A program made the translations under genes and the position numbers. Shown piece by piece: positions 1-64,000 of a stretch of 64,000 nucleotides of DNA. The stretch lies in the IMG/VR virus record IMGVR_UViG_3300020331_000002; one strand, given 5' to 3'. Below the pieces are notes generated by a model that worked only from the letters and a program-made list of their open reading frames with translations, had not been told where the DNA came from and ran no database searches. Origin of the DNA: a virus. Lineage: Duplodnaviria; Caudoviricetes. Position 1 is the stretch's first letter. Each line of letters begins with the position of its first letter.

Positions 1-2
1 CA

Positions 3-1217
3 TCATCTGGCGTAGTGTTCGCTGATGCGCGTCCAAGCGCAACATTTGGCTCAGCTACTGGCGCAAATAACGGTAACTTAGTTGGCGCACCTGACTTAGA
101 CGCTGATGCTCCTGATCCGTTACTTTATGCGCGTGATATGCTGTTATTCAACACCCGTGCAAGTTCACATGTGGTAAAAGCTTGGGTGAATGAGCATGAG
201 CATGACGGCGTTGCTATTGGCGGCAGATGGGTACTAGAGAGCGGCCTGCGCACTGACGGCTCTGCATTCTTTGGCAGACATGCTGTTAAACGTGTGATCA
301 TCGAAAGCATGGCAAGCGCGATTGTTAGTAACGAAGTTATCCGTGCTGAATCAGTTGAGTTCAACTTAATGGCAGCTCCCGGATTCCCTGAACTGTCTGA
401 CGAGTTACTTGCGCTTAATGCTGACCGTAAGTATACCGCGTTTATCCCGCAAGACGCACCGTTCCGATTAGCGCCTAAAGGTACTGAAATCGAAGCGTGG
501 GCGAACAACCGTGCTGGCAGCCCGTCGAACGACGATGCTGGTCTAGTAACGTTCAGCCGTTATATTGGCGTATTCTACCCTGGTTGTGCTTATGCAACTA
601 ACGTAGACGGCGAAGAAGTAGTTGTTCCGATTACCCACAGTGTGTTGCGTACTTACGCGGAAAACGACTCGGTATCATATCCGTGGTTCGCTGCTGCTTT
701 CAGTAGACGTGGTGTTATTACTAACGCAACCAGTGTTGGATATATTGATGGTGAAGGTGAGTACTCTACTGTTGAGTTAAGTGAAGGCCTGCGTGACGTG
801 CTTTATACAAATAAAGTAAACCCGGTTGCGTATATTCCTAACTCTGGCTTAGAGATTTACGGTAACAAGTCACTATACAATCTTGCAAGTTCACTTGACA
901 GAATTAACGTAGTGCGACTTGAAAACTACCTGCGCCAAAATATGCCTGGTCTAGCTCGTCCGTTCTTGGGTGAACAAAACGACAGACTAACGCGTGATCA
1001 AGTTCTTGATGTATTCGAAAGATATATGGAGACACTAATCACATTGCGTGCCATCGAGGACTATGTTGTGATTTGTGACGAGAGTAATAACACTCCCGCT
1101 AGACGTGATCGTAATGAGCTATGGATTGATGTTGCTGTAATCCCGCTTAAGACTGTGGAATTTATCTACATTCCGGTACGATTCCGTAACTCGGGTGATA
1201 GCTTAAACATTAACTAA
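3..1217 (+). CDS. gp18: Tail sheath protein, C-terminal part (5'-truncated by window edge)
   Basis: Frame is open from position 3. Sheath C-terminal motifs: PWFAAAFSRRG, LY-NKVNP, RINVVRL, CDESNNTPARRDRNELWIDVAVIPLKTVEFIYIP. Confidence 0.9.
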   Translation, partial: SSGVVFADARPSATFGSATGANNGNLVGAPDLDADAPDPLLYARDMLLFNTRASSHVVKAWVNEHEHDGVAIGGRWVLESGLRTDGSAFFGRHAVKRVIIESMASAIVSNEVIRAESVEFNLMAAPGFPELSDELLALNADRKYTAFIPQDAPFRLAPKGTEIEAWANNRAGSPSNDDAGLVTFSRYIGVFYPGCAYATNVDGEEVVVPITHSVLRTYAENDSVSYPWFAAAFSRRGVITNATSVGYIDGEGEYSTVELSEGLRDVLYTNKVNPVAYIPNSGLEIYGNKSLYNLASSLDRINVVRLENYLRQNMPGLARPFLGEQNDRLTRDQVLDVFERYMETLITLRAIEDYVVICDESNNTPARRDRNELWIDVAVIPLKTVEFIYIPVRFRNSGDSLNIN

Positions 1218-1232
1218 TTAAAATAGTTAGAT

Positions 1233-1257
1233 AAAAAGGGGCGCTATGCCCCTTTTT
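1233..1257. terminator. Intrinsic, probably bidirectional terminator after sheath gene
   Basis: AAAAAGGGGC-gctat-GCCCCTTTTT perfect stem with A/T tails on both sides. Confidence 0.85.
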
Positions 1258-1314
1258 AGTGCCCTAAAGGCCGTAAATACTTTTGTAATCATTCTGTAAC
1301 ATTGAGGTGTTTTG

Positions 1315-1407
1315 ATGAACATTAGTAATATGGTTGAAGGCGTTAAGGCCGTTGCCGAGTTTGTAACGCCGCTTGTTTTGGTAGCGGCTTGTATTCTACT
1401 TGCTTAA
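1315..1407 (+). CDS. 30-aa hydrophobic peptide MNISNMVEGVKAVAEFVTPLVLVAACILLA (not in ORF track)
   Basis: GAGGTG Shine-Dalgarno at 1304-1309, TAAATA at 1274-1279, and terminators on both sides. Confidence 0.6.
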   Translation: MNISNMVEGVKAVAEFVTPLVLVAACILLA

Positions 1408-1418
1408 TATGATAGAGG

Positions 1419-1442
1419 AAAAGGGGCGCAAGGCCCCTTTTT
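1419..1442. terminator. Intrinsic terminator, near copy of 1233-1257
   Basis: AAAAGGGGC-gcaag-GCCCCTTTTT. Confidence 0.85.
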
Positions 1443-1530
1443 AGTGCGAGAACTAGATTGGTAGCGACACCTGCGCCCTCGACGTACCATACCTTAACGG
1501 TCCTAAGGCTGGATTCTTTTTAAATTATAC

Positions 1531-1559
1531 TTGTATTTAGTGTCTTCAGTTGTTATAGT
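1531..1559 (+). promoter_or_regulatory. Sigma70-like early promoter
   Basis: TTGTAT-17 nt-TATAGT with extended -10 TG, upstream of the ORF at 1593. Confidence 0.6.
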
Positions 1560-1592
1560 TACTTTGAACTTAAAAACGACAAGGTAAATGAT

Positions 1593-1805
1593 ATGTACAC
1601 TCAAGAACAAGAACGAATCAAAGCAAAAACTATTGCGGCAATTAATAGTGCCCGTGAAGTTCTTAAAGCTGCCCGTGAAGGTAAAACTACTCAACGCGAA
1701 GCATTTAACGCTCGGCAAAGTATAACTTCTGCTTTGATTATTTCTGACGCGGCTAACATTAGTCGTGATGAGTACATCGGTTTATACGAGGATTGTTATG
1801 AATAA
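1593..1805 (+). CDS. Hypothetical protein (70 aa)
   Basis: ORF behind early promoter, AAGGT SD, overlaps next gene. Confidence 0.7.
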   Translation: MYTQEQERIKAKTIAAINSAREVLKAAREGKTTQREAFNARQSITSALIISDAANISRDEYIGLYEDCYE

Positions 1806-2157
1806 TGCAGCAAAAATCGGCGTAATTAAAGAAATATTCGGCAGCGAGTTTAGTATCAACGCTTCTGCGGAATTAGAACCATACGGTGTTGATGGTCTGC
1901 CTGAAGACTATGATCCGTTAATCAAACCCACTTGTACATTTGAGCAGAAAACGTCTGCTACGTATCGTAATGAGCGTCGAACCTTTTTCTTAATTGAACA
2001 CGGCGGCTTTGTGGTCGTTGGTCGGTTATGCACTGCCATGCCCGGGAGCGGCTATGACGAATACGCTGTGATTCATAACTGCGAGCCTGCTGACACCGAA
2101 GACGGTGACATGGCAAAACGCCGGTTTTATTCATGGCAACAAACACTAGGACAGTGA
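1798..2157 (+). CDS. Hypothetical protein
   Basis: ORF track 1765..2157; ATG at 1798 overlapping the previous stop region is preferred. Confidence 0.65.
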   Translation: MNNAAKIGVIKEIFGSEFSINASAELEPYGVDGLPEDYDPLIKPTCTFEQKTSATYRNERRTFFLIEHGGFVVVGRLCTAMPGSGYDEYAVIHNCEPADTEDGDMAKRRFYSWQQTLGQ

Positions 2158-2159
2158 GC

Positions 2160-2405
2160 ATGACTACACTCAAAGAGTTTGTTCAAGAAGCAGTAATGCG
2201 CGACGTCTGGGTTTATGAAGAAAAAACTGAATATGACTTTTCGTATGAAAATAAGTACTTTGCTTTAAACCGAGCAGGGCACTTACACGGCATGTATTGC
2301 GGCACAACCAACAAAGCAACGTGGTATACCCGCCCAATGATGCAATTCAGTAAGAGCTATCGTAAATTCCAACGGATTAAATTAAAAGATGTGGAGGCCA
2401 AATGA
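2160..2405 (+). CDS. Hypothetical protein
   Basis: ORF track 2133..2405; ATG at 2160 follows the previous stop; ATGA overlap with ligase. Confidence 0.65.
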   Translation: MTTLKEFVQEAVMRDVWVYEEKTEYDFSYENKYFALNRAGHLHGMYCGTTNKATWYTRPMMQFSKSYRKFQRIKLKDVEAK

Positions 2406-3727
2406 GCCAAATTTTCCCTATACTTGAACAACTTAGTTCGAGTCGTTCTCGCTTGCATAAAGAAGCTGTCCTAGCCGATAACAAAGAAAACGTACTGTTC
2501 CGTCGCGTGTTGCAATACGCACTAAATGGTTTAATGCCATTTTACATGCGTGCTGCACCTGAGTACACCCCTGCTATATCTGAATCTGACGCTACTGTTA
2601 CTCTTGACGATTTCCTGGATGTATTGGATTTATTATCGGCACGAGTAGTCACCGGCCATGCTGCTCGTGACTTAGTTGTTGAGAACTTAAGTAAAATGGC
2701 GCCTGGTGATGCTGATGTCGGCGCTCGTGTATTGGCCAAAGACCTGCGCTGCGGGATTAGTCATAAAACAGTAAACAAAATACTGGGCAAGGACTTTGTA
2801 TCTGAATACCCGGTATTACTAGCTGAGAAAAAGTCAGACAAGTACATTGCTGAAAATATTACGTGGCCTGCATTTTGTCAAAATAAGTTTGATGGTATGC
2901 GCTCAAATGCTGTGCTGGATACAGATGGTGCAGTATTGTGGTTCACACGTAACGGCAAAACACTGTCATTCCATAACGTGCTAGACTGTTCAGTTACACA
3001 ATTCATTACTCATACAGGCCGCTCTTCAGGTATGCTGGATGGTGAGTTAGTAGTGCTTGACGAAAACGGCAACGTGCTACCTAGAAAAACAGGCAACGGC
3101 ATTTTGAACAAAGCAATTAAAGGCACTATAAGTGAAGAAGAAGCCAGTCGTATCAGATTCCATGTTTGGGACTTTGTTGAACTGAGTGACTACACGATGC
3201 GCCGTGGCGAAACGCCATATGTTGCTCGCTTGAATGAACTTGCCAAAATGGCAGAAGCCGACGTACACGGCATTACGGTGGTAGAGACGAACGAAGTGCA
3301 AGACTTAAGTGAAGTTGAAGAACACTTCAAGAAAGCTACGTCGAACGGTGAAGAAGGTGTAATGCTCAAAAACAAATCGCACTTGTGGAGCTCTACCCGC
3401 TCTAAGGAAATCATCAAATTCAAGATGGAACTTGAAGCCGACTTGTTGTGTGTTGGCTGGGAGTTAGGCACTGGTAAAAACGCAGAGCGTCTAGGAGCGT
3501 TAGTGCTTACCGACGGAACCGGTGAACTTAAAGTAAACGTTGGGTCAGGGTTCAACGACACGCACCGCGACAATATAAAGGCAGAAGATGTGGTAGGCCA
3601 GATAATTGCTGTTAAGTATAACGAGAAAATCCAACGTAACGACGGGTCATGGTCGTTATTCTTACCGATTTTTATTGAGATACGAAGTGACAAATCTGAG
3701 CCAAATACTCTTGATGAGCTGGCATAA
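2402..3727 (+). CDS. lig: ATP-dependent DNA ligase (T4 gp30-like)
   Basis: KFDGMR (motif I), LDGELV, FHVWDFV, EEGVMLK, KFK, OB-domain GSGF and FLPIF-EIRSDK. Confidence 0.95.
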   Translation: MSQIFPILEQLSSSRSRLHKEAVLADNKENVLFRRVLQYALNGLMPFYMRAAPEYTPAISESDATVTLDDFLDVLDLLSARVVTGHAARDLVVENLSKMAPGDADVGARVLAKDLRCGISHKTVNKILGKDFVSEYPVLLAEKKSDKYIAENITWPAFCQNKFDGMRSNAVLDTDGAVLWFTRNGKTLSFHNVLDCSVTQFITHTGRSSGMLDGELVVLDENGNVLPRKTGNGILNKAIKGTISEEEASRIRFHVWDFVELSDYTMRRGETPYVARLNELAKMAEADVHGITVVETNEVQDLSEVEEHFKKATSNGEEGVMLKNKSHLWSSTRSKEIIKFKMELEADLLCVGWELGTGKNAERLGALVLTDGTGELKVNVGSGFNDTHRDNIKAEDVVGQIIAVKYNEKIQRNDGSWSLFLPIFIEIRSDKSEPNTLDELA

Positions 3728-3732
3728 AATAG

Positions 3733-3760
3733 TTGCAAAAATAAATTAAGGTACTATAAT
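3733..3760 (+). promoter_or_regulatory. Sigma70-like promoter with an inverted repeat over the -10
   Basis: TTGCAA-16 nt-TATAAT; AAGGTACTA (3748-3756) and TAGTACCTT (3764-3772) are inverted. Confidence 0.55.
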
Positions 3761-3808
3761 AAGTAGTACCTTAAAACACTAACTAAAAATAACAACAAAG
3801 GTGTTACC

Positions 3809-4024
3809 ATGAGAAACAAAACTGCCAAACTAATTCGTAAGAAAGCACGCCAGACAGCACACCAAGCGAGTTGGCCGACCTCTAATCCGGTTGTGCAATT
3901 TACTCGCAAAGTGCAAGTAGGCGGCGGCATTGTTGAACTGCCCGGAACTATCGTTGAAGAGAATTCTGAGCGTGCTTTGTACAAAACTTTTAAGCGCAAA
4001 TATAAAGCGTTTCGACGTGCATGA
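3809..4024 (+). CDS. Small basic hypothetical protein
   Basis: AAAGGTG SD, own promoter, followed by a terminator; K/R-rich. Confidence 0.7.
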   Translation: MRNKTAKLIRKKARQTAHQASWPTSNPVVQFTRKVQVGGGIVELPGTIVEENSERALYKTFKRKYKAFRRA

Positions 4025-4077
4025 TTTATTGACGCGCCTCTCCTTTTAGCGCAATGCCCTCCGTAGGGCACCCCCTT

Positions 4078-4103
4078 AACCCGCCTCCCGGCGGGTTTTT
4101 TTT
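4078..4103 (+). terminator. Intrinsic terminator
   Basis: AACCCGCC-tccc-GGCGGGTT followed by a T run. Confidence 0.9.
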
Positions 4104-4129
4104 GCTCAAATACAAATACTGCTAGACTG

Positions 4130-4136
4130 CTAAATA
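4130..4136 (+). promoter_or_regulatory. T4-late-like promoter CTAAATA
   Basis: Motif lies about 35 nt upstream of the tail tube ATG, after a terminator. Confidence 0.65.
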
Positions 4137-4171
4137 GATATGAAGATCTACTTTTAGGAGTTTTAAAACAT

Positions 4172-4789
4172 ATGGCTGATTATTCAAAATTCGGTGTGCC
4201 GCTAGATGGTAATAAGTTAGGTATGCTTCAGCCGAAGTTCCAGTATAGGTTCCGCGTTGTTTTCAAAAACATCGGGTACTCATCTGACTCAAGGGTTCTT
4301 ACACAGAATATAATTTCTGCCGAGCGTCCTAAGGTTGAATTCGCAACTGTTGAACAGAATGCATACAACTCGAAGGCGTACTTTGCAGGTAGACACACAT
4401 GGCAACCAATCACTATTAGACTATACGATGACATGTCTAACGGTGTTGTATCTCTTATTGGTCAACAAGTACAGAAGCAAATGAACCATAGAGAACAAAC
4501 TTCGGCAACCGCGGGCGCGAACTATAAGTTCACCTGCGAAATCCACACACTAGACGGTACAAATAACGATGAAATCGAGCGTTGGGTATGTGACGGATGT
4601 TGGATCCTGAACTATACTACACCTGACAGTGAGTACACGTCGAACGAGGGTATGAATGAAGTTTCTATCCAACTTCAGTACGACACGGCTACCCAGTTAG
4701 TTGGCCCTAATGACTTAGGTGGCAACGTACGATCTGGCGATCCTATGCCTAATACCCCTAGTCCGGGTGATTCAATTAGCATCGGATAA
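4172..4789 (+). CDS. gp19: Tail tube protein (T4 gp19-like)
   Basis: LQPKFQYRFRV, YFAGRHTWQPITI-LYDD, 'W-C-GCWI' and 'I-LQYD' tube-like pattern; strong SD. Confidence 0.85.
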   Translation: MADYSKFGVPLDGNKLGMLQPKFQYRFRVVFKNIGYSSDSRVLTQNIISAERPKVEFATVEQNAYNSKAYFAGRHTWQPITIRLYDDMSNGVVSLIGQQVQKQMNHREQTSATAGANYKFTCEIHTLDGTNNDEIERWVCDGCWILNYTTPDSEYTSNEGMNEVSIQLQYDTATQLVGPNDLGGNVRSGDPMPNTPSPGDSISIG

Positions 4790-4795
4790 TAATTG

Positions 4796-6136
4796 ATGGC
4801 AAGGCCTGATATTAATAGCCCTGGTATTGTGATCCAAGATTCCTGGCATGCCGCCAGGATCTTCGATCCTACTGATTACAACAATCCAAATGCGGTAACC
4901 TCGCTACCCACTTCTAAAGATTTATTCTTAGTTGAATTTAAGTTTAACAACTTAAGTGAAGTAGGAAGAAAGTACGAAGAAGATATCCAGCAATCGTTCC
5001 TTATGAGCATCGTTCGCTCGGTAACAGGCGGCGGCATAAACACTGATGTGGCCTATGCAAAAGATCACCGCAACAAGAAGATAACGTATCATACCGGACT
5101 GTCGTATAATGATTTAAGCCTGACTATCGCTGATAGCGCAGACGGGCGAGCCCGCCACCTATACAACCTTTACCGTCGTTACTATTTTGGATCTGGGTGG
5201 GATTCATACAAAAACGGCGACAAAGAAGAAAAAGAACAAATAGGTTCTGGCTTCCACTTCCATGGATACAAGGTAGACGATGAAGACAACGTGCCTGAGT
5301 ACTTACTCCAGTATGTGCGTATAGTGTCGTTATATGGTGGCCCGCAGGGTCAAGTAATAGAGTATGTGAATCCACTCATTACAACATTCCAGCATGGTGG
5401 TCACAGCTATGATGAAGACGGCTTCAACTCGTTTGATATTACGCTTAAGCCGCAGTCTGTAGCATTAAAGACATTTAACCGTCATGACTTCTTGGCTGTG
5501 ATGCAGGACAACTTGCCGTTCTATGATGATAATATTAGATCAGGCGGCAAGCACTACCATCCGGATGGTAGTCCTACTCGCTACATAGGTAATAGGTTCG
5601 ACCTCGCGTCTGCTGCCCCGACTACTGAAATATTCCTTAATCAGGGCCAGAACACCACTAATGCCGCAGCCCAAGCCGAAAGAAACACGGCAGCTAACGC
5701 CATGTCATCTGCTCAGAAAGCGACTACGACCCCTGCAGGTAGTACATCAGTATTGTCTGGTGCGGTAGGCACAGGTGCAGTAGGCGGCACCGCCGGTAAT
5801 ACGGCAACCACTGCAAAGAAAGCAGTGCAAGAAAAGCAGAAAGAAAAATCGTTTTTGGATAGCTTGCGAGAAAACGTTCCTGGCTTTGACGGATACGTGC
5901 AAATAGTAACCGACGCTCTCCCTGATTTCACTAACATTAATAGTGTGGCTAACTTCAGAGCTAGTGACTTAAAAAATGTACCTGATCGTTTAGGTAACCG
6001 CGCTAAGTGGCAAGGCACCGGTTTTGTAGAAGAAACTGCAAAAGAAGAATGGAAAGGCGCAGCCGAAAGCGTAAAAGACTGGTATAACTCGGAAGACGAG
6101 CCAGAGCAAGAAGATCCGGGCAACACTAATGGCTGA
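4796..6136 (+). CDS. Tail tube-related baseplate/tube initiator-like structural protein with A/T/G-rich C-terminal linker
   Basis: Directly follows tube gene; tube-like segments (YNDLSLTIADS, YVNPLITTFQHGGHSY). Confidence 0.5.
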   Translation: MARPDINSPGIVIQDSWHAARIFDPTDYNNPNAVTSLPTSKDLFLVEFKFNNLSEVGRKYEEDIQQSFLMSIVRSVTGGGINTDVAYAKDHRNKKITYHTGLSYNDLSLTIADSADGRARHLYNLYRRYYFGSGWDSYKNGDKEEKEQIGSGFHFHGYKVDDEDNVPEYLLQYVRIVSLYGGPQGQVIEYVNPLITTFQHGGHSYDEDGFNSFDITLKPQSVALKTFNRHDFLAVMQDNLPFYDDNIRSGGKHYHPDGSPTRYIGNRFDLASAAPTTEIFLNQGQNTTNAAAQAERNTAANAMSSAQKATTTPAGSTSVLSGAVGTGAVGGTAGNTATTAKKAVQEKQKEKSFLDSLRENVPGFDGYVQIVTDALPDFTNINSVANFRASDLKNVPDRLGNRAKWQGTGFVEETAKEEWKGAAESVKDWYNSEDEPEQEDPGNTNG

Positions 6137-6488
6137 TTTTAATTTTACAAGTGATACGAATAATGCTGCTGAAAAGCGTTTATCGGGCATGCAATATCAA
6201 CGTGAGTCAGTTGATTACCGACGTATATTCCCGTTAGTGAGTATATTCAGAAACGCTGGTGCGAGTAATACGGTTGCTGAGTTCGCTGCCCTGCAAATGT
6301 TTAACTTGTCTGAAACAACCGGTAAAAGCCCGTTCACACTTGCGCAAGAAACGATAGCCACAGGCAGCCTGTCTCTTGCAGATGATATCATTGATACACT
6401 TAATAGGCTAGGGTACCCTGATATGCAATACGGCTCATACAGAGACTCTAGCGACCAAGTAATAGACCGTAACATTAAGAGATTTTGA
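6129..6488 (+). CDS. Hypothetical protein
   Basis: Overlaps both neighbours in the structural operon. Confidence 0.7.
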   Translation: MADFNFTSDTNNAAEKRLSGMQYQRESVDYRRIFPLVSIFRNAGASNTVAEFAALQMFNLSETTGKSPFTLAQETIATGSLSLADDIIDTLNRLGYPDMQYGSYRDSSDQVIDRNIKRF

Positions 6489-6946
6489 TGAGAAACCGAT
6501 TTAGCCAAGGTATATACGAAGTACAAAATACCGAAAAGTATGTCGGTAACAAGCGCCCTACTTATAGATCTTCATGGGAAAGGGGATTCATGCACACTTT
6601 GGATCATCATCCGTCTGTGCTTGAATGGGCATCCGAGCCTATAAAAATACCTTATGTCAACCCCCAAACTGGTCGTCCGGCTAACTATATCCCTGATTTC
6701 CTAATAAAATATACGAAAGCCGACGGGTCAGTTGTAGTGGATTTGATTGAAATAAAGCCTGCTAGCCAGACACATGAAAGTCGTGCGAAAAGTAAAAACG
6801 ATAAAACACAGCAAGTTATTAATGCGGCAAAATGGGAGGCAGCAAGTAACTTCAGTAAAATGCGCGGCATAACTTTTCGGATATTAACTGAGGATCAGTT
6901 GTTCGGGAAGAAGAGCGGAACGAGAAGAAAAAAACAGGGCCTGTAA
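6488..6946 (+). CDS. gp4: Head completion nuclease (T4 gp4-like, TnsA-like PD-(D/E)XK)
   Basis: YRSSWE, WASEPIKIPY, YIPDF, LIEIKP and NAAKWEAA motifs. Confidence 0.85.
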   Translation: MRNRFSQGIYEVQNTEKYVGNKRPTYRSSWERGFMHTLDHHPSVLEWASEPIKIPYVNPQTGRPANYIPDFLIKYTKADGSVVVDLIEIKPASQTHESRAKSKNDKTQQVINAAKWEAASNFSKMRGITFRILTEDQLFGKKSGTRRKKQGL

Positions 6947-6959
6947 TAAGCCCTGTTTT
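6931..6959. terminator. Bidirectional terminator between convergent genes
   Basis: AAAACAGGGC-9 nt-GCCCTGTTTT. Confidence 0.8.
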
Positions 6960-6972
6960 CATATGTACGTGA

Positions 6973-7578
6973 TTACGCGTTAGCTGTGTAAACTGAATCA
7001 AACGCTCGTGATTTGCCGGTACCTGTTGAGTTAAGGCGCTGGGCAGTTTGGCCGTTAACTTGTGCGGTAAGCTTGCGAGTTTCAACATTATAAATCATCT
7101 CGTCACCGTCGAAGTTACCCGGAACAGGAACAAAAGTGTTCGGTGAAATTTTCTCAGACTTAATACGGCGCAACTTGATGCCAGTCGGACCCTTTAGTCC
7201 GGTAACTTCGTAAAATGTCGCTGGACCTTCTTCAGCTGTATAGAACACTTCACCTTTAGAAATGCCTAGCGGCTTCATGCGCTTAGCACGAGTTTCAAGC
7301 TTTTTAGCTTCTTTGCGTGCAACACGCTCGGCTAGTGGCTTGACCCAATCATTGATACGTGCGTCACGAACTTCTGCGCTGTCGTATGCAAAAAATGCGT
7401 CAGGCGTTGCACGCTTACCTTGGAACATAGCTGCTTGGTATTTTTTGTTTTCTGGGTCGTCAGAAATATAAACCACAGCGTGGATTGATTCAAGCCCGGC
7501 AATACGAACAGGCGTTTTACCTTCAATATAAGCTGCGCGATCTTTGATCATTTCGTTAATAACGTCACGTTTTGACAT
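6973..7578 (-). CDS. Hypothetical protein on the minus strand
   Basis: ORF track 6973..7593; ATG at 7578 has a GAGG SD. Confidence 0.75.
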   Translation of the reverse strand: MSKRDVINEMIKDRAAYIEGKTPVRIAGLESIHAVVYISDDPENKKYQAAMFQGKRATPDAFFAYDSAEVRDARINDWVKPLAERVARKEAKKLETRAKRMKPLGISKGEVFYTAEEGPATFYEVTGLKGPTGIKLRRIKSEKISPNTFVPVPGNFDGDEMIYNVETRKLTAQVNGQTAQRLNSTGTGKSRAFDSVYTANA

Positions 7579-7753
7579 ACTATAGTTCCTCATGGGATTT
7601 GATAAGTTTACAATAAATTATTTTGGCATACGAATCCTAATTCTGTGCCAGTTGCATCCTTCGATGCTCTACAACCACACTCATTACGGTAGTTGGATAA
7701 GTCATTTCAAGCGTAGTATTGCACCGGCCGTTCATGTTGTCAACATATTTTAA

Positions 7754-7760
7754 CTAAATA
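7754..7760 (+). promoter_or_regulatory. T4-late-like promoter CTAAATA
   Basis: Upstream of the packaging operon. Confidence 0.6.
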
Positions 7761-7784
7761 AAAGAAATAAATCTGGTGGTAGTA

Positions 7785-8276
7785 ATGCTAAACAAAAAAG
7801 TAGAAGAATCCTTAGACATGATGCCCGCAAGCGATTTACAAGATATTATAGACGATAAAGAAGTTATATCTAATTCAAAAGAAACCAAGCAAGAGTTGGT
7901 TGATCGTTTAAGTGCAATGGAGAAACTCGACGTTAGCTTGCCTAATATAAGCGGGCTAGAAGAACACGAGGAAGAGATGAATCAGATCTCGGCTAAGGCC
8001 ATGCAGTCTTTTAAAGACTTGATGGACCTAGGCTTGCAAGTAAACGACAACGCTGCTGGGCGCATGTTTGAAGTCGCGGCAACTATGCTAAAGATTGCAC
8101 ACGATAGCTCTTCGGCTAAGGCAGACAGAAAGCTTAAAATCTTAGACATGCTGATGAAAAAAGCCAAGCTAGATAATGATGTAGACCCTAGTAAGGGCCA
8201 GGGCGGCGACGGTATTACGTTAGACCGTGAAGAAATATTAAAGCAAATCAGGGATGCTGCGAAGAATGAGTCTTAA
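7785..8276 (+). CDS. Probable terminase small subunit
   Basis: Helical protein with RMFEVAATMLK..KLKILDM and C-terminal 'TLDREEILKQI' reminiscent of gp16; upstream of TerL. Confidence 0.5.
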   Translation: MLNKKVEESLDMMPASDLQDIIDDKEVISNSKETKQELVDRLSAMEKLDVSLPNISGLEEHEEEMNQISAKAMQSFKDLMDLGLQVNDNAAGRMFEVAATMLKIAHDSSSAKADRKLKILDMLMKKAKLDNDVDPSKGQGGDGITLDREEILKQIRDAAKNES

Positions 8277-8913
8277 TTTTACACGAAAATTTTCAGATTA
8301 CTTGGGTGAATCTAACAAAACATATGAAGTGCAGATAAAGCTTGCGAACGTGCACATGGAAGACGATATCGAAGAGGTTATCGAATCAATAATCTCTAAG
8401 TTAGATATCGTTGAATCAACTGGGTATAGCGAGACGCCGGTAATCACAAGTCACCCGTCATTCCCTAATCTTGGCCCAACGTTTGTTACGCACTGTAAAT
8501 ATGTGGTGAAGTACCCATCAACTAATGATGAAATTCGTCGTCATCTTAACCATGCACTGCGAATGGACGAGACTAACTTGCACTTAGTAGTAGACGTGCA
8601 CGCACGCGCTACACCGGCAGTTATTCACGAAGAAGACGATAGCGAGTATGTACCCAAAGTGTCGCATGAGATCCAAGACGAAGAAATACCAGAGACTGAT
8701 CCTGAAGTTGTAGAAGTTGCTGAGTACGAACATCCTGAGCATTTCAAACTAAACAAGTATGACATGAACAAGGAAACGTCTGGATTTGAGCGTGATATCG
8801 CAACATACGACGAAGAGCGCGATAGCGTAGAAAGTTCTTATACTGCTCGCCCTAATGCGCCTGAAGGCATAAGCCTGTTTTCAAGTGTAGATAATCCTGA
8901 TCCAGGAGCGTAA
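8266..8913 (+). CDS. Hypothetical (possibly virion) protein, acidic C-terminus
   Basis: Late operon; N-terminal KFSDYLGE resembles T4-like internal-protein leaders. Confidence 0.65.
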   Translation: MSLNFTRKFSDYLGESNKTYEVQIKLANVHMEDDIEEVIESIISKLDIVESTGYSETPVITSHPSFPNLGPTFVTHCKYVVKYPSTNDEIRRHLNHALRMDETNLHLVVDVHARATPAVIHEEDDSEYVPKVSHEIQDEEIPETDPEVVEVAEYEHPEHFKLNKYDMNKETSGFERDIATYDEERDSVESSYTARPNAPEGISLFSSVDNPDPGA

Positions 8914-8915
8914 CC

Positions 8916-9335
8916 GTGCGAATAAGTGAAGTTCTTGATCCGCTATACGAGTTTACCAGCACACCGCCGGACAGACCTATTTCTAAGTCAGAGCTTGATG
9001 AGCTTGAAAAATATCTAGATCAGCTTTATGCGAAGCATGGTCTAGATATTGAGTTCACCCGCCATTTCCTTGATAGAGTAAACGACCAGCGCAACAAAAA
9101 GCAAATAACAACCGGTGAACTTTTTAAAATGTTTGGTAAAGCCCAGCGCGACTACGGGTCAGATTTTTCCACGATCCGCAAAAGCGAACAGGGCGTAATA
9201 CACGACAAAGAAACGGATTTAAACGGTCCGTTTGTAATTGACTTTGACCGCCGCAAGAAGCAATGGACTTTATTCGCTAAGACCGTTATGCGTAAGTCTA
9301 ATTTCAAAACCACATCTAAAAAGTACGAGGTTTAA
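8916..9335 (+). CDS. Hypothetical protein
   Basis: GTG start, abuts TerL; IEFTRHFLDRVND motif. Confidence 0.7.
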   Translation: MRISEVLDPLYEFTSTPPDRPISKSELDELEKYLDQLYAKHGLDIEFTRHFLDRVNDQRNKKQITTGELFKMFGKAQRDYGSDFSTIRKSEQGVIHDKETDLNGPFVIDFDRRKKQWTLFAKTVMRKSNFKTTSKKYEV

Positions 9336-10871
9336 ATGTCTGACGCGTTGGTAAAAAACCCGCACACTAAAACGTCTTACACTAAAGCACAGTTGGGTGA
9401 GCTTGTAAAGTGCGGCAACCCGGATAACGGCCATCTTCATTTTATTGAAAACTATTTTCAGATACAACACCCTACTAAAGGGTCAATGAAGCTCAAGCCT
9501 TTTGAATTCCAGTATGGGTTGATTGACAGTTACCACAACTATCGAAGCTCTATAAGTCTCGTATCAAGGCAGATGGGTAAGTCGACGATAGCGGCTGCCT
9601 ATCTTCTTTGGTATGCTATGTTTGTGCCTGACAGTATGATATTGATCGTATCTAACAAGCACGACGGCGCCAAAGAGATTATGCACCGTATAAGATACGG
9701 ATACGAAAACTGCCCCGACTACATACGAAACGGGGTGGTGGAGTACAACAAGCAATCCATAAAATTCGATAACGGCTCTCGTATAGTGGCGCAGGCAACA
9801 ACTGAGAACTCAGGTCGTGGTTTGTCGATATCATTGGTATACATGGATGAATTTGCATTCGTACAACCCCGTATAGCCAAAGAATTCTGGACAGCACTAT
9901 CACCGACGTTATCAACAGGTGGTAAATGTATTATCACATCTACACCAAACAACGACGAAGACCAGTTCTCTGAAATCTGGCGTCAGGCTAACAAGCTAAT
10001 AGACGACCACGGCAACGAGCGCCCAGTCGGTATTAACGGATTCAAACCATACTTTGCTGATTGGCGCGAACACCCTGATCGTGACGAGGAATGGTACAAC
10101 GAAGAATTCAACAAAATCGGCGAAGAGCGATTTAAACGTGAGCACGAGAACCAGTTCATATCGTTTGACGAAACGCTCATTAGTCCTAAGTTCATGTTTG
10201 ACTGGGAGCATATTGATCCGCTTTATAAAGAAGGCACAATACGCTGGTTTAACACACCGGCAGAGGGCATGGATTACGTAGTTGCCTTGGATCCTAGTAT
10301 GGGTACTGGCGGCGACTTCGCTGCTATTCAGGTTATTGAACTACCGAGTATGGAACAAATAGCTGAGTGGCAATCTAAGCGTACCATTATTGAAAAGCAG
10401 GTAGGCATGTTGCGGCACATATGTGAAACACTCGATGAAGCAGGCGCCAACGAGATTTATTGGAGTTTAGAAAACAATACGTTAGGTGAGGCTGGCTTAT
10501 CAGTAATCCGTGCAATGGGTGAAGAAAACATTCCTGGTATTTTTGTATCGGCGCAAGGCGGCAAACGTAAAGGATTTACACTAACGAACCGCAGCAAGTT
10601 AGAGTACTGTGCTAAGATGAAGTCATGGATAGAGAGCGACACACTTCAGGTGTTTAGTAAGTTCCTTATCGGTGAATTTAAAACATTCGTTAGTTCAGGC
10701 GCTACGTACAAAGCCAAAGACGGAAACCACGATGATCTAGTTCTGTCACTTCTTCTGGCTGTGCGTATTATTGACGTAATAAGTAAGTGGGACGACGAGA
10801 TCATGGATGCTGTCACGGGCTATATGGACGAAGAATCGTTTGAAGAACCGATGCCCCTTGGGATCTTATAA
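9336..10871 (+). CDS. terL: Terminase large subunit (T4 gp17-like)
   Basis: SRQMGKS (Walker A), YMDEFAF (Walker B), ITSTPN, ALDPSMG nuclease domain and HDDLV. Confidence 0.97.
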   Translation: MSDALVKNPHTKTSYTKAQLGELVKCGNPDNGHLHFIENYFQIQHPTKGSMKLKPFEFQYGLIDSYHNYRSSISLVSRQMGKSTIAAAYLLWYAMFVPDSMILIVSNKHDGAKEIMHRIRYGYENCPDYIRNGVVEYNKQSIKFDNGSRIVAQATTENSGRGLSISLVYMDEFAFVQPRIAKEFWTALSPTLSTGGKCIITSTPNNDEDQFSEIWRQANKLIDDHGNERPVGINGFKPYFADWREHPDRDEEWYNEEFNKIGEERFKREHENQFISFDETLISPKFMFDWEHIDPLYKEGTIRWFNTPAEGMDYVVALDPSMGTGGDFAAIQVIELPSMEQIAEWQSKRTIIEKQVGMLRHICETLDEAGANEIYWSLENNTLGEAGLSVIRAMGEENIPGIFVSAQGGKRKGFTLTNRSKLEYCAKMKSWIESDTLQVFSKFLIGEFKTFVSSGATYKAKDGNHDDLVLSLLLAVRIIDVISKWDDEIMDAVTGYMDEESFEEPMPLGIL

Positions 10872-10874
10872 ATA
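10867..10874 (+). promoter_or_regulatory. T4 late consensus TATAAATA overlapping the terL stop codon
   Basis: Exact match, 20 nt before the next ATG. Confidence 0.6.
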
Positions 10875-10894
10875 AAGGAAAAACGGCAACAATT

Positions 10895-11998
10895 ATGGTA
10901 CAATCAGAAATCTCACTTAAGGTGTTCAAACTATTACACTCTAAGTACAACAATATATCACTATTTGACCAAGAAGGCAAGCAAGTAATGACAGCCGAAA
11001 CCGCCGCGCGTTTCTTTATAGAAAAGCCTAATATTATGGTCTACGTTAGTGAAGACGCGGTGGAGTTAAACAAGGGTACTGAGGTACAACTTACTGATAT
11101 AGAAGATATCATTGACTCTCTCAAAACACTTGCCCACCAAAATAGAAGGTCATTTAACTTAAAAGTATACGGGAAGAGCATCGTGCCTAAAGACTTCGCA
11201 CAAGAAATTACTGAATCTAAAATGTTCAGTAGCATGTACGGCAAGACCAAAACCAGCTACCAAAAAGTTGGCGAAAACACTGTTATCACTTATCGCCACA
11301 CCAGCGCAGTGAAAGACAATGCTCAATCACGTATGTCTAAGTTACGTGAGATTGAAATAACGTCACATGGCAAGAAGTACATGATGCCGTGGCCGCACGT
11401 AATGGGCGCACGCGCTATCGCTAAACACTTAGAAACGGGCGGCGAGTACAGTGATGATATAGCTGAATCGTTATACGAGGCGTCTGAGCGCATACGTATG
11501 ATAGGCCAGTACAGAAATTTTATCCGCAAAAAGGATCCGGTTGAGTACAACCTCGCAACCAAAGCCGCAAAGGATATAAACGGCCAAATACAAGACTTCT
11601 TAAAAGTAGGTGTAGACGACGAAGTGTCAGATATTATTGCAAACTTGCAAGAAACTATAACCGCGGGCGCAGTTGCCACAGGCGGTGTAGCTGATAGAGC
11701 ACCGTATAGTCGTAAAGTCTCTGGCATCATACGTAGATACAAAACTCCTGAAAACATTATTGCTATGGTTGGCGAGAAAGTTATGAAGGAAAAGAAGGGA
11801 ATCCTTCCTAAGTCGTTTATGTTCGAAGACGCAGGCGACGAGTTCGATTTCGTAATGAAAGAGATGGAAGAATCAAGCGATGTGTTCTATAACTCTGTAC
11901 GCCAAGCTATCGAAGAAGTATGGGACAGCTATGACGAGAAACGACGCAAAGCAATAGTGTCGCTTGCCAAAGGCGAACTATCGGACAACGTAAAGTAA
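10895..11998 (+). CDS. Hypothetical, probable virion protein
   Basis: 367-aa ORF behind a late motif; internal ITE/LQE sites. Confidence 0.7.
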   Translation: MVQSEISLKVFKLLHSKYNNISLFDQEGKQVMTAETAARFFIEKPNIMVYVSEDAVELNKGTEVQLTDIEDIIDSLKTLAHQNRRSFNLKVYGKSIVPKDFAQEITESKMFSSMYGKTKTSYQKVGENTVITYRHTSAVKDNAQSRMSKLREIEITSHGKKYMMPWPHVMGARAIAKHLETGGEYSDDIAESLYEASERIRMIGQYRNFIRKKDPVEYNLATKAAKDINGQIQDFLKVGVDDEVSDIIANLQETITAGAVATGGVADRAPYSRKVSGIIRRYKTPENIIAMVGEKVMKEKKGILPKSFMFEDAGDEFDFVMKEMEESSDVFYNSVRQAIEEVWDSYDEKRRKAIVSLAKGELSDNVK

Positions 11999-12001
11999 TA
12001 C

Positions 12002-12026
12002 AAGGCAGCTATAAGCTGCCTTTCTT
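12002..12026 (+). terminator. Intrinsic terminator
   Basis: AAGGCAGCT-ata-AGCTGCCTT followed by TCTT. Confidence 0.7.
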
Positions 12027-12080
12027 CAATCCACCTCCCTGATAGAAAAAAAGTGAAAACTTTTCTAACAAAAATTATCC

Positions 12081-12110
12081 TTGACAACTAAATAAAGACA
12101 GTGCTACAAT
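12081..12110 (+). promoter_or_regulatory. Composite promoter for gp32: sigma70 promoter with a late CTAAATA in its spacer
   Basis: TTGACA (12081-86)-18 nt-TACAAT (12105-10); CTAAATA at 12088-12094. Confidence 0.7.
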
Positions 12111-12141
12111 GAACTTGCTCATTATGGCACTAAATGAAAAT

Positions 12142-12220
12142 GTAAATTTTGAATCGTAAATTTTGAATCGTAAATTTTGAATCGTAAATTTTGTTTCGTA
12201 AATTAGATAGCCGTAAATTA
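12142..12220 (+). repeat. Tandem 14-15 bp repeat GTAAATTTTGAATC in the gp32 leader
   Basis: Three exact copies (12142-12183), then three degenerate copies starting at 12184, 12198 and 12213. Confidence 0.95.
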
Positions 12221-12252
12221 TAACAATAAAAATAAATTAAGAGTATCGTAAA

Positions 12253-13296
12253 ATGCCGGATATTAATGAAATTCGTGCACGTCTACAACGTGCTGCCGCT
12301 CAAAAAGACAACCAAGGTTCATCACGTGGACCAAGCCCACTTTATCGTCACTGGGATGCTCCTGACGATTCCCGTATTGAAGTAAGATTCCTTCCTGATG
12401 CAAATGCTGACAACGTCTATTTCTGGCGTGAAAAGCAAATGATCAAGCTTGAGTTTTCTTCGGTTCTTGGTCAACCGGACTTTAACAAGGGTAAACCTTT
12501 TATTGTGCAGGTTCCTTGTGTTGAAATGTACAATGACGGCAGATCTTGTCCTGTTAGTCGTGAAGTATCATCGTGGTTTAACACTGATATGGATAGCCTA
12601 GCACGCAAGTACTGGAAGAAACGTTCTTATATTATGCAGGGTTTTGTTTTACAAGATCCGACTAATGAAGAACAACCGCCCGAGAACCCTATCAGACAAT
12701 TCAATATTAACTCGCAAATATTCAAGAATGTGCGCGAGGGACTACTTGACCCTGATATGCTTCACACGCCAACTGACTATAACAACGGTACAAACTTTGT
12801 TATAAAGAAAACCAAGAACGGCCAATATGCTGACTACACCACGTCAAACTGGTCTCGTAACGAGTCTGCGCTTAGCCAAGAGCACATGGATGCAATTCAG
12901 AAATACGAGCTTAAAGATCTGAATACGTTGCTTCCAAAGGTCCCGTCTGACGAAGACTTGTTAATCATTAAAGACATGTTTGAAGCAAGTGTAAGCGGCG
13001 AACCGTATGACCCTTCTCGTTGGGGTGAACACTTCCGTCCTTATGGATTGAAAACTGAGTCGAACAACTCAGAACAAGGTGCTAAACAGGCTCCGTCTAA
13101 ACCAGCTGACCCAGCTCAGGCAGCCAAAGCTGACGACGCTCCTCCGTTTAGTCCTTCTACTGCTGAACCACGCCAAGAGTCACGCCCAGCACCTGCTGCA
13201 AGCGCTACACCGGCACCTGCTGCCCCAGCTGCGCCGACTAGCTCTGACTCTAACGTAAATGATATTCTGGCTAAGATCCGTTCTCGCCAAAACTAA
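12253..13296 (+). CDS. gp32: Single-stranded DNA-binding protein (T4 gp32-like)
   Basis: VRFLPDAN, VPCVEMY-CPV, YWKKRSY, NFVIKK, YADYTTSNW; P/A-rich linker and terminal helix. Confidence 0.9.
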   Translation: MPDINEIRARLQRAAAQKDNQGSSRGPSPLYRHWDAPDDSRIEVRFLPDANADNVYFWREKQMIKLEFSSVLGQPDFNKGKPFIVQVPCVEMYNDGRSCPVSREVSSWFNTDMDSLARKYWKKRSYIMQGFVLQDPTNEEQPPENPIRQFNINSQIFKNVREGLLDPDMLHTPTDYNNGTNFVIKKTKNGQYADYTTSNWSRNESALSQEHMDAIQKYELKDLNTLLPKVPSDEDLLIIKDMFEASVSGEPYDPSRWGEHFRPYGLKTESNNSEQGAKQAPSKPADPAQAAKADDAPPFSPSTAEPRQESRPAPAASATPAPAAPAAPTSSDSNVNDILAKIRSRQN

Positions 13297-13303
13297 TATC
13301 ATG

Positions 13304-13327
13304 GGCAGAGGTGTGAAATCCTCTGCC
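13304..13327 (+). terminator. Stem-loop after gp32 (weak terminator or stabiliser)
   Basis: GGCAGAGG-8 nt-CCTCTGCC with a poor U tail. Confidence 0.5.
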
Positions 13328-13364
13328 GACTTTCATACACACAGGTTACAATAAAAACAATAAT

Positions 13365-14462
13365 ATGAAACCTATCGATATCTCCAAATTCAGTAAGGAC
13401 ATTACTAAAGCTGTACCCGGTATTAATACAGGGTTTCAGGATCCAGTAACGTGGGTATCAACCGGCTGTTATATGTTGAATTATCTGATCTCAGGTAACT
13501 TCAATAAAGGCATCCCGTTTGGTAAAATCACCATGTTGGCTGGCGAGTCAGGTTCCGGTAAGTCGTATATCGCATCCGGTAACCTTGCGCGTAATGCACA
13601 AGCCCAAGGCGCTTTTGTAATCTTGCTAGATTCCGAAAACGCGCTAGATGAAGAGTGGCTTAAAGCAGTAGGCGTTGACACTGATCCTGACAAGCTCTTG
13701 CGTATTGGCGTGGCTATGATCGACGAAGTTGCTAAAATAATCAACGAGTTCGTTGCTGGTTATAAGGCAGAACACGGCGACAAACCTGTCAAAGAACAGC
13801 CACCTGTACTATTCGTTGTGGACAGCTTGGGCATGTTACTTACTCCTACAGACAAAGATCAGTTCCAGAAAGGCGATCTTAAAGGCGACTTAGGTCGTAA
13901 AGCGAAGGCACTAACCGCGCTTATCCGTACTACCACAAACTTGATCGCACCGTATAACGTTGGTGTAGTTTGTACGAACCACGTATACGATTCGCAAGAT
14001 ATGTTTGATCCGGATCCTAAAATTTCCGGCGGTAAAATGGTTGTTTTTGCGAGTTCCATTATTGTTGCAATGAACAAAATGAAACTCAAAGAAGACGCCG
14101 AAGGTAACAAGGTTAGCCAAGTTATGGGTATACGATCCAAGTGTCGTGTAATTAAAACCCGTTACGCCAAGCCTTTCGAAGACGTTACTGTCTACATTCC
14201 TTATGAGACTGGCATGGACCCGTACTCTGGTGTGTTTGAGTTTATGGAAGCTCAACAACTTCTTAAACGTTCTGGTGCTTATTACACTGCTGTTGATATA
14301 GAAACTGGCGAAGAATTTAAACTGCGCCGTAAACAGTGGAAAGAGCCTGCCAATATGGAACACTTGCTTCAGTTGTTCCTTAAAGTGCAAGAACTGGAAG
14401 ACAAAGCTGGCCTGGCCGACGCTGAAGAAAACTTTGGCGCTGACGAAGAAGAGCAAGCTTAA
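13365..14462 (+). CDS. uvsX: RecA/UvsX recombinase
   Basis: GESGSGKS, LDSENALD, VVDSLGML, TNHVY, SGGK motifs. Confidence 0.95.
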   Translation: MKPIDISKFSKDITKAVPGINTGFQDPVTWVSTGCYMLNYLISGNFNKGIPFGKITMLAGESGSGKSYIASGNLARNAQAQGAFVILLDSENALDEEWLKAVGVDTDPDKLLRIGVAMIDEVAKIINEFVAGYKAEHGDKPVKEQPPVLFVVDSLGMLLTPTDKDQFQKGDLKGDLGRKAKALTALIRTTTNLIAPYNVGVVCTNHVYDSQDMFDPDPKISGGKMVVFASSIIVAMNKMKLKEDAEGNKVSQVMGIRSKCRVIKTRYAKPFEDVTVYIPYETGMDPYSGVFEFMEAQQLLKRSGAYYTAVDIETGEEFKLRRKQWKEPANMEHLLQLFLKVQELEDKAGLADAEENFGADEEEQA

Positions 14463-14501
14463 TATATAGGGCACGATGTGCCCTATAACCAGAGGTTTAT
14501 T

Positions 14502-14840
14502 ATGACAGAAGAAATCATGCACAGTCCGTTTCCTTCAGATTCGACTGAATTCAAAAAAGCGTATTGTCAATTACTTGCTTATGTAAAGCAAAAAGAATCT
14601 AGAGAAACCGTGATAGCACAGTTGGTGGCTTTAGAAAAAACGTTATTAGTTGATATGAATGCTGCTTTGTGGGCAAAAACACCGACTAACTTCGAGTATA
14701 CCGTTCGTATGTTTGTTGAATACGGCATAGACAGACGGTTTGTGCGACTACGACAGCGGTTCCCTAACCCTAAAAAGTTGGCTATCATGTTATTCCGTAC
14801 CATTAGAGTAGCAGTGGAGCGAATGGATGAGCCTAACTAA
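14502..14840 (+). CDS. Hypothetical protein
   Basis: ORF track 14478..14840; ATG at 14502 has a GAGGT SD. Confidence 0.65.
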   Translation: MTEEIMHSPFPSDSTEFKKAYCQLLAYVKQKESRETVIAQLVALEKTLLVDMNAALWAKTPTNFEYTVRMFVEYGIDRRFVRLRQRFPNPKKLAIMLFRTIRVAVERMDEPN

Positions 14841-15291
14841 CTGGTTTTATGTAGTTAGTAGTGACTTGTCACGCATCCCGGACGCGGTTGCATTTTACGA
14901 GAAAGAGTATGAAGAGGGTAGAAAGTTCTTGCCTTTGGAAGGCGCGATATCCCGTAAGTGCGGCCAGCTTGCTACTGTAGTTGACAAGTACTACGCCTAT
15001 TACCAAGAGATAGAGGCAATACTGGAACACTTGAATATAGAACAGAAAAAAGTTCGTGCGCAAGTGTTTAAGAAGTACCTTGAAAATTACCAGCGCTCGT
15101 TAAGCTCCCGTGACTGTGAGAAATACTGTGACGGCGATCCTGCGGTAATTAACGTTGCGATGTTGGTTAACGAATGGTCTCTTGTGCGAAACAAGTACCA
15201 AGGATTGCACAAATCTTTGGAAAACATGAACTGGATGATCGGGCATGTTGTTCGCTTGCGAGCCGCTGGCCTTGACGACGCTCATTTTTAA
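14827..15291 (+). CDS. uvsY: Recombination mediator UvsY-like protein
   Basis: Helical protein with KYLENYQRSLSSRD-EKYCDGD; lies between uvsX and uvsW. Confidence 0.75.
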   Translation: MSLTNWFYVVSSDLSRIPDAVAFYEKEYEEGRKFLPLEGAISRKCGQLATVVDKYYAYYQEIEAILEHLNIEQKKVRAQVFKKYLENYQRSLSSRDCEKYCDGDPAVINVAMLVNEWSLVRNKYQGLHKSLENMNWMIGHVVRLRAAGLDDAHF

Positions 15292-15333
15292 TTTAGGACT
15301 AAATATAAGCGTAGGTATTATAAAGGAAATCAC

Positions 15334-15519
15334 ATGAAAGTTGACCCTCAGATTCGTTGGAGACAAGTAGTGCCTTGGATCGAGTCAAAGAGTCAAAAGC
15401 GTAACGACTTACTCAGAACATCTGGATCGCCATGTGTAGATAATCCAATAGAACAAATTTATAAAAGTAGCTTCAAACCGAAACATCGAAAACCGTCTTA
15501 TATTGACATTTATGTCTAA
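15334..15519 (+). CDS. Small hypothetical protein (61 aa)
   Basis: AAGGA SD; CTAAATA at 15299-15305. Confidence 0.55.
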   Translation: MKVDPQIRWRQVVPWIESKSQKRNDLLRTSGSPCVDNPIEQIYKSSFKPKHRKPSYIDIYV

Positions 15520-15587
15520 TTACTAATAGATGCAAACGTAGTTTCAGGTTAACGGGCTTAGATATAATACCTGCGCCGAATTCGATT

Positions 15588-17051
15588 ATGAAAACGGCAA
15601 TTATAAAAATATTAGACGAAGTAAACGTCAAAATAGAAGGCGCTGATCCGCTAGTCAGACGTAAAATGGTAGACGCTTGTCGGTTCTTTGTACCGAATGC
15701 TCGCCATACGCCTGCGTATAAATTAGGCCGATGGGACGGGTATAAAAACCTCTGTACTATCGGTGGTAGAACTTATCTAGCCATGCTGGAAAGAGTTCTG
15801 CCTATTCTAATAGAAGCAGGATACCACGTTGACATAGACGACCAACGCCAAGACTTTAGTTTCATTAAGTTCGATGAGCTTAAGTCAGATTCTTACTCTC
15901 ACTTTATATGGCCTGAAGGCCATCCTTTCGAAGGGCAAGCCCTTTCTCTGTATGACCACCAGCTAGACGTACTCAACGGTTGTGGTCAGAACTTACAAAG
16001 TGTTTATATTGCGCCTACCGCAGCCGGGAAGACGATCGTCACAGCTATACTGAGTGACATGATAGGCAAGTATGGCGGTTCTCTCGTAATAGTTCCAACT
16101 AAAGACCTTGTAGACCAAACATGTGAAGAATACCACAACATGGGTTTGGATTACGGTAAGTTTTACGGGGACGAGAAAAACGTCACAGCGCAACATATAG
16201 TTGGCACATGGCAGTCACTTGAACAGGCGCGTCTTAACACTAAAAAGCAGAACGGTAAGGTAACTATCGATCAAGTATTGGACGGCAAAGTCGGCGTTAT
16301 TGTGGATGAAACACACAAAGCAAAAGGCACTGTATTACTTGATCTACTTTGTAACGAAATGGCGCATATTCCTATTCGCTGGGGTCTAACAGGTACGTTG
16401 CCAGAAGACGAGATTGGTCAGTGTTCGCTAGAGTGTGCGGTGGGTCCTACATCTGGTAAAATAGATAACCGTGACCTACAAGAAAAAGGCATCCTTAGTA
16501 AGTGTCATATAGATGTGTTGCAGACTGTGGAGTTATACGAAAAGATAGGTGACTATCACACTGAGAATAAGTTCTTAACTAGTGATCGCAAGCGTATAGA
16601 GAGTATAGTTGAGAAACTTATCTTGCCTAAGAAGGATGGCCAAAACGCGCTTATCCTTGTTGATAAAATACCGACTGGTAAATTGCTTGAAGAACTAATC
16701 CCAGGAAGTATATTCGTTCACGGCGGTACCCCTAAAGACAAGCGTAAAGAAGCATATGACTTGGCGAAAACCAACGACGACATAACGGTAATTGCTACAA
16801 CCGGGGTAGCGTCAACTGGTATCTCGATTAACCGTATATTCAAATTGTTTATGTTTGAGCTGGGCAAGTCGTATATCAAAATCATTCAGACGATAGGTCG
16901 TGGCTTGCGTATAGCCAAAGACAAAGACTTTGTCAACATCTACGACATATGTGCAAACACCAAGTATTCTAAGAAGCACTTGACTGTGAGAAAGAAACAC
17001 TATCGCACTCATGGCTATCCGCATAAAGTGAACAAGGTGGAAATCTACTGA
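15588..17051 (+). CDS. uvsW: UvsW-like superfamily 2 helicase
   Basis: WDG, APTAAGKT, IVDETH, GLTGT, TGISI and QTIGRGLR motifs. Confidence 0.92.
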   Translation: MKTAIIKILDEVNVKIEGADPLVRRKMVDACRFFVPNARHTPAYKLGRWDGYKNLCTIGGRTYLAMLERVLPILIEAGYHVDIDDQRQDFSFIKFDELKSDSYSHFIWPEGHPFEGQALSLYDHQLDVLNGCGQNLQSVYIAPTAAGKTIVTAILSDMIGKYGGSLVIVPTKDLVDQTCEEYHNMGLDYGKFYGDEKNVTAQHIVGTWQSLEQARLNTKKQNGKVTIDQVLDGKVGVIVDETHKAKGTVLLDLLCNEMAHIPIRWGLTGTLPEDEIGQCSLECAVGPTSGKIDNRDLQEKGILSKCHIDVLQTVELYEKIGDYHTENKFLTSDRKRIESIVEKLILPKKDGQNALILVDKIPTGKLLEELIPGSIFVHGGTPKDKRKEAYDLAKTNDDITVIATTGVASTGISINRIFKLFMFELGKSYIKIIQTIGRGLRIAKDKDFVNIYDICANTKYSKKHLTVRKKHYRTHGYPHKVNKVEIY

Positions 17052-17557
17052 TGATAAAAATGATTGCAGCACACGACACCAATAAAGGCATCGGTATTGA
17101 CAATAAGCTGCCGTGGCATTTGCCTGAAGACCTCGCTCATTTTAAACGTGAGACTGAAGGCAAATATGTCCTGATGGGTAGAAAAACTTTCGAAAGTATC
17201 GGAAGGCCCTTGCCGAATAGGCACTCAGTTGTCTTGACACGTGATACCGATTGGCCTTATAATAGTGACTTGGCTAGTAATGATAACTTCGACACTTTGA
17301 ATACGCGTGTAGAGCTGCTAGAGTTCTTAAACTACGCTGAACAACGCGGCGAAGATGTCATAGTTATAGGCGGCAGTGAGATTTACCAAATGCTGATTAA
17401 GTCAGCTGATGAGCTTATTATCACTGTCGTTGAGGGCGATTATAAGGTTGATTCTTATTTCCCTGATTACGAGCAACTTTTCGAAGAATACGAAAGAAGT
17501 CAGCACACAAGTAAAACTGGCTTAGGCTATACAATAATAAGAATGAGAGCCGTATGA
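17051..17557 (+). CDS. folA: Dihydrofolate reductase
   Basis: GIGIDNKLPWHLPEDLAHFK, LMGRKTFESIGRPLPNR, IGGSEIY. Confidence 0.97.
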   Translation: MIKMIAAHDTNKGIGIDNKLPWHLPEDLAHFKRETEGKYVLMGRKTFESIGRPLPNRHSVVLTRDTDWPYNSDLASNDNFDTLNTRVELLEFLNYAEQRGEDVIVIGGSEIYQMLIKSADELIITVVEGDYKVDSYFPDYEQLFEEYERSQHTSKTGLGYTIIRMRAV

Positions 17558-18078
17558 AAATACTCACACCCGATAACACACTGTACGACTTGGATCAAAT
17601 GCCTGACATGGTTGACGATGTCAAGTTCAGCGTGCTTGACTTCAGTAAAGGCCGCCGTAATATAGATGAGCCTGATTTCTATTTCAGTAGCTTAATCTTT
17701 ATGGAGCGCTTTTCTACTCCTGCTGCGCTACTGCAAATAGGTGAATTTGAACTTAAGGTACCACTAAACTGGTCTATCATGATTACCAGTAATGAGTTTG
17801 ATGAAATGTGCATGGTGCCTATTAACTCAATACCCAAGCGCAACTTTACCGCGTTCGTGTATAACCCGTTAAAAGGCGGCCTACCATCAGCACTACCTGT
17901 TGAAATTAAAACGCTGTATCGCAACTATGAATGGCACGCACCTAAGGTGAACCCGGCTAACTTGATTACTATGCCTATTAGTAATACAGAAAACGCTATT
18001 AGAGGTCCACACTGCGTCTATATCGCACGCGAAACAGCAAACGTTCCAAAGACATTCTCACTAGCGGATATACTGTGA
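17554..18078 (+). CDS. Hypothetical all-beta protein (possible degenerate Hint-like fold)
   Basis: ATGA overlap with folA; beta-strand spacing pattern (see findings). Confidence 0.7.
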   Translation: MKILTPDNTLYDLDQMPDMVDDVKFSVLDFSKGRRNIDEPDFYFSSLIFMERFSTPAALLQIGEFELKVPLNWSIMITSNEFDEMCMVPINSIPKRNFTAFVYNPLKGGLPSALPVEIKTLYRNYEWHAPKVNPANLITMPISNTENAIRGPHCVYIARETANVPKTFSLADIL

Positions 18079-18079
18079 T

Positions 18080-18547
18080 ATGAGCACTACGAGCAAGCGC
18101 AAAATTGATCTTAAATCGATGTTGAACGCAGTTGCCATGGCCGACTTTGGATGGTACGATCGTTTAGACGAAGACCAACAAAAAGAGCTCAGCATTTATG
18201 CGCTTAATCGGTTTATTAGTAATTCGTCAAAATACCCTGATATGTCTATTATTATGGTAAATGACTTAGCTAACGTTCATGCGAACGTATTCTATAAGCA
18301 CAAAGCGATGCACTGGAAGCTCGTATGTGCTGCGATCGGCATGGGGCATGCTATGCGATTTGAATACGTGCCGCCGCCGAAACGTAAAAAACTTGATCCT
18401 ATGACTTCTATTGTCATGGAAGCCAATCCTTTATGGAATGAGACTGAAGCCCAAATAGTACTAAGTAGTATGAGCAAGAAAGAAAAACGCTTGTATCTTA
18501 AAGACAGGGGCTATCAGAACGATGAGATTAAAAAGTTGGTTAAGTAA
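18080..18547 (+). CDS. Possible clamp loader small subunit (T4 gp62-like)
   Basis: 'YALNRFIS', 'W-L-CA', KRKK and 'EAQIVLS-MSKKE' pattern resemble gp62; weak by-eye match. Confidence 0.45.
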   Translation: MSTTSKRKIDLKSMLNAVAMADFGWYDRLDEDQQKELSIYALNRFISNSSKYPDMSIIMVNDLANVHANVFYKHKAMHWKLVCAAIGMGHAMRFEYVPPPKRKKLDPMTSIVMEANPLWNETEAQIVLSSMSKKEKRLYLKDRGYQNDEIKKLVK

Positions 18548-19224
18548 TGGCAGATAAGTTTGAATGTAGATTTTGTAAGAAGAAGTTTTCTAAGGAAAAT
18601 ACTTTACTTGTCCATAAATGCATGAAAAAACAGCGTTACGAAGATCGTGACACTGTTGGCGCTCGCTTAGGGTTAGAGGCCTATAATCTGTTTCTAAAAT
18701 CATGTTCAAACCGCAAGCAAGAAACACAAGAGTCGTTTATACACTCTAAGTATTACAAAGACTTTGTGAAGTTTGGTAGAGCTCTGTGTGACTTAAACCC
18801 GCTCAGTACCGAGGATTATATCAAATACTTGGTGAAGGAAGGCGTAGCACTAAACAAGTGGTGCCGCGCCGAGACTTATGATAAGTACATCATAAATCAC
18901 TTAGAAACTGAACCGGTGCAACGCGGGCTTGAACGTTCTATAACCGTAATGGCCGATTGGGCAGAGCGTAATAATATGACTTACGCTGATTACTTTAATC
19001 ACGTGTCTACGTTTGAAGCAGTTTCTCATATTCAGAGCGGTAAGATAACACCGTGGCTTATGTACTTGAGTGACGGCGGCCAAGCCCTTATGGAACGGTT
19101 TAGCCAAGATCAGATCAAAATAATTCAGGGTATAATTAACCCCGGTGAATGGCAGCTTATTTTTAATCAGCGCCGTAGTGATGTTAACTTTGCTTTAGAG
19201 ATTATAGATTCAGCATCCTTATGA
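18547..19224 (+). CDS. Hypothetical protein with N-terminal zinc finger
   Basis: FECRFCKKKFSKENTLLVHKC; coupled to both neighbours. Confidence 0.75.
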   Translation: MADKFECRFCKKKFSKENTLLVHKCMKKQRYEDRDTVGARLGLEAYNLFLKSCSNRKQETQESFIHSKYYKDFVKFGRALCDLNPLSTEDYIKYLVKEGVALNKWCRAETYDKYIINHLETEPVQRGLERSITVMADWAERNNMTYADYFNHVSTFEAVSHIQSGKITPWLMYLSDGGQALMERFSQDQIKIIQGIINPGEWQLIFNQRRSDVNFALEIIDSASL

Positions 19225-19853
19225 AAAGACATGGTGATATAGACATCGACGTTTGTGATCGAGACACTCTGTTAAAAGAATTAAATCATATAGACGCCTC
19301 TATGATAGGTCGTAATGGTGCCCTAACCCGACATAACGTTGGTGTGTACGGGCACGCCGTACCTGTAGATCCTTTCAGTAACTTGTGTTCACTTACATAT
19401 ACTGAGGCAGAAGAAGCAGGCTTTAAAAAAGTCGACCTACTTAACCTATCCAGTTTGAGCTTCTTTAAAAATAAACGCCATTTGCGCAATGTCATAGCCA
19501 AAGACCCCGATTGGGATATGTTTCTCGACAAGGGCGTTGTTATGCAGTTGAGTCAGATATCAGGTCACTACGGGCTTTTACGAAAGAAACGTCCGCGTTC
19601 TGTATTGGAGTTGGCTATGTTCATCGCGCTTATACGACCAGGCAAAAGTCACTTAAGAGAAAAGTCTTGGTATGAAATGTCTTCGGAAATATGGCAAAAA
19701 GGCACCGATGGTTATCAATTCAAAAAGAGTCACGCCATCGCTTATGCTTTGAACATCGTTGCTGAAATGAACCTGATCAAGTACGAGAAGGTTAAACTGA
19801 ATCAGTACGTAGATGTAATTACTGATCAAAAAGTTATTATCGACGATCTGTAA
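19221..19853 (+). CDS. Miniature DnaE (family C DNA polymerase)-like protein, 210 aa
   Basis: GDIDIDV, RHNVGVY, KVDLLNL, ALIRPGK and GYQFKKSHAIAYAL match the DnaE motifs PDFDVDF, HAGGVV, KFDFLGL, ALFRPGP and GYGFNKSH. Confidence 0.8.
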   Translation: MKRHGDIDIDVCDRDTLLKELNHIDASMIGRNGALTRHNVGVYGHAVPVDPFSNLCSLTYTEAEEAGFKKVDLLNLSSLSFFKNKRHLRNVIAKDPDWDMFLDKGVVMQLSQISGHYGLLRKKRPRSVLELAMFIALIRPGKSHLREKSWYEMSSEIWQKGTDGYQFKKSHAIAYALNIVAEMNLIKYEKVKLNQYVDVITDQKVIIDDL

Positions 19854-19860
19854 ATTCTAC

Positions 19861-19889
19861 TTGAAATAACATTCATGATCTGTTACCTT
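19861..19889 (+). promoter_or_regulatory. Sigma70-like promoter
   Basis: TTGAAA-17 nt-TACCTT with extended TG. Confidence 0.5.
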
Positions 19890-19914
19890 ATGTATAAAAT
19901 ACAAGGTGAATAAT

Positions 19915-20817
19915 ATGAATGTAGAAGAAAGACTAAGTAGAATCAACTCAGTAGTTGAATACTTTCACAACCAATACAGTGAGATAGACAACGCTACTGA
20001 GCGCCATAATATTTCGTATGCCAACAAGCTATCACCTCGACCAGCATATGCGGCCGCCCTGGTGCTTGACCGCAACATTATCCCTACGGGTACTGGCTCG
20101 TTGTTCTCAGATGACCGCTACGAAATCAGCTATCTTATACGCGCTGGGCGCACTACCGGTGAGATACTCGAGATAGATACTCGCCTTCATCAAGAAACTA
20201 TATCTGCAGGCCAAATTGACTCGTGCATGCGCACAGCAAATACAGCAAACGGATCTCGCGACCTGGGCTATCGTTCTTTGAGTGAAGCGGCCGCGAATGT
20301 GTTTATTGCAGGTATGTTAGTCGAAGCACGCAAAACGTCACTCGAGTTCCAACTAATCATTCTTGACAAAGAAAACAAAACTGAATCGGTGTTTGCTGTA
20401 TCATCGACGGAACCGTCACCCGGAGGTAAGCTGGAATCTTTCGACATCCAGTTTACTGACTTCGCACATTTAGGTATACCTGATTCTTGGATAACAATTG
20501 ATCTGATGGCAGAAAATTCAGCGTTTACTAGTGTACAACATAGCAGAACAAACGTACTGGGTGACGACCCAGTCACCTACTATAGTGGCCCAACTAAAGT
20601 GCAAAAAACGTACAGTGGTTTTACCAATGCTAGATCTGGTAACATGATGGTGCCTGATACTGTGCAGGTAATGTGGGTGACTGATGAAGGCGCCACAACT
20701 TATGACAACTTTTTTGTATTCGTGAAAAAGGAGTGTCCGGAAGCAATACCGCACCTTGTCTTGAATTACGGATATCCGGAGGATTTCGATGAACAAAACA
20801 ATATCATTAAACCGTGA
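19915..20817 (+). CDS. Hypothetical protein
   Basis: About 300-aa ORF; AAGGTG SD before ATG 19915. Confidence 0.7.
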   Translation: MNVEERLSRINSVVEYFHNQYSEIDNATERHNISYANKLSPRPAYAAALVLDRNIIPTGTGSLFSDDRYEISYLIRAGRTTGEILEIDTRLHQETISAGQIDSCMRTANTANGSRDLGYRSLSEAAANVFIAGMLVEARKTSLEFQLIILDKENKTESVFAVSSTEPSPGGKLESFDIQFTDFAHLGIPDSWITIDLMAENSAFTSVQHSRTNVLGDDPVTYYSGPTKVQKTYSGFTNARSGNMMVPDTVQVMWVTDEGATTYDNFFVFVKKECPEAIPHLVLNYGYPEDFDEQNNIIKP

Positions 20818-21376
20818 CAACACGTTCTTCACCTCTGATTGGCATTTTGGCGACAAGAACATCATAAAAAATTGCAATCGTCCCTTTAGTGATATAGACG
20901 AAATGCACGCTGCCTTAATTGATATTTGGAACGCAAAAGTTTCTGATAATAGTACGGTAGTTAATATGGGCGACTTTGCTTTCTGGGGTCCGTCTAAGTT
21001 CGGTGAGCTAGGCAATGTACTTACACAGTTAAAGGGCAATATGCTATTTGTGCCTGGAAATCATGACCGGTTAAATCTATGGTACAATACACTCGACGCG
21101 TTTCCTGAGTTAAAAGATAAAGTGCGTATATTGCCGCCTGTCGCTGATTTTAGAGTCGGTAAACAACATATCGTCGGGTGCCACTACGCAATGATGATAT
21201 GGAATAAGCAACATTATGGCGCCTGGCACTTATACGGACACTCCCATGATATGCACTTAACTGGTATCGGTCTAAGCATGAATGTATGTATTGATGCTCA
21301 CCCTGATTTTGATTTGTTTACGTACGAAGAGATTGAAGAAAAGATATCAAAGTTAGAGATTTTTCGTCCGTTCTAA
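20789..21376 (+). CDS. Calcineurin-like metallophosphoesterase
   Basis: SDWHFG, MGDFAF, PGNHD, CHY and LYGHSH motifs. Confidence 0.92.
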   Translation: MNKTISLNRDNTFFTSDWHFGDKNIIKNCNRPFSDIDEMHAALIDIWNAKVSDNSTVVNMGDFAFWGPSKFGELGNVLTQLKGNMLFVPGNHDRLNLWYNTLDAFPELKDKVRILPPVADFRVGKQHIVGCHYAMMIWNKQHYGAWHLYGHSHDMHLTGIGLSMNVCIDAHPDFDLFTYEEIEEKISKLEIFRPF

Positions 21377-21392
21377 AAAATCAAATTAAATC

Positions 21393-21421
21393 TTGATTTG
21401 GCAGGAAGTAGAAATTATAAT
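21393..21421 (+). promoter_or_regulatory. Sigma70-like promoter
   Basis: TTGATT-17 nt-TATAAT. Confidence 0.7.
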
Positions 21422-21471
21422 ACTTTAAAATTTGGAACCCTTATAAAGTGTAAGGGTGTAAGGAGTATAAA

Positions 21472-22908
21472 ATGACAACACATTTTAACACGCAACACAC
21501 TCCTGTAGAAGAAGTTACTGAAGTAGAAGCCCGTACAGCAAACGGCGCAGTAACTAACATCACTTCCGGTGAGAAATCACTTGATTTGTTCTTTGTGGCA
21601 GGTGCATCCCGTAACATGGCCGACGACGAGATCATCATAATGTTTGATGAAGCGCACACCGAAAACCCAGATCTGACGTTTCGTGTATTGCAATGGGCTC
21701 GTGATGTGCGAGGCGGAGCAGGCGAACGACGTTTCTTTAAAACAATAATGAAACACTTGGTTGCTAACCAACGCACTTATGGTGCCAAAAATGTCAAGGC
21801 ACTACTAACCAAGTCGTCTGAGATTGGTCGCTGGCGCGACTTGCTTGACTTGTTCAACAAGTGCACCGATGCAAACAAGAAATTCATCGGTCAGTTGTTT
21901 AACGAAGCGCTTGATTCGGGCAACGGCTTGGCTGCTAAATGGCTTCCGCGCAAAGGTAAATTCGCGCGAGCTGTTCGTACGTCTATGGGCTACAAGGACA
22001 CGCCGAAGGAATACCGTCGCAAGATTGTTGACTTGACTAAAGTAGTTGAGACCCAAATGTGCCAAGGCAAGTGGGACGAGATCAATTATTCGCACGTACC
22101 GTCAGTCGCGTTTAAGAAATACCGCAAGGCGTTCCTGCGTCATGACCCTGTACGTTTTGAAGAATTCATCCAATCAGCTATTGAAGGTGAAACAAAGGTT
22201 AACGCCGGCGCAATATTCCCGCATGAAATACTTGCGCCTTTAGGTAAGAGAACAGTAACGTCAAAAACCGAAGTCGACGCCATGCAAGCACAGTGGCAAA
22301 ACTTGGCTGACTCGATGTCAAATGCGCCTGATGTACTGCCTATGATTGACGTTTCTGCGTCAATGAGAGGTGATCCTATGCATATTGCTGTGTCGCTCGG
22401 CATGTACTTGGCTGAACGTAACACTGGTCAATTCAAGAATGCGTACATGACTTTCGAGTCACGACCTCAGTTTGGCTTCGTGAAAGAGGGCGCTAAAATT
22501 GACGCTCGTTACAAGGATATTTTACGCGCAGGTTGGGGCGGCAGCACTGACTTATCGGCAGCGTTCAAGAAAATCCTCGAAGTTGCAGTGAACAACAATG
22601 TTCCGGCTGACCATATGCCTAAGATGTTGCTTGTGTTATCTGACATGGAGTTCAATTCCTGGGGTAACCGCGGTCTTACATCCACTGTAAAAGACTTGTT
22701 TAAAAAGGCAGGCTATGAGTGTCCTACTATTGTGTTCTGGAACTTAGCTGCTCGACCTGGCAACAACCCGGTAAAAGCTACTGATAAAGACATGGTAATG
22801 GTGTCTGGATTTAGCCCGGCCATAGCGAAGACCATTATAGAAGGCAAGGACCTATCACCGATGGGAATAATGCTTGACGCTATTATGAAAGATCGCTATA
22901 CACTGTGA
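21472..22908 (+). CDS. DUF2828-like TROVE/vWA (Ro60-related) protein
   Basis: RDVRGGAGERRFF, GRWRDL, LAAKWLPR, INYSHVPS, MIDVSASM (MIDAS), GGSTD, LSDMEF, IVFWNL, SGFSP. Confidence 0.88.
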   Translation: MTTHFNTQHTPVEEVTEVEARTANGAVTNITSGEKSLDLFFVAGASRNMADDEIIIMFDEAHTENPDLTFRVLQWARDVRGGAGERRFFKTIMKHLVANQRTYGAKNVKALLTKSSEIGRWRDLLDLFNKCTDANKKFIGQLFNEALDSGNGLAAKWLPRKGKFARAVRTSMGYKDTPKEYRRKIVDLTKVVETQMCQGKWDEINYSHVPSVAFKKYRKAFLRHDPVRFEEFIQSAIEGETKVNAGAIFPHEILAPLGKRTVTSKTEVDAMQAQWQNLADSMSNAPDVLPMIDVSASMRGDPMHIAVSLGMYLAERNTGQFKNAYMTFESRPQFGFVKEGAKIDARYKDILRAGWGGSTDLSAAFKKILEVAVNNNVPADHMPKMLLVLSDMEFNSWGNRGLTSTVKDLFKKAGYECPTIVFWNLAARPGNNPVKATDKDMVMVSGFSPAIAKTIIEGKDLSPMGIMLDAIMKDRYTL

Positions 22909-22930
22909 GGCGTAGTGCGCCCTAGTATTT

Positions 22931-22957
22931 AAAGAAGGGGCTTTTGGTCCCTTCTTT
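22931..22957 (+). terminator. Intrinsic terminator
   Basis: AAAGAAGGGGC-ttttg-GTCCCTTCTTT. Confidence 0.8.
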
Positions 22958-22995
22958 CGCATTGCGAATAAATACATAAAAATACAGGGAGACAC

Positions 22996-23283
22996 ATGTA
23001 CACAAGCTTTCAACTTAAGAGTTGTGCAAAAACTCGATACTATATCAGGACAGTGAACCTAAGTACGCATTGTATGCTGACTGAAGAGTTACTGGTGATA
23101 TATGGTGAAGAGTTGTGCGATGAAAAGTATGAACCGGGCGTTACCTTACCAAAAGGCTTTCGTGTTGAGTTTTATGAACTTGATGATTTCCTCAATACAG
23201 ATATGGCCATAAACATAGACAATAACAAAAAGGAAACAATACGTGAAAGAACGCTATCAGGCATTGATTGCCCCGCTGCTTGA
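22996..23283 (+). CDS. Hypothetical protein
   Basis: AGGGAG SD; ATAAATA at 22968-22974. Confidence 0.6.
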   Translation: MYTSFQLKSCAKTRYYIRTVNLSTHCMLTEELLVIYGEELCDEKYEPGVTLPKGFRVEFYELDDFLNTDMAINIDNNKKETIRERTLSGIDCPAA

Positions 23284-23824
23284 ACTCGATCCCGGATTTC
23301 AAGAGTATTTCGATTTTGCTTATAACGCGCACATTGATCGCAAAAGAATCGGGACAAACGATCTATATATTATCCACCCCATTAACGTAGCGTTAAACGT
23401 CCTGGAAACGGGCTTGACGCACGATGAAAAGGTGATGGCAATCCGTGTAGCTGTAATGCACGATGTCGTGGAAGACGAAGACGTAGAGCTTGTTACGGTA
23501 ATTAATGAATTCGGTACTGAGTTTGCGTATCATCTGTATTACACTTATACAGAGATAACCAAGTCTTCAGGCAACCGCAAGTTTAGGAAAATACTTGAGG
23601 CCAATCACTATGCTGCTGGTACCCGAGTATCACAGACCGTCAAAGTGTGCGATGCTGCCGATAATATAATGACGATTCATTTGAAGTCGGGCCGCAAGTT
23701 TGCATATGATTATATGAATGAAAAGGTTACACTTCATCATAAACTTGCATTGGCCGATCCATTGTCACTCAAGTTATTTGTTAAAAGGATGTCGATTGTT
23801 AAACAAGCACTAAAGGCTATCTAG
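23243..23824 (+). CDS. HD-domain hydrolase, Mesh1/small alarmone hydrolase-like
   Basis: AH...RKR...YIIHPINVA, AVMHDVVED, and VKVCDAADN match the SpoT/Mesh1 HD pattern. Confidence 0.8.
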   Translation: MKERYQALIAPLLELDPGFQEYFDFAYNAHIDRKRIGTNDLYIIHPINVALNVLETGLTHDEKVMAIRVAVMHDVVEDEDVELVTVINEFGTEFAYHLYYTYTEITKSSGNRKFRKILEANHYAAGTRVSQTVKVCDAADNIMTIHLKSGRKFAYDYMNEKVTLHHKLALADPLSLKLFVKRMSIVKQALKAI

Positions 23825-24192
23825 CCCATATTAGTTACCAGCTTAACAACGCGCTTCTTGCCGAATTTCTTTTGACACATCTCGTCTAAACTGACGTAGG
23901 GTCCAAACAAGACTTCTACGTCTTTTTCCCTGTACGTTCGTACAGTATGTGAAAACGCTTTCATCTCTTCAAATAAATACACACCAATCGGGATTGATCT
24001 ATTTGTTTCCCACCACCAGTTTGAACCGAGTTTAAGGAATAACACTTTTTCATCGTGGTCCGTAAGTGCTTCGAAATCATAGAAGGTAACGGCCTTACTC
24101 GCTACATTTTCAATAATTCCTAAATATTCGTCATCTCCTATTTTCAAGCCAGTTAGAAAAGGAAATTTTTTAGTTAGTTCGTCTTGGGTCAT
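23821..24192 (-). CDS. Hypothetical protein on the minus strand
   Basis: AGGT SD on the minus strand; KFPFLT and NWWWETNRSIPI motifs. Confidence 0.75.
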   Translation of the reverse strand: MTQDELTKKFPFLTGLKIGDDEYLGIIENVASKAVTFYDFEALTDHDEKVLFLKLGSNWWWETNRSIPIGVYLFEEMKAFSHTVRTYREKDVEVLFGPYVSLDEMCQKKFGKKRVVKLVTNMG

Positions 24193-24232
24193 TTTGCTAC
24201 CTGCTAAATATCTTTAAAAAGGCATATTTGTT

Positions 24233-25054
24233 GTGTTGTACACCATATATTTATGTAACCATGAAAGTACCGTTTTCGTGGGAATACCGAGGACTTATAG
24301 CATGAATGACAATGATACCATCACCCTCCACCGCGGTGTTGACAATACTCATTATTTTAGAGTCCGTAACCGTGACATGAAACGCCAGAATGTGAGCGGC
24401 CTTGTGGTTATGGCAAAGATCGTGGATCGCATGAATGGCGATAAAGTATTTGAAAAAAGATTAATACAAACTGACGATGATCAGTTTTCGTTAAATGTAC
24501 TCGAAGGTGAGCTACTAGAGGTTGAGCCTGGCTATTACGAGATGGTTCTTGAGTCTATGGAAATGTTCGACACCAACAATTACGAACATAACCCGCGCCA
24601 ACCTCTTTACCGGGACTTGAACGGCGAGATTCGTTTCGAAGTAGAGGTAACAGGCCACGCAGATAGCACACCGCGCCCTAGTAGAGAAGAGATAAAACCG
24701 TTTGAAAAATGGCTTCCTACGTTAAAAGACGGTGTAACGGTGTATAGTAGTTCAGCTATACCATGTAACGCTCTAAGAAACCACAGAAACAGCCTACACA
24801 CGATGTCTATCCAAGCAGATAACTTTAGCGGAACGCTAGAGATATACGGTACTCTGGAACTAGATCCGCCGCCGGATAATAATTCTTGGTTTCCTGTTAC
24901 TGTACAAGATTTGCCTGTAAACGAGATACAGATGGATAAGTTTACCGGCACCCATGCCTTTAACGTAGTGGGTAATCTTTACTGGGTGAAGTTCATCCTC
25001 AAAGGTGATTTGGACAACTTAGGAACTTTCGACAAACTGACTTGGCGATCTTGA
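24233..25054 (+). CDS. Hypothetical, probable virion structural protein
   Basis: CTAAATA at 24204-24210; beta-rich. Alternative start at ATG 24302. Confidence 0.7.
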   Translation: MLYTIYLCNHESTVFVGIPRTYSMNDNDTITLHRGVDNTHYFRVRNRDMKRQNVSGLVVMAKIVDRMNGDKVFEKRLIQTDDDQFSLNVLEGELLEVEPGYYEMVLESMEMFDTNNYEHNPRQPLYRDLNGEIRFEVEVTGHADSTPRPSREEIKPFEKWLPTLKDGVTVYSSSAIPCNALRNHRNSLHTMSIQADNFSGTLEIYGTLELDPPPDNNSWFPVTVQDLPVNEIQMDKFTGTHAFNVVGNLYWVKFILKGDLDNLGTFDKLTWRS

Positions 25055-25079
25055 TTATTTTGGCGGCTGGCATTATACT
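25051..25079 (+). promoter_or_regulatory. Sigma70-like promoter for primase-helicase
   Basis: TTGATT-17 nt-TATACT. Confidence 0.7.
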
Positions 25080-25112
25080 ACTGCGCACAAAAGCCAAAAT
25101 AATAAGAAGAAT

Positions 25113-26321
25113 ATGAGCTGGGATCAGAAGTTACTAGATACTATACTAGAGAATTTCGGGCCACATAAAATTTCAAGAAAGGGTTTCAGGACTAGAAATT
25201 GCCCGATGTGTGTTACTAAAGGACACTCGCCTGACACCAAGAAACGTTTCGGTATGAAAGTCGATCATAAAGGCTTCGGCGGGTCATGCTTCAATTGCGG
25301 CTTTAAGTTCAAATACGAATACCACAAGAAACAGATGAGCAAGCCGCTCAAGTCATTTATGCGCCAACTCGGCGTTAAAAAGCAACTCATAGATGAGATT
25401 AAGTACGGGCTATTCGAGGATCTACATAGCGGTGTCATCTCTGATTTGATGCTTGAACCGGAGCCCGAAGAAACTGAAGTTCCGTTCGCTGAATTATTCA
25501 AAGACAAGAAGCCCAAACTCAACGAAGTTGCCCAAAGTCTTATAAAAGACGAGAAACAAATACGTCAGATACTTAGGACTAGGATAACAGATAATGTTAT
25601 GCCTGAGTTCAACGAGTTTAGTACCCGTTACGTGCAAATAACAAAGCGCTGGTCACGTGAGCATAGTTATCCTGGCGATGCAAAACCTATGAGTTATTAC
25701 CTTGATAGAGCTGAACTAGGACATCCTATTCCTGCTGATGTGAATGAGTGTTTGCTTTATATGTATGAACGTGACTTACTTGAGTTTGACGATATATGTT
25801 GGAGTTACGCTGTCACTAAAGAAGCAGGCAATCGTATAATACTTCCGTTTGAATTTGGCGGTAAACGGATCGGTTATACGGCGCGTGCAGTAAACGACCG
25901 TGCTGCTAAGATCAAAAAGTATCATTCAATGATGCCGGACGATGCGATATTCAATTACCACTTATTCCATAACAACTACAAACGAACGTTTGCGGTGTTG
26001 TATGAAGGTGTTATTGACGCGTATGTTATGCAAGGCATGGCATGTGGCGGAAGAAACATTAACGATGATCAGATATACATGATCAAAAATTTAGGCATGC
26101 CTGTAATTGTTGTGCCCGATAACGACAAAGACGGCGACGACTTGATTGACATAGCCATAAGGGAAGGCTGGTCAGTATCGTTTCCGCCATGGAAACATAA
26201 ATTTAAGGACGCGGCAGCCGCTGCTGCTAAGTACGGTAGGATTTATACAATCCAAAGTATACTAGCTAGCGTAGAGACTAATCCACTAACAATAAATCTA
26301 AAAAAGGATATGAATGTCTGA
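25113..26321 (+). CDS. DNA primase (gp61/DnaG-like)
   Basis: Zn ribbon CPMC..CFNC, RIILP-GYTAR, TOPRIM EGVID, PDND and KDA motifs. Confidence 0.88.
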   Translation: MSWDQKLLDTILENFGPHKISRKGFRTRNCPMCVTKGHSPDTKKRFGMKVDHKGFGGSCFNCGFKFKYEYHKKQMSKPLKSFMRQLGVKKQLIDEIKYGLFEDLHSGVISDLMLEPEPEETEVPFAELFKDKKPKLNEVAQSLIKDEKQIRQILRTRITDNVMPEFNEFSTRYVQITKRWSREHSYPGDAKPMSYYLDRAELGHPIPADVNECLLYMYERDLLEFDDICWSYAVTKEAGNRIILPFEFGGKRIGYTARAVNDRAAKIKKYHSMMPDDAIFNYHLFHNNYKRTFAVLYEGVIDAYVMQGMACGGRNINDDQIYMIKNLGMPVIVVPDNDKDGDDLIDIAIREGWSVSFPPWKHKFKDAAAAAAKYGRIYTIQSILASVETNPLTINLKKDMNV

Positions 26322-27714
26322 TTACATCCAAGAGTATACTCCGCAGGTCGAGGAGTTATTCATTCAATTTTTCTTAAGCGATCCTGAATTATTTGTGCGC
26401 TGTCGTAATGTGATTAAGCCTGATCACTATGCCTCTGAGACAAATAAAAAGACTGTCGATTTCATGGTAAAATATGCTGATGAATACAGTGCATTGCCTG
26501 ACTTGGATCAATTAAAAGCGGTGGTGGGCAAACAATTCAACGTAACAAAGGACCTGCAAGATGAGCACAAGGAATGGTTCCTTGATAATTACGAAAAGTT
26601 TGCTCGACACAAGGAAATCATCAAAGCTGTTCTTGATGCGCCGCGACTGATTGAAAAGAAAGAATACGGTAGCGTTGAGCAACTAGTTAAAGAAGCAGTT
26701 CAAGTAGGCCTCGTCAAAGACTTGGGTACTGATTACTTCGACGACCCGTTAGGGCGCTTGCAGCGCATGAAAGAGAAGAAACCTCTTGTGTCTACGGGAT
26801 ACCGAGATTTAGACCACGCGTTGTTCGGTGGCGTTGAAGTAGGTTCACTTAACATTTATGCAGGGCAGTCCGGGACTGGTAAGAGTATTTTCCTACAAAA
26901 CTCTGCAAGAAAGTCTGTCATGCGTGGCGAAAATGCGATGTACATATCACTGGAACTGTCAGAGGACTTGTGTGCGTTGCGTCTAGACGCTATGTTTGCG
27001 GGCCTAAGCACACAAAACGTGATGAGGGATAGTGAAGACGCCTCGACTCGTATTGCTATGTTTGCTAAAAAGTATGGCGGCTCACTACAGATAAAACGTT
27101 TTCCGTCCGGAACCACTGCTGCTGAGATTCGTGCTTACGTTAAAGAGTATCAGATCCAGACAGGTCGTAAAGTAAACAAACTGTGCGTTGACTACTTGGA
27201 CTTATGTTCGCCTTACCGTACCAAAGTAAATGCAAGTGATGTATTCACGAAAGACAAATATGTGTCGGAAGAGTTGCGTGACTTAGCTGCTGAATTAGAT
27301 GTTGTATTGGATACAGCCTCGCAGCTTAACCGTGACAGTCACGAAGCTGTTGACTTTGGGCACCAGCACATTGCAGGCGGCGTATCTAAAATCAACACAG
27401 CTGATAACGTGTTTGGAATTTACGTAACTAACACTATGAAAGAGAACGGTCGTTATCAGTTACAACTTTTAAAGACACGTTCTTCAAGTGGTGTAGGTAA
27501 GCGTATTGATTTAAAATACAATCCTGCTACTATGCAGATGGACGATCTCGAAGAAGGCGAACGCGGAAGTATTGAGACACAAACCAGTTCTATTCTAGAT
27601 TCTATAAATAAGAAAGGAACAATGGGCAAAGAGCCGCCCGCACCTACGCAAGATGCGTCTAGTACAGTTGACGCGTTCTCTAAAGTTAGGAATAGTTTGC
27701 GTAGAAGTGATTAA
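26314..27714 (+). CDS. Replicative DNA helicase (gp41/DnaB-like)
   Basis: GQSGTGKS, YISLELSE, CVDYLDL, TASQLNR and LLKTR motifs. Confidence 0.93.
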   Translation: MSDYIQEYTPQVEELFIQFFLSDPELFVRCRNVIKPDHYASETNKKTVDFMVKYADEYSALPDLDQLKAVVGKQFNVTKDLQDEHKEWFLDNYEKFARHKEIIKAVLDAPRLIEKKEYGSVEQLVKEAVQVGLVKDLGTDYFDDPLGRLQRMKEKKPLVSTGYRDLDHALFGGVEVGSLNIYAGQSGTGKSIFLQNSARKSVMRGENAMYISLELSEDLCALRLDAMFAGLSTQNVMRDSEDASTRIAMFAKKYGGSLQIKRFPSGTTAAEIRAYVKEYQIQTGRKVNKLCVDYLDLCSPYRTKVNASDVFTKDKYVSEELRDLAAELDVVLDTASQLNRDSHEAVDFGHQHIAGGVSKINTADNVFGIYVTNTMKENGRYQLQLLKTRSSSGVGKRIDLKYNPATMQMDDLEEGERGSIETQTSSILDSINKKGTMGKEPPAPTQDASSTVDAFSKVRNSLRRSD

Positions 27715-27738
27715 CTCTAGGATAAAACAGGCAGGATA

Positions 27739-28032
27739 ATGAAAGTATCTGATTTAGATAATTATGATTCGATACCGGAGAGTCGTAAATCGCTGCAAGA
27801 TATTCTTGGGCAGTTTGCAGACATACCTGTAGATCATATGTCTGACGAGCACACTGAGCGCGGAATCAAGGTGCTCGAAGCCGCTCTGAATTTTTTCAAT
27901 TCACTAGAAGCTAACTACGGTGAAGAAGTTGCAGTAGTTGTGGAACGGAAATTCTGTAACGCAGTAAAAGCGAAAAATACTGACAAGTTTGAGCGTCAGT
28001 TAAAGGAATCGATAAATGGCCAGAAAAAGTAA
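27739..28032 (+). CDS. Hypothetical protein
   Basis: AGGA SD, 97-aa ORF. Confidence 0.7.
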   Translation: MKVSDLDNYDSIPESRKSLQDILGQFADIPVDHMSDEHTERGIKVLEAALNFFNSLEANYGEEVAVVVERKFCNAVKAKNTDKFERQLKESINGQKK

Positions 28033-28180
28033 AGTTTGGCTTAACCCGAACGGCTCAGCCGACAAGGAAACGGTAGACCCGAAAGCGGAAGCTGTCTACA
28101 ATAGTCTAAAAAGCACAGAGAAGACCGTTTTTGTAAAGGCATTACACGATGAAAAAAGAAAAAAACGCCTTGGCCGGTAA
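28016..28180 (+). CDS. 54-aa basic protein MARKSKVWLNPNG...KRKKRLGR (not in ORF track)
   Basis: AAGGA SD upstream; fills the gap between 28032 and 28149. Confidence 0.5.
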   Translation: MARKSKVWLNPNGSADKETVDPKAEAVYNSLKSTEKTVFVKALHDEKRKKRLGR

Positions 28181-30218
28181 GTTTTTGCAGGTTTTAGAAC
28201 CACGTGATACGTCTATATCACGCAAAGCTGGCGAGATTATAGAACAGGCTGTTACTACTAACCTGCAGATGATTAACCAAGTTGCTGCGTCAAGCAACGT
28301 GTCTGTCAAAGATGTGGTGGACCTATGTGTGCAATTATCAGCACAGCCAGAGACTTCTGTCCTCTCAACTCTACGTTATGTATCGTCCTCGTACTTTCTT
28401 AGTAATGAAGCGAACCGAGCTTTCAAGTACGTTATAATGACGGGATTAGACTCAGACGTGATCCGAACACACGACGGCCAACTAGGATTCGGTGATCCCG
28501 ACCTTAACCCAGAACTGGTTCTATCACAACGCGACGAGTGTGCGTTTATTACTATGCTTTCGTTAGCAAATTACCCGTACAAACACGCATCCACCCCGCA
28601 GGTACAAGATTATTGGCAATTATTGTTAGGTGAAATACTTTCGCTTTACGGTAGTTCATTACTACCAACCGCGTATATGGTGTTATCCGAGGCAGTGGGC
28701 GTCGTGACTACTATGTTTGAATCCGCGCCACGTATATACCGTAGCATTATTCGACAAAGTACACTGAGTCCTGAATATAAACATTCACTGATTAATGAAC
28801 ACGCCGCGCCAGTTGAAAAGAAGCGCGGGATCACTCATATAGAAGATTTAGACGATACGTTGTTTTACAGAGCAATTAATGATTTGGAGCTCTGTGTTGT
28901 GACTGAGAAACTAGACGGCAGCAACCTGCGATTTGGCGTAGAAAACGGCCAAATGTATACTGTGTTCGGGAACCTGGATAAAGTTTATGCTGTTGATGAT
29001 CATCCCGAGAACTTCAGCAGCAATTATCGCATATTTGCCCACCGCGCATTGCTAGCTTGCGAAAGCGAGGTATCATTACTGGGCGACTTTGAGATAGAAG
29101 TAGAAGTACTTTACGACGAGATACCCAACGTAATCCGTTACGATGATGCTGTGAATGATATTGTGTTATTAAGACAGTTAAAAGGCGACCCGCATATAAT
29201 GCCTAAAGTAGTGGAGATATACGATTCAAACGGCATCACTAGCGTCGAACATGAATGTTTGGTTAGTAGAGACGGTACTACTGTGATAAAGGAAAAGCGA
29301 ACATCTAAAGTTATGTTTAGTGAAGTACCGCAAATGTCGCAGGAGTTCTTACAAGAGTCCTTAGCGAAAAGTGAAATAAGTACTGCAATCGAGCAATATA
29401 ACGCGATTCTAGGCGAGACAGATGCTGAGACGGGCATGACAGTAAGCGAAGTTGCGAACTTTAAATTGAACAGCAAACGCCCTGAAGATACTGATCAAGA
29501 TACTTGGAATTCTTTGAAGCAGAAAATCAAAGACTCGAGAAACCCGTGCCGTGATAAAATCAAAGAAGCAAAACAAAAAGTAAAGAATCATCTTCTGACT
29601 GCGCTTGTGCATTCTAGTACGAGTAAGTTCTCTGATAGGGAAGATAGCTGGATTGAAGGCATAGTAATTAAGCACCCTGACGGCTTCATGTTTAAGATAG
29701 TCGACAAATCCACATTCTTGGAAGCTAAGAACTTTATATGGCAAAAGCGAGAAGAGATCAAGTCTACTGTATTAAACAGCAAGAACGATTCGATAGTCGG
29801 TAAGACAATGTTAGAACTTGCCTATATACTAGGTGATACTCGTTATGCTACTATTTCGGCCAAACGTGTGATCCGTTCACAAGCAGAAACCTACGAAAAG
29901 TTCCTTAAACTTATCGAGGGTAGCCTTGACGTGGTTTACGTAAAAGAAAAGTTTGCAGACATCCTTACTCGTGCGCTTCGTAGTCATCAAATTATGCTTG
30001 GTGAGTACCTAAATACCTATAAGGATTTGTCGATAACCATTCCAAATGGCGTTGAGATTTCCTACGCTGACGACTGTATACATAGTCGCACTTTGGTCGC
30101 ATTCTGTGAAGCAAAACAAAAGCTTGAAGCCCTGTTACGTATTACTAAGGCAGCAAGTGAATCAGTTCAGCTTTATCGTGTGGTACTGGGCAACAGAATA
30201 GAAACCGCTTTTGGATAA
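28149..30218 (+). CDS. Large protein with ligase-type (Rnl2-like) nucleotidyltransferase domain
   Basis: TEKLDGSN (motif I, Lys-AMP), IEVEVLY (III), EGIVIK (IV), FKIV (V); start uncertain. Confidence 0.7.
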   Translation: MKKEKNALAGKFLQVLEPRDTSISRKAGEIIEQAVTTNLQMINQVAASSNVSVKDVVDLCVQLSAQPETSVLSTLRYVSSSYFLSNEANRAFKYVIMTGLDSDVIRTHDGQLGFGDPDLNPELVLSQRDECAFITMLSLANYPYKHASTPQVQDYWQLLLGEILSLYGSSLLPTAYMVLSEAVGVVTTMFESAPRIYRSIIRQSTLSPEYKHSLINEHAAPVEKKRGITHIEDLDDTLFYRAINDLELCVVTEKLDGSNLRFGVENGQMYTVFGNLDKVYAVDDHPENFSSNYRIFAHRALLACESEVSLLGDFEIEVEVLYDEIPNVIRYDDAVNDIVLLRQLKGDPHIMPKVVEIYDSNGITSVEHECLVSRDGTTVIKEKRTSKVMFSEVPQMSQEFLQESLAKSEISTAIEQYNAILGETDAETGMTVSEVANFKLNSKRPEDTDQDTWNSLKQKIKDSRNPCRDKIKEAKQKVKNHLLTALVHSSTSKFSDREDSWIEGIVIKHPDGFMFKIVDKSTFLEAKNFIWQKREEIKSTVLNSKNDSIVGKTMLELAYILGDTRYATISAKRVIRSQAETYEKFLKLIEGSLDVVYVKEKFADILTRALRSHQIMLGEYLNTYKDLSITIPNGVEISYADDCIHSRTLVAFCEAKQKLEALLRITKAASESVQLYRVVLGNRIETAFG

Positions 30219-30262
30219 CTTCCTTAAATAAGGTATAAGAAACCTTATTTTCGGAGTTATAC

Positions 30263-30751
30263 ATGCCAATAAGAAATAGGAAATACAACCGAGCTAAACT
30301 GGCTGAGTTCAATCTAAACCTAGATATGGACTCAAAAGCCACCACTATGTACAATGACCCACAGAAACGCTTTCGTATCGTTAACCGTAACGAGAGACTT
30401 GTTGTTGAGGGAATGGGTGATTTTTCGACCATTCGTCGCCGTACCGGCCACGACATTGAATCGCTAATCAGTCAGGCTGAAAGTGACATAAAATCTGTAT
30501 CTGAAAAAACATACCGCCCAGGATCGGCTATTGTTACTGATAATAACCCTGATGCTGAGTACTTCGTTAAAGAGTACAACCTGGAATATCCGCAAGCCCG
30601 CGCACTTGTAGATGCGCTAGAAAACGACGATTATGACGACGAAATACTAACCCTTATACGATCGTTGCCCGGCAGTCGTGAGTTTGACCTCGACACGTTC
30701 ATAACTATTTTGAAATCTGAATTGCAGTCGTTCAGCGGTAATACAGATTAA
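30263..30751 (+). CDS. Hypothetical protein
   Basis: GGAG SD; TTAAATA at 30224-30230. Confidence 0.7.
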   Translation: MPIRNRKYNRAKLAEFNLNLDMDSKATTMYNDPQKRFRIVNRNERLVVEGMGDFSTIRRRTGHDIESLISQAESDIKSVSEKTYRPGSAIVTDNNPDAEYFVKEYNLEYPQARALVDALENDDYDDEILTLIRSLPGSREFDLDTFITILKSELQSFSGNTD

Positions 30752-30760
30752 GGAATACCT

Positions 30761-31669
30761 GTGTTTTTAGAAGATATTTCGGGATTAAAACAGTCGTACA
30801 GCGCTATGCTTCTAACTGAGGGCGGCAACGCCTTCAGTAACGTCGGCGCCATTCATATAAGTGAAATAGAACCTACTATTAACGGGTTGGCTCAAGTCCT
30901 TCAAATACCCGATCTAGGTTCACATGTGCTTGGATCAGTTGGCAAAAAAGAGTACAGTGGTGATGTCGATATTGCACTTAAGCCTAAAAACCCGGAAGAA
31001 CTAGGAAAGTTTATCGAAAGGCTAAAGAAAGTACTAGGTCAAGAAAACGTGCGTCAAGTAGGTGGCTTAATAACAACCGCGGTTAAGATCCAGGGCTACA
31101 ATCCTAAAAAGGACAAGAGGCAGCCCCGCACAGGATATGTGCAGGTGGACTTTATATTCGGTAACCCTGAATGGCTTAAACTTTATTTTCATTCGCCGTC
31201 TTCTAAGGATTCTAAATTGAAAGGAACACATCGCAACTTGGCGATAGCTAGTATAGCCGCGCATGTTGATCGTCAATCAAGTGACGAGATAGATAGCTAT
31301 GGCCGCCCGGTTAAGATTATCCGCTGGAAGTGGAGTCCTAAGGACGGGTTAGTGAAAGTAGAAAGAACCTCCCGTAAAAAGGCCACCGGCGGGGGGGTTA
31401 AAAAGCAGGATGACAAGGTTATTAGTGAACCTGTAACTGACGCCAAAGGGATTGCTGATGTTCTTTTCCAGGGCAAGGCAGATGCTAAGGTACTAGACAG
31501 TGCTGAGAGTCTTATCGCCGCGGTTAAAAAGTACTACACCGCAGATGCGGCCGAGTCGGTGTTTAGGACTATGGCTAGGAACTTTGACACCAAACCTGAT
31601 TTAGCAGGCGGTGACTTCGAATATCCGCCAGAGGTTGCGAAGTATATGGGGACAGGTAATGGCCGATAA
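30761..31669 (+). CDS. Pol-beta superfamily nucleotidyltransferase
   Basis: LGSVGKKEYSGDVDIAL (GS..DxD) and a third acidic residue in VQVDFIF; N-terminal LLTE-GGN. Confidence 0.75.
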   Translation: MFLEDISGLKQSYSAMLLTEGGNAFSNVGAIHISEIEPTINGLAQVLQIPDLGSHVLGSVGKKEYSGDVDIALKPKNPEELGKFIERLKKVLGQENVRQVGGLITTAVKIQGYNPKKDKRQPRTGYVQVDFIFGNPEWLKLYFHSPSSKDSKLKGTHRNLAIASIAAHVDRQSSDEIDSYGRPVKIIRWKWSPKDGLVKVERTSRKKATGGGVKKQDDKVISEPVTDAKGIADVLFQGKADAKVLDSAESLIAAVKKYYTADAAESVFRTMARNFDTKPDLAGGDFEYPPEVAKYMGTGNGR

Positions 31670-32366
31670 TTACACCAAGCAGTGGCCCTTCAACGAAACA
31701 AAAAGCGAGTCGTTAGTTTCTGAATTATCAGAAGCCCGCGGCTTCTTTTACACGCTAACTGGATTGAATAAGTATAGTTATAAGACGTTGTGTGAGATGT
31801 TGTATTTGACACTGGTGTCTATGGCTATGCTTGTCCAAGAGCGCCAGAGCCACAAGGCAATCGCACAGTACGCTGACGAAGCACTTGTGTATAAAAACTT
31901 CAACAAAGCATACACCCGGTTGAACGACGTTGCTCTTATGTGTGCAACTGTACTGGGCAACAACCCCAAGTACAAGTACAATAACGAAACAACGAAACAT
32001 TCACAGCGCCATTTGATTGACTATTTTAAAATGTTGCGCGGTGATATGCCTGTTACTAAATCAAAACTAAGCTTTTATCTGTTTTCATTTGAAAGCATGT
32101 TATTAATAAGTGACAAGAAGATTAAGCGTCTTAGGCGTAAGGTTATCCAGCTGGCGGAAATCACACCGGTTCAGCGAGTTTATGCTTACAAAGACGCCAA
32201 GATGCTATTGCGCAGGTATAATCCTCGTTTAGAGATATTGCCTTATTTCGATCCACTAATACCGGCTAAGATGCAAGACGCCGGCACTACTGTTGACACT
32301 CTTTCAGCTGTAGCACTAGCCGCCCTTACAGGGTACCAAGTAGGCAGACAGAAGAGGCGGGACTAA
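31659..32366 (+). CDS. Hypothetical protein
   Basis: ORF track 31611..32366; ATG 31659 with AGGT SD. Confidence 0.7.
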   Translation: MADNYTKQWPFNETKSESLVSELSEARGFFYTLTGLNKYSYKTLCEMLYLTLVSMAMLVQERQSHKAIAQYADEALVYKNFNKAYTRLNDVALMCATVLGNNPKYKYNNETTKHSQRHLIDYFKMLRGDMPVTKSKLSFYLFSFESMLLISDKKIKRLRRKVIQLAEITPVQRVYAYKDAKMLLRRYNPRLEILPYFDPLIPAKMQDAGTTVDTLSAVALAALTGYQVGRQKRRD

Positions 32367-32378
32367 CACTCGCCTCTT
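32352..32378 (+). terminator. Probable terminator
   Basis: AAGAGGCG-11 nt-CGCCTCTT followed by GTT. Confidence 0.5.
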
Positions 32379-32423
32379 GTTCATTAAGACTAAATAAGTT
32401 TATTAAACTATCTAGGTACCATA

Positions 32424-33410
32424 ATGAACAAATACATTAAAATTAAATTTTTGTCAGAAGCGGCGATGGACACATATATGTCGCATCCCATTCTTTCTGA
32501 GAATTCTAAATTTGAAGGCGACCGTGAACTTGCACTGGACGCTGATTATGCTGCTAAATTTACCAAGTTCCTTCAACATTCTGATTTATCAGAAAGTGTA
32601 GAGTACAGCATGCAAGAACCTGCCCCTAAAAAGAAAGCAAGCAACAAGCAAGCTATCGTAAAAGAAGGTATTATCGACTTTAAGAAGAATCTAGACTATA
32701 TGTCCACTGGCCGCCTTGGCCTAGCTGATCCTATGTCGTTTAATATAAACGATCCCGAAGTAGTAGGTGTGGATGGCTGTGCGTGCCTTAGCCAGGTATT
32801 TGACGAGTTTAGTGCTCTTTGTAAGGATGTGAAAATACAAAAGAACGTGAGCTTCTTAGAAGATCTAAGAGAGAATATGGCTACCATACGCCGTATACGT
32901 GAAATGTGTGAAATGATAGAAGCTTTTGAAGCTGATATCGACGCAGCGCCTATGTTCAAAGAACTGTTGTCTGGCGCAATTGTGGCAAGCGATAAAGTTT
33001 CCGGCCACAACCTATCTCACGAACTACCGTATACTATTTCTCCTGAGATAGAGGCGGACATCGCCGGTACGTTCGAAAAGATAAAGCCGATTGGGGCAGC
33101 GCTGAGCAAAGTGCTTCGTACCAGTCCGATTGATGAATCTGTTGCGATGATGAAGCTGGGTGATTTCGAGAAGAAACTTGGAAAGCCGTTTAGTGTTTCG
33201 CCTAAAAATAGCAGTGACACAGTGGCCGCGTTCTTAAATAGTGTGGCAAGCAGACTAGTTATGGTTAACAAGTCTCTGAAAGGCCAGAAGTCTTTAAGTC
33301 CAGAATCTGCTAGTCGAGTAAGGATGGACCTTGCCGAGTTAATGAACGACTTGACACTGGCGTATCAGATATCTGCGCGTTTACGTCAACTTGGCAAGCA
33401 AAAGAAATAA
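32424..33410 (+). CDS. Hypothetical, probable head-internal protein
   Basis: CTAAATA at 32390-32396; multiple LSE/IDE sites. Confidence 0.7.
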   Translation: MNKYIKIKFLSEAAMDTYMSHPILSENSKFEGDRELALDADYAAKFTKFLQHSDLSESVEYSMQEPAPKKKASNKQAIVKEGIIDFKKNLDYMSTGRLGLADPMSFNINDPEVVGVDGCACLSQVFDEFSALCKDVKIQKNVSFLEDLRENMATIRRIREMCEMIEAFEADIDAAPMFKELLSGAIVASDKVSGHNLSHELPYTISPEIEADIAGTFEKIKPIGAALSKVLRTSPIDESVAMMKLGDFEKKLGKPFSVSPKNSSDTVAAFLNSVASRLVMVNKSLKGQKSLSPESASRVRMDLAELMNDLTLAYQISARLRQLGKQKK

Positions 33411-33482
33411 TATTAGCCGTCGGCGCTAAATAAATATGTGAAAAGGGCACAAGCCCACAAAAGATTATGGAGATTTTTAATC

Positions 33483-33938
33483 ATGGCATTTGATGTATAC
33501 ACTAAAGGTTCAGTACAAGAAGGTATGTTCGTAGAACCAATGTACTTTGTTACACTAACATTCGATTCTGACATTTCAAGCTCAGCTTTCGGTGTTCGTG
33601 ATTCTGTACTTGAAAAAGCGCTACGCGTTCTTGGTACTCGTGCAGTTGTTACTGGTATTGGTCCTATGTACCTTGACGATGCAGGCACTGCGTCTAAAGT
33701 AGACGTTATCCTAGGCACTGGCCAAGGCTTCTACGTAGACGATCCAGCAACTAGCCTTGAAATTGAAGGCTTACAAGCTGAAGCAGTTGACGGTCTAGAC
33801 AATGCAGGCAACCCGATCTCTGCTACGTTTACGGCGACATTCGCTGTATTCTCTGGCTTAGATGCGGCTACTGCTGCTGACTTAGTAGAAGGCCACGACG
33901 GCGAACACCGCCCAGCTACTGCGCGTCACTTCAAGTAA
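33483..33938 (+). CDS. Hypothetical, probably abundant virion protein
   Basis: CTAAATA at 33426, GGAG SD and own terminator; monocistronic late unit. Confidence 0.75.
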   Translation: MAFDVYTKGSVQEGMFVEPMYFVTLTFDSDISSSAFGVRDSVLEKALRVLGTRAVVTGIGPMYLDDAGTASKVDVILGTGQGFYVDDPATSLEIEGLQAEAVDGLDNAGNPISATFTATFAVFSGLDAATAADLVEGHDGEHRPATARHFK

Positions 33939-33951
33939 TATTTTACTTCAT

Positions 33952-33980
33952 AAAAAAGCGGACTTTGGTCCGCTTTTTTT
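33952..33980. terminator. Strong intrinsic terminator
   Basis: AAAAAAGCGGAC-tttg-GTCCGCTTTTTTT. Confidence 0.9.
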
Positions 33981-34034
33981 GTGCCCTGAGTTCGGTGAAC
34001 ATTTAATACTAAATAAGTGAAACGGGAGCTCATA

Positions 34035-34439
34035 ATGGCCACACATGATTATGCATCCCTTGATATACGTGAGAAAATAGTTTTTTATTGTAGATCAAAT
34101 GGGAGACACGGCAGGGGCGGAGTTGAAGTTTCTAATAGCGGAGACTTCAAACAGGCGTCGCAAAAGAACTTCTCGATTATATTACAAGCAATAGGCCTTA
34201 GATGTCAACCACATGTGATAGTAGAACCGTATACTGTACTTGACCTCAATGATGTATGCGATTTAAAAGGCAGAGGAACTGCCTTTGTACTAGGATTCGA
34301 GCACGCTGACGCGTTTTCTAGAGGCGAAGACAAGCTGTGGTGGATACGGGAGAACCTCGATAACTTAATCCTATACGATGGTGGTAGATTAAGGTTATCA
34401 GAAAAAGCAAATGCAGCGGTAGGGATTTATGCTACTTGA
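34035..34439 (+). CDS. Hypothetical protein
   Basis: CTAAATA at 34009-34015; GGGAG SD before ATG 34035. Confidence 0.7.
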   Translation: MATHDYASLDIREKIVFYCRSNGRHGRGGVEVSNSGDFKQASQKNFSIILQAIGLRCQPHVIVEPYTVLDLNDVCDLKGRGTAFVLGFEHADAFSRGEDKLWWIRENLDNLILYDGGRLRLSEKANAAVGIYAT

Positions 34440-34908
34440 AGAACTAACAGGCGGCCGTGTTAACTTTATTGAAAGTAAATGGCTTGAACTAAAAACTCAT
34501 TTTAACGATGGCAAACTCATAGAAAGTAATCGACTTTGTGAAGCAATTTCGGTAGACGGAGAAGTGGTTGCTATGTATAATAGAGTCAATGGCAGTATCG
34601 TTTTCGAAGTAGAAGATCTAGGCGCTCTGCCGCTTGGTATCAAAACTTCTATAAACGAAGCAAGACGTGTCTGGAGTCGCGTAGGCGACTCCGTGGTGCG
34701 TAAATTCAGATGCACTAGTGGCCTCCGTAAAGGCCGCATTGTGTCTGACCCTGCTACCTGTCATAAACCGATTGACATTAAAAAGCGCGTCACTATGAAG
34801 CGAAACCAAGCTACAAAAGGCCGCACAATGTCACGCAAAGCTAAAAGAACAAAAAGAATAAATCCAGCAAGCAAACGAGTCGCAAGACTCAACGATCGGG
34901 AGAACTGA
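34429..34908 (+). CDS. Hypothetical protein with very basic C-terminus
   Basis: LLEE/LIE/INE sites, then FRCTSGLRKGRIV and a K/R-rich tail. Confidence 0.75.
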   Translation: MLLEELTGGRVNFIESKWLELKTHFNDGKLIESNRLCEAISVDGEVVAMYNRVNGSIVFEVEDLGALPLGIKTSINEARRVWSRVGDSVVRKFRCTSGLRKGRIVSDPATCHKPIDIKKRVTMKRNQATKGRTMSRKAKRTKRINPASKRVARLNDREN

Positions 34909-35258
34909 TGAAAACATCTTGTGCATCATACGGCGAAACACCATACGGCTTCACAGTAACCAACGGTGGAGAGGTACACACTAACATCTTTTTGGAAGAC
35001 ACGGCTAAAGCCCTTGTTTCTGCGTATAATAGTGGGTACACCTTCCTGGTGCCGTCCTTAATCAACGACGATCGGTATTACGGCAAGTATACCACTGACG
35101 TCATGTTTTACGATAATTCGGCTAATTACGTATTGGCTGAAGACTCTGCGCAAATGGCCGGCATGTACAAGAGACGCCTGTACCAAAACATTGCTCGCAT
35201 CCGTGATGAAGTAAATAAGCTTAATGCTGAAAAGTTTTTAGAGGCGGACGTATTATGA
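34908..35258 (+). CDS. Hypothetical protein
   Basis: Translationally coupled in the late operon. Confidence 0.7.
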   Translation: MKTSCASYGETPYGFTVTNGGEVHTNIFLEDTAKALVSAYNSGYTFLVPSLINDDRYYGKYTTDVMFYDNSANYVLAEDSAQMAGMYKRRLYQNIARIRDEVNKLNAEKFLEADVL

Positions 35259-35959
35259 AAGTAGATTCACTATACCTTAGTGAAAAAGTTAACTTCGGCA
35301 AAAACATGCCTAAGATTAGACCTGATTCTAAAATCAGTGATATCAAGGATGCTGTTAGTTACGCATTTAAAAAAATCCATGAGAACAGAAACGACTCGGT
35401 TATTAAGATCGCAATGAACGGTCTTATTAAAGAGGCGGGTTCTGTTATATCGAAACAAATTAAGGACGGCCGAATTGGTATGAAAGAGTTAAACGAATTT
35501 AGACAGTGGATTGACACCGTCGCAAACAACGAAAAGCAACTTAACGAAAACGTTGATCAAGCGGAAGTCCTTGTTGCTGCAAAAGCACTAAGTGGCGACA
35601 TTCAGAACATGTATGAGAAAGTGGCAAAGATGGTTGCCACTGACTTGATCTATATCACTGAAGAGATTAAGAATAAATTCGGTGAAGACCAAGCCAAAGC
35701 GTTTTACAATCTTGCTAAATCTAATTTGGAAGGCCTGACTGACACGCTTCAAGCTAGCTATGAAGAATTATCAGGCGCTGCTGATGACTTATCTTCTGGC
35801 ACACCTATTAGCTCGGACAGTGATATGATGGATTACGACAGTCTTGGCGGTGACGACAGCGATGATGAAGAAGGCGATACACCTGACCTTGATAGTGACG
35901 GTACTGATGCTCCCGAATTAGAGCTTGGCGGCGACCGCGGAATGAAGGACGACGCATAA
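35255..35959 (+). CDS. Hypothetical helical protein with acidic tail (scaffold-like)
   Basis: LSE/LNE sites, coiled-coil pattern, D/E-rich C-terminus. Confidence 0.7.
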   Translation: MKVDSLYLSEKVNFGKNMPKIRPDSKISDIKDAVSYAFKKIHENRNDSVIKIAMNGLIKEAGSVISKQIKDGRIGMKELNEFRQWIDTVANNEKQLNENVDQAEVLVAAKALSGDIQNMYEKVAKMVATDLIYITEEIKNKFGEDQAKAFYNLAKSNLEGLTDTLQASYEELSGAADDLSSGTPISSDSDMMDYDSLGGDDSDDEEGDTPDLDSDGTDAPELELGGDRGMKDDA

Positions 35960-36279
35960 TGCGCATAGATGAAATTATCAACGAAAGCGACGATAATTTG
36001 CGAGCCGAGTTAGAGAATTTCATCTTACGCCAACGAGCACAGGGACAAGAAGAGATTGATACTTCTGTTGCCGTTCAGTATATGCATGACATGACAGGTG
36101 TACAAGTTACACCTGAAATGATTGTTGATATGCTATCCGGGTCTGACATAATAGGCACGGTGACGGTTGATACGATTTCGTTTGGATCCGATCTTGCTAT
36201 TGACGTAGGTGACGAAGAAACCGCTCGAGATGCGGTTCGCAAAAAATCTTCACAATTTGCAAAAAAAGAAATGAGGTAG
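35959..36279 (+). CDS. Hypothetical protein
   Basis: MRIDEIINE leader; TAATG overlap. Confidence 0.7.
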   Translation: MRIDEIINESDDNLRAELENFILRQRAQGQEEIDTSVAVQYMHDMTGVQVTPEMIVDMLSGSDIIGTVTVDTISFGSDLAIDVGDEETARDAVRKKSSQFAKKEMR

Positions 36280-36282
36280 TGT

Positions 36283-37371
36283 ATGCGCCTGTGCTTCAGT
36301 GCTGACGAGCTTGACAATGTAAAGCCGTATAGTGCGATGTTGATGGATGACTTGAATGTTGCTGAGAAAATGATACTCGATGCACATCATGCAGGAAACC
36401 GTTCCGTAGTAATTGACTCAGGCACGCACCTCACTGAAACATCTGGTTTTGTTGAATCAGTTAACATCTTAAGTGGCGGCAAGAACTTGTCGCCTATCCC
36501 TGCTAACGTACGAGTCGAACACTCTATCGGATATGGCGCCAAGTTTAAAGTGAACGTTGATAGCCAGGGCGCTATAACTAGAGTAGATGTAGTAGAGCCT
36601 GGTTCAGGCTATTACCCTGTAATAGCTAAAGCCTACCCGCCAGTCCGTTTTACCGAGGACGAGCACACGTCAGCCGAGTTTACCGTGGTCGCTAGTGATA
36701 CCGGCGCAGTACTAAAGGTGGTGCCCACTAAAGCAGGAACCGGCTACACGGTTGGTTCCGATATCATTATAGATCACCCGACTGGTTTCGGCGCATCAGC
36801 GCAGATATCTGAGGTTGATTCTCAGGGAGGCATAGTAAATGTAAGTGTATCTGCCCCTGGTACAGGATACTCGACACGCTTACCTAGCATTGTTGTTTCC
36901 CACCCGGCAGGCAAAGGGTTTGCCGCAGGTGCCATACACACTGAAAACGGCCGTATCAAGTCGATAGCGGTAAAGAGTGGTGGCTCTGGTTACAGCCCTA
37001 TCCAGTGCCGTGTGCGCATGTCTAGCCGTACAGGCTCCGGCGCTAAGTTTAAGCCCTTGTTTTCGGCTGCGGGTGAAATTATAGGTGTTACCTTGTTGTC
37101 GGGTGGCAGCGAGTATTCAGTACACGATACAATTACCGTTACCCCGAGTGAGTTCCATACAAACCCTGCACCAGCTATTTTAGAGCCTGTTGTAAATGTT
37201 AGCACGCCAACATCTACACCTTACTGGCAAGCATACAGGAGCCCTGTGAAGTCCCATGAAAGAGACTTTGTATACAGGTTTATAAGTATTTTAGAGGCTG
37301 CAAAATTTACTGTTAATGTAGTAACCAATCCGAAAACACTCAACACACTAAAGATAATAATAAGTTGGTGA
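36283..37371 (+). CDS. Structural protein with repeated 'V.V..(G/P)G(S/T)GY' beta modules
   Basis: VEPGSGY, TKAGTGY, SAPGTGY, KSGGSGY, LSGGSEY repeats. Confidence 0.7.
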   Translation: MRLCFSADELDNVKPYSAMLMDDLNVAEKMILDAHHAGNRSVVIDSGTHLTETSGFVESVNILSGGKNLSPIPANVRVEHSIGYGAKFKVNVDSQGAITRVDVVEPGSGYYPVIAKAYPPVRFTEDEHTSAEFTVVASDTGAVLKVVPTKAGTGYTVGSDIIIDHPTGFGASAQISEVDSQGGIVNVSVSAPGTGYSTRLPSIVVSHPAGKGFAAGAIHTENGRIKSIAVKSGGSGYSPIQCRVRMSSRTGSGAKFKPLFSAAGEIIGVTLLSGGSEYSVHDTITVTPSEFHTNPAPAILEPVVNVSTPTSTPYWQAYRSPVKSHERDFVYRFISILEAAKFTVNVVTNPKTLNTLKIIISW

Positions 37372-37374
37372 TAT

Positions 37375-38073
37375 ATGATAGAACGTCCTGTCCTGGAGAA
37401 CCGGTTCGATTACGGCTCCGTAGAACGGGTTCTTGTTGATAGAAAATGGCGCTATGGTCCTGAAGGGCTTGCGCTCCCTGCAATAACAAGAATCCTTAAT
37501 GCAACCAAATCAGAAGAATCCAAACAAGCACTTGAAGATTGGAAAGCGAGGGTCGGTGAAGAAGAAGCCGAACGCATTTCAAAAGAGTCGACTGGCATCG
37601 GCGATGCAATGCACGCCAATTTAGAGAACTGGCTCCTTGATACCGGTAAAGATCAAGAAGGCGCTTATTTGGCTAAGCTCCTCACCAAACTAATGCAACT
37701 TGAAATCAATAAACACTGCGACGAGGTATGGGGCGTAGAAGTTCCTGTTTACTTACCCGGTATGTACGGTGGTATATTGGATATGTCGGGTGTTTGGCGC
37801 GGCAAGCGTTCTGTTATTGATTTTAAAAACAGTAGAAAACCCAAGCGCAAAGAATGGATAGAAGACTATCGCTGCCAGTGCGGTGCTTACGGTATTGCAC
37901 ATAACGCACTCTTCAATTCAGGCATCGAACAAGCAGTTGTTTTGGTTGCGTGCTGGGAGACAGGCACGGTGCAAGAGTTTGTTTTTTCTGGCGACGAGTA
38001 TCGAGATTGCGAGACTCTTTGGGTGTCAAAATTAGATGAGTATTACTCGACTAATCCGCTTCCTTCCAAGTAA
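37375..38073 (+). CDS. PD-(D/E)XK exonuclease (RecB/Cas4/MGME1-like)
   Basis: LPAITRIL, GDAMH, EVPVY, GILD, IDFKNSRKPK and QCGAY motifs. Confidence 0.88.
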   Translation: MIERPVLENRFDYGSVERVLVDRKWRYGPEGLALPAITRILNATKSEESKQALEDWKARVGEEEAERISKESTGIGDAMHANLENWLLDTGKDQEGAYLAKLLTKLMQLEINKHCDEVWGVEVPVYLPGMYGGILDMSGVWRGKRSVIDFKNSRKPKRKEWIEDYRCQCGAYGIAHNALFNSGIEQAVVLVACWETGTVQEFVFSGDEYRDCETLWVSKLDEYYSTNPLPSK

Positions 38074-38100
38074 ATAATACTACTATTTGAAGGAATAACG

Positions 38101-39054
38101 ATGAACCCAACTACTACTATTAAGGTGGCTAGGCAAACGAACCTACGCGGCCGACAAGTTGATCTACCTCAACCACTTGCTCCGGGCGAGTTTGGCCAGT
38201 GCGTTGATACTCAACGAATCTACATAGGCGGCGATCCTGCGTATACGCCGCCAGGCATAAACTACCTTGGATCTACCGAGGCATTAACTGGACAGAACTA
38301 CCTAGAAACGCGCTTTATCCCTGTTCGTTTAGCAGATGGTACAACCAAAGCTGACTTGGAAAACGAGTTCGGTTCTATGGTATCTGACCCGGGTACTGAC
38401 ATTAGATTTAACGTGGAAACTGCGCTTATTGTTCTCCCTGCAGGCACCACAGCTTCTGAAAAATTGGGCGCTGAAACCACTGTATCGGGTAGCTCATTGA
38501 TAGAAGAAATTCTAGATACTGAAACGGTTGGATTCACTGTAGAGACTGGCGGACACGGCGAAGCTTCGCTGATAGCAACGGCCATGAACGAGATGTCTAA
38601 CAGGGCGATTGCTAATGTTCGACTGAATATAGAGCTAAAGACCTCAGTTGACAGTGAAACCATTATTGTTACTAGTCCTGGCGAAAACATATACGCGCCA
38701 CTTCGGTGGACGCTTCCGCCAACGGAATCCTTTTTGGATTTCCCGGACGGGGGCCTAATATTTGAAACTACCGAGAGTGACGTGTTCACTTGTGAGTATT
38801 CACTCGAAATGGCAGACAACGGCGACACGTATTTTAGTTCAGGCATAATTACCGCCCACTTAAGTCCGTTATCACGAACCGGTCTAGTATCAACCCAAGG
38901 ACCATCTGTAAGAGTACCTGATGGCCTTGCCGGGTATGTTACGTTTTCGGTGGACTTTCTTACGCCTGACAGAGCGGTATGGCGCTATAAGAACACATTT
39001 AACGCAGACGCTAAACTTTCAATGGTTATAAGGCGATTTGCTTCAAGAGATTAA
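38101..39054 (+). CDS. Virion structural protein with Mtd-N-like N-terminus
   Basis: RG..DLPQPLAPGEFGQCVDTQRIYIG; TAAATA at 38071-38076. Confidence 0.6.
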   Translation: MNPTTTIKVARQTNLRGRQVDLPQPLAPGEFGQCVDTQRIYIGGDPAYTPPGINYLGSTEALTGQNYLETRFIPVRLADGTTKADLENEFGSMVSDPGTDIRFNVETALIVLPAGTTASEKLGAETTVSGSSLIEEILDTETVGFTVETGGHGEASLIATAMNEMSNRAIANVRLNIELKTSVDSETIIVTSPGENIYAPLRWTLPPTESFLDFPDGGLIFETTESDVFTCEYSLEMADNGDTYFSSGIITAHLSPLSRTGLVSTQGPSVRVPDGLAGYVTFSVDFLTPDRAVWRYKNTFNADAKLSMVIRRFASRD

Positions 39055-39066
39055 ACAGGGGTGCGT

Positions 39067-39525
39067 ATGACACATACAGATTGGACTCAACTTGACTTTG
39101 AAGATTTTATGGCACTGTGGCGCAAAATGCGTGTTGACCTGCCTGTATTAAGCGCTGAAGAATTAGGTTCTCATCTGCGCGAAAAGTTTGCAAGGTTTCC
39201 TATCGAGACGGGCAAAACACTAGATCCCTATTCCCCGTCTAACTGGCCTAGTCCATGGGAGCAGATTACTGATAGTCTGTTTTGTTCATGCGGACTAGGC
39301 GTATTTCTTTACTATACTATAAGTCTTTCAGACTCGTACGCTGACGACGATTTCGGGATTTATTACGTAGAAAAAGAAGGATATGACAGGATAGTCATCG
39401 TAAATAACACACATGGTTGGTTTATAGATACACTGACTTATGATGGCGGTACGGTGTCTGACTTGCAAGTAGGAAAAATACTTGCCTCTTACAGTAGTCA
39501 AGACCTACCGAGATACAATAACTAG
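39067..39525 (+). CDS. Hypothetical protein
   Basis: DPYSPSNWPSPWE motif; ORF track 39061..39525. Confidence 0.7.
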   Translation: MTHTDWTQLDFEDFMALWRKMRVDLPVLSAEELGSHLREKFARFPIETGKTLDPYSPSNWPSPWEQITDSLFCSCGLGVFLYYTISLSDSYADDDFGIYYVEKEGYDRIVIVNNTHGWFIDTLTYDGGTVSDLQVGKILASYSSQDLPRYNN

Positions 39526-39535
39526 CGAGACGAAA

Positions 39536-41875
39536 ATGACAGAAGAGATCCGCATTAAGAAGCGTGACGGTTCACTCGAGCCCTTCAATATCGAGAAAAT
39601 TCACAAAGTAGTACAGTGGGCATGTAACGGCTTAACCGGTGTTTCGCCATCACAAATAGAACTTAAATCAAAGCTTTACTTCTACGATGGGATGGAATCA
39701 CAAGCGATTCATAAAACGCTAACTAAAACCGCAGCTGATTTGATCACCCCTGAAGACAGTAACTACCAATACGTTGCGAGTAAGTTAGTGAACTTTAACT
39801 TACGTAAAGAAGTATACGGTCAGCCTGAACCGTGGCACTTGCGTAAGATTGTCGAGCGCAACATTACCCTAGGATGGTACACTGAAGAACTCAAAGAGTG
39901 GTACAGTGACGAGGAGTTAAATTATCTTAACAAAATCATCAAGCATGATCGTGACTATGATATCAGTTACGCTGGCATGGGGCAGTGGTTAGGTAAGTAT
40001 CTGGCACAGGATCGAGTGAAAGAAGAACACTTTGAAACCCCGCAGGTGGCATATGTGTTGATCGCTGCTACCCTGTTCCATGATTACCCCGCATCCACCC
40101 GTATGAAGTTTGTTAAAGAGTACTACGATGCGTTGAGTAAATTTAAGATTAGTGTGCCGACACCGGTTCTAGCGGGCGCCAGAACACGCGAAAAGCAGTT
40201 CAGTTCTTGTGTACTTATTGAGTCAGCAGATAGTTTGGATTCGATTAACGCGACGTCGTCTGCCATCGTAAACTATGTTTCACAGAAAGCAGGCATTGGT
40301 ATTAATATTGGACGCATTCGCCCAGTTGGTACTAAAGTGCGAGGCGGTGATGTTGAACATACCGGCGTTATTCCGTTCCTTAAGTATTTCCAGGCAGCAC
40401 TTAAGTCTTGTTCGCAGGGCGGTGTACGCGGTGGTTCTGCCACAGTGTATTATCCTTACTTCCATGGTGAAGTAGAAAACCTACTTGTTGCTAAAAACAA
40501 CAAAGGGACTGAAGAAAGCCGTGTTCGCCACGTAGACTACGGTATTCAGTTTAACAAGCTAATATATGAACGTGCACTAGCCGGGCAAGATGTTACCTTG
40601 TTTAACTCAAGTGAAGTGCCGCAGTTATGGGACACGTTTTACTCAGGCGATAACGATGCATTTGCCAAGCTTTACAGTGAGTTAGAAAAGTCACCTAAAG
40701 TTGCGTACAAGCGCAAAGTTAACGCGTATGAGTTGATGTCGCAGTTTCTAGATGAAAGACAAAACACTGGTCGAATTTACTTGCAGAATATCGACCACTG
40801 TAATACTCATAGCTCGTTTGATCAAACCAAACACCCTGTGACTATGTCTAACTTGTGTGCTGAGATTACGTTGCCTACTAAGCCTTTTGAGTCACTACAT
40901 GATGAATCAGGCCGCATTGCACTATGTACGCTATCGGCAATTAACTGGGGCGTAATTAATAAGCCTGAAGACTTTGAAAAACCTTGTGAATTAGCTGTTC
41001 GTAGTCTTGACGCGTTATTATCGTACCAAAATTATCCGGCTATTCAAGCTGAGCTTTCTACCAGAGAGTTTAGGACTTTGGGTATAGGTATCAACAACTT
41101 AGCCTACTTCCTTGCCAAGAACGGCACCGGGTATACGCAAGAGTCAGCGCTAGAGCTAGTCGACGAGTATATGGAAGCAATGAGCTTCTACATCATTAAA
41201 GCTTCTGTTCAGCTTGCTAAAGAGAAAGGCGCGTGTGAATTGTCGCACGAGACCAAATACGGTCAGGGACTATTCCCGTGGGAAACTGCGCATAAAAATG
41301 TCAATGACTTGGTGCCTTTGAACTTGCGCATGGACTGGGAGTCGTTACGTGCTGATATGAAAGAGCACGGCGTTCGTAATGCGGCGATGATGGCATGTAT
41401 GCCGAGCGAGTCTTCTAGCCAGCTAATTAATGCTACTAATGGTGTTGAACCACCGCGTGGTTTTGTTAGTGAAAAGTCAAGCAAGCATGGTGTATTTAAA
41501 CAAGTAGTGCCTGAGTACAGTAAGTACAAAAACAAGTACGAACTGTTATGGGATCAAGAGTCGCCGCGTGGGTACTTGTCTATTATGGCTGTGTTGCAGC
41601 GCTATATGGACCAGACTATATCTGCCAACACAAGTTATAACCCGTTACACTTCAAAACACTTGATGCAAACGGCGGCGAGATGAAGAGTAAAATACCACT
41701 CACTACGTTGATCGAAGACTTGTACTTCACCTATTCTCACGGTATTAAGACGTTGTATTACGCGAACACGTATGACGCAAACGAAGGCGACGGCACCGAG
41801 AAGAAAGACACCGTAGAAGAGCCGTTACCGGTCGAGATTATCGACGACGATGACTGTGAAGGATGTGTACTGTAA
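39536..41875 (+). CDS. nrdA: Ribonucleotide reductase class Ia alpha subunit with ATP cone
   Basis: IKKRDG ATP cone, PTPVLAG, QFSSC, SNLCAEI, ALCTLSAIN, MPSESSS, terminal CEGCVL. Confidence 0.98.
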   Translation: MTEEIRIKKRDGSLEPFNIEKIHKVVQWACNGLTGVSPSQIELKSKLYFYDGMESQAIHKTLTKTAADLITPEDSNYQYVASKLVNFNLRKEVYGQPEPWHLRKIVERNITLGWYTEELKEWYSDEELNYLNKIIKHDRDYDISYAGMGQWLGKYLAQDRVKEEHFETPQVAYVLIAATLFHDYPASTRMKFVKEYYDALSKFKISVPTPVLAGARTREKQFSSCVLIESADSLDSINATSSAIVNYVSQKAGIGINIGRIRPVGTKVRGGDVEHTGVIPFLKYFQAALKSCSQGGVRGGSATVYYPYFHGEVENLLVAKNNKGTEESRVRHVDYGIQFNKLIYERALAGQDVTLFNSSEVPQLWDTFYSGDNDAFAKLYSELEKSPKVAYKRKVNAYELMSQFLDERQNTGRIYLQNIDHCNTHSSFDQTKHPVTMSNLCAEITLPTKPFESLHDESGRIALCTLSAINWGVINKPEDFEKPCELAVRSLDALLSYQNYPAIQAELSTREFRTLGIGINNLAYFLAKNGTGYTQESALELVDEYMEAMSFYIIKASVQLAKEKGACELSHETKYGQGLFPWETAHKNVNDLVPLNLRMDWESLRADMKEHGVRNAAMMACMPSESSSQLINATNGVEPPRGFVSEKSSKHGVFKQVVPEYSKYKNKYELLWDQESPRGYLSIMAVLQRYMDQTISANTSYNPLHFKTLDANGGEMKSKIPLTTLIEDLYFTYSHGIKTLYYANTYDANEGDGTEKKDTVEEPLPVEIIDDDDCEGCVL

Positions 41876-42765
41876 TGAATATTGAAGCACTATCCAATAT
41901 GACAGCCAAAGAGCTGGGAAGTGCGGCCAATAAAAACATGCAGGAGGAGTTGCTCATGGCAACTCCGTTCTTACCGGAGAGTGCGACCTGGACTCAAAGG
42001 AAATGGCATGTAATAAACGAAAACTACGGAGCGGTGTTATGTGACGATTGCGACAAACACGCTAAGTGGTCTGGCCGTGGCTATTCGAAGTACTGCGGCG
42101 GTGATGTGTGTAATACGCCTAGCGAGCCTATTAGTGACATTCTTGATAAGGAAGTTAGAGAAAAGATTACTTTGCCTTATTTCGAGCAAATTGTCGCATA
42201 TATGCGTCGATTAATAGGTGATGAAAACATAGTTATAGACGAAAATAAAGTCGGCTATAAGCAAGGCAACTACCGCGGCATATCCGCTAAACCTGCGCTT
42301 GGGTACTTGCATGTGAGTGAGTACGACTGGGATAAGAAGAATTCGCTGTCTATGAGCTTCATAAACAGAGAATACGGGGCTCATAAGGGTCATGTGCATC
42401 CTAACTCCATTAAGGTAGTTAGTGTGCCTGTCGGTTTATACAGAAGCTTTTTCAACAAGTATAGTTTTGATGACTCTACTGTTGGGAAGACTTGTATAGG
42501 ACTGTATGGCGGCACTGAGCTTATCGCCGCTGTGCTTTTTGACTACGAAAATGAAGCGCAAGGGAAGTGGCGCATTATAAATAAAGCAATAAAGGTAGAC
42601 AGACACGTAGATGCCGCAATAACTCGCATCACTGAATACTTTAAGGCAACTTTTTTCCCTAAAGAAATTAGTTTAATCTTGAACCCTTACAAAGACAATG
42701 TGCAAGCCTGGGAGAACCGCGGGTTCATGCAACATGAAGATAGATACATTTGGAAGAGTAAATGA
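41875..42765 (+). CDS. Homing endonuclease (Hef-like)-related protein, apparently degenerate
   Basis: Sits between nrdA and nrdB; CDDC..W..YSKYCG Zn motif, LHVSEYDW, IGLY..ELIAAVLF and NRGF pattern. Confidence 0.5.
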   Translation: MNIEALSNMTAKELGSAANKNMQEELLMATPFLPESATWTQRKWHVINENYGAVLCDDCDKHAKWSGRGYSKYCGGDVCNTPSEPISDILDKEVREKITLPYFEQIVAYMRRLIGDENIVIDENKVGYKQGNYRGISAKPALGYLHVSEYDWDKKNSLSMSFINREYGAHKGHVHPNSIKVVSVPVGLYRSFFNKYSFDDSTVGKTCIGLYGGTELIAAVLFDYENEAQGKWRIINKAIKVDRHVDAAITRITEYFKATFFPKEISLILNPYKDNVQAWENRGFMQHEDRYIWKSK

Positions 42766-43886
42766 AGTCAGTATATAACCTCGACAACGTAAAATCCAAC
42801 GTTCAGTGCAACACGTTTCTGGATGCAGATAACGACGGCGTAACAGTTGCGCGGTACGATAAAATCAGATACAGTACAGTTCAGCGCATGACTGAACAAC
42901 AAGTTGGCTACTTTTGGCAGCCGGAAGAAGTTGACTTAAGCAAAGACGTCCGTGACTTTAAGAAGCTCACACCGGCTGAGCAACGTATCTTCACGTATAA
43001 CTTGCGCAGACAAATTCTGCTAGATTCAATCCAAGGACGCTCGCCTAACTTGGTGTTCTTGCCGGTTGTTACCTTGCCTGAAGCAGAAACATTTATCGAG
43101 ACGTGGAGTTTCTTTGAGTCTATCCATAACAGATCGTACTCGCACATTATCCGTAACGTGTATTCTGATCCAGGCGAAGTGTTTGACGGTATTAATAATA
43201 TCCAGCCAATTGTTGATTGTGCTAAATCAATTGCCAAGTATTACGATGTGCTTGACTATAACAATTGTTATGTGCGCGTTCACGGTTATGATGATAAGCT
43301 CAGTCTTTATGAGCACAAGAAGTCATTATGGATGGCACTTAATGCAGTAAACGCGCTTGAAGGTATTCGTTTTTATGTGTCGTTTGCATGCTCATGGGCA
43401 TTCGCTGAACAAAAGAAAATGGAAGGCAACGCCAAAGTCATTAAGTTCATTTGTCGTGACGAAAACATTCACTTAATGTTCACCCAGAACGCAATTAAGA
43501 CACTGCCTAAAGAAGATCCGGACTTTGCAAAAATACGTGAAGAAACTCGCGACGAGTGTAATGCGCTGTTCGTTGAGGCCATCGAGCAAGAGAAAGAATG
43601 GGCTAAGTTCCTGTTTGAAGAAGGCTCGATGATAGGCTTAACTGAAGGTCTTTTATGTAATTATGTTGAGTGGATTGGCCATAATCGTATGCGTGCCATT
43701 CAACTTAACAGTCCGTATTCACCGGGCCAAGCTAACCCGCTGCCGTGGACTACGAGCTGGATCGCTGGTAAGACACGCCAGGCGGCACCGCAAGAAACAG
43801 AACTTGAATCTTACGTTATTGGTGAGATCGATAAACGTGTGCCTGAAAACTTCATGAAAGATTTGGCATCCAAAATAAAACTATAA
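42762..43886 (+). CDS. nrdB: Ribonucleotide reductase class Ia beta subunit
   Basis: FWQPEE, QILLDSIQGR, ESIHNRSY, EGIRFYVSF, RDENIH and APQETE motifs. Confidence 0.98.
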   Translation: MKSVYNLDNVKSNVQCNTFLDADNDGVTVARYDKIRYSTVQRMTEQQVGYFWQPEEVDLSKDVRDFKKLTPAEQRIFTYNLRRQILLDSIQGRSPNLVFLPVVTLPEAETFIETWSFFESIHNRSYSHIIRNVYSDPGEVFDGINNIQPIVDCAKSIAKYYDVLDYNNCYVRVHGYDDKLSLYEHKKSLWMALNAVNALEGIRFYVSFACSWAFAEQKKMEGNAKVIKFICRDENIHLMFTQNAIKTLPKEDPDFAKIREETRDECNALFVEAIEQEKEWAKFLFEEGSMIGLTEGLLCNYVEWIGHNRMRAIQLNSPYSPGQANPLPWTTSWIAGKTRQAAPQETELESYVIGEIDKRVPENFMKDLASKIKL

Positions 43887-43899
43887 AAAGGAATCACAC

Positions 43900-44205
43900 A
43901 TGCTCATACAGCCTACATACTCATTAAACGAGACACCTGGAAAAATATTCATGTTTCAGATGTCAAATGGCGCAGAAGTCATCGGTAAAGTAAAGTCGGT
44001 GGACGACACTAGTCTTATAATAGAAAAGCCCATCCGACTTGCAATACAAGGACAGGGGCAAATTATGCCGTTTAGCTACGCAATCGGCAACCCGGAGGCC
44101 GACACTGTGATATTCATGCGCCATGCATTGACTTCGTACTACTTGCCTTCCAAAGACATGGAAGAGATGTACATTTCTAATACGACTGGTATTGATCTTG
44201 GCTAA
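43900..44205 (+). CDS. Small beta-barrel (Sm-like) hypothetical protein
   Basis: FQMSNGAEVIGKV...LIIEKPI pattern. Confidence 0.6.
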   Translation: MLIQPTYSLNETPGKIFMFQMSNGAEVIGKVKSVDDTSLIIEKPIRLAIQGQGQIMPFSYAIGNPEADTVIFMRHALTSYYLPSKDMEEMYISNTTGIDLG

Positions 44206-44269
44206 TAGCCGCAAAAGGTGAAAATATCGTAAATACTCCTAGTAATACACAATATTTAGGGAGTTTTAC

Positions 44270-44437
44270 ATGGCGAAGAATGCCTTTGAAATCCGTACAG
44301 ACATTTTGGAATTAGCTACTAAGATTGTTCTTGCCGGATCTAACGAATCAGAAAAATGCGAAGTAGAAGAAGTACTTAAAGTAGCAAACGAGTTGAACAA
44401 ATTCGTAAGTGAAAAAAGTGATTCATCCTCGCGATAA
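44270..44437 (+). CDS. 55-aa protein MAKNAFEIRTDILELATK... (not in ORF track)
   Basis: AGGGAG SD, GTAAATA at 44229-44235, terminator downstream. Confidence 0.8.
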   Translation: MAKNAFEIRTDILELATKIVLAGSNESEKCEVEEVLKVANELNKFVSEKSDSSSR

Positions 44438-44450
44438 AGTACCGCAGTAG

Positions 44451-44477
44451 AAAGCGCTCATATAAAGGGCGCTTTTT
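44451..44477 (+). terminator. Intrinsic terminator
   Basis: AAAGCGCTC-7 nt-GGGCGCTTTTT. Confidence 0.75.
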
Positions 44478-44509
44478 CATTTCAAACAAACCGCACAAAA
44501 TTAAATATC

Positions 44510-44538
44510 TAGACTTTTGCGTAATACTAATATAGAAT
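44510..44538 (+). promoter_or_regulatory. Sigma70-like promoter for the paralog array
   Basis: TAGACT-17 nt-TAGAAT. Confidence 0.55.
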
Positions 44539-44569
44539 TGATGTAATATTTCTATAAAAGTAGAACGCC

Positions 44570-45553
44570 ATGATTAAAATGTCAGAACCGATATTTGTGG
44601 CTGATCCTATTATCGATTTAATAGGCGAGGCTGCCCCGTTGTATACCGTTATAAACTACGAATCAGTTAGTAAAAAATTCCTGTCAAAAGGAATGTGGTG
44701 GGTGCTTGATACAAGCCTCCAGGACAAACTTTCCCAAGGCACTGATGTATACCGACAATGGATCGCTTATGTATTAGAAGATATTATCACTGAAGCGACC
44801 GATGTTAGGTACGATATAGTATGTGATGCAGAAGAAGTAACGGACATACCTGGCGGCGAGGTTTTCCGTAGCTTTTTCCACTGGCGCAAGGGAGGACCAA
44901 ACAATAGCGGGTCACGTCCAGAAGCCTTAGCAATCGGTAAGGTTGCCATACAAGTAGACGATAATAATCACTTGCACAAAACAGACGGCCCTGCGGTCCA
45001 TGCTATATTTTTCCATTGTCTGGAAGGAAAGTCTAACGTTTTTGACTACGAGTACAGTGTGCACATGTTGCACGGCATGCCGCACCGTTTAGACGGGCCT
45101 GCGATTGAGGTCAAGATATTTGATCCCCTAACACAGGAATATATTCTTCATATTGAAGTTTGCGCAGTTGCCGGAAAACTCCATAACGTAGGTGATGCGC
45201 CCGCGATTTATATGAGTAAAGGTGATTACACACTTAAGCTGTTCTTTGAAAACGGCACGATGGTGTCGGGTTCTAGAAGTGACCAATACTGTAATATGAC
45301 TATAGATACTACGCCGCACGGGTTTGTTGTATCCGAGACATACGTTGATTCATCTGGTATAGCCGGTGTGACCCACTTTGACAAGACAGGCGACTTGCAT
45401 AATCCGGTAGGACCTGCCGTTATAACACCTAGAAGCGCCAGCTTTTATCTACATGGTAGAGAAACAACATTCGAAGCATTGTGTTCACTCGGCATATTGA
45501 CTAAAACTGAAGAAACAATGATTGCGTTATCGCATGGTGAGGTGGTTGCATGA
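44570..45553 (+). CDS. HRxDGPA-repeat protein, paralog 1
   Basis: LHKTDGPA, PHRLDGPA, LHNVGDAPA, LHNPVGPA. Confidence 0.8.
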   Translation: MIKMSEPIFVADPIIDLIGEAAPLYTVINYESVSKKFLSKGMWWVLDTSLQDKLSQGTDVYRQWIAYVLEDIITEATDVRYDIVCDAEEVTDIPGGEVFRSFFHWRKGGPNNSGSRPEALAIGKVAIQVDDNNHLHKTDGPAVHAIFFHCLEGKSNVFDYEYSVHMLHGMPHRLDGPAIEVKIFDPLTQEYILHIEVCAVAGKLHNVGDAPAIYMSKGDYTLKLFFENGTMVSGSRSDQYCNMTIDTTPHGFVVSETYVDSSGIAGVTHFDKTGDLHNPVGPAVITPRSASFYLHGRETTFEALCSLGILTKTEETMIALSHGEVVA

Positions 45554-46617
45554 GATATGAAGAGTTCGCGCTAGTTTCATACACACCCGCGTTTTACCGT
45601 ACCGGAATACCCAACACTATAGATCATCATTTGTTGGATATGGGATTGAAAAACGACGGCGCTATTTATATGGATAATATTTCGGATTTGTTACGCAAGT
45701 CGAATGACGGCGGTATAGGGAGAAGGATAAAGTCGCTTGGTCTTCACTATCGCGGAGACACCGAGGACCATGAGTACCTGAATGGTGTGAATGATTTAGC
45801 ACTAGGTATTATCGAATCGCTGCGCGAACACTCGTTGTTTGCTGGATTGTTTATGCTTGGCGACACGGGACTTAACGCTAATTGGCTTCAGCGTTTCGAG
45901 GTAAAAAGAGTCGGTGAAAGCTTAAACCAAGTCACTATGTATTCTGACTTTGATGGATACAGATCACACTACCTTGAGTTTTATTGTACTGATAGAGCCG
46001 AGATAGTTACGCCGGAAGACGACAAACCGGCGCTGGTTATACGCGCTGCTAAAGGGCAGTCGATAGGCACTAATACCCGCTTGTCGATATACTTGAATCG
46101 TTTTGGTAAATTACACCGTGATGGTGATCGCCCTGCGCTGGTATTAAATGATCGTGAAGGTTACCGAAACTTTATTATATGCGCACGTGATGGAGAGTTG
46201 CACAGAAGCGCTGACGAGCCTGCGCTTTACGGTACGACAAGTGACTTCACTATGTCAGTTCACGCCTGTGACGGCCACATTCACAACGAAGATGGACCTG
46301 CCATAGATTATAATGCTAAGAGAGTAGAAGCATACACCTCTTATATTGTGAACGGCAAGCCTAGGTCATCTACACCGACAGCCGCGCTTGTTTGTCTGAC
46401 AACGAACGTGCTGACTCATTATTATTTAGATGATAATTTTGAGGTACACAATGAGTACGGACCTGCTATTAAAAGTATCAACGCGGGCAAGACTGTTACG
46501 CGGGTGTATGCAAGGCACGGCCACAAAATGTCCGGTAAAGAAGAGTGGTTAATGCGTTCAAAAATGACAGAAGCCGAAAAGGGTTTGTACGTACTGGGAG
46601 AAGACCTCGATGCTTAA
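45550..46617 (+). CDS. HRxDGPA-repeat protein, paralog 2
   Basis: LHRDGDRPA, LHRSADEPA, IHNEDGPA, VHNEYGPA. Confidence 0.8.
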   Translation: MRYEEFALVSYTPAFYRTGIPNTIDHHLLDMGLKNDGAIYMDNISDLLRKSNDGGIGRRIKSLGLHYRGDTEDHEYLNGVNDLALGIIESLREHSLFAGLFMLGDTGLNANWLQRFEVKRVGESLNQVTMYSDFDGYRSHYLEFYCTDRAEIVTPEDDKPALVIRAAKGQSIGTNTRLSIYLNRFGKLHRDGDRPALVLNDREGYRNFIICARDGELHRSADEPALYGTTSDFTMSVHACDGHIHNEDGPAIDYNAKRVEAYTSYIVNGKPRSSTPTAALVCLTTNVLTHYYLDDNFEVHNEYGPAIKSINAGKTVTRVYARHGHKMSGKEEWLMRSKMTEAEKGLYVLGEDLDA

Positions 46618-47605
46618 ATTACCTGATATACGAAATGTAGTAGTCGGGCGCTCAAACGTGAATCAAGTAGCAGTTGTTTTGACGCGTCTTGTAGACGCGT
46701 ATACACAAGAGCAGCGTTATGGGACGAAGTTACTCGGGTTCGTTAGCGCCCTGGCACGAGGTGAAGACGTTGAGTCCGGTAGAGTCATTAATGGGTGCTG
46801 GCTGGCTTTTGAGACCAAAATAAAGCCGTACTTCGCTAGTACCATATTCATGAATAACATTGATATGGATCAATACCGACCGACTGTGAATCATGTAAGA
46901 GACGGGATTGCGTATTGTAAATTTGAAACTCAGGACGAAAACTCATTAGTAACAACGTATGAGTTCACTATTAGTGCCGAAAAAGTAACTCCGCACGACC
47001 TGTTTCGTGTTGATCTTAAAGGCGATATTAAGAACATAAACGGCGACCAGCGCGGGTTTACTCATGCCACATTCTATATTGATACAGCGACCGGTCTCTT
47101 AAATGATTTTGGCGAAACACCGTCACTTGTTATACACACAATGCGTAATGTGAATTTGAACAACTACACTAACCGCATTAAGGTACACGCCAAAAACGGC
47201 GACATAAACGACAACGGTATTCACCCGGCTTTTACGACGAAAATTTATTCTGATAGAGATAACAAAAAGATAGTAGATATTACGGTGAGTATCGAAGATA
47301 AGAAGCTTAGTAAAAAAGGCTTCAGGTCTATCACTGTGCGTAGCGGCGACATTACCGAGATCGCTGAGTGCTCGTATGTAGATGACAAATTCGGATGGAA
47401 GGTAACAATAGACAGTGATCCTAATTATTGGCTACTAATTGATCACAATATGGATGTGGGGTCTAAATACTATCCGGGGCTCATAACAGAGCAAAACACC
47501 CACTATATAATAAAGAACGAGGTGTTATCACCGTCTGAGTTCGTAAAACGATGTAATTTAAGTGATGAGGAAAAAGCTATGATAATTTTGGGTGAGACCC
47601 AATGA
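46610..47605 (+). CDS. HRxDGPA-repeat protein, paralog 3 (degenerate repeats)
   Basis: LLNDFGETPS, INDNGIHPA; shared C-terminal LSDEEKAMIILG. Confidence 0.7.
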   Translation: MLKLPDIRNVVVGRSNVNQVAVVLTRLVDAYTQEQRYGTKLLGFVSALARGEDVESGRVINGCWLAFETKIKPYFASTIFMNNIDMDQYRPTVNHVRDGIAYCKFETQDENSLVTTYEFTISAEKVTPHDLFRVDLKGDIKNINGDQRGFTHATFYIDTATGLLNDFGETPSLVIHTMRNVNLNNYTNRIKVHAKNGDINDNGIHPAFTTKIYSDRDNKKIVDITVSIEDKKLSKKGFRSITVRSGDITEIAECSYVDDKFGWKVTIDSDPNYWLLIDHNMDVGSKYYPGLITEQNTHYIIKNEVLSPSEFVKRCNLSDEEKAMIILGETQ

Positions 47606-48693
47606 AAGGTATCTTAGCGTCAGTATTTGAAATACCCGCATCTATCCGTAACACTTCTACGGTGCCGGATGTGTTGCCTGTGTTAAAGACCGTACTCGAC
47701 ATTTCTGGCAAAAACAACGCATCGAATGCAGTGCATATATCTGCTTTCAGTGAAGTAACAGAAATACTAGTACCTGATGGTACCTATAGCGTAAGTGAGG
47801 TGGTTACCGCAGCAAAGGAAAACGCCCTAAAACTTTTCGTATCAACAACCAATAGATTGTATTCCGATGCGACAAACAAGAAACGACCTACTAACGAAGA
47901 CCTCGAGGCAGTAATAGACCATAAAAATGAAGCGGTGGAGATATCTATCAAGTGCTTCCATACCAGTGTCAATCTTTTTTTGTCGTTTTACGAAACGGCG
48001 GGAGGGATATTGCTACACTCTGAATCAGGTCCCGCGCTTGTAATAACCACTAGATCTACTGAATATCCGCTTGAGAACACCGATATAAAGATATACGCAG
48101 AGTATGGATTATTACATAGAACGGGTGATCTGCCTGCTCTTACGAGTAGTTATTGTGTTGGTATATTAGGGAATCGGTTCCATCAGAAATGCTACGCAGA
48201 AAATGGACTAGTAGGAAGAAACAATACTGCTCCTGCTTTGATCGTTGAGAAGTACAGGGTAAGAGAAGGGTTCGAAGACGAGATATCTACAAAAACCCGT
48301 TTATACGCAAAGAACGGGAAGGTTGATCTAAGCTCGCAAGACTATTACATGGTGCATGAATCGTTTAGGCCGGATAAACCAGCGCTATTAGAGATGACGG
48401 TTGATGAAACTGGACACCCAGTTTTACACACGTACTGGCCAAAAAACGGTAAGCTAGTAAGATCCAACTCGCGCTATTTAGATGACAGCCTGACATATTT
48501 ACACCGCGTCGACGGTCCGGCGGCAGTGTTTGCCTATGCCGGTGGAAGAACCGGTATTGAGTATTGGTATCGTGGCGTGCCGTGTACTATAGATCAATAT
48601 TTGCGTATGAACAATGAACTTACAGATAGTGAAAAAGCAACAATCAGGCTTGGACACGAAAAGACAAACTGCGTGAGATACGTAGATAAATAA
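47602..48693 (+). CDS. HRxDGPA-repeat protein, paralog 4
   Basis: LHSESGPA, LHRTGDLPA, LHRVDGPA; C-terminal LTDSEKATIRLG. Confidence 0.8.
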   Translation: MKGILASVFEIPASIRNTSTVPDVLPVLKTVLDISGKNNASNAVHISAFSEVTEILVPDGTYSVSEVVTAAKENALKLFVSTTNRLYSDATNKKRPTNEDLEAVIDHKNEAVEISIKCFHTSVNLFLSFYETAGGILLHSESGPALVITTRSTEYPLENTDIKIYAEYGLLHRTGDLPALTSSYCVGILGNRFHQKCYAENGLVGRNNTAPALIVEKYRVREGFEDEISTKTRLYAKNGKVDLSSQDYYMVHESFRPDKPALLEMTVDETGHPVLHTYWPKNGKLVRSNSRYLDDSLTYLHRVDGPAAVFAYAGGRTGIEYWYRGVPCTIDQYLRMNNELTDSEKATIRLGHEKTNCVRYVDK

Positions 48694-48724
48694 ACAAAAA
48701 CAACTATAAAAGGACAAGACAAAC

Positions 48725-49105
48725 ATGATTACATATAGTATATTTTTCGATAAGAGATTCAGCGAAGCTTTCACTCGACTAGTCGAGCTACCAATGAAGC
48801 CGGCATTGTCGCAGAAGTTCAGTAAAATGGCCGAAACGATAAGCAGTGCTGAGCAAAGTTTTGGTGAAGAATACGGTGCTATTGTCAAGGAGTGCGTCAA
48901 ACTAGACGACTCAGGCAACCCGGTAACTACCGATAACGGTGGTGTAGTTATAGCCGAAGATAAAACAGAGTACTATAAGAACTCTATTGCTGAATTAAAA
49001 CAGAAACCAATTCAGGGCGTTGTTCCTGTCTATATTTCTGACTTGGGTGATGACATTAAAATATCACCTAAAGACTTAGGGGTATTACGGGAAGTCCTAG
49101 TATAA
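48725..49105 (+). CDS. Hypothetical protein
   Basis: 126-aa ORF; ATAAATA at 48686-48692. Confidence 0.7.
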   Translation: MITYSIFFDKRFSEAFTRLVELPMKPALSQKFSKMAETISSAEQSFGEEYGAIVKECVKLDDSGNPVTTDNGGVVIAEDKTEYYKNSIAELKQKPIQGVVPVYISDLGDDIKISPKDLGVLREVLV

Positions 49106-49114
49106 GGAAAACTC

Positions 49115-49639
49115 ATGTATAACAGCGGCAGCATATCAATATTGACGTTGGACACAGCGGCAAACAATGTCCGGCAGTTAACATACAACTGTTTGGATAT
49201 AGTTCGTGAAGGTTACGCACGCACTGGGATCTACCCTGGTGACTTCAAAGACCTGCCGCCACCGGCTTTGAGCGTTGAAGAAGTAGAATCATCGATCGTG
49301 CTATCCACAAGGGCTTTCGGCGAACTAGAGTTTTTTTGTGGTGCCACTGTTGACTTTTTGCGGGAGATGGATTCGTCTATCTCCCAGTACGGTGTGAGTA
49401 TCACCAATCTCGAAATAGGCGTATCCAGCATATCCAAAAAGGTTGATGAATTAGAGGATCGCATGCGGAGGATTTTCGAAGCACTTGAAAATGCTGCGCC
49501 GGATACTACGGTCGCAGACCTAAAGAGTATGATTTACTATAGTTATAAACTCGACGAGATAGATGCCCAGGTAAAGGATAATGGTGGCGCTGACGCTTTC
49601 GCGCATTTAGATAATATGGTTAAGAAATCTTATGGATAA
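49115..49639 (+). CDS. Hypothetical coiled-coil protein
   Basis: AAGGA SD, heptad-like C-half. Confidence 0.7.
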   Translation: MYNSGSISILTLDTAANNVRQLTYNCLDIVREGYARTGIYPGDFKDLPPPALSVEEVESSIVLSTRAFGELEFFCGATVDFLREMDSSISQYGVSITNLEIGVSSISKKVDELEDRMRRIFEALENAAPDTTVADLKSMIYYSYKLDEIDAQVKDNGGADAFAHLDNMVKKSYG

Positions 49640-49883
49640 CGACGATAATACATACGACGGGTCTTTGGTTGCTAACCTTATCGACACGTCAACTCTTAGT
49701 ATCGAAGGCCGTTCTTTATGGGATAATGCACTGGCGCCGCAGGCTGAAGTAATTACGGCTGAATCAGACGAGATTAAAGCATTGAGACTGTTACTCGAGG
49801 CCATAGATATGCTACCCGACGACAATGAACTAAAACAAACCCTCAACTCACTTCGTGCATCAATTAAGTTACAAGGCGAATAA
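49632..49883 (+). CDS. Hypothetical protein
   Basis: Overlaps the upstream gene. Confidence 0.65.
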   Translation: MDNDDNTYDGSLVANLIDTSTLSIEGRSLWDNALAPQAEVITAESDEIKALRLLLEAIDMLPDDNELKQTLNSLRASIKLQGE

Positions 49884-49889
49884 TAATAA

Positions 49890-50171
49890 ATGAATATCAA
49901 CGATGTATTAGGCCAAGCACTAACAGTGCCTGGATTTTTCGGTACGCTAGGCAGCGCTTGTGTTATCCTTGCATATTACTTAAATGTTATGGAAAAGGCA
50001 GGCACGTTTTCGTATCGTTATACACTCTTAAACTTGAGCGGCGCCCTCATGCTGACATTCAGTTTAGTTTACCATCCCAACCTACCTTCGCTCGTTATTG
50101 AAATGTTTTGGATTTATATTAGCGTAACCGGGCTTTATAAGACATGGCAGAAAAAGAAAATTACGGGATAG
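49890..50171 (+). CDS. Small three-helix membrane protein (CBU_0592/SemiSWEET-like)
   Basis: GTLGSACVILAYYL, YTLLNLSGALML and NLPSLVIEMFWIYIS pattern. Confidence 0.65.
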   Translation: MNINDVLGQALTVPGFFGTLGSACVILAYYLNVMEKAGTFSYRYTLLNLSGALMLTFSLVYHPNLPSLVIEMFWIYISVTGLYKTWQKKKITG

Positions 50172-50356
50172 CGCGATGCGGTGGTTGTGGTGATTTTTTC
50201 ACCGCGCCCACGCACTCAAAACCATTACCGTCAGTTACCACACCATTAAACGATGTCGACTACGCTATTCTGAATCACGCCGGTATTGACATAGAGCAAC
50301 TTCCTGTACCTACCACCTGTTGCGCGACGTGCTACCGAGAAATATTTTATCGATAA
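50144..50356 (+). CDS. Small Zn-ribbon hypothetical protein
   Basis: CGGC and CATC pairs. Confidence 0.55.
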   Translation: MAEKENYGIARCGGCGDFFTAPTHSKPLPSVTTPLNDVDYAILNHAGIDIEQLPVPTTCCATCYREIFYR

Positions 50357-50368
50357 TAAAAATTCTGT

Positions 50369-50397
50369 TTGATTAATTCTTTAAAGTTTGCTAATAT
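50369..50397 (+). promoter_or_regulatory. Sigma70-like promoter for rIIA/rIIB
   Basis: TTGATT-17 nt-TAATAT. Confidence 0.65.
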
Positions 50398-50431
50398 TGA
50401 ATTATAGTTTAACCAAGCTTTAAGGTATGTA

Positions 50432-53239
50432 ATGAAAGTCACAACCAAAGGAAAAGAAACACGGACTTCGAGCGGCGTTGCCTCGACAGGCTTTACCATA
50501 AAATCTAACGCACACGCTTTTAAGATATTATCAAGCAACATGTATTCAAACCCACGACACGCTATTATTCGTGAGTTGTCTACTAACGCACTTGACGCGC
50601 ACGCGATGAATGGTAACACCGAGAAGCCGTTTGATGTGACCCTCCCGACGCAGTTTAATCCAGTATTCGTGTTAAGGGATTATGGCCCTGGCTTGGATAT
50701 AGACAATGCAACTAATCTCTATACCACGTATTTCGACAGCACTAAAAACGACGACAACAAAGCCGTAGGCGGTCTGGGCCTTGGATCCAAATCACCACTC
50801 GGTTATACAGACATTTTTAATGTTGTGTCTTACCACGAAGGAAAAGCACACTATTTCGCTGTAATTATTAATGAAGAAGGCCTCCCGTCTATCAACCATT
50901 TGGGCAGCTCGGACACTGACGAACCGTCAGGACTTGAAGTTTCAGTACCGATGAAAAACAACGAATCTTCTGAACGTGCACATTGGCTGGCTGAAGCTAT
51001 CGACATTTACATGTGGTTCCCTGAAGGCTCTGTTAATATTGTTAATCCGTCGGCGTACGATGACCGTCTTATTGATGAAGATATAGCTAGTATCGTCCAG
51101 GCAGGCAAAGTAGCGCTAGAAGAAGCCGCTGACTACGATATAGTGTCGTATTCTACTAACGTATACTTCGATGGAGGCAATAGCAGGTTGAATTATCACA
51201 CCTCCAAAGTACGGATACGTAGCTCGGGCCTTTACGCTCAAATGGGGCCTATAATTTACCCAGTCAGTATGGACCGTTTGGTGCTTCCAAACAACATGAC
51301 TTTAAACGCGCCTGACTCCGCAGTAGTAATGGAGTTTGGTATAGGCGAACTTACGATTGCACCTTCCCGTGAAGAACTCCACTATGACGACGAAACAGTC
51401 TCTGCCTTAAGTAAACGTATATGGCAAGCAGTTAACAACACAATCACAAGTATCACAGATGCAGTTGAAGAAATACAAACCGTTGATCAAGTAATTGAAA
51501 TGGCTAAGAACGGCCTGGAACTTGATGTGCCGGGCGGCACGTATGCAGCTCGTATGGCCAGTATGGACTTTCGTTCGCTATTAAGCGATCGTGTCCAGAA
51601 AATCGTTGACGCTCAGTATAATCCTATACTATCTGTATCGACACTTTCTTTAGATTCTGAACGAGTAGCACATAAGAAGAACAAGTACCGTATTAACCTT
51701 AGTATGTCAATACCTGACTTGTTTGTGACACATGGTACTATACCTGTAGAAGATGTGGCTGAGGTCAAACAAGCGCTTTGTCGTGCACGTATGATGAAAG
51801 CCGATAAGACATTTGACGTTGTCTATACAGAAGTAGTACACCGACACATACTGGACAAAGTTTACGAAAACTATTTGGAATCTGACCAAGCCGAAGAAGT
51901 AGTTGAAGCAGTTGCCGAACTGCTAGGCCTTGACCCTAGCGATGAATACTTTGACGAGACAGACTTGCCGTTGGGTAGGCTGTACCCGCGACACTTAAAG
52001 GGTTTAGTGGATGACGGTTTCGAAAACTTCGAGACTGCTTATGCTTTTGAATATGATTTCGGCAAGACGTGGACTCGTACTTGGACAAGTAGCAACTTTT
52101 TCAAAGACAGTGTAGAGATTTTGATTGAAGACAAGGCAGGCTACGTTAATGCTTGGCGTCAATACGTTAAGGAAAATCGTGCTTACTACTGCAACATAAG
52201 TATTCTAGCAAACGAAAAAGATGCTAAGCTAATCAAAGCGTTCCTCGATGCTGTTGACTTAAAAGTATCACACTACGGTAACGTAAGTGATTTTGAACCT
52301 GTAGTTGATATTAGGGAAGCCAACCGTCGCGATACATCTGCTATGAATATTGGTGTCCGCCGCGTGCGCAAAGACGGGTCGCTAATTGATTCTTATTTAG
52401 AAAACTGGGATGTTGTTAGCGTACACTCTGATACCACTGTGTACGTGAGCATAGACGCAGGTACGTTGTCGTCGCCGTATTCTACTGAGACAATGGAAGC
52501 GTGTAGTAAGTATTCTGACCAAGTTAAAGAGCTAGTTAACAAGGCCTATACGCTGCCCTCAGGTGACCCTGTTTCTAGAATATTGTTTTATACTGCAAGT
52601 AAACGGAATGTGAAGGCTATCGAAAACCTTGAAAATTGTTTGTCTGTGCAGTTAAAAGACTTCCGTGGTAAAATATCTGAAATGGCAGTAGTAGATCACA
52701 AAGACTACATTGATTCTATTAAAGGGGTATCGGCCGGCGAACTAGCAGGTAATATACCGAGCTTTATAATGGAAACTATAGAGTTCATATCGGATAATTG
52801 TCCTGATCTTAGATTTAAGATAGATGATGATTTTACTAGTAAATACGTCAACAAGGTCTTAACAATTACGTCAGCTACTACGAGCAACACCTACCAGTTC
52901 CTAGAGGCAGTAATTGGTAAACAAGACTTTCATGCTATTATTGAAGACGAGTCTTCAAAAGAAAGTAAAATGTTGCGGGACGCGACGTTCTGTGGTAAAA
53001 TTGCTAACGTCTTCGCGACACCGGTACTGTATTCGTTTGTACGCGGCTTGAGACTCGCGCAGAACAGTGCTTATTCTTATACAGGCATTTACGACTGTAG
53101 TTCGTGCGAACTAACGCGATATGATGGTCAGAAGCGTATTGTTCGCATACCGGAAGTTTCTATCAAAGAAGCGCTAAGACAAGCACGGAATATAATACGA
53201 GATCAGGTAATAACTGATACTAACACAGGAGAGGAATAA
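50432..53239 (+). CDS. rIIA: rIIA-like protein (N-terminal GHKL ATPase)
   Basis: LSSNMYSNP..AIIRELSTNALDAH, RDYGPGL, STK, GGLGLGSKSP, PSREELHY. Confidence 0.92.
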   Translation: MKVTTKGKETRTSSGVASTGFTIKSNAHAFKILSSNMYSNPRHAIIRELSTNALDAHAMNGNTEKPFDVTLPTQFNPVFVLRDYGPGLDIDNATNLYTTYFDSTKNDDNKAVGGLGLGSKSPLGYTDIFNVVSYHEGKAHYFAVIINEEGLPSINHLGSSDTDEPSGLEVSVPMKNNESSERAHWLAEAIDIYMWFPEGSVNIVNPSAYDDRLIDEDIASIVQAGKVALEEAADYDIVSYSTNVYFDGGNSRLNYHTSKVRIRSSGLYAQMGPIIYPVSMDRLVLPNNMTLNAPDSAVVMEFGIGELTIAPSREELHYDDETVSALSKRIWQAVNNTITSITDAVEEIQTVDQVIEMAKNGLELDVPGGTYAARMASMDFRSLLSDRVQKIVDAQYNPILSVSTLSLDSERVAHKKNKYRINLSMSIPDLFVTHGTIPVEDVAEVKQALCRARMMKADKTFDVVYTEVVHRHILDKVYENYLESDQAEEVVEAVAELLGLDPSDEYFDETDLPLGRLYPRHLKGLVDDGFENFETAYAFEYDFGKTWTRTWTSSNFFKDSVEILIEDKAGYVNAWRQYVKENRAYYCNISILANEKDAKLIKAFLDAVDLKVSHYGNVSDFEPVVDIREANRRDTSAMNIGVRRVRKDGSLIDSYLENWDVVSVHSDTTVYVSIDAGTLSSPYSTETMEACSKYSDQVKELVNKAYTLPSGDPVSRILFYTASKRNVKAIENLENCLSVQLKDFRGKISEMAVVDHKDYIDSIKGVSAGELAGNIPSFIMETIEFISDNCPDLRFKIDDDFTSKYVNKVLTITSATTSNTYQFLEAVIGKQDFHAIIEDESSKESKMLRDATFCGKIANVFATPVLYSFVRGLRLAQNSAYSYTGIYDCSSCELTRYDGQKRIVRIPEVSIKEALRQARNIIRDQVITDTNTGEE

Positions 53240-54576
53240 TGATATCGTATATCATACGTGAAGATAGTGTTGTCGTTTTCGTAGACGGCAAACAACACAT
53301 CGTTTCACAGAGTAATCACCCGCGATTTGCTGGTATTGTAGATGCCATTGATCGTGAAGACCATGAGTATATTCGAGAGAATATAAACGTCAAGGACGCA
53401 ATAACTCGTGAAATCACCGGCGCTTGTGAAGGCCGTGTAGAAGTAACCGACTCACAAGTATTGTTTAACGGGGCGGTTGTTACCAACTCAATCGGTAAGC
53501 GTATCCTTAGATGTATCGAACAAAAGCTACCGTTCAGACCACTGATGCGCTTCCTAGACAATATCATGGAAAACCCGTCTCGTACGGCAGTTGAAGAACT
53601 GTTCTTGTTTTTAGAACATAACGACTTGCCAATTACAGACGACGGTCACTTGCTTGCATATAAGAGCGTAACGGAAAACTTCAAAGACCGTCACACTGGT
53701 ACTATCGACAACTCGCCTGGCCGGGTAGTGGAAATGCCGCGTGAAGAAGTAGATAGCGAACGTGAAAGAACATGTTCATCCGGTTTGCACTTTTGCGCGT
53801 TGCACTACTTGAGCACGGCCTACGGGTATGGCGGCCAAGTGGTTATCCTTAAAATTAACCCGCGTGACGTAGTAAGTATTCCGTCGGACTACAATAACTC
53901 TAAGGGCCGCTGCTGTCGTTACGAAGTGCTATGTAAACAAAACAAACCAGGCGACGATATTCTAGCTCAAGGCCCAGCAGTAGTTGAGACCGAAGCGGTT
54001 AAAGATATCGTGAACAAGACTTCTACAGAAGTATATAACACTGACGGTAGTGAGTTTGTTCCTGAAGAGCGTGGATCAACTGTGCACTTTGAAAAACCAG
54101 TTGATGAAGTACCGGAAGAAGATGAAGAAAAGCCAGCCGAAACTGTTACTGAGTCTAATGTTCCTGGCGAACTACAGGTACCCTCTGCTACAGATGAAGC
54201 CCATCCGTTTGTTGGTAAAACTTTAGCGCTCTTCAGTGTGCAAGGCACGTTCTATAACGGTCGTCGTTACGTTGAAGCTAAGCTTCCTGTTTACGTTGCA
54301 TTAGAAGATGGCATGAGCTTAGACGACGCTGCTGAAATTCTAATAGAGTGTGAAGAAGCTGTTCGCTACCGTGTTTCTAACTTCCGTGTAGGTGCCAAGC
54401 AAACCTTACTAGTTAGACGCAGTGACGGTCCTGATTCACTTAATGTTGAGATTCAGAGCACTGGTAAGGTTAAGCTTAATAAACACGTTTCGTTTAACGG
54501 CGTATGTGTTGAAAGCACAGAAGACGGCAAAACTTTGATTGGTCTTAACGTCGGAAGCCCAGGCCGCTTAGAATAA
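53239..54576 (+). CDS. rIIB: rIIB-like protein with C-terminal extension
   Basis: ELFLFL..LPITDDG.LLAYK, CSSGLHFC, INPRDVVSIPSDYNNSKGRCCRYEV. Confidence 0.92.
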   Translation: MISYIIREDSVVVFVDGKQHIVSQSNHPRFAGIVDAIDREDHEYIRENINVKDAITREITGACEGRVEVTDSQVLFNGAVVTNSIGKRILRCIEQKLPFRPLMRFLDNIMENPSRTAVEELFLFLEHNDLPITDDGHLLAYKSVTENFKDRHTGTIDNSPGRVVEMPREEVDSERERTCSSGLHFCALHYLSTAYGYGGQVVILKINPRDVVSIPSDYNNSKGRCCRYEVLCKQNKPGDDILAQGPAVVETEAVKDIVNKTSTEVYNTDGSEFVPEERGSTVHFEKPVDEVPEEDEEKPAETVTESNVPGELQVPSATDEAHPFVGKTLALFSVQGTFYNGRRYVEAKLPVYVALEDGMSLDDAAEILIECEEAVRYRVSNFRVGAKQTLLVRRSDGPDSLNVEIQSTGKVKLNKHVSFNGVCVESTEDGKTLIGLNVGSPGRLE

Positions 54577-54588
54577 AACACACAAAAG

Positions 54589-54611
54589 AAGGGGGCTAGT
54601 CCCCCTTAGTT
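54589..54611 (+). terminator. Probable terminator
   Basis: AAGGGGG-ctagt-CCCCCTT. Confidence 0.6.
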
Positions 54612-54635
54612 CATAGATAAAAAGAATAATAAATT

Positions 54636-55517
54636 ATGGATACTTTTGACACACAGTATTACGAGCTTCTTCTCCATTTGGTGAATGTAGCTGAAGAAAA
54701 ACCTTCATCCCGCCCGGGCATGAAAACAAAGTCGACATTCGGGCATTCTATGTCAGTTGACTTGAGTGACTCCCTCCCGTTGACTACATTGCGCAAGACT
54801 CCGCTTAGATGGATATTTGAAGAAACAATGATGTTTGTGCGCGGTGAATCACAAACAAAAGTTCTAGAAGAAACCGGGATTACTATTTGGAAAGGTAATT
54901 CAAGCCGTGAGTTCTTAGATAACAAAGGTCATACTGATTGGCCGGAAGGTGAAATCGGTCCTGGCTCCTATGGCGCCCTGTGGCGTGCGTTCCCCGGCAA
55001 GGACGGCAAGACTGTCGATCAACTTAAACAGCTTGTAGACGGGCTAAAGAATAACCCGTACGACCGTAGACACTTAATTAGTGCATGGCATCCACAGTAC
55101 TCAGTAGATTTTGCTGCGCTACCCGCATGCCACATATTACAGCAATATGATGTAACCCCTAGCGGCAAGCTAAACAGCAACTTTTACATGAGATCCAACG
55201 ATGTGTTGTTCGGCTTGCCGTTTAATATGGCACAGTACGCGTTTATGAATATTTGTATTGCTAAACTCGTTGGACTTGAGCCCGGTAAACTTACTTATAT
55301 GTGTGGTGATTCACACATTTATGAAAACCAGTACGCGGCGTCTGAATATTTATTGTTACAGACAGAGCAAATGGATATTCCGCCACCGCCGAAACTAGAA
55401 ATTACAAAAGAGCTAAACACCTTAGATGACTTTGTAGACCTCAAGTACACAGACTTGCAACTAACAGGCTATAATCCTAATCCGGATATACCGAATAAAC
55501 CAAAAATGGCCGTTTAA
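54636..55517 (+). CDS. thyA: Thymidylate synthase
   Basis: LPACH, YMRSND, GLPFN (dUMP-specifying Asn), GDSHIYENQ, C-terminal MAV. Confidence 0.96.
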   Translation: MDTFDTQYYELLLHLVNVAEEKPSSRPGMKTKSTFGHSMSVDLSDSLPLTTLRKTPLRWIFEETMMFVRGESQTKVLEETGITIWKGNSSREFLDNKGHTDWPEGEIGPGSYGALWRAFPGKDGKTVDQLKQLVDGLKNNPYDRRHLISAWHPQYSVDFAALPACHILQQYDVTPSGKLNSNFYMRSNDVLFGLPFNMAQYAFMNICIAKLVGLEPGKLTYMCGDSHIYENQYAASEYLLLQTEQMDIPPPPKLEITKELNTLDDFVDLKYTDLQLTGYNPNPDIPNKPKMAV

Positions 55518-55540
55518 TAGAACACACTCGATTTTTTTGA

Positions 55541-55590
55541 CTAAATAGTATTGTGACAAGGACAAGACGATCGTTGTTTGCGTCACAATA
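55541..55590 (+). promoter_or_regulatory. Late-type promoter plus long imperfect hairpin in the folE leader
   Basis: CTAAATA 55541-47; TATTGTGAC (55549-57) pairs with GTCACAATA (55582-90). Confidence 0.55.
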
Positions 55591-55626
55591 CAATTCACTA
55601 GTCATTAGATATGTAAGGAAAATCAA

Positions 55627-56316
55627 ATGTCATTTAATAAAACAAAAACTGACCCAGTTCTGGGCGCAAAAATCCAAGAACACTTGCTTGCGAAAGGTGT
55701 AGCAACTCCGGTTGTAGACGAGTTTCTAACAGTAGAAGCCAAAGAAAAAATATCTGTACTTGAAAAACACTTCTTTGAAATTTGGAAGAACTTAGGTATG
55801 GATATGACAGACGACAGTTTGTGCGAAACACCTAAGCGTATGGCTAAAATGTACGTGTTGGAAACAATGTGGGGCCTACTTCCTGAAAACTTTCCTAAGT
55901 GTACCGCCGTAGACAATAAAATGTCATATGACGAAATGGTTCTTGAGTGTAACATTAACGTTCAGTCTAACTGCGAGCACCACGGTGTGGTAATTGACGG
56001 TCTTGGTTATGTTGCATATATGCCCAAAGACAAAGTACTGGGTTTAAGCAAGATCAACCGTATTGTTGAATACTTTGCTAAACGGCCGCAAATCCAGGAG
56101 CGCTTAACAGAGCAAGTGTACTATGCGCTACAATACATTTTAGGTACCGACGACATCGCAGTTGTAGTCGACGCGACTCATTATTGTGTTAAGTCGCGCG
56201 GTGTTGAAGATACTGGGTCTAGCACTATGACTAGCAAGTTAGGTGGTCAGTTCAAAGAAAACCAAGCCCTTCGCCAAGAGTTCATGTCTCTAGTAAACGC
56301 GAAGCGCATCAAGTAA
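55627..56316 (+). CDS. folE: GTP cyclohydrolase I
   Basis: ETPKRMAKMY, SNCEHH, GLSKINRIV, RPQIQERLT, HYCVKSRGV. Confidence 0.97.
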   Translation: MSFNKTKTDPVLGAKIQEHLLAKGVATPVVDEFLTVEAKEKISVLEKHFFEIWKNLGMDMTDDSLCETPKRMAKMYVLETMWGLLPENFPKCTAVDNKMSYDEMVLECNINVQSNCEHHGVVIDGLGYVAYMPKDKVLGLSKINRIVEYFAKRPQIQERLTEQVYYALQYILGTDDIAVVVDATHYCVKSRGVEDTGSSTMTSKLGGQFKENQALRQEFMSLVNAKRIK

Positions 56317-56326
56317 GGGAGGCATT

Positions 56327-57334
56327 ATGGCCGAAAGTACAATGTTCTTGTCGAATATAAGCGTTGTGGATCATGCTTATATTGACGACATGGGTATGAT
56401 TATAGGCGGATCCTATAACCCTAGCTTTCTAGTAACTGGGAAAGTAACAGACGACGAAAGTGTGGTTATTGATTTCAGTACTGGTAAAAAAGCACTGAAG
56501 AAAATAATCGATCATGACGTTTACGGATTCGATCACAAGCTGTGGTTGATAGAAGGTTTTAGTAACGTGTCTACTGTTACTATCGTGTCGTCTGCTAAGC
56601 GCGAATACCTGAATAAGCAGTTTCTGGCGATCAGTGATCCCCGTCTTAAGCAGTACATGGAAGAAAGCGAAAAGACTATGTCTATGAGAAGTGATGTTGT
56701 TAGAATTACTTCTAGAGCGTTTGAGATCGATGTGCCGCGTGACGCGATTAAATGGGTGCAGAACCTTAAGCCGAGTAAAGACCTGCAAGAAATAGTAACC
56801 GAAGCGCTTGTTGCCTTGCTTGAAGAAAAGCTACAGGCCGAAGCCGATTACGAAGTTTCGCTCGAGTGCAAACTAGAGGTCACCGAACATGTGTATAATC
56901 AACATGTGCCGACCGCGCCGTTTAGATACACGCATGGATTAAAGTTCTCTACGTCTTGGGGATGCCAAAACATTGCCCACGGGCACTTGAGTTATATGCA
57001 GCTTATATTCGATGATATGACGAAGACTATTCGTCCTGAATACGTGAATGCAGTTGCCAAAGAGTTCGAAAACGTAGTGTTCGTGTTCAAAGAAAATGTC
57101 ATTGCACATGACGAAAAACACATCACTATCCAATACAGAACTAATCGCGGACATTTCCGTGCAAAGTATAACTTGAAACGTTTTGACGTTCGCTTGCTTG
57201 ATACTGAAACTACGGTAGAGTATCTAGTAGATCACATCTCCAAGTGTGATGCTGTACAGTCACTTCTTAAAGAAGGGCTTAAAGAGCTATACGTCAGTGA
57301 AGGGTTATCTAAGGGCGCTATGAAGCGGTTCTAA
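56327..57334 (+). CDS. QueD/PTPS-like tandem T-fold protein (long form)
   Basis: VIDFSTGKKALKKIID..FDHKL in the N-half; YTHGLK..GCQNIAHGH and ETTVEYL in the C-half; directly after folE. Confidence 0.7.
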   Translation: MAESTMFLSNISVVDHAYIDDMGMIIGGSYNPSFLVTGKVTDDESVVIDFSTGKKALKKIIDHDVYGFDHKLWLIEGFSNVSTVTIVSSAKREYLNKQFLAISDPRLKQYMEESEKTMSMRSDVVRITSRAFEIDVPRDAIKWVQNLKPSKDLQEIVTEALVALLEEKLQAEADYEVSLECKLEVTEHVYNQHVPTAPFRYTHGLKFSTSWGCQNIAHGHLSYMQLIFDDMTKTIRPEYVNAVAKEFENVVFVFKENVIAHDEKHITIQYRTNRGHFRAKYNLKRFDVRLLDTETTVEYLVDHISKCDAVQSLLKEGLKELYVSEGLSKGAMKRF

Positions 57335-57352
57335 TAATAACAACACTGAGAC

Positions 57353-57376
57353 AAAAAGGGACTTCGGTCCCTTTTT
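57353..57376. terminator. Intrinsic terminator with cUUCGg tetraloop
   Basis: AAAAAGGGAC-TTCG-GTCCCTTTTT. Confidence 0.92.
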
Positions 57377-57410
57377 TCTTAAATATGCTTATAGGAAATA
57401 GGAAATATTT

Positions 57411-58451
57411 ATGCCAAATCATATTGGAATTAGTGTACTGGCTACCAAGCCGGGCCAGCCACCAACGTCCGGTGGTACTACGGTAGAAGCATTTATGTTC
57501 GATACGTTCGAAGACGCGGTGCCGTTTATAGCTAGCTATGAGCCGCCTACTAATTTCGAAGTGTTTCAGACCTGGAATCGTTTCTCTAATAGCCTTTTCT
57601 TTGAACCGGGGGATCCGCTGTCTAACAACGCGGGTGCGTTCACGTATAACTCGTCAGCTGACAGGATACAGTGCACGGCAAATACACCCCAGTATGTTGG
57701 ATTCTCCAGTCCGAGCAAATCACGCAATGTGACCATTGAAGTTACTGTCGGTTCCACGGCACAAGACGATGATGCGCTTGCTGTCATTGTTGCACACGAG
57801 CCTTACACGAATGCCGACGGCGAACCTGCAAACAGGTTCCTTGCAGTTATACGACAACCCGGCGGCTTAGCACTCGGGGGAGGATCAGGCCAGTATTACC
57901 TGGCGTGTTTGTCTTATAATGATACGGAGCAATCAGGCGGTGTGTACTTGCCGTTAGGCACACCAGTAAACTGGAACAACGGTCGTAACTCAAGCAACAA
58001 TGGCTGGGCAGCAAGTGGCAAGAGCCGTATACGAATTGAGAGAGAAGGACCAGTAATCCGAGCTTGGGCCACCCCGTTCTCCACCCAAAGCCTCGCAGCC
58101 CTATCAACAGTGGATCCTAGTGAAGATAATCCTAACAGCATTATCAACATCAACACTGGTAATTACCCAGAGCTTGCATGGGTAGGCGCTAATAAATTGG
58201 CGTTTGGTTATGGCTGTCAGTCCCAGGACGATGCATACTTCGCAGACATAGAGATAGAAGGCGGCCTGCTCAACGATACTATTTTTGTGGCATCCACGAA
58301 CAGTGTTTACAAATACAACTATGACACTGGTGAATGGGACTTAGTGGAAGGCGAAACTGTGCAGAGCCGCTTAGGTAAACGCATCGATATAGTTAACCCT
58401 AACACCGGCAAAAAGTACGTCGTTGACATAAACGGTAACCTAATAACTTAG
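57411..58451 (+). CDS. Late-expressed beta-rich protein, possible lectin-like virion component
   Basis: TTAAATA at 57379-85, AGGA SD; V.STAQDDDALAVIV and G/S/N-rich beta pattern. Confidence 0.7.
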   Translation: MPNHIGISVLATKPGQPPTSGGTTVEAFMFDTFEDAVPFIASYEPPTNFEVFQTWNRFSNSLFFEPGDPLSNNAGAFTYNSSADRIQCTANTPQYVGFSSPSKSRNVTIEVTVGSTAQDDDALAVIVAHEPYTNADGEPANRFLAVIRQPGGLALGGGSGQYYLACLSYNDTEQSGGVYLPLGTPVNWNNGRNSSNNGWAASGKSRIRIEREGPVIRAWATPFSTQSLAALSTVDPSEDNPNSIININTGNYPELAWVGANKLAFGYGCQSQDDAYFADIEIEGGLLNDTIFVASTNSVYKYNYDTGEWDLVEGETVQSRLGKRIDIVNPNTGKKYVVDINGNLIT

Positions 58452-58519
58452 CTTTGTGGCAAAGCTTATTAGAATCGTTAATAACTTAAAAAAATTGTTA
58501 AAAAATACGCATGATGGTC

Positions 58520-58548
58520 TTGATTTATCTTTTACGACTTACTAGTCT
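58520..58548 (+). promoter_or_regulatory. Sigma70-like promoter; second extended -10 promoter at 58629-58637
   Basis: TTGATT-17 nt-TAGTCT; TG-T-TATAAT further downstream. Confidence 0.55.
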
Positions 58549-58715
58549 TAGGAATAACAAGGGCGCCGTAATTTTTGCAGAATAATTACATTTTTATGCA
58601 CCTAGGTGTTTGGATTCAGGCATGGCTGTGTTATAATTATTTATACTAAAAAGCAGTAATATAACTGTAGTCGCAAGAGCCTTTCTTGCGAGACTTAGAT
58701 AAAAATATCAGAGCC

Positions 58716-59063
58716 ATGCATAATAACAACAATAATACAGGCATGACGTGTGAATCCTGGTACGAAGAACATCGCCGTACAATTAACGGACTGTATAGTA
58801 GATCGGATTCAGGCACGGCCTTCTCGCAAGAGTTATATGGTGCAATATTTAAAACGTGCGATTTTTTGCCGGTAACCCTTGTAACAGACTATCACGAAAA
58901 CGGATTTAAGAAAAATGACTTGTTAATTCGCCGCTGCGAGTTTACGGGCTGCTTTTTCACAACCACGGTTTTGTGTGATTGTCATATGAATACTGATTTT
59001 GACGTCGACTTTGTTATACGACTAAATTGTAGTAACAAAGTACAAAAGGACATAAGTATATGA
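58716..59063 (+). CDS. Cys-rich hypothetical protein
   Basis: ORF track 58686..59063; start uncertain (58716 or 58743); ATGA overlap with the next gene. Confidence 0.55.
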   Translation: MHNNNNNTGMTCESWYEEHRRTINGLYSRSDSGTAFSQELYGAIFKTCDFLPVTLVTDYHENGFKKNDLLIRRCEFTGCFFTTTVLCDCHMNTDFDVDFVIRLNCSNKVQKDISI

Positions 59064-59449
59064 CACCCATCAAACAGAGACTTATCTACGTCACGTTTCA
59101 AAAAGAAGGCATACACTGCTACCCGGCAGCCGCTACTGATCCGAAGTTAGCGACCGGCGACTGGAAAGACGTTAGTTTTCTTGCTCATCCGCATCGACAC
59201 ATCTTCCATTTTAAAGTCACTATTAGTGTGACTCACAATGATCGTGATATCGAGTTCATTCAATTTAAGCGTTGGTTAGAGCGCTTATATGATGGCACTC
59301 TTGAGTTAGATCACAAAAGTTGTGAAATGCTAGCCGAAGAATTAGGCGAAATCATACTCGAAGAATACGGGTATGATGGTGTTTATCTAAAAGTAGACGT
59401 TAGCGAAGACGACGAAAATGGTGCTGTGCTGGTGTGGGGTGATAAATGA
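59060..59449 (+). CDS. Second QueD/PTPS-like single T-fold protein
   Basis: EGIHCYP, HPHRHIFHF (His cluster), DRDIEF and KSCEMLAEEL (cf. QueD PTAENIA). Confidence 0.65.
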   Translation: MTPIKQRLIYVTFQKEGIHCYPAAATDPKLATGDWKDVSFLAHPHRHIFHFKVTISVTHNDRDIEFIQFKRWLERLYDGTLELDHKSCEMLAEELGEIILEEYGYDGVYLKVDVSEDDENGAVLVWGDK

Positions 59450-60522
59450 ATACGATTTTTATTGTCCCGATTGAGCCTTTAGAAACGCGATACACCGGCG
59501 AGTGGTACGGTCATTTGCCTGCTACCCTTACCCGACAAATCGCCGACAACGAGTCAGAGTACCAAGTTCGAGTTATCGACGGTGATGTTGTGTCACCACG
59601 GCCAAGTCCGGGTGCTTTCTTGGACTTCGCTGCAACCAACATTTACAAGTCATCCCAGCTAATTAGTATAGCAGAGATGTTCCGTGATGGCGAAGTTAAA
59701 CCGGGTGACAAGTTCCTGTTTACTGATTTTTGGAATACGTGCGCTCTACAACTGCGTTATATGAGCGATCTTAACGGTATTCCTGTTGAGATACATGGAT
59801 TAGCGCATGCCGGTAATTATGACCCTAACGACTTCCTAGGGCGCATAAAAGACGGTGACTGGGCTAAGGCTACAGAGCAAGCATTTTATCACGCGTATAC
59901 GAATATCTGGTTTGCGACACACACGCATTTGGATCTATTCAGCGACAACGTGATGGGAAGCGGCTTTGAAGATTCAGCTGACAAGCTACGCATAACTGGC
60001 TGGCCGATGGAATATATGCAATCGATGAATAAGCCGTATATTAAAACGGAAAAGAAAGACATTGTATTATTCCCGCACCGATTAGCGCCAGAAAAACAAC
60101 CCGAAATATTCGACATGCTCGCTGAGCGCATGCCCGAGTATGAATTTATCAAGTGCCAAGACAAAGAACTTACCAAACGCGAGTACCACACTTTGCTCGC
60201 TGAGAGTAAGGTTGTCTTCAGCGCAAACTTACAAGAAACGTTAGGGATTAGTGGGCCCGAAGGAATGTGCTTTGGCGCAATTCCGTTGGTTCCTTTGAGA
60301 CTTAGCTATCTTGAAATGTTCGATCCGGAGTTTACCTATCCTTCGGAATGGACTACCAGCCTTGAAGCTGCCGAAGAACATGCAGACGACTTAGTTGCGT
60401 TGATACGTCACGCGGTGCAGAACTACGGTAATCTTCAAACTAAACTTCAACATAATAAGAATAAGATACTACGCAATTTCTTTTCAGCAGACGCGTTATA
60501 CGCAGAGCTTCTAGATCTCTAA
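59446..60522 (+). CDS. GT-B fold glycosyltransferase (GT4-like)
   Basis: FPHRLAPEKQPEIF and SANLQETLGISGPEG..GAIPLVP (E-x7-E signature). Confidence 0.8.
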   Translation: MNTIFIVPIEPLETRYTGEWYGHLPATLTRQIADNESEYQVRVIDGDVVSPRPSPGAFLDFAATNIYKSSQLISIAEMFRDGEVKPGDKFLFTDFWNTCALQLRYMSDLNGIPVEIHGLAHAGNYDPNDFLGRIKDGDWAKATEQAFYHAYTNIWFATHTHLDLFSDNVMGSGFEDSADKLRITGWPMEYMQSMNKPYIKTEKKDIVLFPHRLAPEKQPEIFDMLAERMPEYEFIKCQDKELTKREYHTLLAESKVVFSANLQETLGISGPEGMCFGAIPLVPLRLSYLEMFDPEFTYPSEWTTSLEAAEEHADDLVALIRHAVQNYGNLQTKLQHNKNKILRNFFSADALYAELLDL

Positions 60523-60547
60523 GCGCTAGGTATAAAGGGGACGAGAT

Positions 60548-61012
60548 ATGTCAAGTAACAAAAAAATCACTTTATCGGTATTAGTAGAAGACGATAATGG
60601 TACTACCAATGCCAATACAGTGATCACAGAAACAGAAGATATGGGGTACGAAGACATCCACGCCGAACGTGTAGGCCATTTTATGGACTTCATCATTCAG
60701 GTTGCTAGTGTGTCAAATACTGACCCTGAGTACATGGCAGCTATGTTTTCTACTGCTATGATGAGTGTGGCTGAATCATCAACCTCTAACATTAGGTTAG
60801 TGTGCGGTGAAGGAAAATATGTGGATGTTGTTATGGATGAAAGCGATCCAGAGTATGTAATGATTTACTCAGAAGACGCGGTTCCTGCAGACGGTGTTGC
60901 TGAAGGCATGGTACCAGTCGGTATTCAAGGCGAGTATGACGAAGAAGACGAAGGTGTCGACTTAGACGCTGCTGGCCGCGATAGTATCACCCCTCCTCAC
61001 AAGTTACATTGA
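60548..61012 (+). CDS. Acidic hypothetical protein
   Basis: 154-aa ORF, D/E-rich C-terminus. Confidence 0.7.
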   Translation: MSSNKKITLSVLVEDDNGTTNANTVITETEDMGYEDIHAERVGHFMDFIIQVASVSNTDPEYMAAMFSTAMMSVAESSTSNIRLVCGEGKYVDVVMDESDPEYVMIYSEDAVPADGVAEGMVPVGIQGEYDEEDEGVDLDAAGRDSITPPHKLH

Positions 61013-61054
61013 TATAAATAGTCATAAAGAAGGAGTTTCATACTTCTTCTTTAC

Positions 61055-61516
61055 TTGACTAATTTATGGATTTACTGTAATATGAATACTAGAAATAAAA
61101 ACTACGTTGACCTTTTTGAAGGAGTCGATAAGAACGAGAATTGGCGCGCACTAAACCAACTTATTGTCGAGGTTGTGGGCGAAGAGTTGACTGAGGGCCA
61201 GATTATCCGTGACTACTTAAGCGAGTCGCTGGGTGTAGAGACCAGACTGTCATGGGTCGTTGAGACCAACCTTAATGCCAAAAAGGCATGTTCACGTTTT
61301 TTATCCGAACTCAAAGAAAGGTGCAAAGTAGAGGGTATGGAGTTGACTGCACATAGTGGTGTTCCTAAAGAAGTCAACTATGTGATGAGCTACCCTAAAG
61401 AAAACGGCGGCGCATTTTGTACGTTGACCTACTTTAGTGACAAAAACCCTATCCCTGTTTGTGGATTTCAATTTAACATAATAGGCAACTTTGCCGAGCC
61501 CGATAATATGGAGTAA
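61055..61516 (+). CDS. Hypothetical protein (start probably ATG 61082)
   Basis: ORF track; start uncertain. Confidence 0.6.
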   Translation: MTNLWIYCNMNTRNKNYVDLFEGVDKNENWRALNQLIVEVVGEELTEGQIIRDYLSESLGVETRLSWVVETNLNAKKACSRFLSELKERCKVEGMELTAHSGVPKEVNYVMSYPKENGGAFCTLTYFSDKNPIPVCGFQFNIIGNFAEPDNME

Positions 61517-61519
61517 ACA

Positions 61520-62038
61520 ATGACGTCAGCTGCTGAGTTCGAACAGAATCTTCAAATAGGCCAACAGTTCGAAACAGAAGTTGCGGAAAAAGTTATACGT
61601 TCCGTCTTATCTCCGGACGGGTACATAATACCTACCCATAATTGGCAAGTGGATCAAGGAAACAACAGAGGGCCACGTATACTGCTGCCTAGCGGCGGAA
61701 AAGTAACGTTGCCTGATTTCTTTGTGATTGACCCGGTTAACGGCACCAAAACGTTAATTGAAGCCAAATACAAAAAGAAAGCCGCGTATGTAAACGGACA
61801 CGATGGCTACTGTGTAGAACAGTACAAGTGTTGGGATTACCAACGCGCTGCTCGTTTAATGGACGCCTCCTTGTTGTTCTTAATCGGTGACGGTACCACA
61901 CAAGAAGTGCTGTTATACGATCCTTCTGAAACCGACACATATACTACCCATACTTTTAATAACAAGTTTACCAAATTCAAACCAGTTGATAACTGGGTGT
62001 TTCTAAAACACAAAGGAACCAAGGTGGATATCAAATGA
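61520..62038 (+). CDS. PD-(D/E)XK restriction-like endonuclease
   Basis: GQQFETEV (motif I), LPDFFV (II), LIEAKYK (III). Confidence 0.7.
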   Translation: MTSAAEFEQNLQIGQQFETEVAEKVIRSVLSPDGYIIPTHNWQVDQGNNRGPRILLPSGGKVTLPDFFVIDPVNGTKTLIEAKYKKKAAYVNGHDGYCVEQYKCWDYQRAARLMDASLLFLIGDGTTQEVLLYDPSETDTYTTHTFNNKFTKFKPVDNWVFLKHKGTKVDIK

Positions 62039-62598
62039 AATACGATGGATGCGACACATGCGCTTCGCCTGACGTAACACAGAAAGTTAAACTAACATCT
62101 GCTCGCCGTCGCCTTGACGATGCGCTGATGTATTGTATAGATAATGCCGCTCAAGAAGTAGGCGACGCCCGGTTCGTAGATATAGGTACCTCTATTAGTA
62201 TTGGTAAGTTTTTCAAAAAGCCTTGGACACTCGGCATATGTAAGCGCCGCATATATTTTGACAATCATGTATTGAGACTGGTTATTGCAAACCTCGAACG
62301 TGTTCTTCGTTTCCATGGCGGCGCCCGTGCACTTGCTGACCTGTACTCTGAAGCAGAGCAAAAAGAAGATCCAAAATTAACGCGGCGTCTGCTGCTGTAC
62401 TTCCTTTACTTAGGTTCGCTCGAAGTACCAGTAAGTAGAAAAACTGCTAATCCAAGCCGCTTTGTCAAGTTAGACGTGATGGTCTATAGTCATTTATCCG
62501 GTGCAGACATGTCATCTAATACCGCAGCACTCGCAGTAATTAGTGGTGACTATGAACCTTTAATTGAACGCACAAAATACAAACTAGGTATAGCATGA
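62035..62598 (+). CDS. Hypothetical protein
   Basis: ATGA-coupled. Confidence 0.7.
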   Translation: MKYDGCDTCASPDVTQKVKLTSARRRLDDALMYCIDNAAQEVGDARFVDIGTSISIGKFFKKPWTLGICKRRIYFDNHVLRLVIANLERVLRFHGGARALADLYSEAEQKEDPKLTRRLLLYFLYLGSLEVPVSRKTANPSRFVKLDVMVYSHLSGADMSSNTAALAVISGDYEPLIERTKYKLGIA

Positions 62599-63149
62599 GA
62601 AGAGCAAAGTCTCAACGTGGTTTGGAGTTAATGTCTGGGATAAAGGAGTTGATTCACAATCACCCGGATATAGACATAGTACAAGCGGTTGTACCACCGG
62701 AAATGTGGGTTAAAAACGGCCCAAATGACGAACCAGTTATTGTAGATTGTGTGCTATTCAAACGAGATAGACATTACTCAATCATACCGGTGCCTACATT
62801 AGGTACATTGTTGCATACATCAGCTGCTGGACTTCGCCCCCAGATCCCGGTTGCACCCTTGCGTGGCGTAAAAGACTGGGAACAGAAGTTATTTGATATG
62901 CTCTATAGCGCCAATATGGTAGCCAATGGAAGATATTTCTTTACTAGTGGTCGCAGCTACTGGAGAGTCAAGATGTTAGGCCTTATGTATCGGTGGACAT
63001 TCAAGCGAACGGCCTTTTATGTGACGAATGAAGAAGCGTGTATGAATTCACTGGCAAATGACTGGTCTCAACTTTTGATGAAAAGAATGGAAAAATCAAA
63101 GCCGTTTTTCACATGGGTTAATGTTTCTTTGGATTTGTGCACAACATGA
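62595..63149 (+). CDS. Hypothetical protein
   Basis: ATGA-coupled. Confidence 0.65.
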   Translation: MRRAKSQRGLELMSGIKELIHNHPDIDIVQAVVPPEMWVKNGPNDEPVIVDCVLFKRDRHYSIIPVPTLGTLLHTSAAGLRPQIPVAPLRGVKDWEQKLFDMLYSANMVANGRYFFTSGRSYWRVKMLGLMYRWTFKRTAFYVTNEEACMNSLANDWSQLLMKRMEKSKPFFTWVNVSLDLCTT

Positions 63150-63757
63150 TAGCGGAAATTCCTGATTACATTAGTATAACATGTGACTCGTCAGCTGAAC
63201 CGTTTTATATGACTGCCAGGCGAGCATTGCGTAGATTCGTACTACTATACGCTAACCGTATAGATGGTGATATATACGAGGTAATAAAACCAATACCCGT
63301 AGTTGGCGGAACGAGGTATATGACATCGTATGTTAAACCCGTTCATGTTCGTGCCATGAGTTACTTGTTTGCTAAACAGCCACCGGAGGACGGTATATAT
63401 GAAGTAAGCGTGCTGGGACTAATGAGTCTGTATAACGCGGTTGATGCTTCGAATATATCAATGACCCAGTCCCCTAGGCCAGCGATCGTTCCGTCTGATC
63501 TCGAGGATACAGCGAATATCATATACTCGGAATTTTTGACAGACATGTATAATGATCAGAAAGGCGCTTGTTACCAATACGAGGATATGCAGCTAAATCT
63601 TAAAGATCCGGTAAAAAGTGCATGTGATAAAAACCGACTTCGGATGATTTGCATTCATAGCGAAACGTTTAGGACCAGACTTAATGAAATGGGATATATT
63701 CGAATCCAGTCCGGCTCTGAAAAAGATAAAAGAAAACCGGAAAAAGATGTTAGCTGA
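63146..63757 (+). CDS. Hypothetical protein
   Basis: ORF track 63137..63757; ATGA overlap at 63146. Confidence 0.65.
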   Translation: MIAEIPDYISITCDSSAEPFYMTARRALRRFVLLYANRIDGDIYEVIKPIPVVGGTRYMTSYVKPVHVRAMSYLFAKQPPEDGIYEVSVLGLMSLYNAVDASNISMTQSPRPAIVPSDLEDTANIIYSEFLTDMYNDQKGACYQYEDMQLNLKDPVKSACDKNRLRMICIHSETFRTRLNEMGYIRIQSGSEKDKRKPEKDVS

Positions 63758-64000
63758 GATACTAAGATCAAAAGCCGAATGCGAGGTCGGCCATGTAAAT
63801 GAGCCTTCTACCCAGCCGTATATTAAAGATATGCGCGAGCATGCTTGCGTGTATCTTTTTGAAAGTACTTCGATGACCAACCGCATTCTTAATATGTTTA
63901 GAAAAAATAAATGTTGCGAGTATGTGGTTGTTTTTGTTAGTGTATACACCATAACAGGCTTCGTTCGATCGTTTTTGCAAGAGTATTCTTTTAAGAAATC
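63747..64000 (+). CDS. Hypothetical protein, 3'-truncated by window edge (MLAEILRSKAECEVGH...)
   Basis: Open frame from ATG 63747 to the end, overlapping the previous stop. Confidence 0.5.
   Translation, partial: MLAEILRSKAECEVGHVNEPSTQPYIKDMREHACVYLFESTSMTNRILNMFRKNKCCEYVVVFVSVYTITGFVRSFLQEYSFKK

What the first reader, a model, noticed from the sequence alone, without database searches (positions are those of the whole stretch)
19221..19853. 210-aa 'mini-DnaE' retaining all three catalytic aspartates
Seen: GDIDIDV, RHNVGVY, KVDLLNL, ALIRPGK and GYQFKKSHAIAYAL occur in the correct order within about 170 residues. Established: E. coli DnaE is about 1160 aa, with catalytic D401/D403 (PDFDVDF) and D555 (KFDFLGL). 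The span from DxD to FNKSH is roughly twice as long there, and DnaE also has PHP, HhH and OB domains that are absent here. Inference: this is an internally pruned family C palm that may still be catalytic. It could be one chain of a split polymerase, a primer-elongating or gap-filling enzyme, or a nucleotidyltransferase with a new role.
Basis: partly seen in the sequence, partly recalled or inferred. Interest (0 to 1): 0.72.

Follow-up and report, generated by a model that had tools for sequence, protein, structure and literature searches.

The report
Half of split mini Pol III
This 210-residue gene of an uncultured 311-kb marine giant phage is the metal- and template-binding half of a stripped-down bacterial-type DNA polymerase whose nucleotide-binding half is a separate gene 106 kb away; the two-gene enzyme was described from sequence in 2021 and has never been tested at the bench.

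Summary
The ORF at 19221-19853 (+) holds all five motifs in DnaE order. The three aspartates (D6, D8, D72 = E. coli D401, D403, D555) are invariant in 40 diverse homologs. It is not a whole mini-DnaE. It lacks the essential NTP-binding G-S motif, which sits on a second small protein encoded 105.8 kb away on the other strand, outside the window. The two proteins tile E. coli DnaE about 277-398 and 398-781. The gene break falls in a 5-residue gap just before the DxD motif. The thumb (433-510) and the index-finger body are missing. The genome has no PHP or HhH domain but does have a 978-aa family-B polymerase. This is the split minimal Pol III alpha of group 2.2 jumbo phages (Iyer et al. 2021, PMC7824862), so it is a new member of a known, biochemically untested kind. 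This scan reached the same verdict many times on other genomes. Added here: a residue-by-residue check against the 2026 E. coli ternary-complex structure, in which the primer-phosphate Lys, template-contacting RPG, base-stacking Tyr and rNTP-gate His are all kept; a complex prediction that passes its controls; and one natural single-chain (unsplit) 375-aa form. Polymerase activity remains an inference.

The parts
19221..19853 (+). C-terminal unit ('piece B') of the split minimal DNA Pol III alpha. It covers the DxD strand, the small palm subdomain with the third Asp, the middle finger with RPG, and the helix-loop-helix with Tyr and His. It ends in a long helix and a disordered tail (about 190-210).
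   Evidence: phrog_11778 at E 1.1e-60. AF2 model with pLDDT 90.7. VIA Z 9.0 to E. coli alpha 2hnh, model 2-192 to chain 398-781. D6, D8, D10, H38, K70, D72, R139, P140, K142, Y165 and H171 are invariant in 40 of 40 homologs.
18547..19224 (+). Conserved upstream gene (phrog_11058) with an N-terminal C2H2-like zinc finger. Its stop codon overlaps the start of piece B (ATGA). Function unknown. It is context, not a shown part of the enzyme.
   Evidence: Orthologs sit upstream of piece B in PA5oct (directly), RaK2 and Phosso (one to three small genes between).
17554..18547 (+). Two further conserved virus-only genes of the same block (phrog_11279 at 17554-18078 and phrog_11758 at 18080-18547). Function unknown.
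15588..17051 (+). UvsW-type helicase, the upstream anchor of the conserved replication block.
   Evidence: Pfam ResIII, Helicase_C and UvsW_N. phmmer E 7e-137 to the Phosso helicase.
23821..24192 (-). Small reverse-strand gene (phrog_11637). In relatives it directly follows piece B. Here it is separated from piece B by a four-gene insertion.
   Evidence: A like gene also follows the single-chain form in L017.
25113..27714 (+). gp61-type primase (25113-26321) and DnaB/gp41-type helicase (26314-27714), the downstream anchor of the block.
   Evidence: phrog_47 and phrog_19. Same order in RaK2, PA5oct and Phosso.

Best explanation
The ORF encodes the C-terminal, Mg2+- and template-binding unit of a two-chain minimal family-C DNA polymerase, the split minimal Pol III alpha of group 2.2 jumbo phages. 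Its partner is a protein of about 167-186 aa encoded at G000:C1:269265-269825, 105.8 kb away on the opposite strand. The partner supplies the rigid N-terminal part of the large palm subdomain, including the G-S motif (R127-G128-S129) that binds the incoming nucleotide. The G-S strand of the partner pairs, without a covalent link, with the DIDID strand at the N-terminus of this protein. This rebuilds the Pol-beta-like nucleotidyltransferase sheet. D6, D8 and D72 then hold the two metals. K70 holds the primer's terminal phosphate. R139-P140-G141 contact the templating base. Y165 stacks on the incoming base. H171 excludes ribonucleotides. The enzyme has no thumb, no index-finger body, and no PHP, HhH, OB or clamp-binding parts. 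It is therefore expected to be a distributive, dNTP-selective, template-directed auxiliary polymerase that works beside the phage's 978-aa family-B replicase in replication or repair. Shown here: homology, the exact tiling of the DnaE core, co-occurrence of the two genes, residue conservation and a natural fused form. Inferred: physical association (predicted only), polymerase activity and biological role.
For: Identity: phrog_11778 at E 1.1e-60. The PDB profile search returns only DnaE chains, in four collinear blocks. Foldseek's top 16 hits are all Pol III alpha or PolC. VIA Z is 9-10. Partner: PF07733 hit above cut-off, phrog_11127 at E 2.2e-36, and its model residues 61-164 superpose on E. 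coli 277-398 at Z 8.9-10.2. Tiling: the piece A profile ends at E. coli 393 and the piece B profile starts at 399. Mini residues 11-37 equal E. coli 406-432 in length and H38 aligns with H511, so the thumb is cleanly absent. Functional residues named in the E. coli ternary complex (bioRxiv 10.64898/2026.06.29.735100) are invariant in both families. Co-occurrence: B is in 96 and A in 100 GenBank phage records, with matching genus tallies, and the two genes are always apart. Fusion evidence: P0236, 375 aa, is A plus B in one chain. Complex prediction: score 0.87 against a best control of 0.53. That mark was reached by 58 of 80 solved complexes and 2 of 110 mismatched pairs. The runs agree in at least 91% of contacts and the partner's pLDDT is at least 83. 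The interface is A 115-132 with B 1-13, 16-24, 43-48 and 66-71. Context: no PHP or HHH_6 domain in the complete genome, PolB present, and a conserved UvsW...primase-helicase block. Prior description: Iyer et al. 2021.
Against: No biochemical or genetic test of this family was found in the literature searched. The complex pass may only reflect likeness to solved single-chain DnaE structures, because the two chains are halves of one known fold. Three dNTP-contacting residues of the E. coli index finger (R709, K714, K715) have no aligned counterpart. E. coli R390 is Asp or Glu in the piece A family. A polymerase with no thumb has no experimentally studied precedent in family C that I know of. The two genes are far apart and on opposite strands, and co-expression was not shown.
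Confidence: 0.8

Rival explanations
1. The A/B pair does assemble but is not a templated DNA polymerase. It would be a nucleotidyltransferase with another job, such as template-independent tailing, primer-end modification or synthesis of a small nucleotide product, or a regulator that binds primer ends.
For: The thumb and index-finger body are absent. R709, K714 and K715 have no counterpart, and R390 is replaced by an acidic residue. The Pol-beta-like fold is used by many non-polymerase transferases (established knowledge). The phage already has a full family-B replicase.
Against: The residues that contact the templating nucleotide (RPG), stack on the incoming base (Tyr), gate against the 2'-OH (His) and hold the primer phosphate (Lys) serve templated dNTP addition, and all are invariant. 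The gene sits in a helicase...primase-helicase block.
Confidence: 0.12
2. The 210-aa protein is a self-sufficient mini-DnaE that is catalytic on its own.
For: It carries all three metal-binding aspartates and folds confidently alone (pLDDT 90.7).
Against: It lacks the G-S motif strand. E. coli R362A is reported inactive and G363/S364 bind the dNTP. The missing strand is encoded by a gene that co-occurs with it in essentially every phage and is fused to it in P0236. Its N-terminal strand is at the predicted interface.
Confidence: 0.04
3. It is a decayed, inactive remnant of a DnaE gene, kept for a structural or no role.
For: Extreme size reduction. Pfam models barely detect it (finger domain E 0.048, below cut-off).
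Against: There are 714 representative clusters at 50% identity and more than 1100 at 90%, with every catalytic residue invariant at 40-50% overall identity. Within the ORF, the two listed differences from the estuary strain are at third codon positions.
Confidence: 0.03
4. It is a fragment produced by a frameshift, assembly error or intein/intron-interrupted longer gene.
For: None found beyond its small size.
Against: The length is constant in hundreds of independent contigs. There are no indels in an independent strain. The upstream gene ends in an ATGA overlap with its start. The partner is 105.8 kb away on the other strand. Piece A ends within about 10 residues of the FERFL-equivalent and piece B starts 5 residues before DxD, which leaves no room for intein halves.
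Confidence: 0.01

Closest known systems
Split minimal DNA polymerase III alpha of group 2.2 jumbo phages (Iyer, Anantharaman, Krishnan, Burroughs, Aravind 2021, Viruses 13:63, PMC7824862)
   Same: Everything that defines it: an N-terminal NTP-binding unit and a C-terminal Mg2+/template-binding unit on distant genes, no other Pol III domains, a family-B polymerase alongside, and a RaK2/PA5oct/Atu_ph07-type phage.
   Different: Only details of this copy. It comes from a divergent uncultured marine lineage; the nearest homolog outside its own cluster is 52% identical. The halves are 105.8 kb apart on opposite strands. A four-gene insertion separates piece B from its usual downstream neighbour.
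Bacterial DnaE / PolC (family C replicative polymerases; structures 2hnh, 3e0d, 5lew, 3f2b)
   Same: Pol-beta-like palm, the Asp triad, the G-S motif, RPG and the Tyr/His helix-loop-helix. The order is collinear and the structural Z is 9-10.
   Different: Two chains in place of one. No PHP, thumb, index-finger body, ring or little fingers, HhH, clamp-binding motif, OB or tau-binding domain. About 350 residues in total against about 1160.
Single-chain minimal Pol III alpha (P0236, 375 aa, ENA metagenome contig, locus L017)
   Same: Same two modules with the same motifs, and the same downstream reverse gene.
   Different: The modules are joined by an 11-residue linker at the exact point where this phage has the gene break. 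It was seen on only one 2.4-kb, 25% GC contig, and no second copy was found.
Cyanobacterial split DnaE joined by a split intein (recalled from memory, not tested against a sequence here)
   Same: A family-C polymerase encoded by two distant genes.
   Different: There the halves carry intein pieces and are spliced into one full-size chain, and the break lies in the fingers region. Here there is no room for intein halves and the break lies inside the catalytic palm, so association must be non-covalent.
Two-gene family-B polymerases of some T4-like phages and archaea (recalled from memory)
   Same: A precedent for a DNA polymerase catalytic core assembled from two separately encoded polypeptides.
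   Different: An unrelated fold (family B). In those cases the split enzyme is the main replicase. Here it is an extra enzyme beside an intact family-B polymerase.

Membership tests
Split minimal Pol III alpha of group 2.2 jumbo phages (Iyer et al. 2021), C-terminal unit | Homology to the Pol III alpha catalytic core with the Mg2+-chelating acidic residues and template-binding elements conserved | tested here: met
   D6, D8, D72, K70, R139-P140, Y165 and H171 are invariant. VIA Z is 9-10.
Split minimal Pol III alpha of group 2.2 jumbo phages (Iyer et al. 2021), C-terminal unit | A separate N-terminal NTP-binding unit (G-S motif) encoded by a distant gene in the same genome | tested here: met
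   Piece A is at C1:269265-269825, 105,802 bp away on the opposite strand. RGSS is invariant in its family.
Split minimal Pol III alpha of group 2.2 jumbo phages (Iyer et al. 2021), C-terminal unit | No other Pol III alpha domains in the phage (PHP, HhH and so on) | tested here: met
   PF02811 and PF14579 have no match at E<=10 in the complete 310,672-bp genome, with positive controls working. phrog_405 hits only the two pieces. OB and tau-binding domains were not searched separately.
Split minimal Pol III alpha of group 2.2 jumbo phages (Iyer et al. 2021), C-terminal unit | It accompanies a family-B polymerase and a T4-like replication set (UvsW, primase, DnaB/gp41) in a RaK2/Atu_ph07-type jumbo phage | tested here: met
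   A 978-aa PolB ORF and no PolA. UvsW, primase and DnaB are in the window. Relatives are RaK2, PA5oct, CBB, 121Q, Atu_ph07 and Phosso.
Split minimal Pol III alpha of group 2.2 jumbo phages (Iyer et al. 2021), C-terminal unit | The two units reconstitute one active enzyme | not testable with these tools
   Only indirect support: co-occurrence, a natural fusion and a complex prediction that passes its controls. No activity data exist.
Canonical bacterial DnaE/PolC | A single chain with an N-terminal PHP domain, a thumb, full fingers, (HhH)2 and a clamp-binding motif | tested here: not met
   No PHP or HHH_6. Thumb residues 433-510 and index finger about 642-748 have no counterpart. The chain ends at the equivalent of E. 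coli about 781.
Split-intein DnaE (trans-spliced) | Intein halves flanking the break point | tested here: not met
   Pfam finds no intein or Hint domain in piece B. Piece B starts 5 residues before DxD, and piece A ends within about 10 residues of the FERFL-equivalent.

The most novel reading that the evidence does not exclude
The mini enzyme is the core of a multi-subunit family-C polymerase. In this reading the missing thumb, index-finger and clamp-tethering functions are supplied in trans by the virus-only proteins that travel with piece B: phrog_11279, phrog_11758 and the zinc-finger protein phrog_11058, whose stop overlaps the start of piece B. This would give a thumbless, open active site specialised for a task the family-B replicase does poorly, such as extending primase products or filling gaps on heavily modified phage DNA. 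The block is conserved from this marine phage to PA5oct, RaK2 and Phosso, but conserved gene order in these phages is not evidence of physical association, and nothing tested here links these proteins to the enzyme.
Probability: 0.1. Interest if true: 0.7.

Novelty: new member of a known kind. Interest (0 to 1): 0.3.

Why it matters
This is the smallest known version of the bacterial replicative polymerase core, about 350 residues in two chains, and it is widespread. It is found in 96 GenBank phage records, at least 577 IMG/VR loci and 714 protein clusters at 50% identity. Nobody has shown what it does. If it is active, it would define the minimal requirements for family-C catalysis: no thumb, no index finger and no PHP. 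It would also be a tractable model for how that polymerase family arose, and it would explain why T4-like giant phages keep a second polymerase. For this scan the finding itself is not new. The residue checklist against the 2026 ternary-complex structure and the single-chain natural form are useful starting points for an experiment.

Tried and rejected
1. Megablast of the locus against GenBank phages found no match. The phage has no close sequenced relative.

2. A word-indexed search for longer (fused) relatives found nothing. It was insensitive: the exhaustive profile search later found the 375-aa fused form that it missed.

3. Searches for further copies of the single-chain form found nothing. 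There was no hit in viral contigs. The two metagenome hits (L018, L019) turned out to be ordinary full-size DnaEs.

4. I suspected that the 193-aa ORF at 23243-23824, which occupies the slot piece B has in relatives, might be a paralog. It is an HD phosphohydrolase.

5. I asked whether piece B's disordered C-terminal tail is a clamp-binding peptide like the PolB tail. PolB ends in ...FGNLFTFN and piece B in ...KVIIDDL, with no likeness, so I dropped the idea.

6. I asked whether the DnaQ-like exonuclease 2.5 kb from piece A is a conserved partner. No exonuclease is annotated near piece A in PA5oct or 121Q.

7. Atlas look-ups of two of the three upstream cassette proteins returned only virus-only unnamed clusters or nothing.

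8. Transcription evidence is not conclusive. Metatranscriptome contigs from one sample cover 19289-19552 and much of the block, but such libraries can hold DNA and contigs cannot show strand or level. Bins without cover are not evidence of silence.

9. In the 141-kb Alishewanella phage, phmmer with this phage's proteins found no cassette gene beside piece B and PHROGs matched neither of the two upstream genes scanned. This may reflect divergence and not absence.

Full report
**What is there**

The window is the minus strand of G000:C1:118684-182683. G000 is a complete 310,672-bp virus record with direct terminal repeats. The ORF at 19221..19853 (+) encodes 210 residues.

| Motif | Residues |
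|---|---|
| GDIDIDV | 5-11 |
| RHNVGVY | 37-43 |
| KVDLLNL | 70-76 |
| ALIRPGK | 136-142 |
| GYQFKKSHAIAYAL | 164-177 |

The start codon overlaps the stop of the upstream gene in an ATGA arrangement. Pfam barely detects the protein: the finger domain scores E 0.048, below its cut-off. The protein matches phrog_11778 over its full length at E 1.1e-60. That family has a 197-position profile and is annotated 'DNA polymerase'.

**It is a real, stable small gene**

- A word-indexed search found 1120 homologs of 115-368 aa. The listed ones are 183-218 aa, and the nearest one outside its own cluster is 52% identical.
- An exhaustive profile search found 714 representative clusters at E<=1e-3 and 381 at E<=1e-10.
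- In 80 IMG/VR contigs the ORF is 185-220 aa, with one copy cut at a contig end.
- An estuary strain from an independent study is about 98.4% identical over 9 kb. It spans the locus in one 65-kb contig without indels. The two listed differences inside the ORF are at third codon positions.

**Relationship to DnaE**

A profile of 40 diverse homologs (alignment A1) returns only Pol III alpha chains from the PDB. The best is M. tuberculosis DnaE1 (5lew) at E 3.7e-4, matched in four collinear blocks. The AlphaFold2 model is confident, with pLDDT 90.7 and pTM 0.79. Foldseek's top 16 PDB matches are all Pol III alpha or PolC. VIA-align results:

| Chain | Z | Aligned | rmsd | Model range to chain range |
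|---|---|---|---|---|
| PolC 3f2c | 10.0 | 205 | 6.1 Å | 1-208 to 968-1368 |
| Taq ternary complex 3e0d | 9.6 | 190 | 3.6 Å | 1-192 to 458-838 |
| E. coli alpha 2hnh | 9.0 | 185 | 4.0 Å | 2-192 to 398-781 |
| Best unrelated chain | 3.5 | | | |

**It is only half of the catalytic core**

The same genome has one other match to the Pol III alpha palm family PF07733, at 24.8 bits against a cut-off of 23.9. It lies in a 186-aa ORF at C1:269265-269825 on the plus strand. That is 105,802 bp from piece B and on the other strand. This 'piece A' belongs to phrog_11127 at E 2.2e-36. Its family carries an invariant WGVGRGSSVSS block (alignment A2).

I aligned both family profiles to E. coli K-12 DnaE:

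- Piece A covers residues 316-393 (E 5e-11 for that comparison).
- Piece B resumes at residue 399.
- The gene break therefore falls in a 5-residue gap just before the DxD motif.

The piece A model (pLDDT 80.4) superposes on E. coli 277-398 at Z 8.9-10.2, with rmsd 2.8-3.1 Å over about 100 residues. A 2026 cryo-EM preprint on E. coli Pol III (bioRxiv 10.64898/2026.06.29.735100) describes 271-393 as the rigid part of the large palm subdomain. It describes the following segment, which carries D401 and D403, as mobile. The phage gene break coincides with that boundary.

**What is kept**

The preprint lists the residues around the incoming dGTP, the templating base and the primer end. Their counterparts in the mini enzyme:

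| E. coli residue(s) | Role | Counterpart | Conservation |
|---|---|---|---|
| R362-G363-S364 | G-S motif on the dNTP; R362A inactive | Piece A R127-G128-S129 | 35/35 |
| D401, D403 | Metal ligands | Piece B D6, D8 | 40/40 |
| D405 | | Piece B D10 | 40/40 |
| K553 | Primer phosphate; K553A inactive | Piece B K70 | 40/40 |
| D555 | Third catalytic Asp | Piece B D72 | 40/40 |
| R639-P640-G641 | Contact the templating nucleotide | Piece B R139-P140-G141 | R and P 40/40; G, A or S at 141 |
| Y754 | Stacks on the incoming base | Piece B Y165 | 40/40 |
| F756 | | Piece B F167 | 38/40 |
| H760 | Steric gate against rNTPs | Piece B H171 | 40/40 |

**What is lost**

- Mini residues 11-37 match E. coli 406-432 in length, and H38 aligns with H511. 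The thumb (433-510) is therefore absent as a clean block.
- G141 to Y165 is 24 residues, against 113 for G641 to Y754. The index-finger body, with R709, K714 and K715, is gone.
- E. coli R390 is Asp or Glu in the piece A family.
- The complete genome has no PHP and no HHH_6 match, with positive controls working.
- The full-length phage DnaE profile phrog_405 hits only the two pieces.

**Do the halves work together?**

- Co-occurrence. tblastn finds piece B in 96 GenBank phage records and piece A in 100. The extra piece A hits include full-size DnaE genes of Bacillus phages. The genus tallies are nearly identical. The two genes are always separate, from 11 kb apart in a 141-kb Alishewanella phage to more than 200 kb apart in Phosso.
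- Fusion. One representative, P0236 (375 aa), is a single chain. Residues 7-184 match the piece A profile (hhalign probability 99.4%, E 1.4e-21). Residues 189-372 match the piece B profile (E 1e-49). A short linker joins them exactly at the break point, and every motif is kept. The gene is followed by the same small reverse gene that follows piece B in relatives. It is known from one 2.4-kb, 25% GC contig only, and I found no second copy.
- Complex prediction. The score is 0.87 against a best control of 0.53. That mark was reached by 58 of 80 solved complexes and 2 of 110 mismatched pairs. The runs agree in at least 91% of contacts and the partner's pLDDT is at least 83. Piece A residues 115-132 (the G-S strand) touch piece B residues 1-13, 16-24, 43-48 and 66-71. 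Because these chains are halves of a fold solved many times as one chain, the pass may reflect that likeness. It supports binding but does not show it.

There is no room for intein halves at either end, so association must be non-covalent.

**Genomic context**

The phage has a 978-aa family-B polymerase, no family-A polymerase, and a DnaQ-like exonuclease ORF 2.5 kb from piece A. That proximity is not seen in PA5oct or 121Q.

Piece B lies in a conserved block with this order: UvsW helicase, phrog_11279, phrog_11758, phrog_11058 (zinc finger), piece B, phrog_11637 (reverse strand), a structural protein, primase, DnaB-type helicase. PA5oct, RaK2 and Phosso share this order. In this phage a DHFR gene and a four-gene insertion interrupt the block.

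**Prior knowledge**

Iyer et al. 2021 (PMC7824862, sections 3.4.1 and 3.5) describe exactly this. They report a phage-specific minimal Pol III alpha in group 2.2 jumbo phages. It is split into an N-terminal NTP-binding protein and a C-terminal Mg2+- and template-binding protein, encoded by distant genes, alongside a family-B polymerase and without other Pol III domains. They suggest a role in synthesis of one strand or in repair. I found no later experimental paper.

Earlier follow-ups in this scan reached the same conclusion on many other genomes. My tests were done independently of those notes and agree with them.

**Verdict**

The thing is a new, divergent member of a known but biochemically untested kind. 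The most likely mechanism is a non-covalent two-chain, thumbless, dNTP-selective, template-directed auxiliary DNA polymerase. I am highly confident in the identity. Activity and role are inferred, at roughly 0.6.

Noticed in passing
L017:1066-2193 (ENA metagenome contig, 2415 bp): A natural single-chain (unsplit) minimal Pol III alpha of 375 aa, with piece A and piece B modules joined by an 11-residue linker. The contig is 25% GC. Seen once only.
   Followed up: partly
L055:15127-16818; also L057, L059, L060, L075: In 5 of 80 viral contigs that carry piece B, a 563-575-aa PHP-less single-chain DnaE-like protein lies 4.5-8 kb away. It matches PF07733 at E 1.6e-43 plus the finger domain, aligns to E. 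coli DnaE 320-814, and has CRAH in place of KSH. It is a mid-size family-C form that co-occurs with the mini enzyme.
   Followed up: partly
window 19906-23824: A four-gene insertion between piece B and its usual downstream neighbour: a 303-aa ORF with no family match, a calcineurin-like metallophosphoesterase, a 478-aa DUF2828/DUF7788 vWA protein (phrog_850, 'RNA-binding protein', which I read as Ro/TROVE-like), and an HD phosphohydrolase. It may be an RNA-repair or nucleotide-salvage island.
   Followed up: no
window 17554-19224: Three virus-only proteins of unknown function (phrog_11279, phrog_11758, and zinc-finger phrog_11058) lie upstream of piece B here and in PA5oct, RaK2 and Phosso, where other small genes are sometimes interposed. 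The last one overlaps piece B's start by 4 nt.
   Followed up: partly
G000:C1:266261-266734 (outside the window): A DnaQ/RNase T-type 3'-5' exonuclease ORF (263 aa) lies 2.5 kb upstream of piece A, with a MazG-like pyrophosphatase and a dCMP deaminase flanking piece A. The exonuclease proximity is not seen in PA5oct or 121Q.
   Followed up: partly
L018:1366-5382 (metagenome contig OKRZ01000398.1): A full-size DnaE whose PHP domain is a separate 382-aa ORF, ending 67 nt before a 933-aa PHP-less DnaE ORF. This is a different kind of split, or a frameshift.
   Followed up: no
G000:C1:72030-74963 (outside the window): The family-B polymerase ends in ...FGNLFTFN, which resembles the C-terminal clamp-binding tails of T4-type polymerases (a resemblance recalled from memory).
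   Followed up: no
window 31394: The window and the genome record differ at a single base (G in the window, T in the record).
   Followed up: no
window 15500-24500: Near-identical DNA occurs in marine and estuary metagenomes of several studies (2014-2022). Contigs from one marine metatranscriptome sample cover much of the replication block.
   Followed up: partly

Follow-up and report, generated by a model that had tools for sequence, protein, structure and literature searches.

A putative DpdL-type 7-deazaguanine DNA-modification pathway, split between two loci, and a linked GT4-type glycosyltransferase in a marine jumbo phage

It is very probable that this marine jumbo phage (genome 310,672 bp, ~311 kb) encodes a deazaguanine pathway. 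The window, the stretch of 64,000 nt of that genome analysed here, would carry one half of a split DpdL-type 7-deazaguanine DNA-modification system in which a GT4 enzyme adds a sugar; taken as a whole, this reading has about an even chance of being correct. The unexplained component is the glycosyltransferase; the rest fits the published pathway that leads to 2'-deoxy-7-deazaguanosine (dDG). What the first-pass annotation took for a different pathway thus has as its core the described dDG-type pathway, divided between two loci ~52 kb apart, one with FolE, QueD, DpdL and the glycosyltransferase, the other with QueE and a TGT-like gene side by side.

Genes and predicted steps of the pathway

The four genes first noticed (folE, a long tandem T-fold QueD gene, a short QueD-like gene and a GT-B gene) were all confirmed on the plus strand at the coordinates listed below, and the ATGA overlap between dpdL and the glycosyltransferase gene (59446-59449) was read directly in the sequence.

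55627..56316, + strand: folE, GTP cyclohydrolase I (229 aa; PF01227, NCBIfam NF006824)
56327..57334, + strand: long bimodular (tandem T-fold) QueD/PTPS-like gene (335 aa; family, AF2 fold, conserved residues)
57411..58451, + strand: probable fibre/structural end-domain ORF (346 aa; partial PHROG matches)
58686..59063, + strand: 125-aa ORF with a TTG start, its 3' end overlapping the dpdL start
59060..59449, + strand: dpdL (129 aa; homology to phiST DpdL and LxxxHRHxF signature)
59446..60522, + strand: GT4-like GT-B glycosyltransferase (358 aa; AF2 fold, donor motifs)
G000:C1:68391-69296 (genome coordinates): QueE (homology to PA5oct QueE)
G000:C1:69405-71144 (genome coordinates): TGT/DpdA-like gene (579 aa; profile comparisons)

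The earlier statement that QueE, QueC and DpdA are missing holds for the window and, in the case of QueC (PF06508), for the whole 310,672-bp genome; QueE and a TGT/DpdA-like gene, however, are encoded elsewhere in that genome, where QueE adjoins the DNA polymerase gene.

FolE is matched by PF01227 (E 1.1e-55) and by NCBIfam NF006824 (286.8 bits against a cut-off of 202), shares 61.5% identity with its counterpart in Acidovorax phage ACP17, and by homology would catalyse the first step, from GTP to dihydroneopterin triphosphate (H2NTP). The 335-aa QueD-like protein gave an E of only 0.08 with Pfam PTPS and is the sole PF01242-like match in the whole genome; its family of 477 proteins contains many with PF01242 and includes the ~300-aa 'PTPS-like/QueD' genes of Vibrio phages nt-1, VH7D, phi-Grn1 and 6E35.1a. 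Its AF2 model (pLDDT 94) has PTPS and E. coli QueD as top PDB folds. The N-terminal half carries D15-H16, E44 and D69-H70, and the C-terminal half C213-x4-H218-G-H220 and E294/E298; C213-x4-HGH, D69-H70 and E294/E298 are conserved. This protein is the ordinary QueD type of known deazaguanine phages (the nt-1, VH7D family), and is presumed to be the CPH4 synthase, the step that homology would assign to it. QueE, which by homology would then form 7-carboxy-7-deazaguanine (CDG), is 35% identical to the annotated QueE of PA5oct (E 3e-57); its N-terminus fits several NCBIfam QueE models with scores far under their cut-offs, and its Cys spacing is unusual. Since no QueC is encoded in the genome, the pathway would end at CDG and preQ0 would not be reached.

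The short T-fold protein, regarded at first as an undescribed enzyme, belongs to the published DpdL family (PMC10516641). It is a QueD paralogue without the catalytic Cys and carries HPHRH and SCEMLA; it is 34% identical to CGPG_00067 of phage phiST, that is, DpdL (E 4e-17), and 53-66% identical to the FolE/QueE-adjacent gene in ACP17, PA5oct and RHph_I1_18. Residues 41-49 (LAHPHRHIF) fit the published DpdL signature LxxxHRHxF, present in all 74 of 74 homologues adjacent to a glycosyltransferase gene. DpdL has been proposed as a CDG decarboxylase in Cellulophaga phage phiST (Cui, Hutinet et al. 2023, NAR; PMC10516641), and on homology we propose the same for the 129-aa protein, which would convert CDG into 7-deazaguanine. 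The two T-fold proteins are non-redundant, as had been suggested, one being of the long QueD type and the other a DpdL. Since Rhizobium phage RHph_I1_18 encodes a DpdL of 62% identity and no detectable glycosyltransferase, DpdL can work without the latter.

The 1.7-kb interval between the long and the short QueD-like genes contains two ORFs, each with a counterpart in none of 80 related loci. The product of the 57411-58451 ORF resembles segments of tail fibre and virion structural proteins in PHROG and is 34% identical, across 348 aa, to the C terminus of a 1261-aa protein (G000:C1:250794-254579); the ORF is probably a stand-alone copy of a fibre/structural end-domain that was inserted in the cluster and lies outside the pathway. 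The 58686-59063 ORF matched none of the Pfam and PHROG families searched and bears no likeness to the 173-aa family occupying that position in relatives (hhalign probability 0.2%).

The transglycosylase-like protein and related phage systems

The 579-aa protein would insert the deazaguanine base in place of guanine in phage DNA. No TGT or DpdA is detectable by Pfam anywhere in the 310,672-bp genome, and the assignment of this protein as a distant TGT/DpdA-like enzyme leans on weak sequence signals (PDB profile E 0.5). When a profile built from 44 homologues was searched against the PDB, 36 of 38 weak matches were tRNA-guanine transglycosylases, and the invariant DSGGFQ of the family aligns with the TGT active-site motif. 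Comparison with DpdA3 of phiST by hhalign gave a probability of 73% (E 3e-5); TGT and DpdA domains occur in its ESM Atlas relatives, both those by structure and those by features, and the homologue in Xanthomonas phage BUDD is annotated as a queuine tRNA-ribosyltransferase.

A close described counterpart is the DpdL/DpdA3 system of phiST, in which dDG has been measured in DNA (PMC10516641). Both phages have FolE, QueD, QueE and DpdL and no QueC; the DpdL proteins (34% identity) share LxxxHRHxF, and the presumed inserting enzyme is in both a distant TGT-superfamily protein. In contrast to phiST, the transglycosylase-like protein here has 579 rather than 259 aa, QueD is a tandem protein of 335 aa, the genes occupy two loci 52 kb apart, a GT4 gene is coupled to dpdL, and the MazG-like and kinase-like genes of phiST were not found in this genome. 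As FolE, QueD, QueE and DpdL without QueC are exactly the set that yields dDG in phiST, the DNA might simply contain plain dDG, undecorated by the GT4 enzyme, which would then have a different role linked to the long transglycosylase (as a scaffold or accessory component, for example) or would act on another acceptor, such as a protein, a by-product nucleotide, or the free base in order to detoxify or export it. This alternative, although unlikely, deserves to be weighed at several points below.

ACP17 and PA5oct resemble the present phage in the glycosyltransferase (36-42% identity), DpdL (55-59%), the TGT-like protein (44%, PA5oct) and QueE (35%), and clusters of their type likewise lack QueC by annotation. 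Their gene order is contiguous (TGT-like, glycosyltransferase, DpdL ... QueE), whereas here DpdL and the glycosyltransferase are grouped with FolE and QueD, apart from QueE and the TGT-like gene. The dpdL and dpdA genes of ACP17 have been tested without success (PMC10516641). According to PMC12191111, PA5oct carries modified G, and its DNA resists at G-containing restriction sites and is attacked by nucleases described as sensing hypermodified DNA; the latter speaks against plain dDG, although plain dDG may suffice for such attack. The term 'glycosyltransferase' has no occurrence in PMC10516641; it occurs once in PMC12191111, where the 12 of 38 matching places covered contain no mention of it.

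Linkage of the glycosyltransferase to the pathway

We have collected 80 IMG/VR viral loci with a homologous glycosyltransferase (the query's nearest relatives, not phylogenetically independent) and have counted neighbours wherever enough flank was available. DpdL accompanies the glycosyltransferase in 65/67, the long TGT-like gene in 47/47, FolE in 43/47 and QueE in 36/37 contigs, all on the same strand. A glycosyltransferase beside DpdL in 65 of 67 cases bears out the conserved linkage to the small T-fold gene; of the original proposal, the sugar-bearing deazaguanine on DNA stays live; its separate core pathway does not.

Glycosyltransferase homologues also adjoin dpdL and the TGT-like gene in ACP17, PA5oct-like phages, Phosso, BUDD, X1, BCSR5 and BUCT-ZZ01, and bacterial islands retain the TGT-like gene and the glycosyltransferase as a pair, whether or not DpdL is there, and lack folE. 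Cultured phages show two architectures: phiST, D479 and Ahp1 combine DpdL with a short DpdA3 and lack the glycosyltransferase, whereas ACP17, PA5oct, BUDD and BUCT-ZZ01, like this phage, combine DpdL with a long TGT-like protein and always have the glycosyltransferase. Such co-variation with the transglycosylase type, not with DpdL, favours plain dDG; retention of the glycosyltransferase in the operon across unrelated phage lineages and bacterial islands argues against it. Overall, the glycosyltransferase is likely to belong to the deazaguanine pathway.

Many relatives carry further genes, namely an NDP-sugar epimerase/dehydratase (19/48 loci) and, between the glycosyltransferase and folE, an XPRT-like phosphoribosyltransferase (46/57, and also in BUCT-ZZ01) and a HIT protein (25/53); none of these sugar-nucleotide, phosphoribosyltransferase and HIT genes is detectable in this phage genome, which weighs against the preferred reading. 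The epimerase/dehydratase is a further point against plain dDG. The phosphoribosyltransferase and HIT genes would suit entry at the nucleotide level, in which CDG or 7-deazaguanine is made into a nucleotide in a tubercidin-like manner and, after reduction and phosphorylation, incorporated by the phage polymerase, leaving other roles to the TGT-like protein and the glycosyltransferase: tubercidin biosynthesis employs CDG, a phosphoribosyltransferase and a decarboxylase, and the cluster of the relatives adjoins a DNA polymerase gene. However, the homologues are undetectable here, the phosphoribosyltransferase may equally serve in salvage of guanine freed by base exchange, the TGT-like gene is present in every one of the 47 loci, and the literature ascribes all known phage deazaguanines to DpdA-type insertion, making this route improbable.

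Fold, donor motifs and candidate acceptor of the glycosyltransferase

The AF2 model of the glycosyltransferase (pLDDT 89, pTM 0.88) has GT4-type GT-B enzymes as its top PDB/Swiss-Prot folds in Foldseek (BshA, MshA, glycogen synthase and PimB; E 1e-9 to 1e-7), and its sequence profile gave no matches against the PDB. The donor motifs E264-x7-E272 (EX7E) and R212-x4-K217 (R-x4-K) are invariant in 32 homologues. The family is acidic (median pI 5.4), a property that does not point to DNA binding; the TGT-like protein of this genome shares it, and acidity is hence non-discriminating.

Donor-binding and catalytic motifs that are invariant throughout the family count against plain dDG, whereas the acidic nature of the enzyme and the lack of an obvious sugar acceptor on the base agree with it. 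With no hydroxyl group on 7-deazaguanine, it is not evident where a sugar would attach; candidates are N2, O6, C7, C8 and the CDG carboxyl. In the preferred reading the GT4 enzyme would be an integral extra step, most likely transferring a sugar from an NDP-sugar to deazaguanine, either as the free base before insertion or as the base in DNA, and the resulting sugar-bearing 7-deazaguanine would shield the DNA from host nucleases. That virion DNA contains a glycosylated deazaguanine is a tentative prediction from the gene content, a little on the doubtful side; if true, it would be a sugar-bearing purine in DNA, of which no description was found in the literature.

A precedent is HuiG of huimycin, a glycosyltransferase whose acceptor is a free 7-deazapurine base (bioRxiv 10.64898/2026.04.15.718813). 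Likened by description, it is encoded with FolE/QueD/QueE-type genes and places the sugar of UDP-GlcNAc on a 7-deazaguanine-derived base, which shows that sugar-on-7-deazapurine chemistry is feasible; its cluster differs in being an actinomycete secondary-metabolite cluster with QueC and without a nucleic-acid insertion enzyme, and PF13439, the Pfam family reported for huimycin glycosyltransferases, does not match the window's enzyme. The tRNA-queuosine alpha-mannosyltransferase QTMAN/GTDC1, which adds its sugar to a 7-deazaguanine derivative in tRNA, is a GT4 enzyme too and shares that fold; the Drosophila protein is the Swiss-Prot fold match of rank 26 (E 7e-8), no closer than dozens of GT4 enzymes, and the N-terminal Pfam domain of QTMAN is not matched. 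QTMAN acts on the cyclopentenediol of queuosine, a group that cannot arise from this pathway, since QueC, QueF and QueA are lacking.

A free pterin glycoside, a metabolite rather than a DNA modification, had also been suggested on the cyanobacterial model of FolE, a PTPS-like enzyme and a pteridine glycosyltransferase. FolE, PTPS-fold proteins and a GT4 enzyme similar in length to cyanobacterial BGluT are indeed present, and the BGluT structures 5zes and 9v0l are among the fold matches, but at rank 37-39, behind many unrelated GT4 enzymes, and without PDB matches of the sequence profile. Moreover, QueE commits CPH4 to deazapurines, the small T-fold protein is a DpdL, and the glycosyltransferase travels with the DNA transglycosylase-like gene, in bacteria even without folE; this suggestion is scarcely credible.

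The alpha- and beta-glucosyltransferases of T4 are GT-B enzymes that glucosylate 5-hydroxymethylcytosine in DNA. As in T4, a phage GT-B gene lies here among base-modification genes, with post-replicative sugar decoration of DNA as a candidate role, and a thymidylate-synthase-family gene at 54636-55517, 100 bases upstream of folE, could in principle support a T4-like enzyme acting on 5-hydroxymethylpyrimidine, with the proximity of dpdL incidental. This is highly improbable. The 54636-55517 gene, the only one of its family in the genome, scores 198 bits with the NCBIfam thymidylate synthase model, above the cut-off of 108, and where dCMP hydroxymethylases have Asp its product has the Asn (PFN) that specifies uracil. 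The phage has no 5-hydroxymethylpyrimidine pathway, its presumed target is a purine analogue, and the T4 enzymes are not in the best 50 PDB fold matches of the window's glycosyltransferase. Of the 80 related loci, only one has a thymidylate-synthase-like gene near the glycosyltransferase, whereas nearly all have DpdL and the TGT-like gene there.

Gene content of the cluster and its genome setting

From the sequence check, it is clear that every element of the gene set described in the first-pass annotation, namely folE, two different QueD-like T-fold genes and a glycosyltransferase gene, together with the HPHRH and SCEMLA motifs and the ATGA overlap, is present where it had been placed. The genes of this region all lie on the + strand of the window.

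Genes of the region (window positions)
50432-53239, +, rIIA, directly 5' of rIIB
53239-54576, +, rIIB; rIIA/rIIB are immediately upstream of thymidylate synthase and folE
54636-55517, +, thymidylate synthase, thymidylate-synthase family
55627-56316, +, folE; PF01227 match (1e-55) and NCBIfam equivalog match with a score over the cut-off
56327-57334, +, long T-fold protein of 335 aa, with QueD/PTPS-like fold and family
57411-58451, +, ORF of 346 aa between queD and dpdL, with tail-fibre/virion-structural PHROG segments
58686-59063, +, ORF of 125 aa upstream of dpdL
59060-59449, +, short T-fold protein of 129 aa (dpdL), carrying HPHRH and SCEMLA
59446-60522, +, glycosyltransferase (GT) of 358 aa, whose ATG overlaps the dpdL stop codon as ATGA

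On a 310,672-bp phage genome (G000:C1) that is rated complete and bears direct terminal repeats, the window corresponds to the minus strand of positions 118,684-182,683. The replication proteins are nearest to those of the PA5oct group of Pseudomonas jumbo phages, and the BLAST identities to this group are 55% for the DNA polymerase, 46% for RNase H, 44% for a transglycosylase (TGT)-like protein and 42% for the GT; among 50,697 phage records, megablast found none that matched the region. At the Pfam default thresholds, both T-fold proteins, long and short, and the GT are left unnamed. The 346-aa ORF, for which no counterpart was found in the related clusters, is a stand-alone paralogue of the C-terminal end of a 1261-aa protein encoded at G000:C1:250794-254579 (34% over 348 aa).

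The cluster had also been described as lacking QueE, QueC and DpdA. For QueE and DpdA this is correct inside the window but not genome-wide, since BLAST searches, queried with the genes that surround dpdL in PA5oct and ACP17, revealed two more genes, adjacent to each other at G000:C1:68391-71144, beside the DNA polymerase gene and ~52 kb from the window cluster. The absence of QueC stands, as none was detected by a scan of the whole genome.

Pathway genes outside the window (genome positions)
G000:C1:68391-69296 (L007:6392-7297, minus strand of L007, a locus extracted from the same genome), QueE homologue of 301 aa, assigned by BLAST to PA5oct QueE
G000:C1:69405-71144, TGT/DpdA-like protein of 579 aa next to the QueE gene, assigned by homology to PA5oct and ACP17 genes

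Enzymes of the likely deazaguanine pathway

Judged by its sequence, the short T-fold protein is a DpdL. Its identity is 34% (BLASTP, E 4e-17) with the Cellulophaga phage phiST protein CGPG_00067 and 55% (E 2e-36) with the ACP17 gene adjoining QueE. In Cui, Hutinet et al. (PMC10516641), CGPG_00067 is named DpdL and proposed to be the 7-carboxy-7-deazaguanine (CDG) decarboxylase behind the complete replacement of G by 2'-deoxy-7-deazaguanosine (dDG), a role that is a proposal for the founding members as well; the DpdL signature LxxxHRHxF is said there to replace the CxxxHGH of QueD. Residues 41-49 of the window protein, LAHPHRHIF, fit this signature, which is kept in 74 of 74 GT-adjacent homologues. 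In Rhizobium phage RHph_I1_18, in the PA5oct group and in Acidovorax phage ACP17, homologues at 53-66% identity adjoin folE, queE or both; the dpdL of ACP17 is one of two whose expression was attempted in PMC10516641. The context expected for a DpdL is also found here, with FolE and QueD in the window, QueE and a weakly assigned TGT-like gene elsewhere, and QueC absent. In Vibrio phage Bakedbeans, the DpdL-like sequence makes up the C-terminal third of the annotated 383-aa protein gp176 (L127:6212-7363), which may be a fusion of a DpdL-like part with another N-terminal domain.

The PTPS match of the long T-fold protein is below the Pfam threshold (E 0.08), with 13.3 bits against PF01242 (cut-off 22.4) and 19.3 bits against TIGR03367 (cut-off 89). 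Its family counts 477 members of ~300 aa, and PF01242 is carried by many of them, close homologues included. The AF2 model, built with 33 homologues (pLDDT 94), contains two T-fold halves, and its top PDB matches, Plasmodium PTPS (E 9e-6) and E. coli QueD, each span about half of it. The catalytic residues are divided over the halves, with D15-H16, E44 and D69-H70 in the first and C213-x4-H218-G-H220 and E294/E298 in the second; the C213-QNIA-H218-G-H220 motif, invariant in the family, is one residue longer than the CxxxHGH motif of QueD. The same family is the source of the PTPS-like or QueD-annotated genes of Vibrio phages nt-1, VH7D, phi-Grn1, phi-ST2 and 6E35.1a; according to PMC10516641, deazaguanines were measured in the DNA of nt-1, phi-Grn1 and phi-ST2, and DpdA2 plus DpdM of VH7D were functional in E. 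coli. Since the long T-fold protein is the sole PTPS-like match in the genome, we consider it to be the QueD of the pathway and not an exotic second enzyme.

The QueE homologue is 35% identical to the annotated QueE of PA5oct (E 3e-57), and five NCBIfam QueE models match its N-terminal 35 residues, with scores far under the cut-offs. Its radical-SAM cysteine spacing is unusual (C33-x3-C37-x38-C76), with a 38-residue insert where canonical QueE has CxxC or Cx14CxxC.

For the adjacent 579-aa protein, homologues are located directly upstream of the GT-dpdL pair in PA5oct (44%) and ACP17 (weak). Searching the PDB with a profile of 44 relatives gave weak matches (E 0.5), 36 out of 38 of which were tRNA-guanine transglycosylases, and in these same weak alignments the invariant DSGGFQ of the family falls on the active-site DSGGFQ of TGT. 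Comparison with the short transglycosylase DpdA3 of phiST by hhalign gave a probability of 73% (E 3e-5); the ESM Atlas neighbours by features and structure carry TGT and DpdA domains (structural TM 0.82-0.85), and queuine tRNA-ribosyltransferase is the annotation given to the Xanthomonas phage BUDD homologue. The Pfam models for TGT (PF01702) and DpdA (PF23859) matched neither the 579-aa protein nor anything else in the whole genome; PF01702 likewise matched nothing in the genomes of ACP17, PA5oct, RHph_I1_18 and phiST, and the published phiST DpdA3 is itself missed both by a Pfam scan of the protein and by the PF01702 scan of its genome. The ACP17 gene called dpdA by the authors of PMC10516641 is, we infer, ASD50403. 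With FolE, QueD, QueE, DpdL and a DpdA-like protein, and without QueC, the genome thus carries the published dDG-type gene set.

The glycosyltransferase and its linkage to dpdL

The AF2 model of the GT (pLDDT 89, pTM 0.88) adopts the two-domain GT-B fold with two Rossmann domains. At E <= 0.001 it finds 446 matches in the PDB, with BshA, MshA and glycogen synthase at the top, and its top Swiss-Prot matches are all GT4 enzymes. No variation is seen in E264-x7-E272 or R212-x4-K217 across 32 homologues; we take this EX7E motif and Arg/Lys pair to be the NDP-sugar-binding motifs of retaining GT4 enzymes. The protein scores 14.5 bits against Pfam Glycos_transf_1 (cut-off 26.4; 19-21 bits for the ACP17 and PA5oct homologues), so its classification here follows the fold and not Pfam membership. 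Conservation is high in the N-terminal (acceptor) domain, which resembles nothing named. The tRNA-queuosine mannosyltransferase, at rank 26 among the fold matches, is no nearer than other GT4 enzymes. As DpdA3 escapes Pfam, the GT was initially suspected to be a misread DpdA3 transglycosylase, a candidate rejected on the clear GT-B fold of the model and the lack of similarity to phiST DpdA3. The isoelectric points are acidic in all families and thus uninformative on DNA binding.

Cyanobacteria combine GTPCH-I, PTPS and the glucosyltransferase BGluT to make free pterin glycosides, and a GT4-type enzyme next to folE and T-fold genes could be read in the same way. Such a product is unlikely here, however, because QueE and DpdL are present and the GT is tied to a transglycosylase; nor is there a specific likeness to BGluT, which ranks 37 and 39 among the fold matches, no nearer than other GT4 enzymes, while the sequence profile of the GT family has no PDB match.

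The conservation of the GT-T-fold neighbourhood was checked in cultured phages, in the best 80 IMG/VR loci and in bacterial loci, and the outcome is the decisive piece of comparative evidence. In cultured phages, all full-length GT homologues (18 records) are at most ~4 kb from dpdL, the phages with the GT beside dpdL being the PA5oct group, ACP17, Phosso, BUDD, X1, BCSR5 and BUCT-ZZ01. In the 80 IMG/VR loci, which are nearest relatives with shared ancestry and are counted only where there is enough flanking DNA, the genes near the GT on the same strand encode DpdL (65/67), the long TGT-like protein (47/47), FolE (43/47) and QueE (36/37). Among 35 GT loci in bacterial assemblies, the TGT-like gene is kept in 26 and DpdL is beside the GT in 22. 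The gene order is GT, TGT, DpdL, QueE in BUDD and TGT-like, DpdL, GT in BUCT-ZZ01, and these differing orders, together with the bacterial loci, give independent support for the linkage; in ACP17 the GT gene, ASD50404, is between or beside dpdL, ASD50405, and dpdA.

The usual order in the relatives is DNA polymerase, 243-aa protein, TGT-like protein, 173-aa protein, DpdL, 77-aa ORF and GT, followed by an XPRT-like phosphoribosyltransferase (PRTase; 46/57), a HIT protein (25/53), FolE, QueE and RNase H, and an NDP-sugar epimerase/dehydratase is added in 19 of 48 loci. In the related locus L034, the XPRT-like, HIT and NDP-sugar genes are among 12127-12684, 12674-13048 and 5373-6146. The PRTase and HIT protein suggest guanine salvage or a nucleotide-level branch, and the epimerase/dehydratase suggests a dedicated sugar donor. 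In 62 of 67 relatives, dpdL is immediately preceded by the 173-aa family (L034:8732-9256), and the 77-aa ORF separates dpdL from the GT in 59 of 79; neither has a Pfam, PDB-profile or ESM Atlas match, and the 173-aa family shows no likeness to the window ORF at 58686-59063. In the genome studied here, no PRTase, HIT, epimerase, 173-aa or 77-aa homologue was detectable. The module from polymerase to RNase H is contiguous in the relatives (compare G000:C1:62000-78000, extracted as L007); here the cluster is in two parts, with FolE, QueD, DpdL and the GT beside rIIA/rIIB and thymidylate synthase, ~52 kb from QueE and the TGT-like gene.

Two architectures can be distinguished among the cultured DpdL phages. 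In phiST, Vibrio phage D479 and Aeromonas phage Ahp1, DpdL occurs with a short DpdA3 (259-290 aa) and the GT is absent, whereas in ACP17, BUDD, BUCT-ZZ01, the PA5oct group and the present phage DpdL occurs with a long TGT-like protein (416-579 aa) and the GT is always present. For RHph_I1_18, which has a 62%-identical DpdL, neither a GT nor a long TGT profile match was found. The GT hence co-varies with the transglycosylase type more than with DpdL, which suggests that it acts at the step of insertion into DNA or close to it.

Predicted product and bacterial occurrence

On homology, FolE, QueD and QueE would convert GTP via H2NTP and CPH4 into CDG, with no onward route to preQ0. DpdL is proposed to convert CDG into 7-deazaguanine, which the TGT-like enzyme would exchange for guanine in DNA, and the GT would add a sugar, either on the free base, with the enlarged transglycosylase then inserting the glycosylated base, or on the base already in DNA. 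Since 7-deazaguanine has no hydroxyl group, the sugar attachment point is not obvious. A natural-product precedent is HuiG of the huimycin pathway, which glycosylates the exocyclic amine of a free 7-deazapurine base, and the tubercidin route combines CDG, a PRTase and a decarboxylase (bioRxiv 10.64898/2026.04.15.718813); the PRTase of the relatives may accordingly be read as a nucleotide-level route or as salvage of guanine freed by base exchange. A small 2OG-Fe(II) oxygenase encoded elsewhere in the genome was considered as a hydroxyl supplier for the GT and dropped because the hosts do not overlap: it occurs in 19 phages (XaC1, nt-1, RP12, Phabio, Lu11 and others), with zero overlap with the DpdL/GT phages.

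We tentatively favour a glycosylated 7-deazaguanine in the DNA of the phages that combine DpdL, a long TGT-like protein and a GT4 enzyme (this one, PA5oct, ACP17, BUDD and BUCT-ZZ01). The main rival, that the DNA contains plain dDG and the GT has another function, is less likely. The dDG reported for phiST DNA in PMC10516641, where dDG has an [M+H]+ of 267.1, comes from a phage of the architecture lacking the GT; in the same paper, dpdL and dpdA of ACP17 yielded no dDG on expression in E. coli, the authors' suspicion being that enzymes were missing. According to PMC12191111, PA5oct DNA withstands enzymes whose sites contain G and comes under attack from nucleases that detect hypermodified DNA. 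Both the ACP17 failure and the modified G of PA5oct fit a missing step. A T4-type glucosylation, in which the GT would act on a 5-hydroxymethylpyrimidine such as 5hmC, is unlikely: the only thymidylate-synthase-family gene of the genome is an ordinary thymidylate synthase, above the cut-off and with the uracil-specifying Asn in PFN, and no dCMP/dUMP hydroxymethylase that could supply the acceptor was found.

The core of the pathway is already known and the GT is its undescribed part, as far as the searchable papers go; in these we found no description of a GT linked to phage deazaguanines or of a glycosylated deazaguanine in DNA. The glycosylated DNA bases known to us, namely glucosyl- and arabinosyl-5hmC, base J and 5-hydroxycytosine in glycosylated form, are without exception pyrimidines, and we know of no sugar-bearing purine-type base in any genome, so that a glycosylated 7-deazaguanine would be the first. 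If the proposal is true, it would define a new class of DNA hypermodification, matter for restriction, CRISPR and glycosylase-based defences, of which deazaguanine phages are now a known target, and explain the ACP17 result and the modified G of PA5oct, a candidate therapy phage. The module is found in hundreds of uncultured phages, and already-cultured phages carry it too. The value of the window itself is more modest: it holds one more, oddly split, copy, which contributes the split layout, the tandem form of QueD and a contrast, with DpdA3 lacking a GT and the long TGT-like protein having one.

Two of the bacterial loci are compact chromosomal islands of differing content. The island of Pelagibacterium mangrovi (L102) has a resolvase and, further along, a TGT-like protein, a YhhQ/Vut_1-like protein, YhhQ/Vut_1 being a family of queuosine-precursor transporters, and the GT. 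If the proposal is true, the module would be a self-marking system in some bacteria. The island of Magnetospirillum aberrantis (L111), which encodes a HEPN protein, a CoiA-nuclease-like protein, the GT, DpdL, a TGT-like protein and a PTPS, gives the impression that the same module is used there in a restriction-modification-type role.
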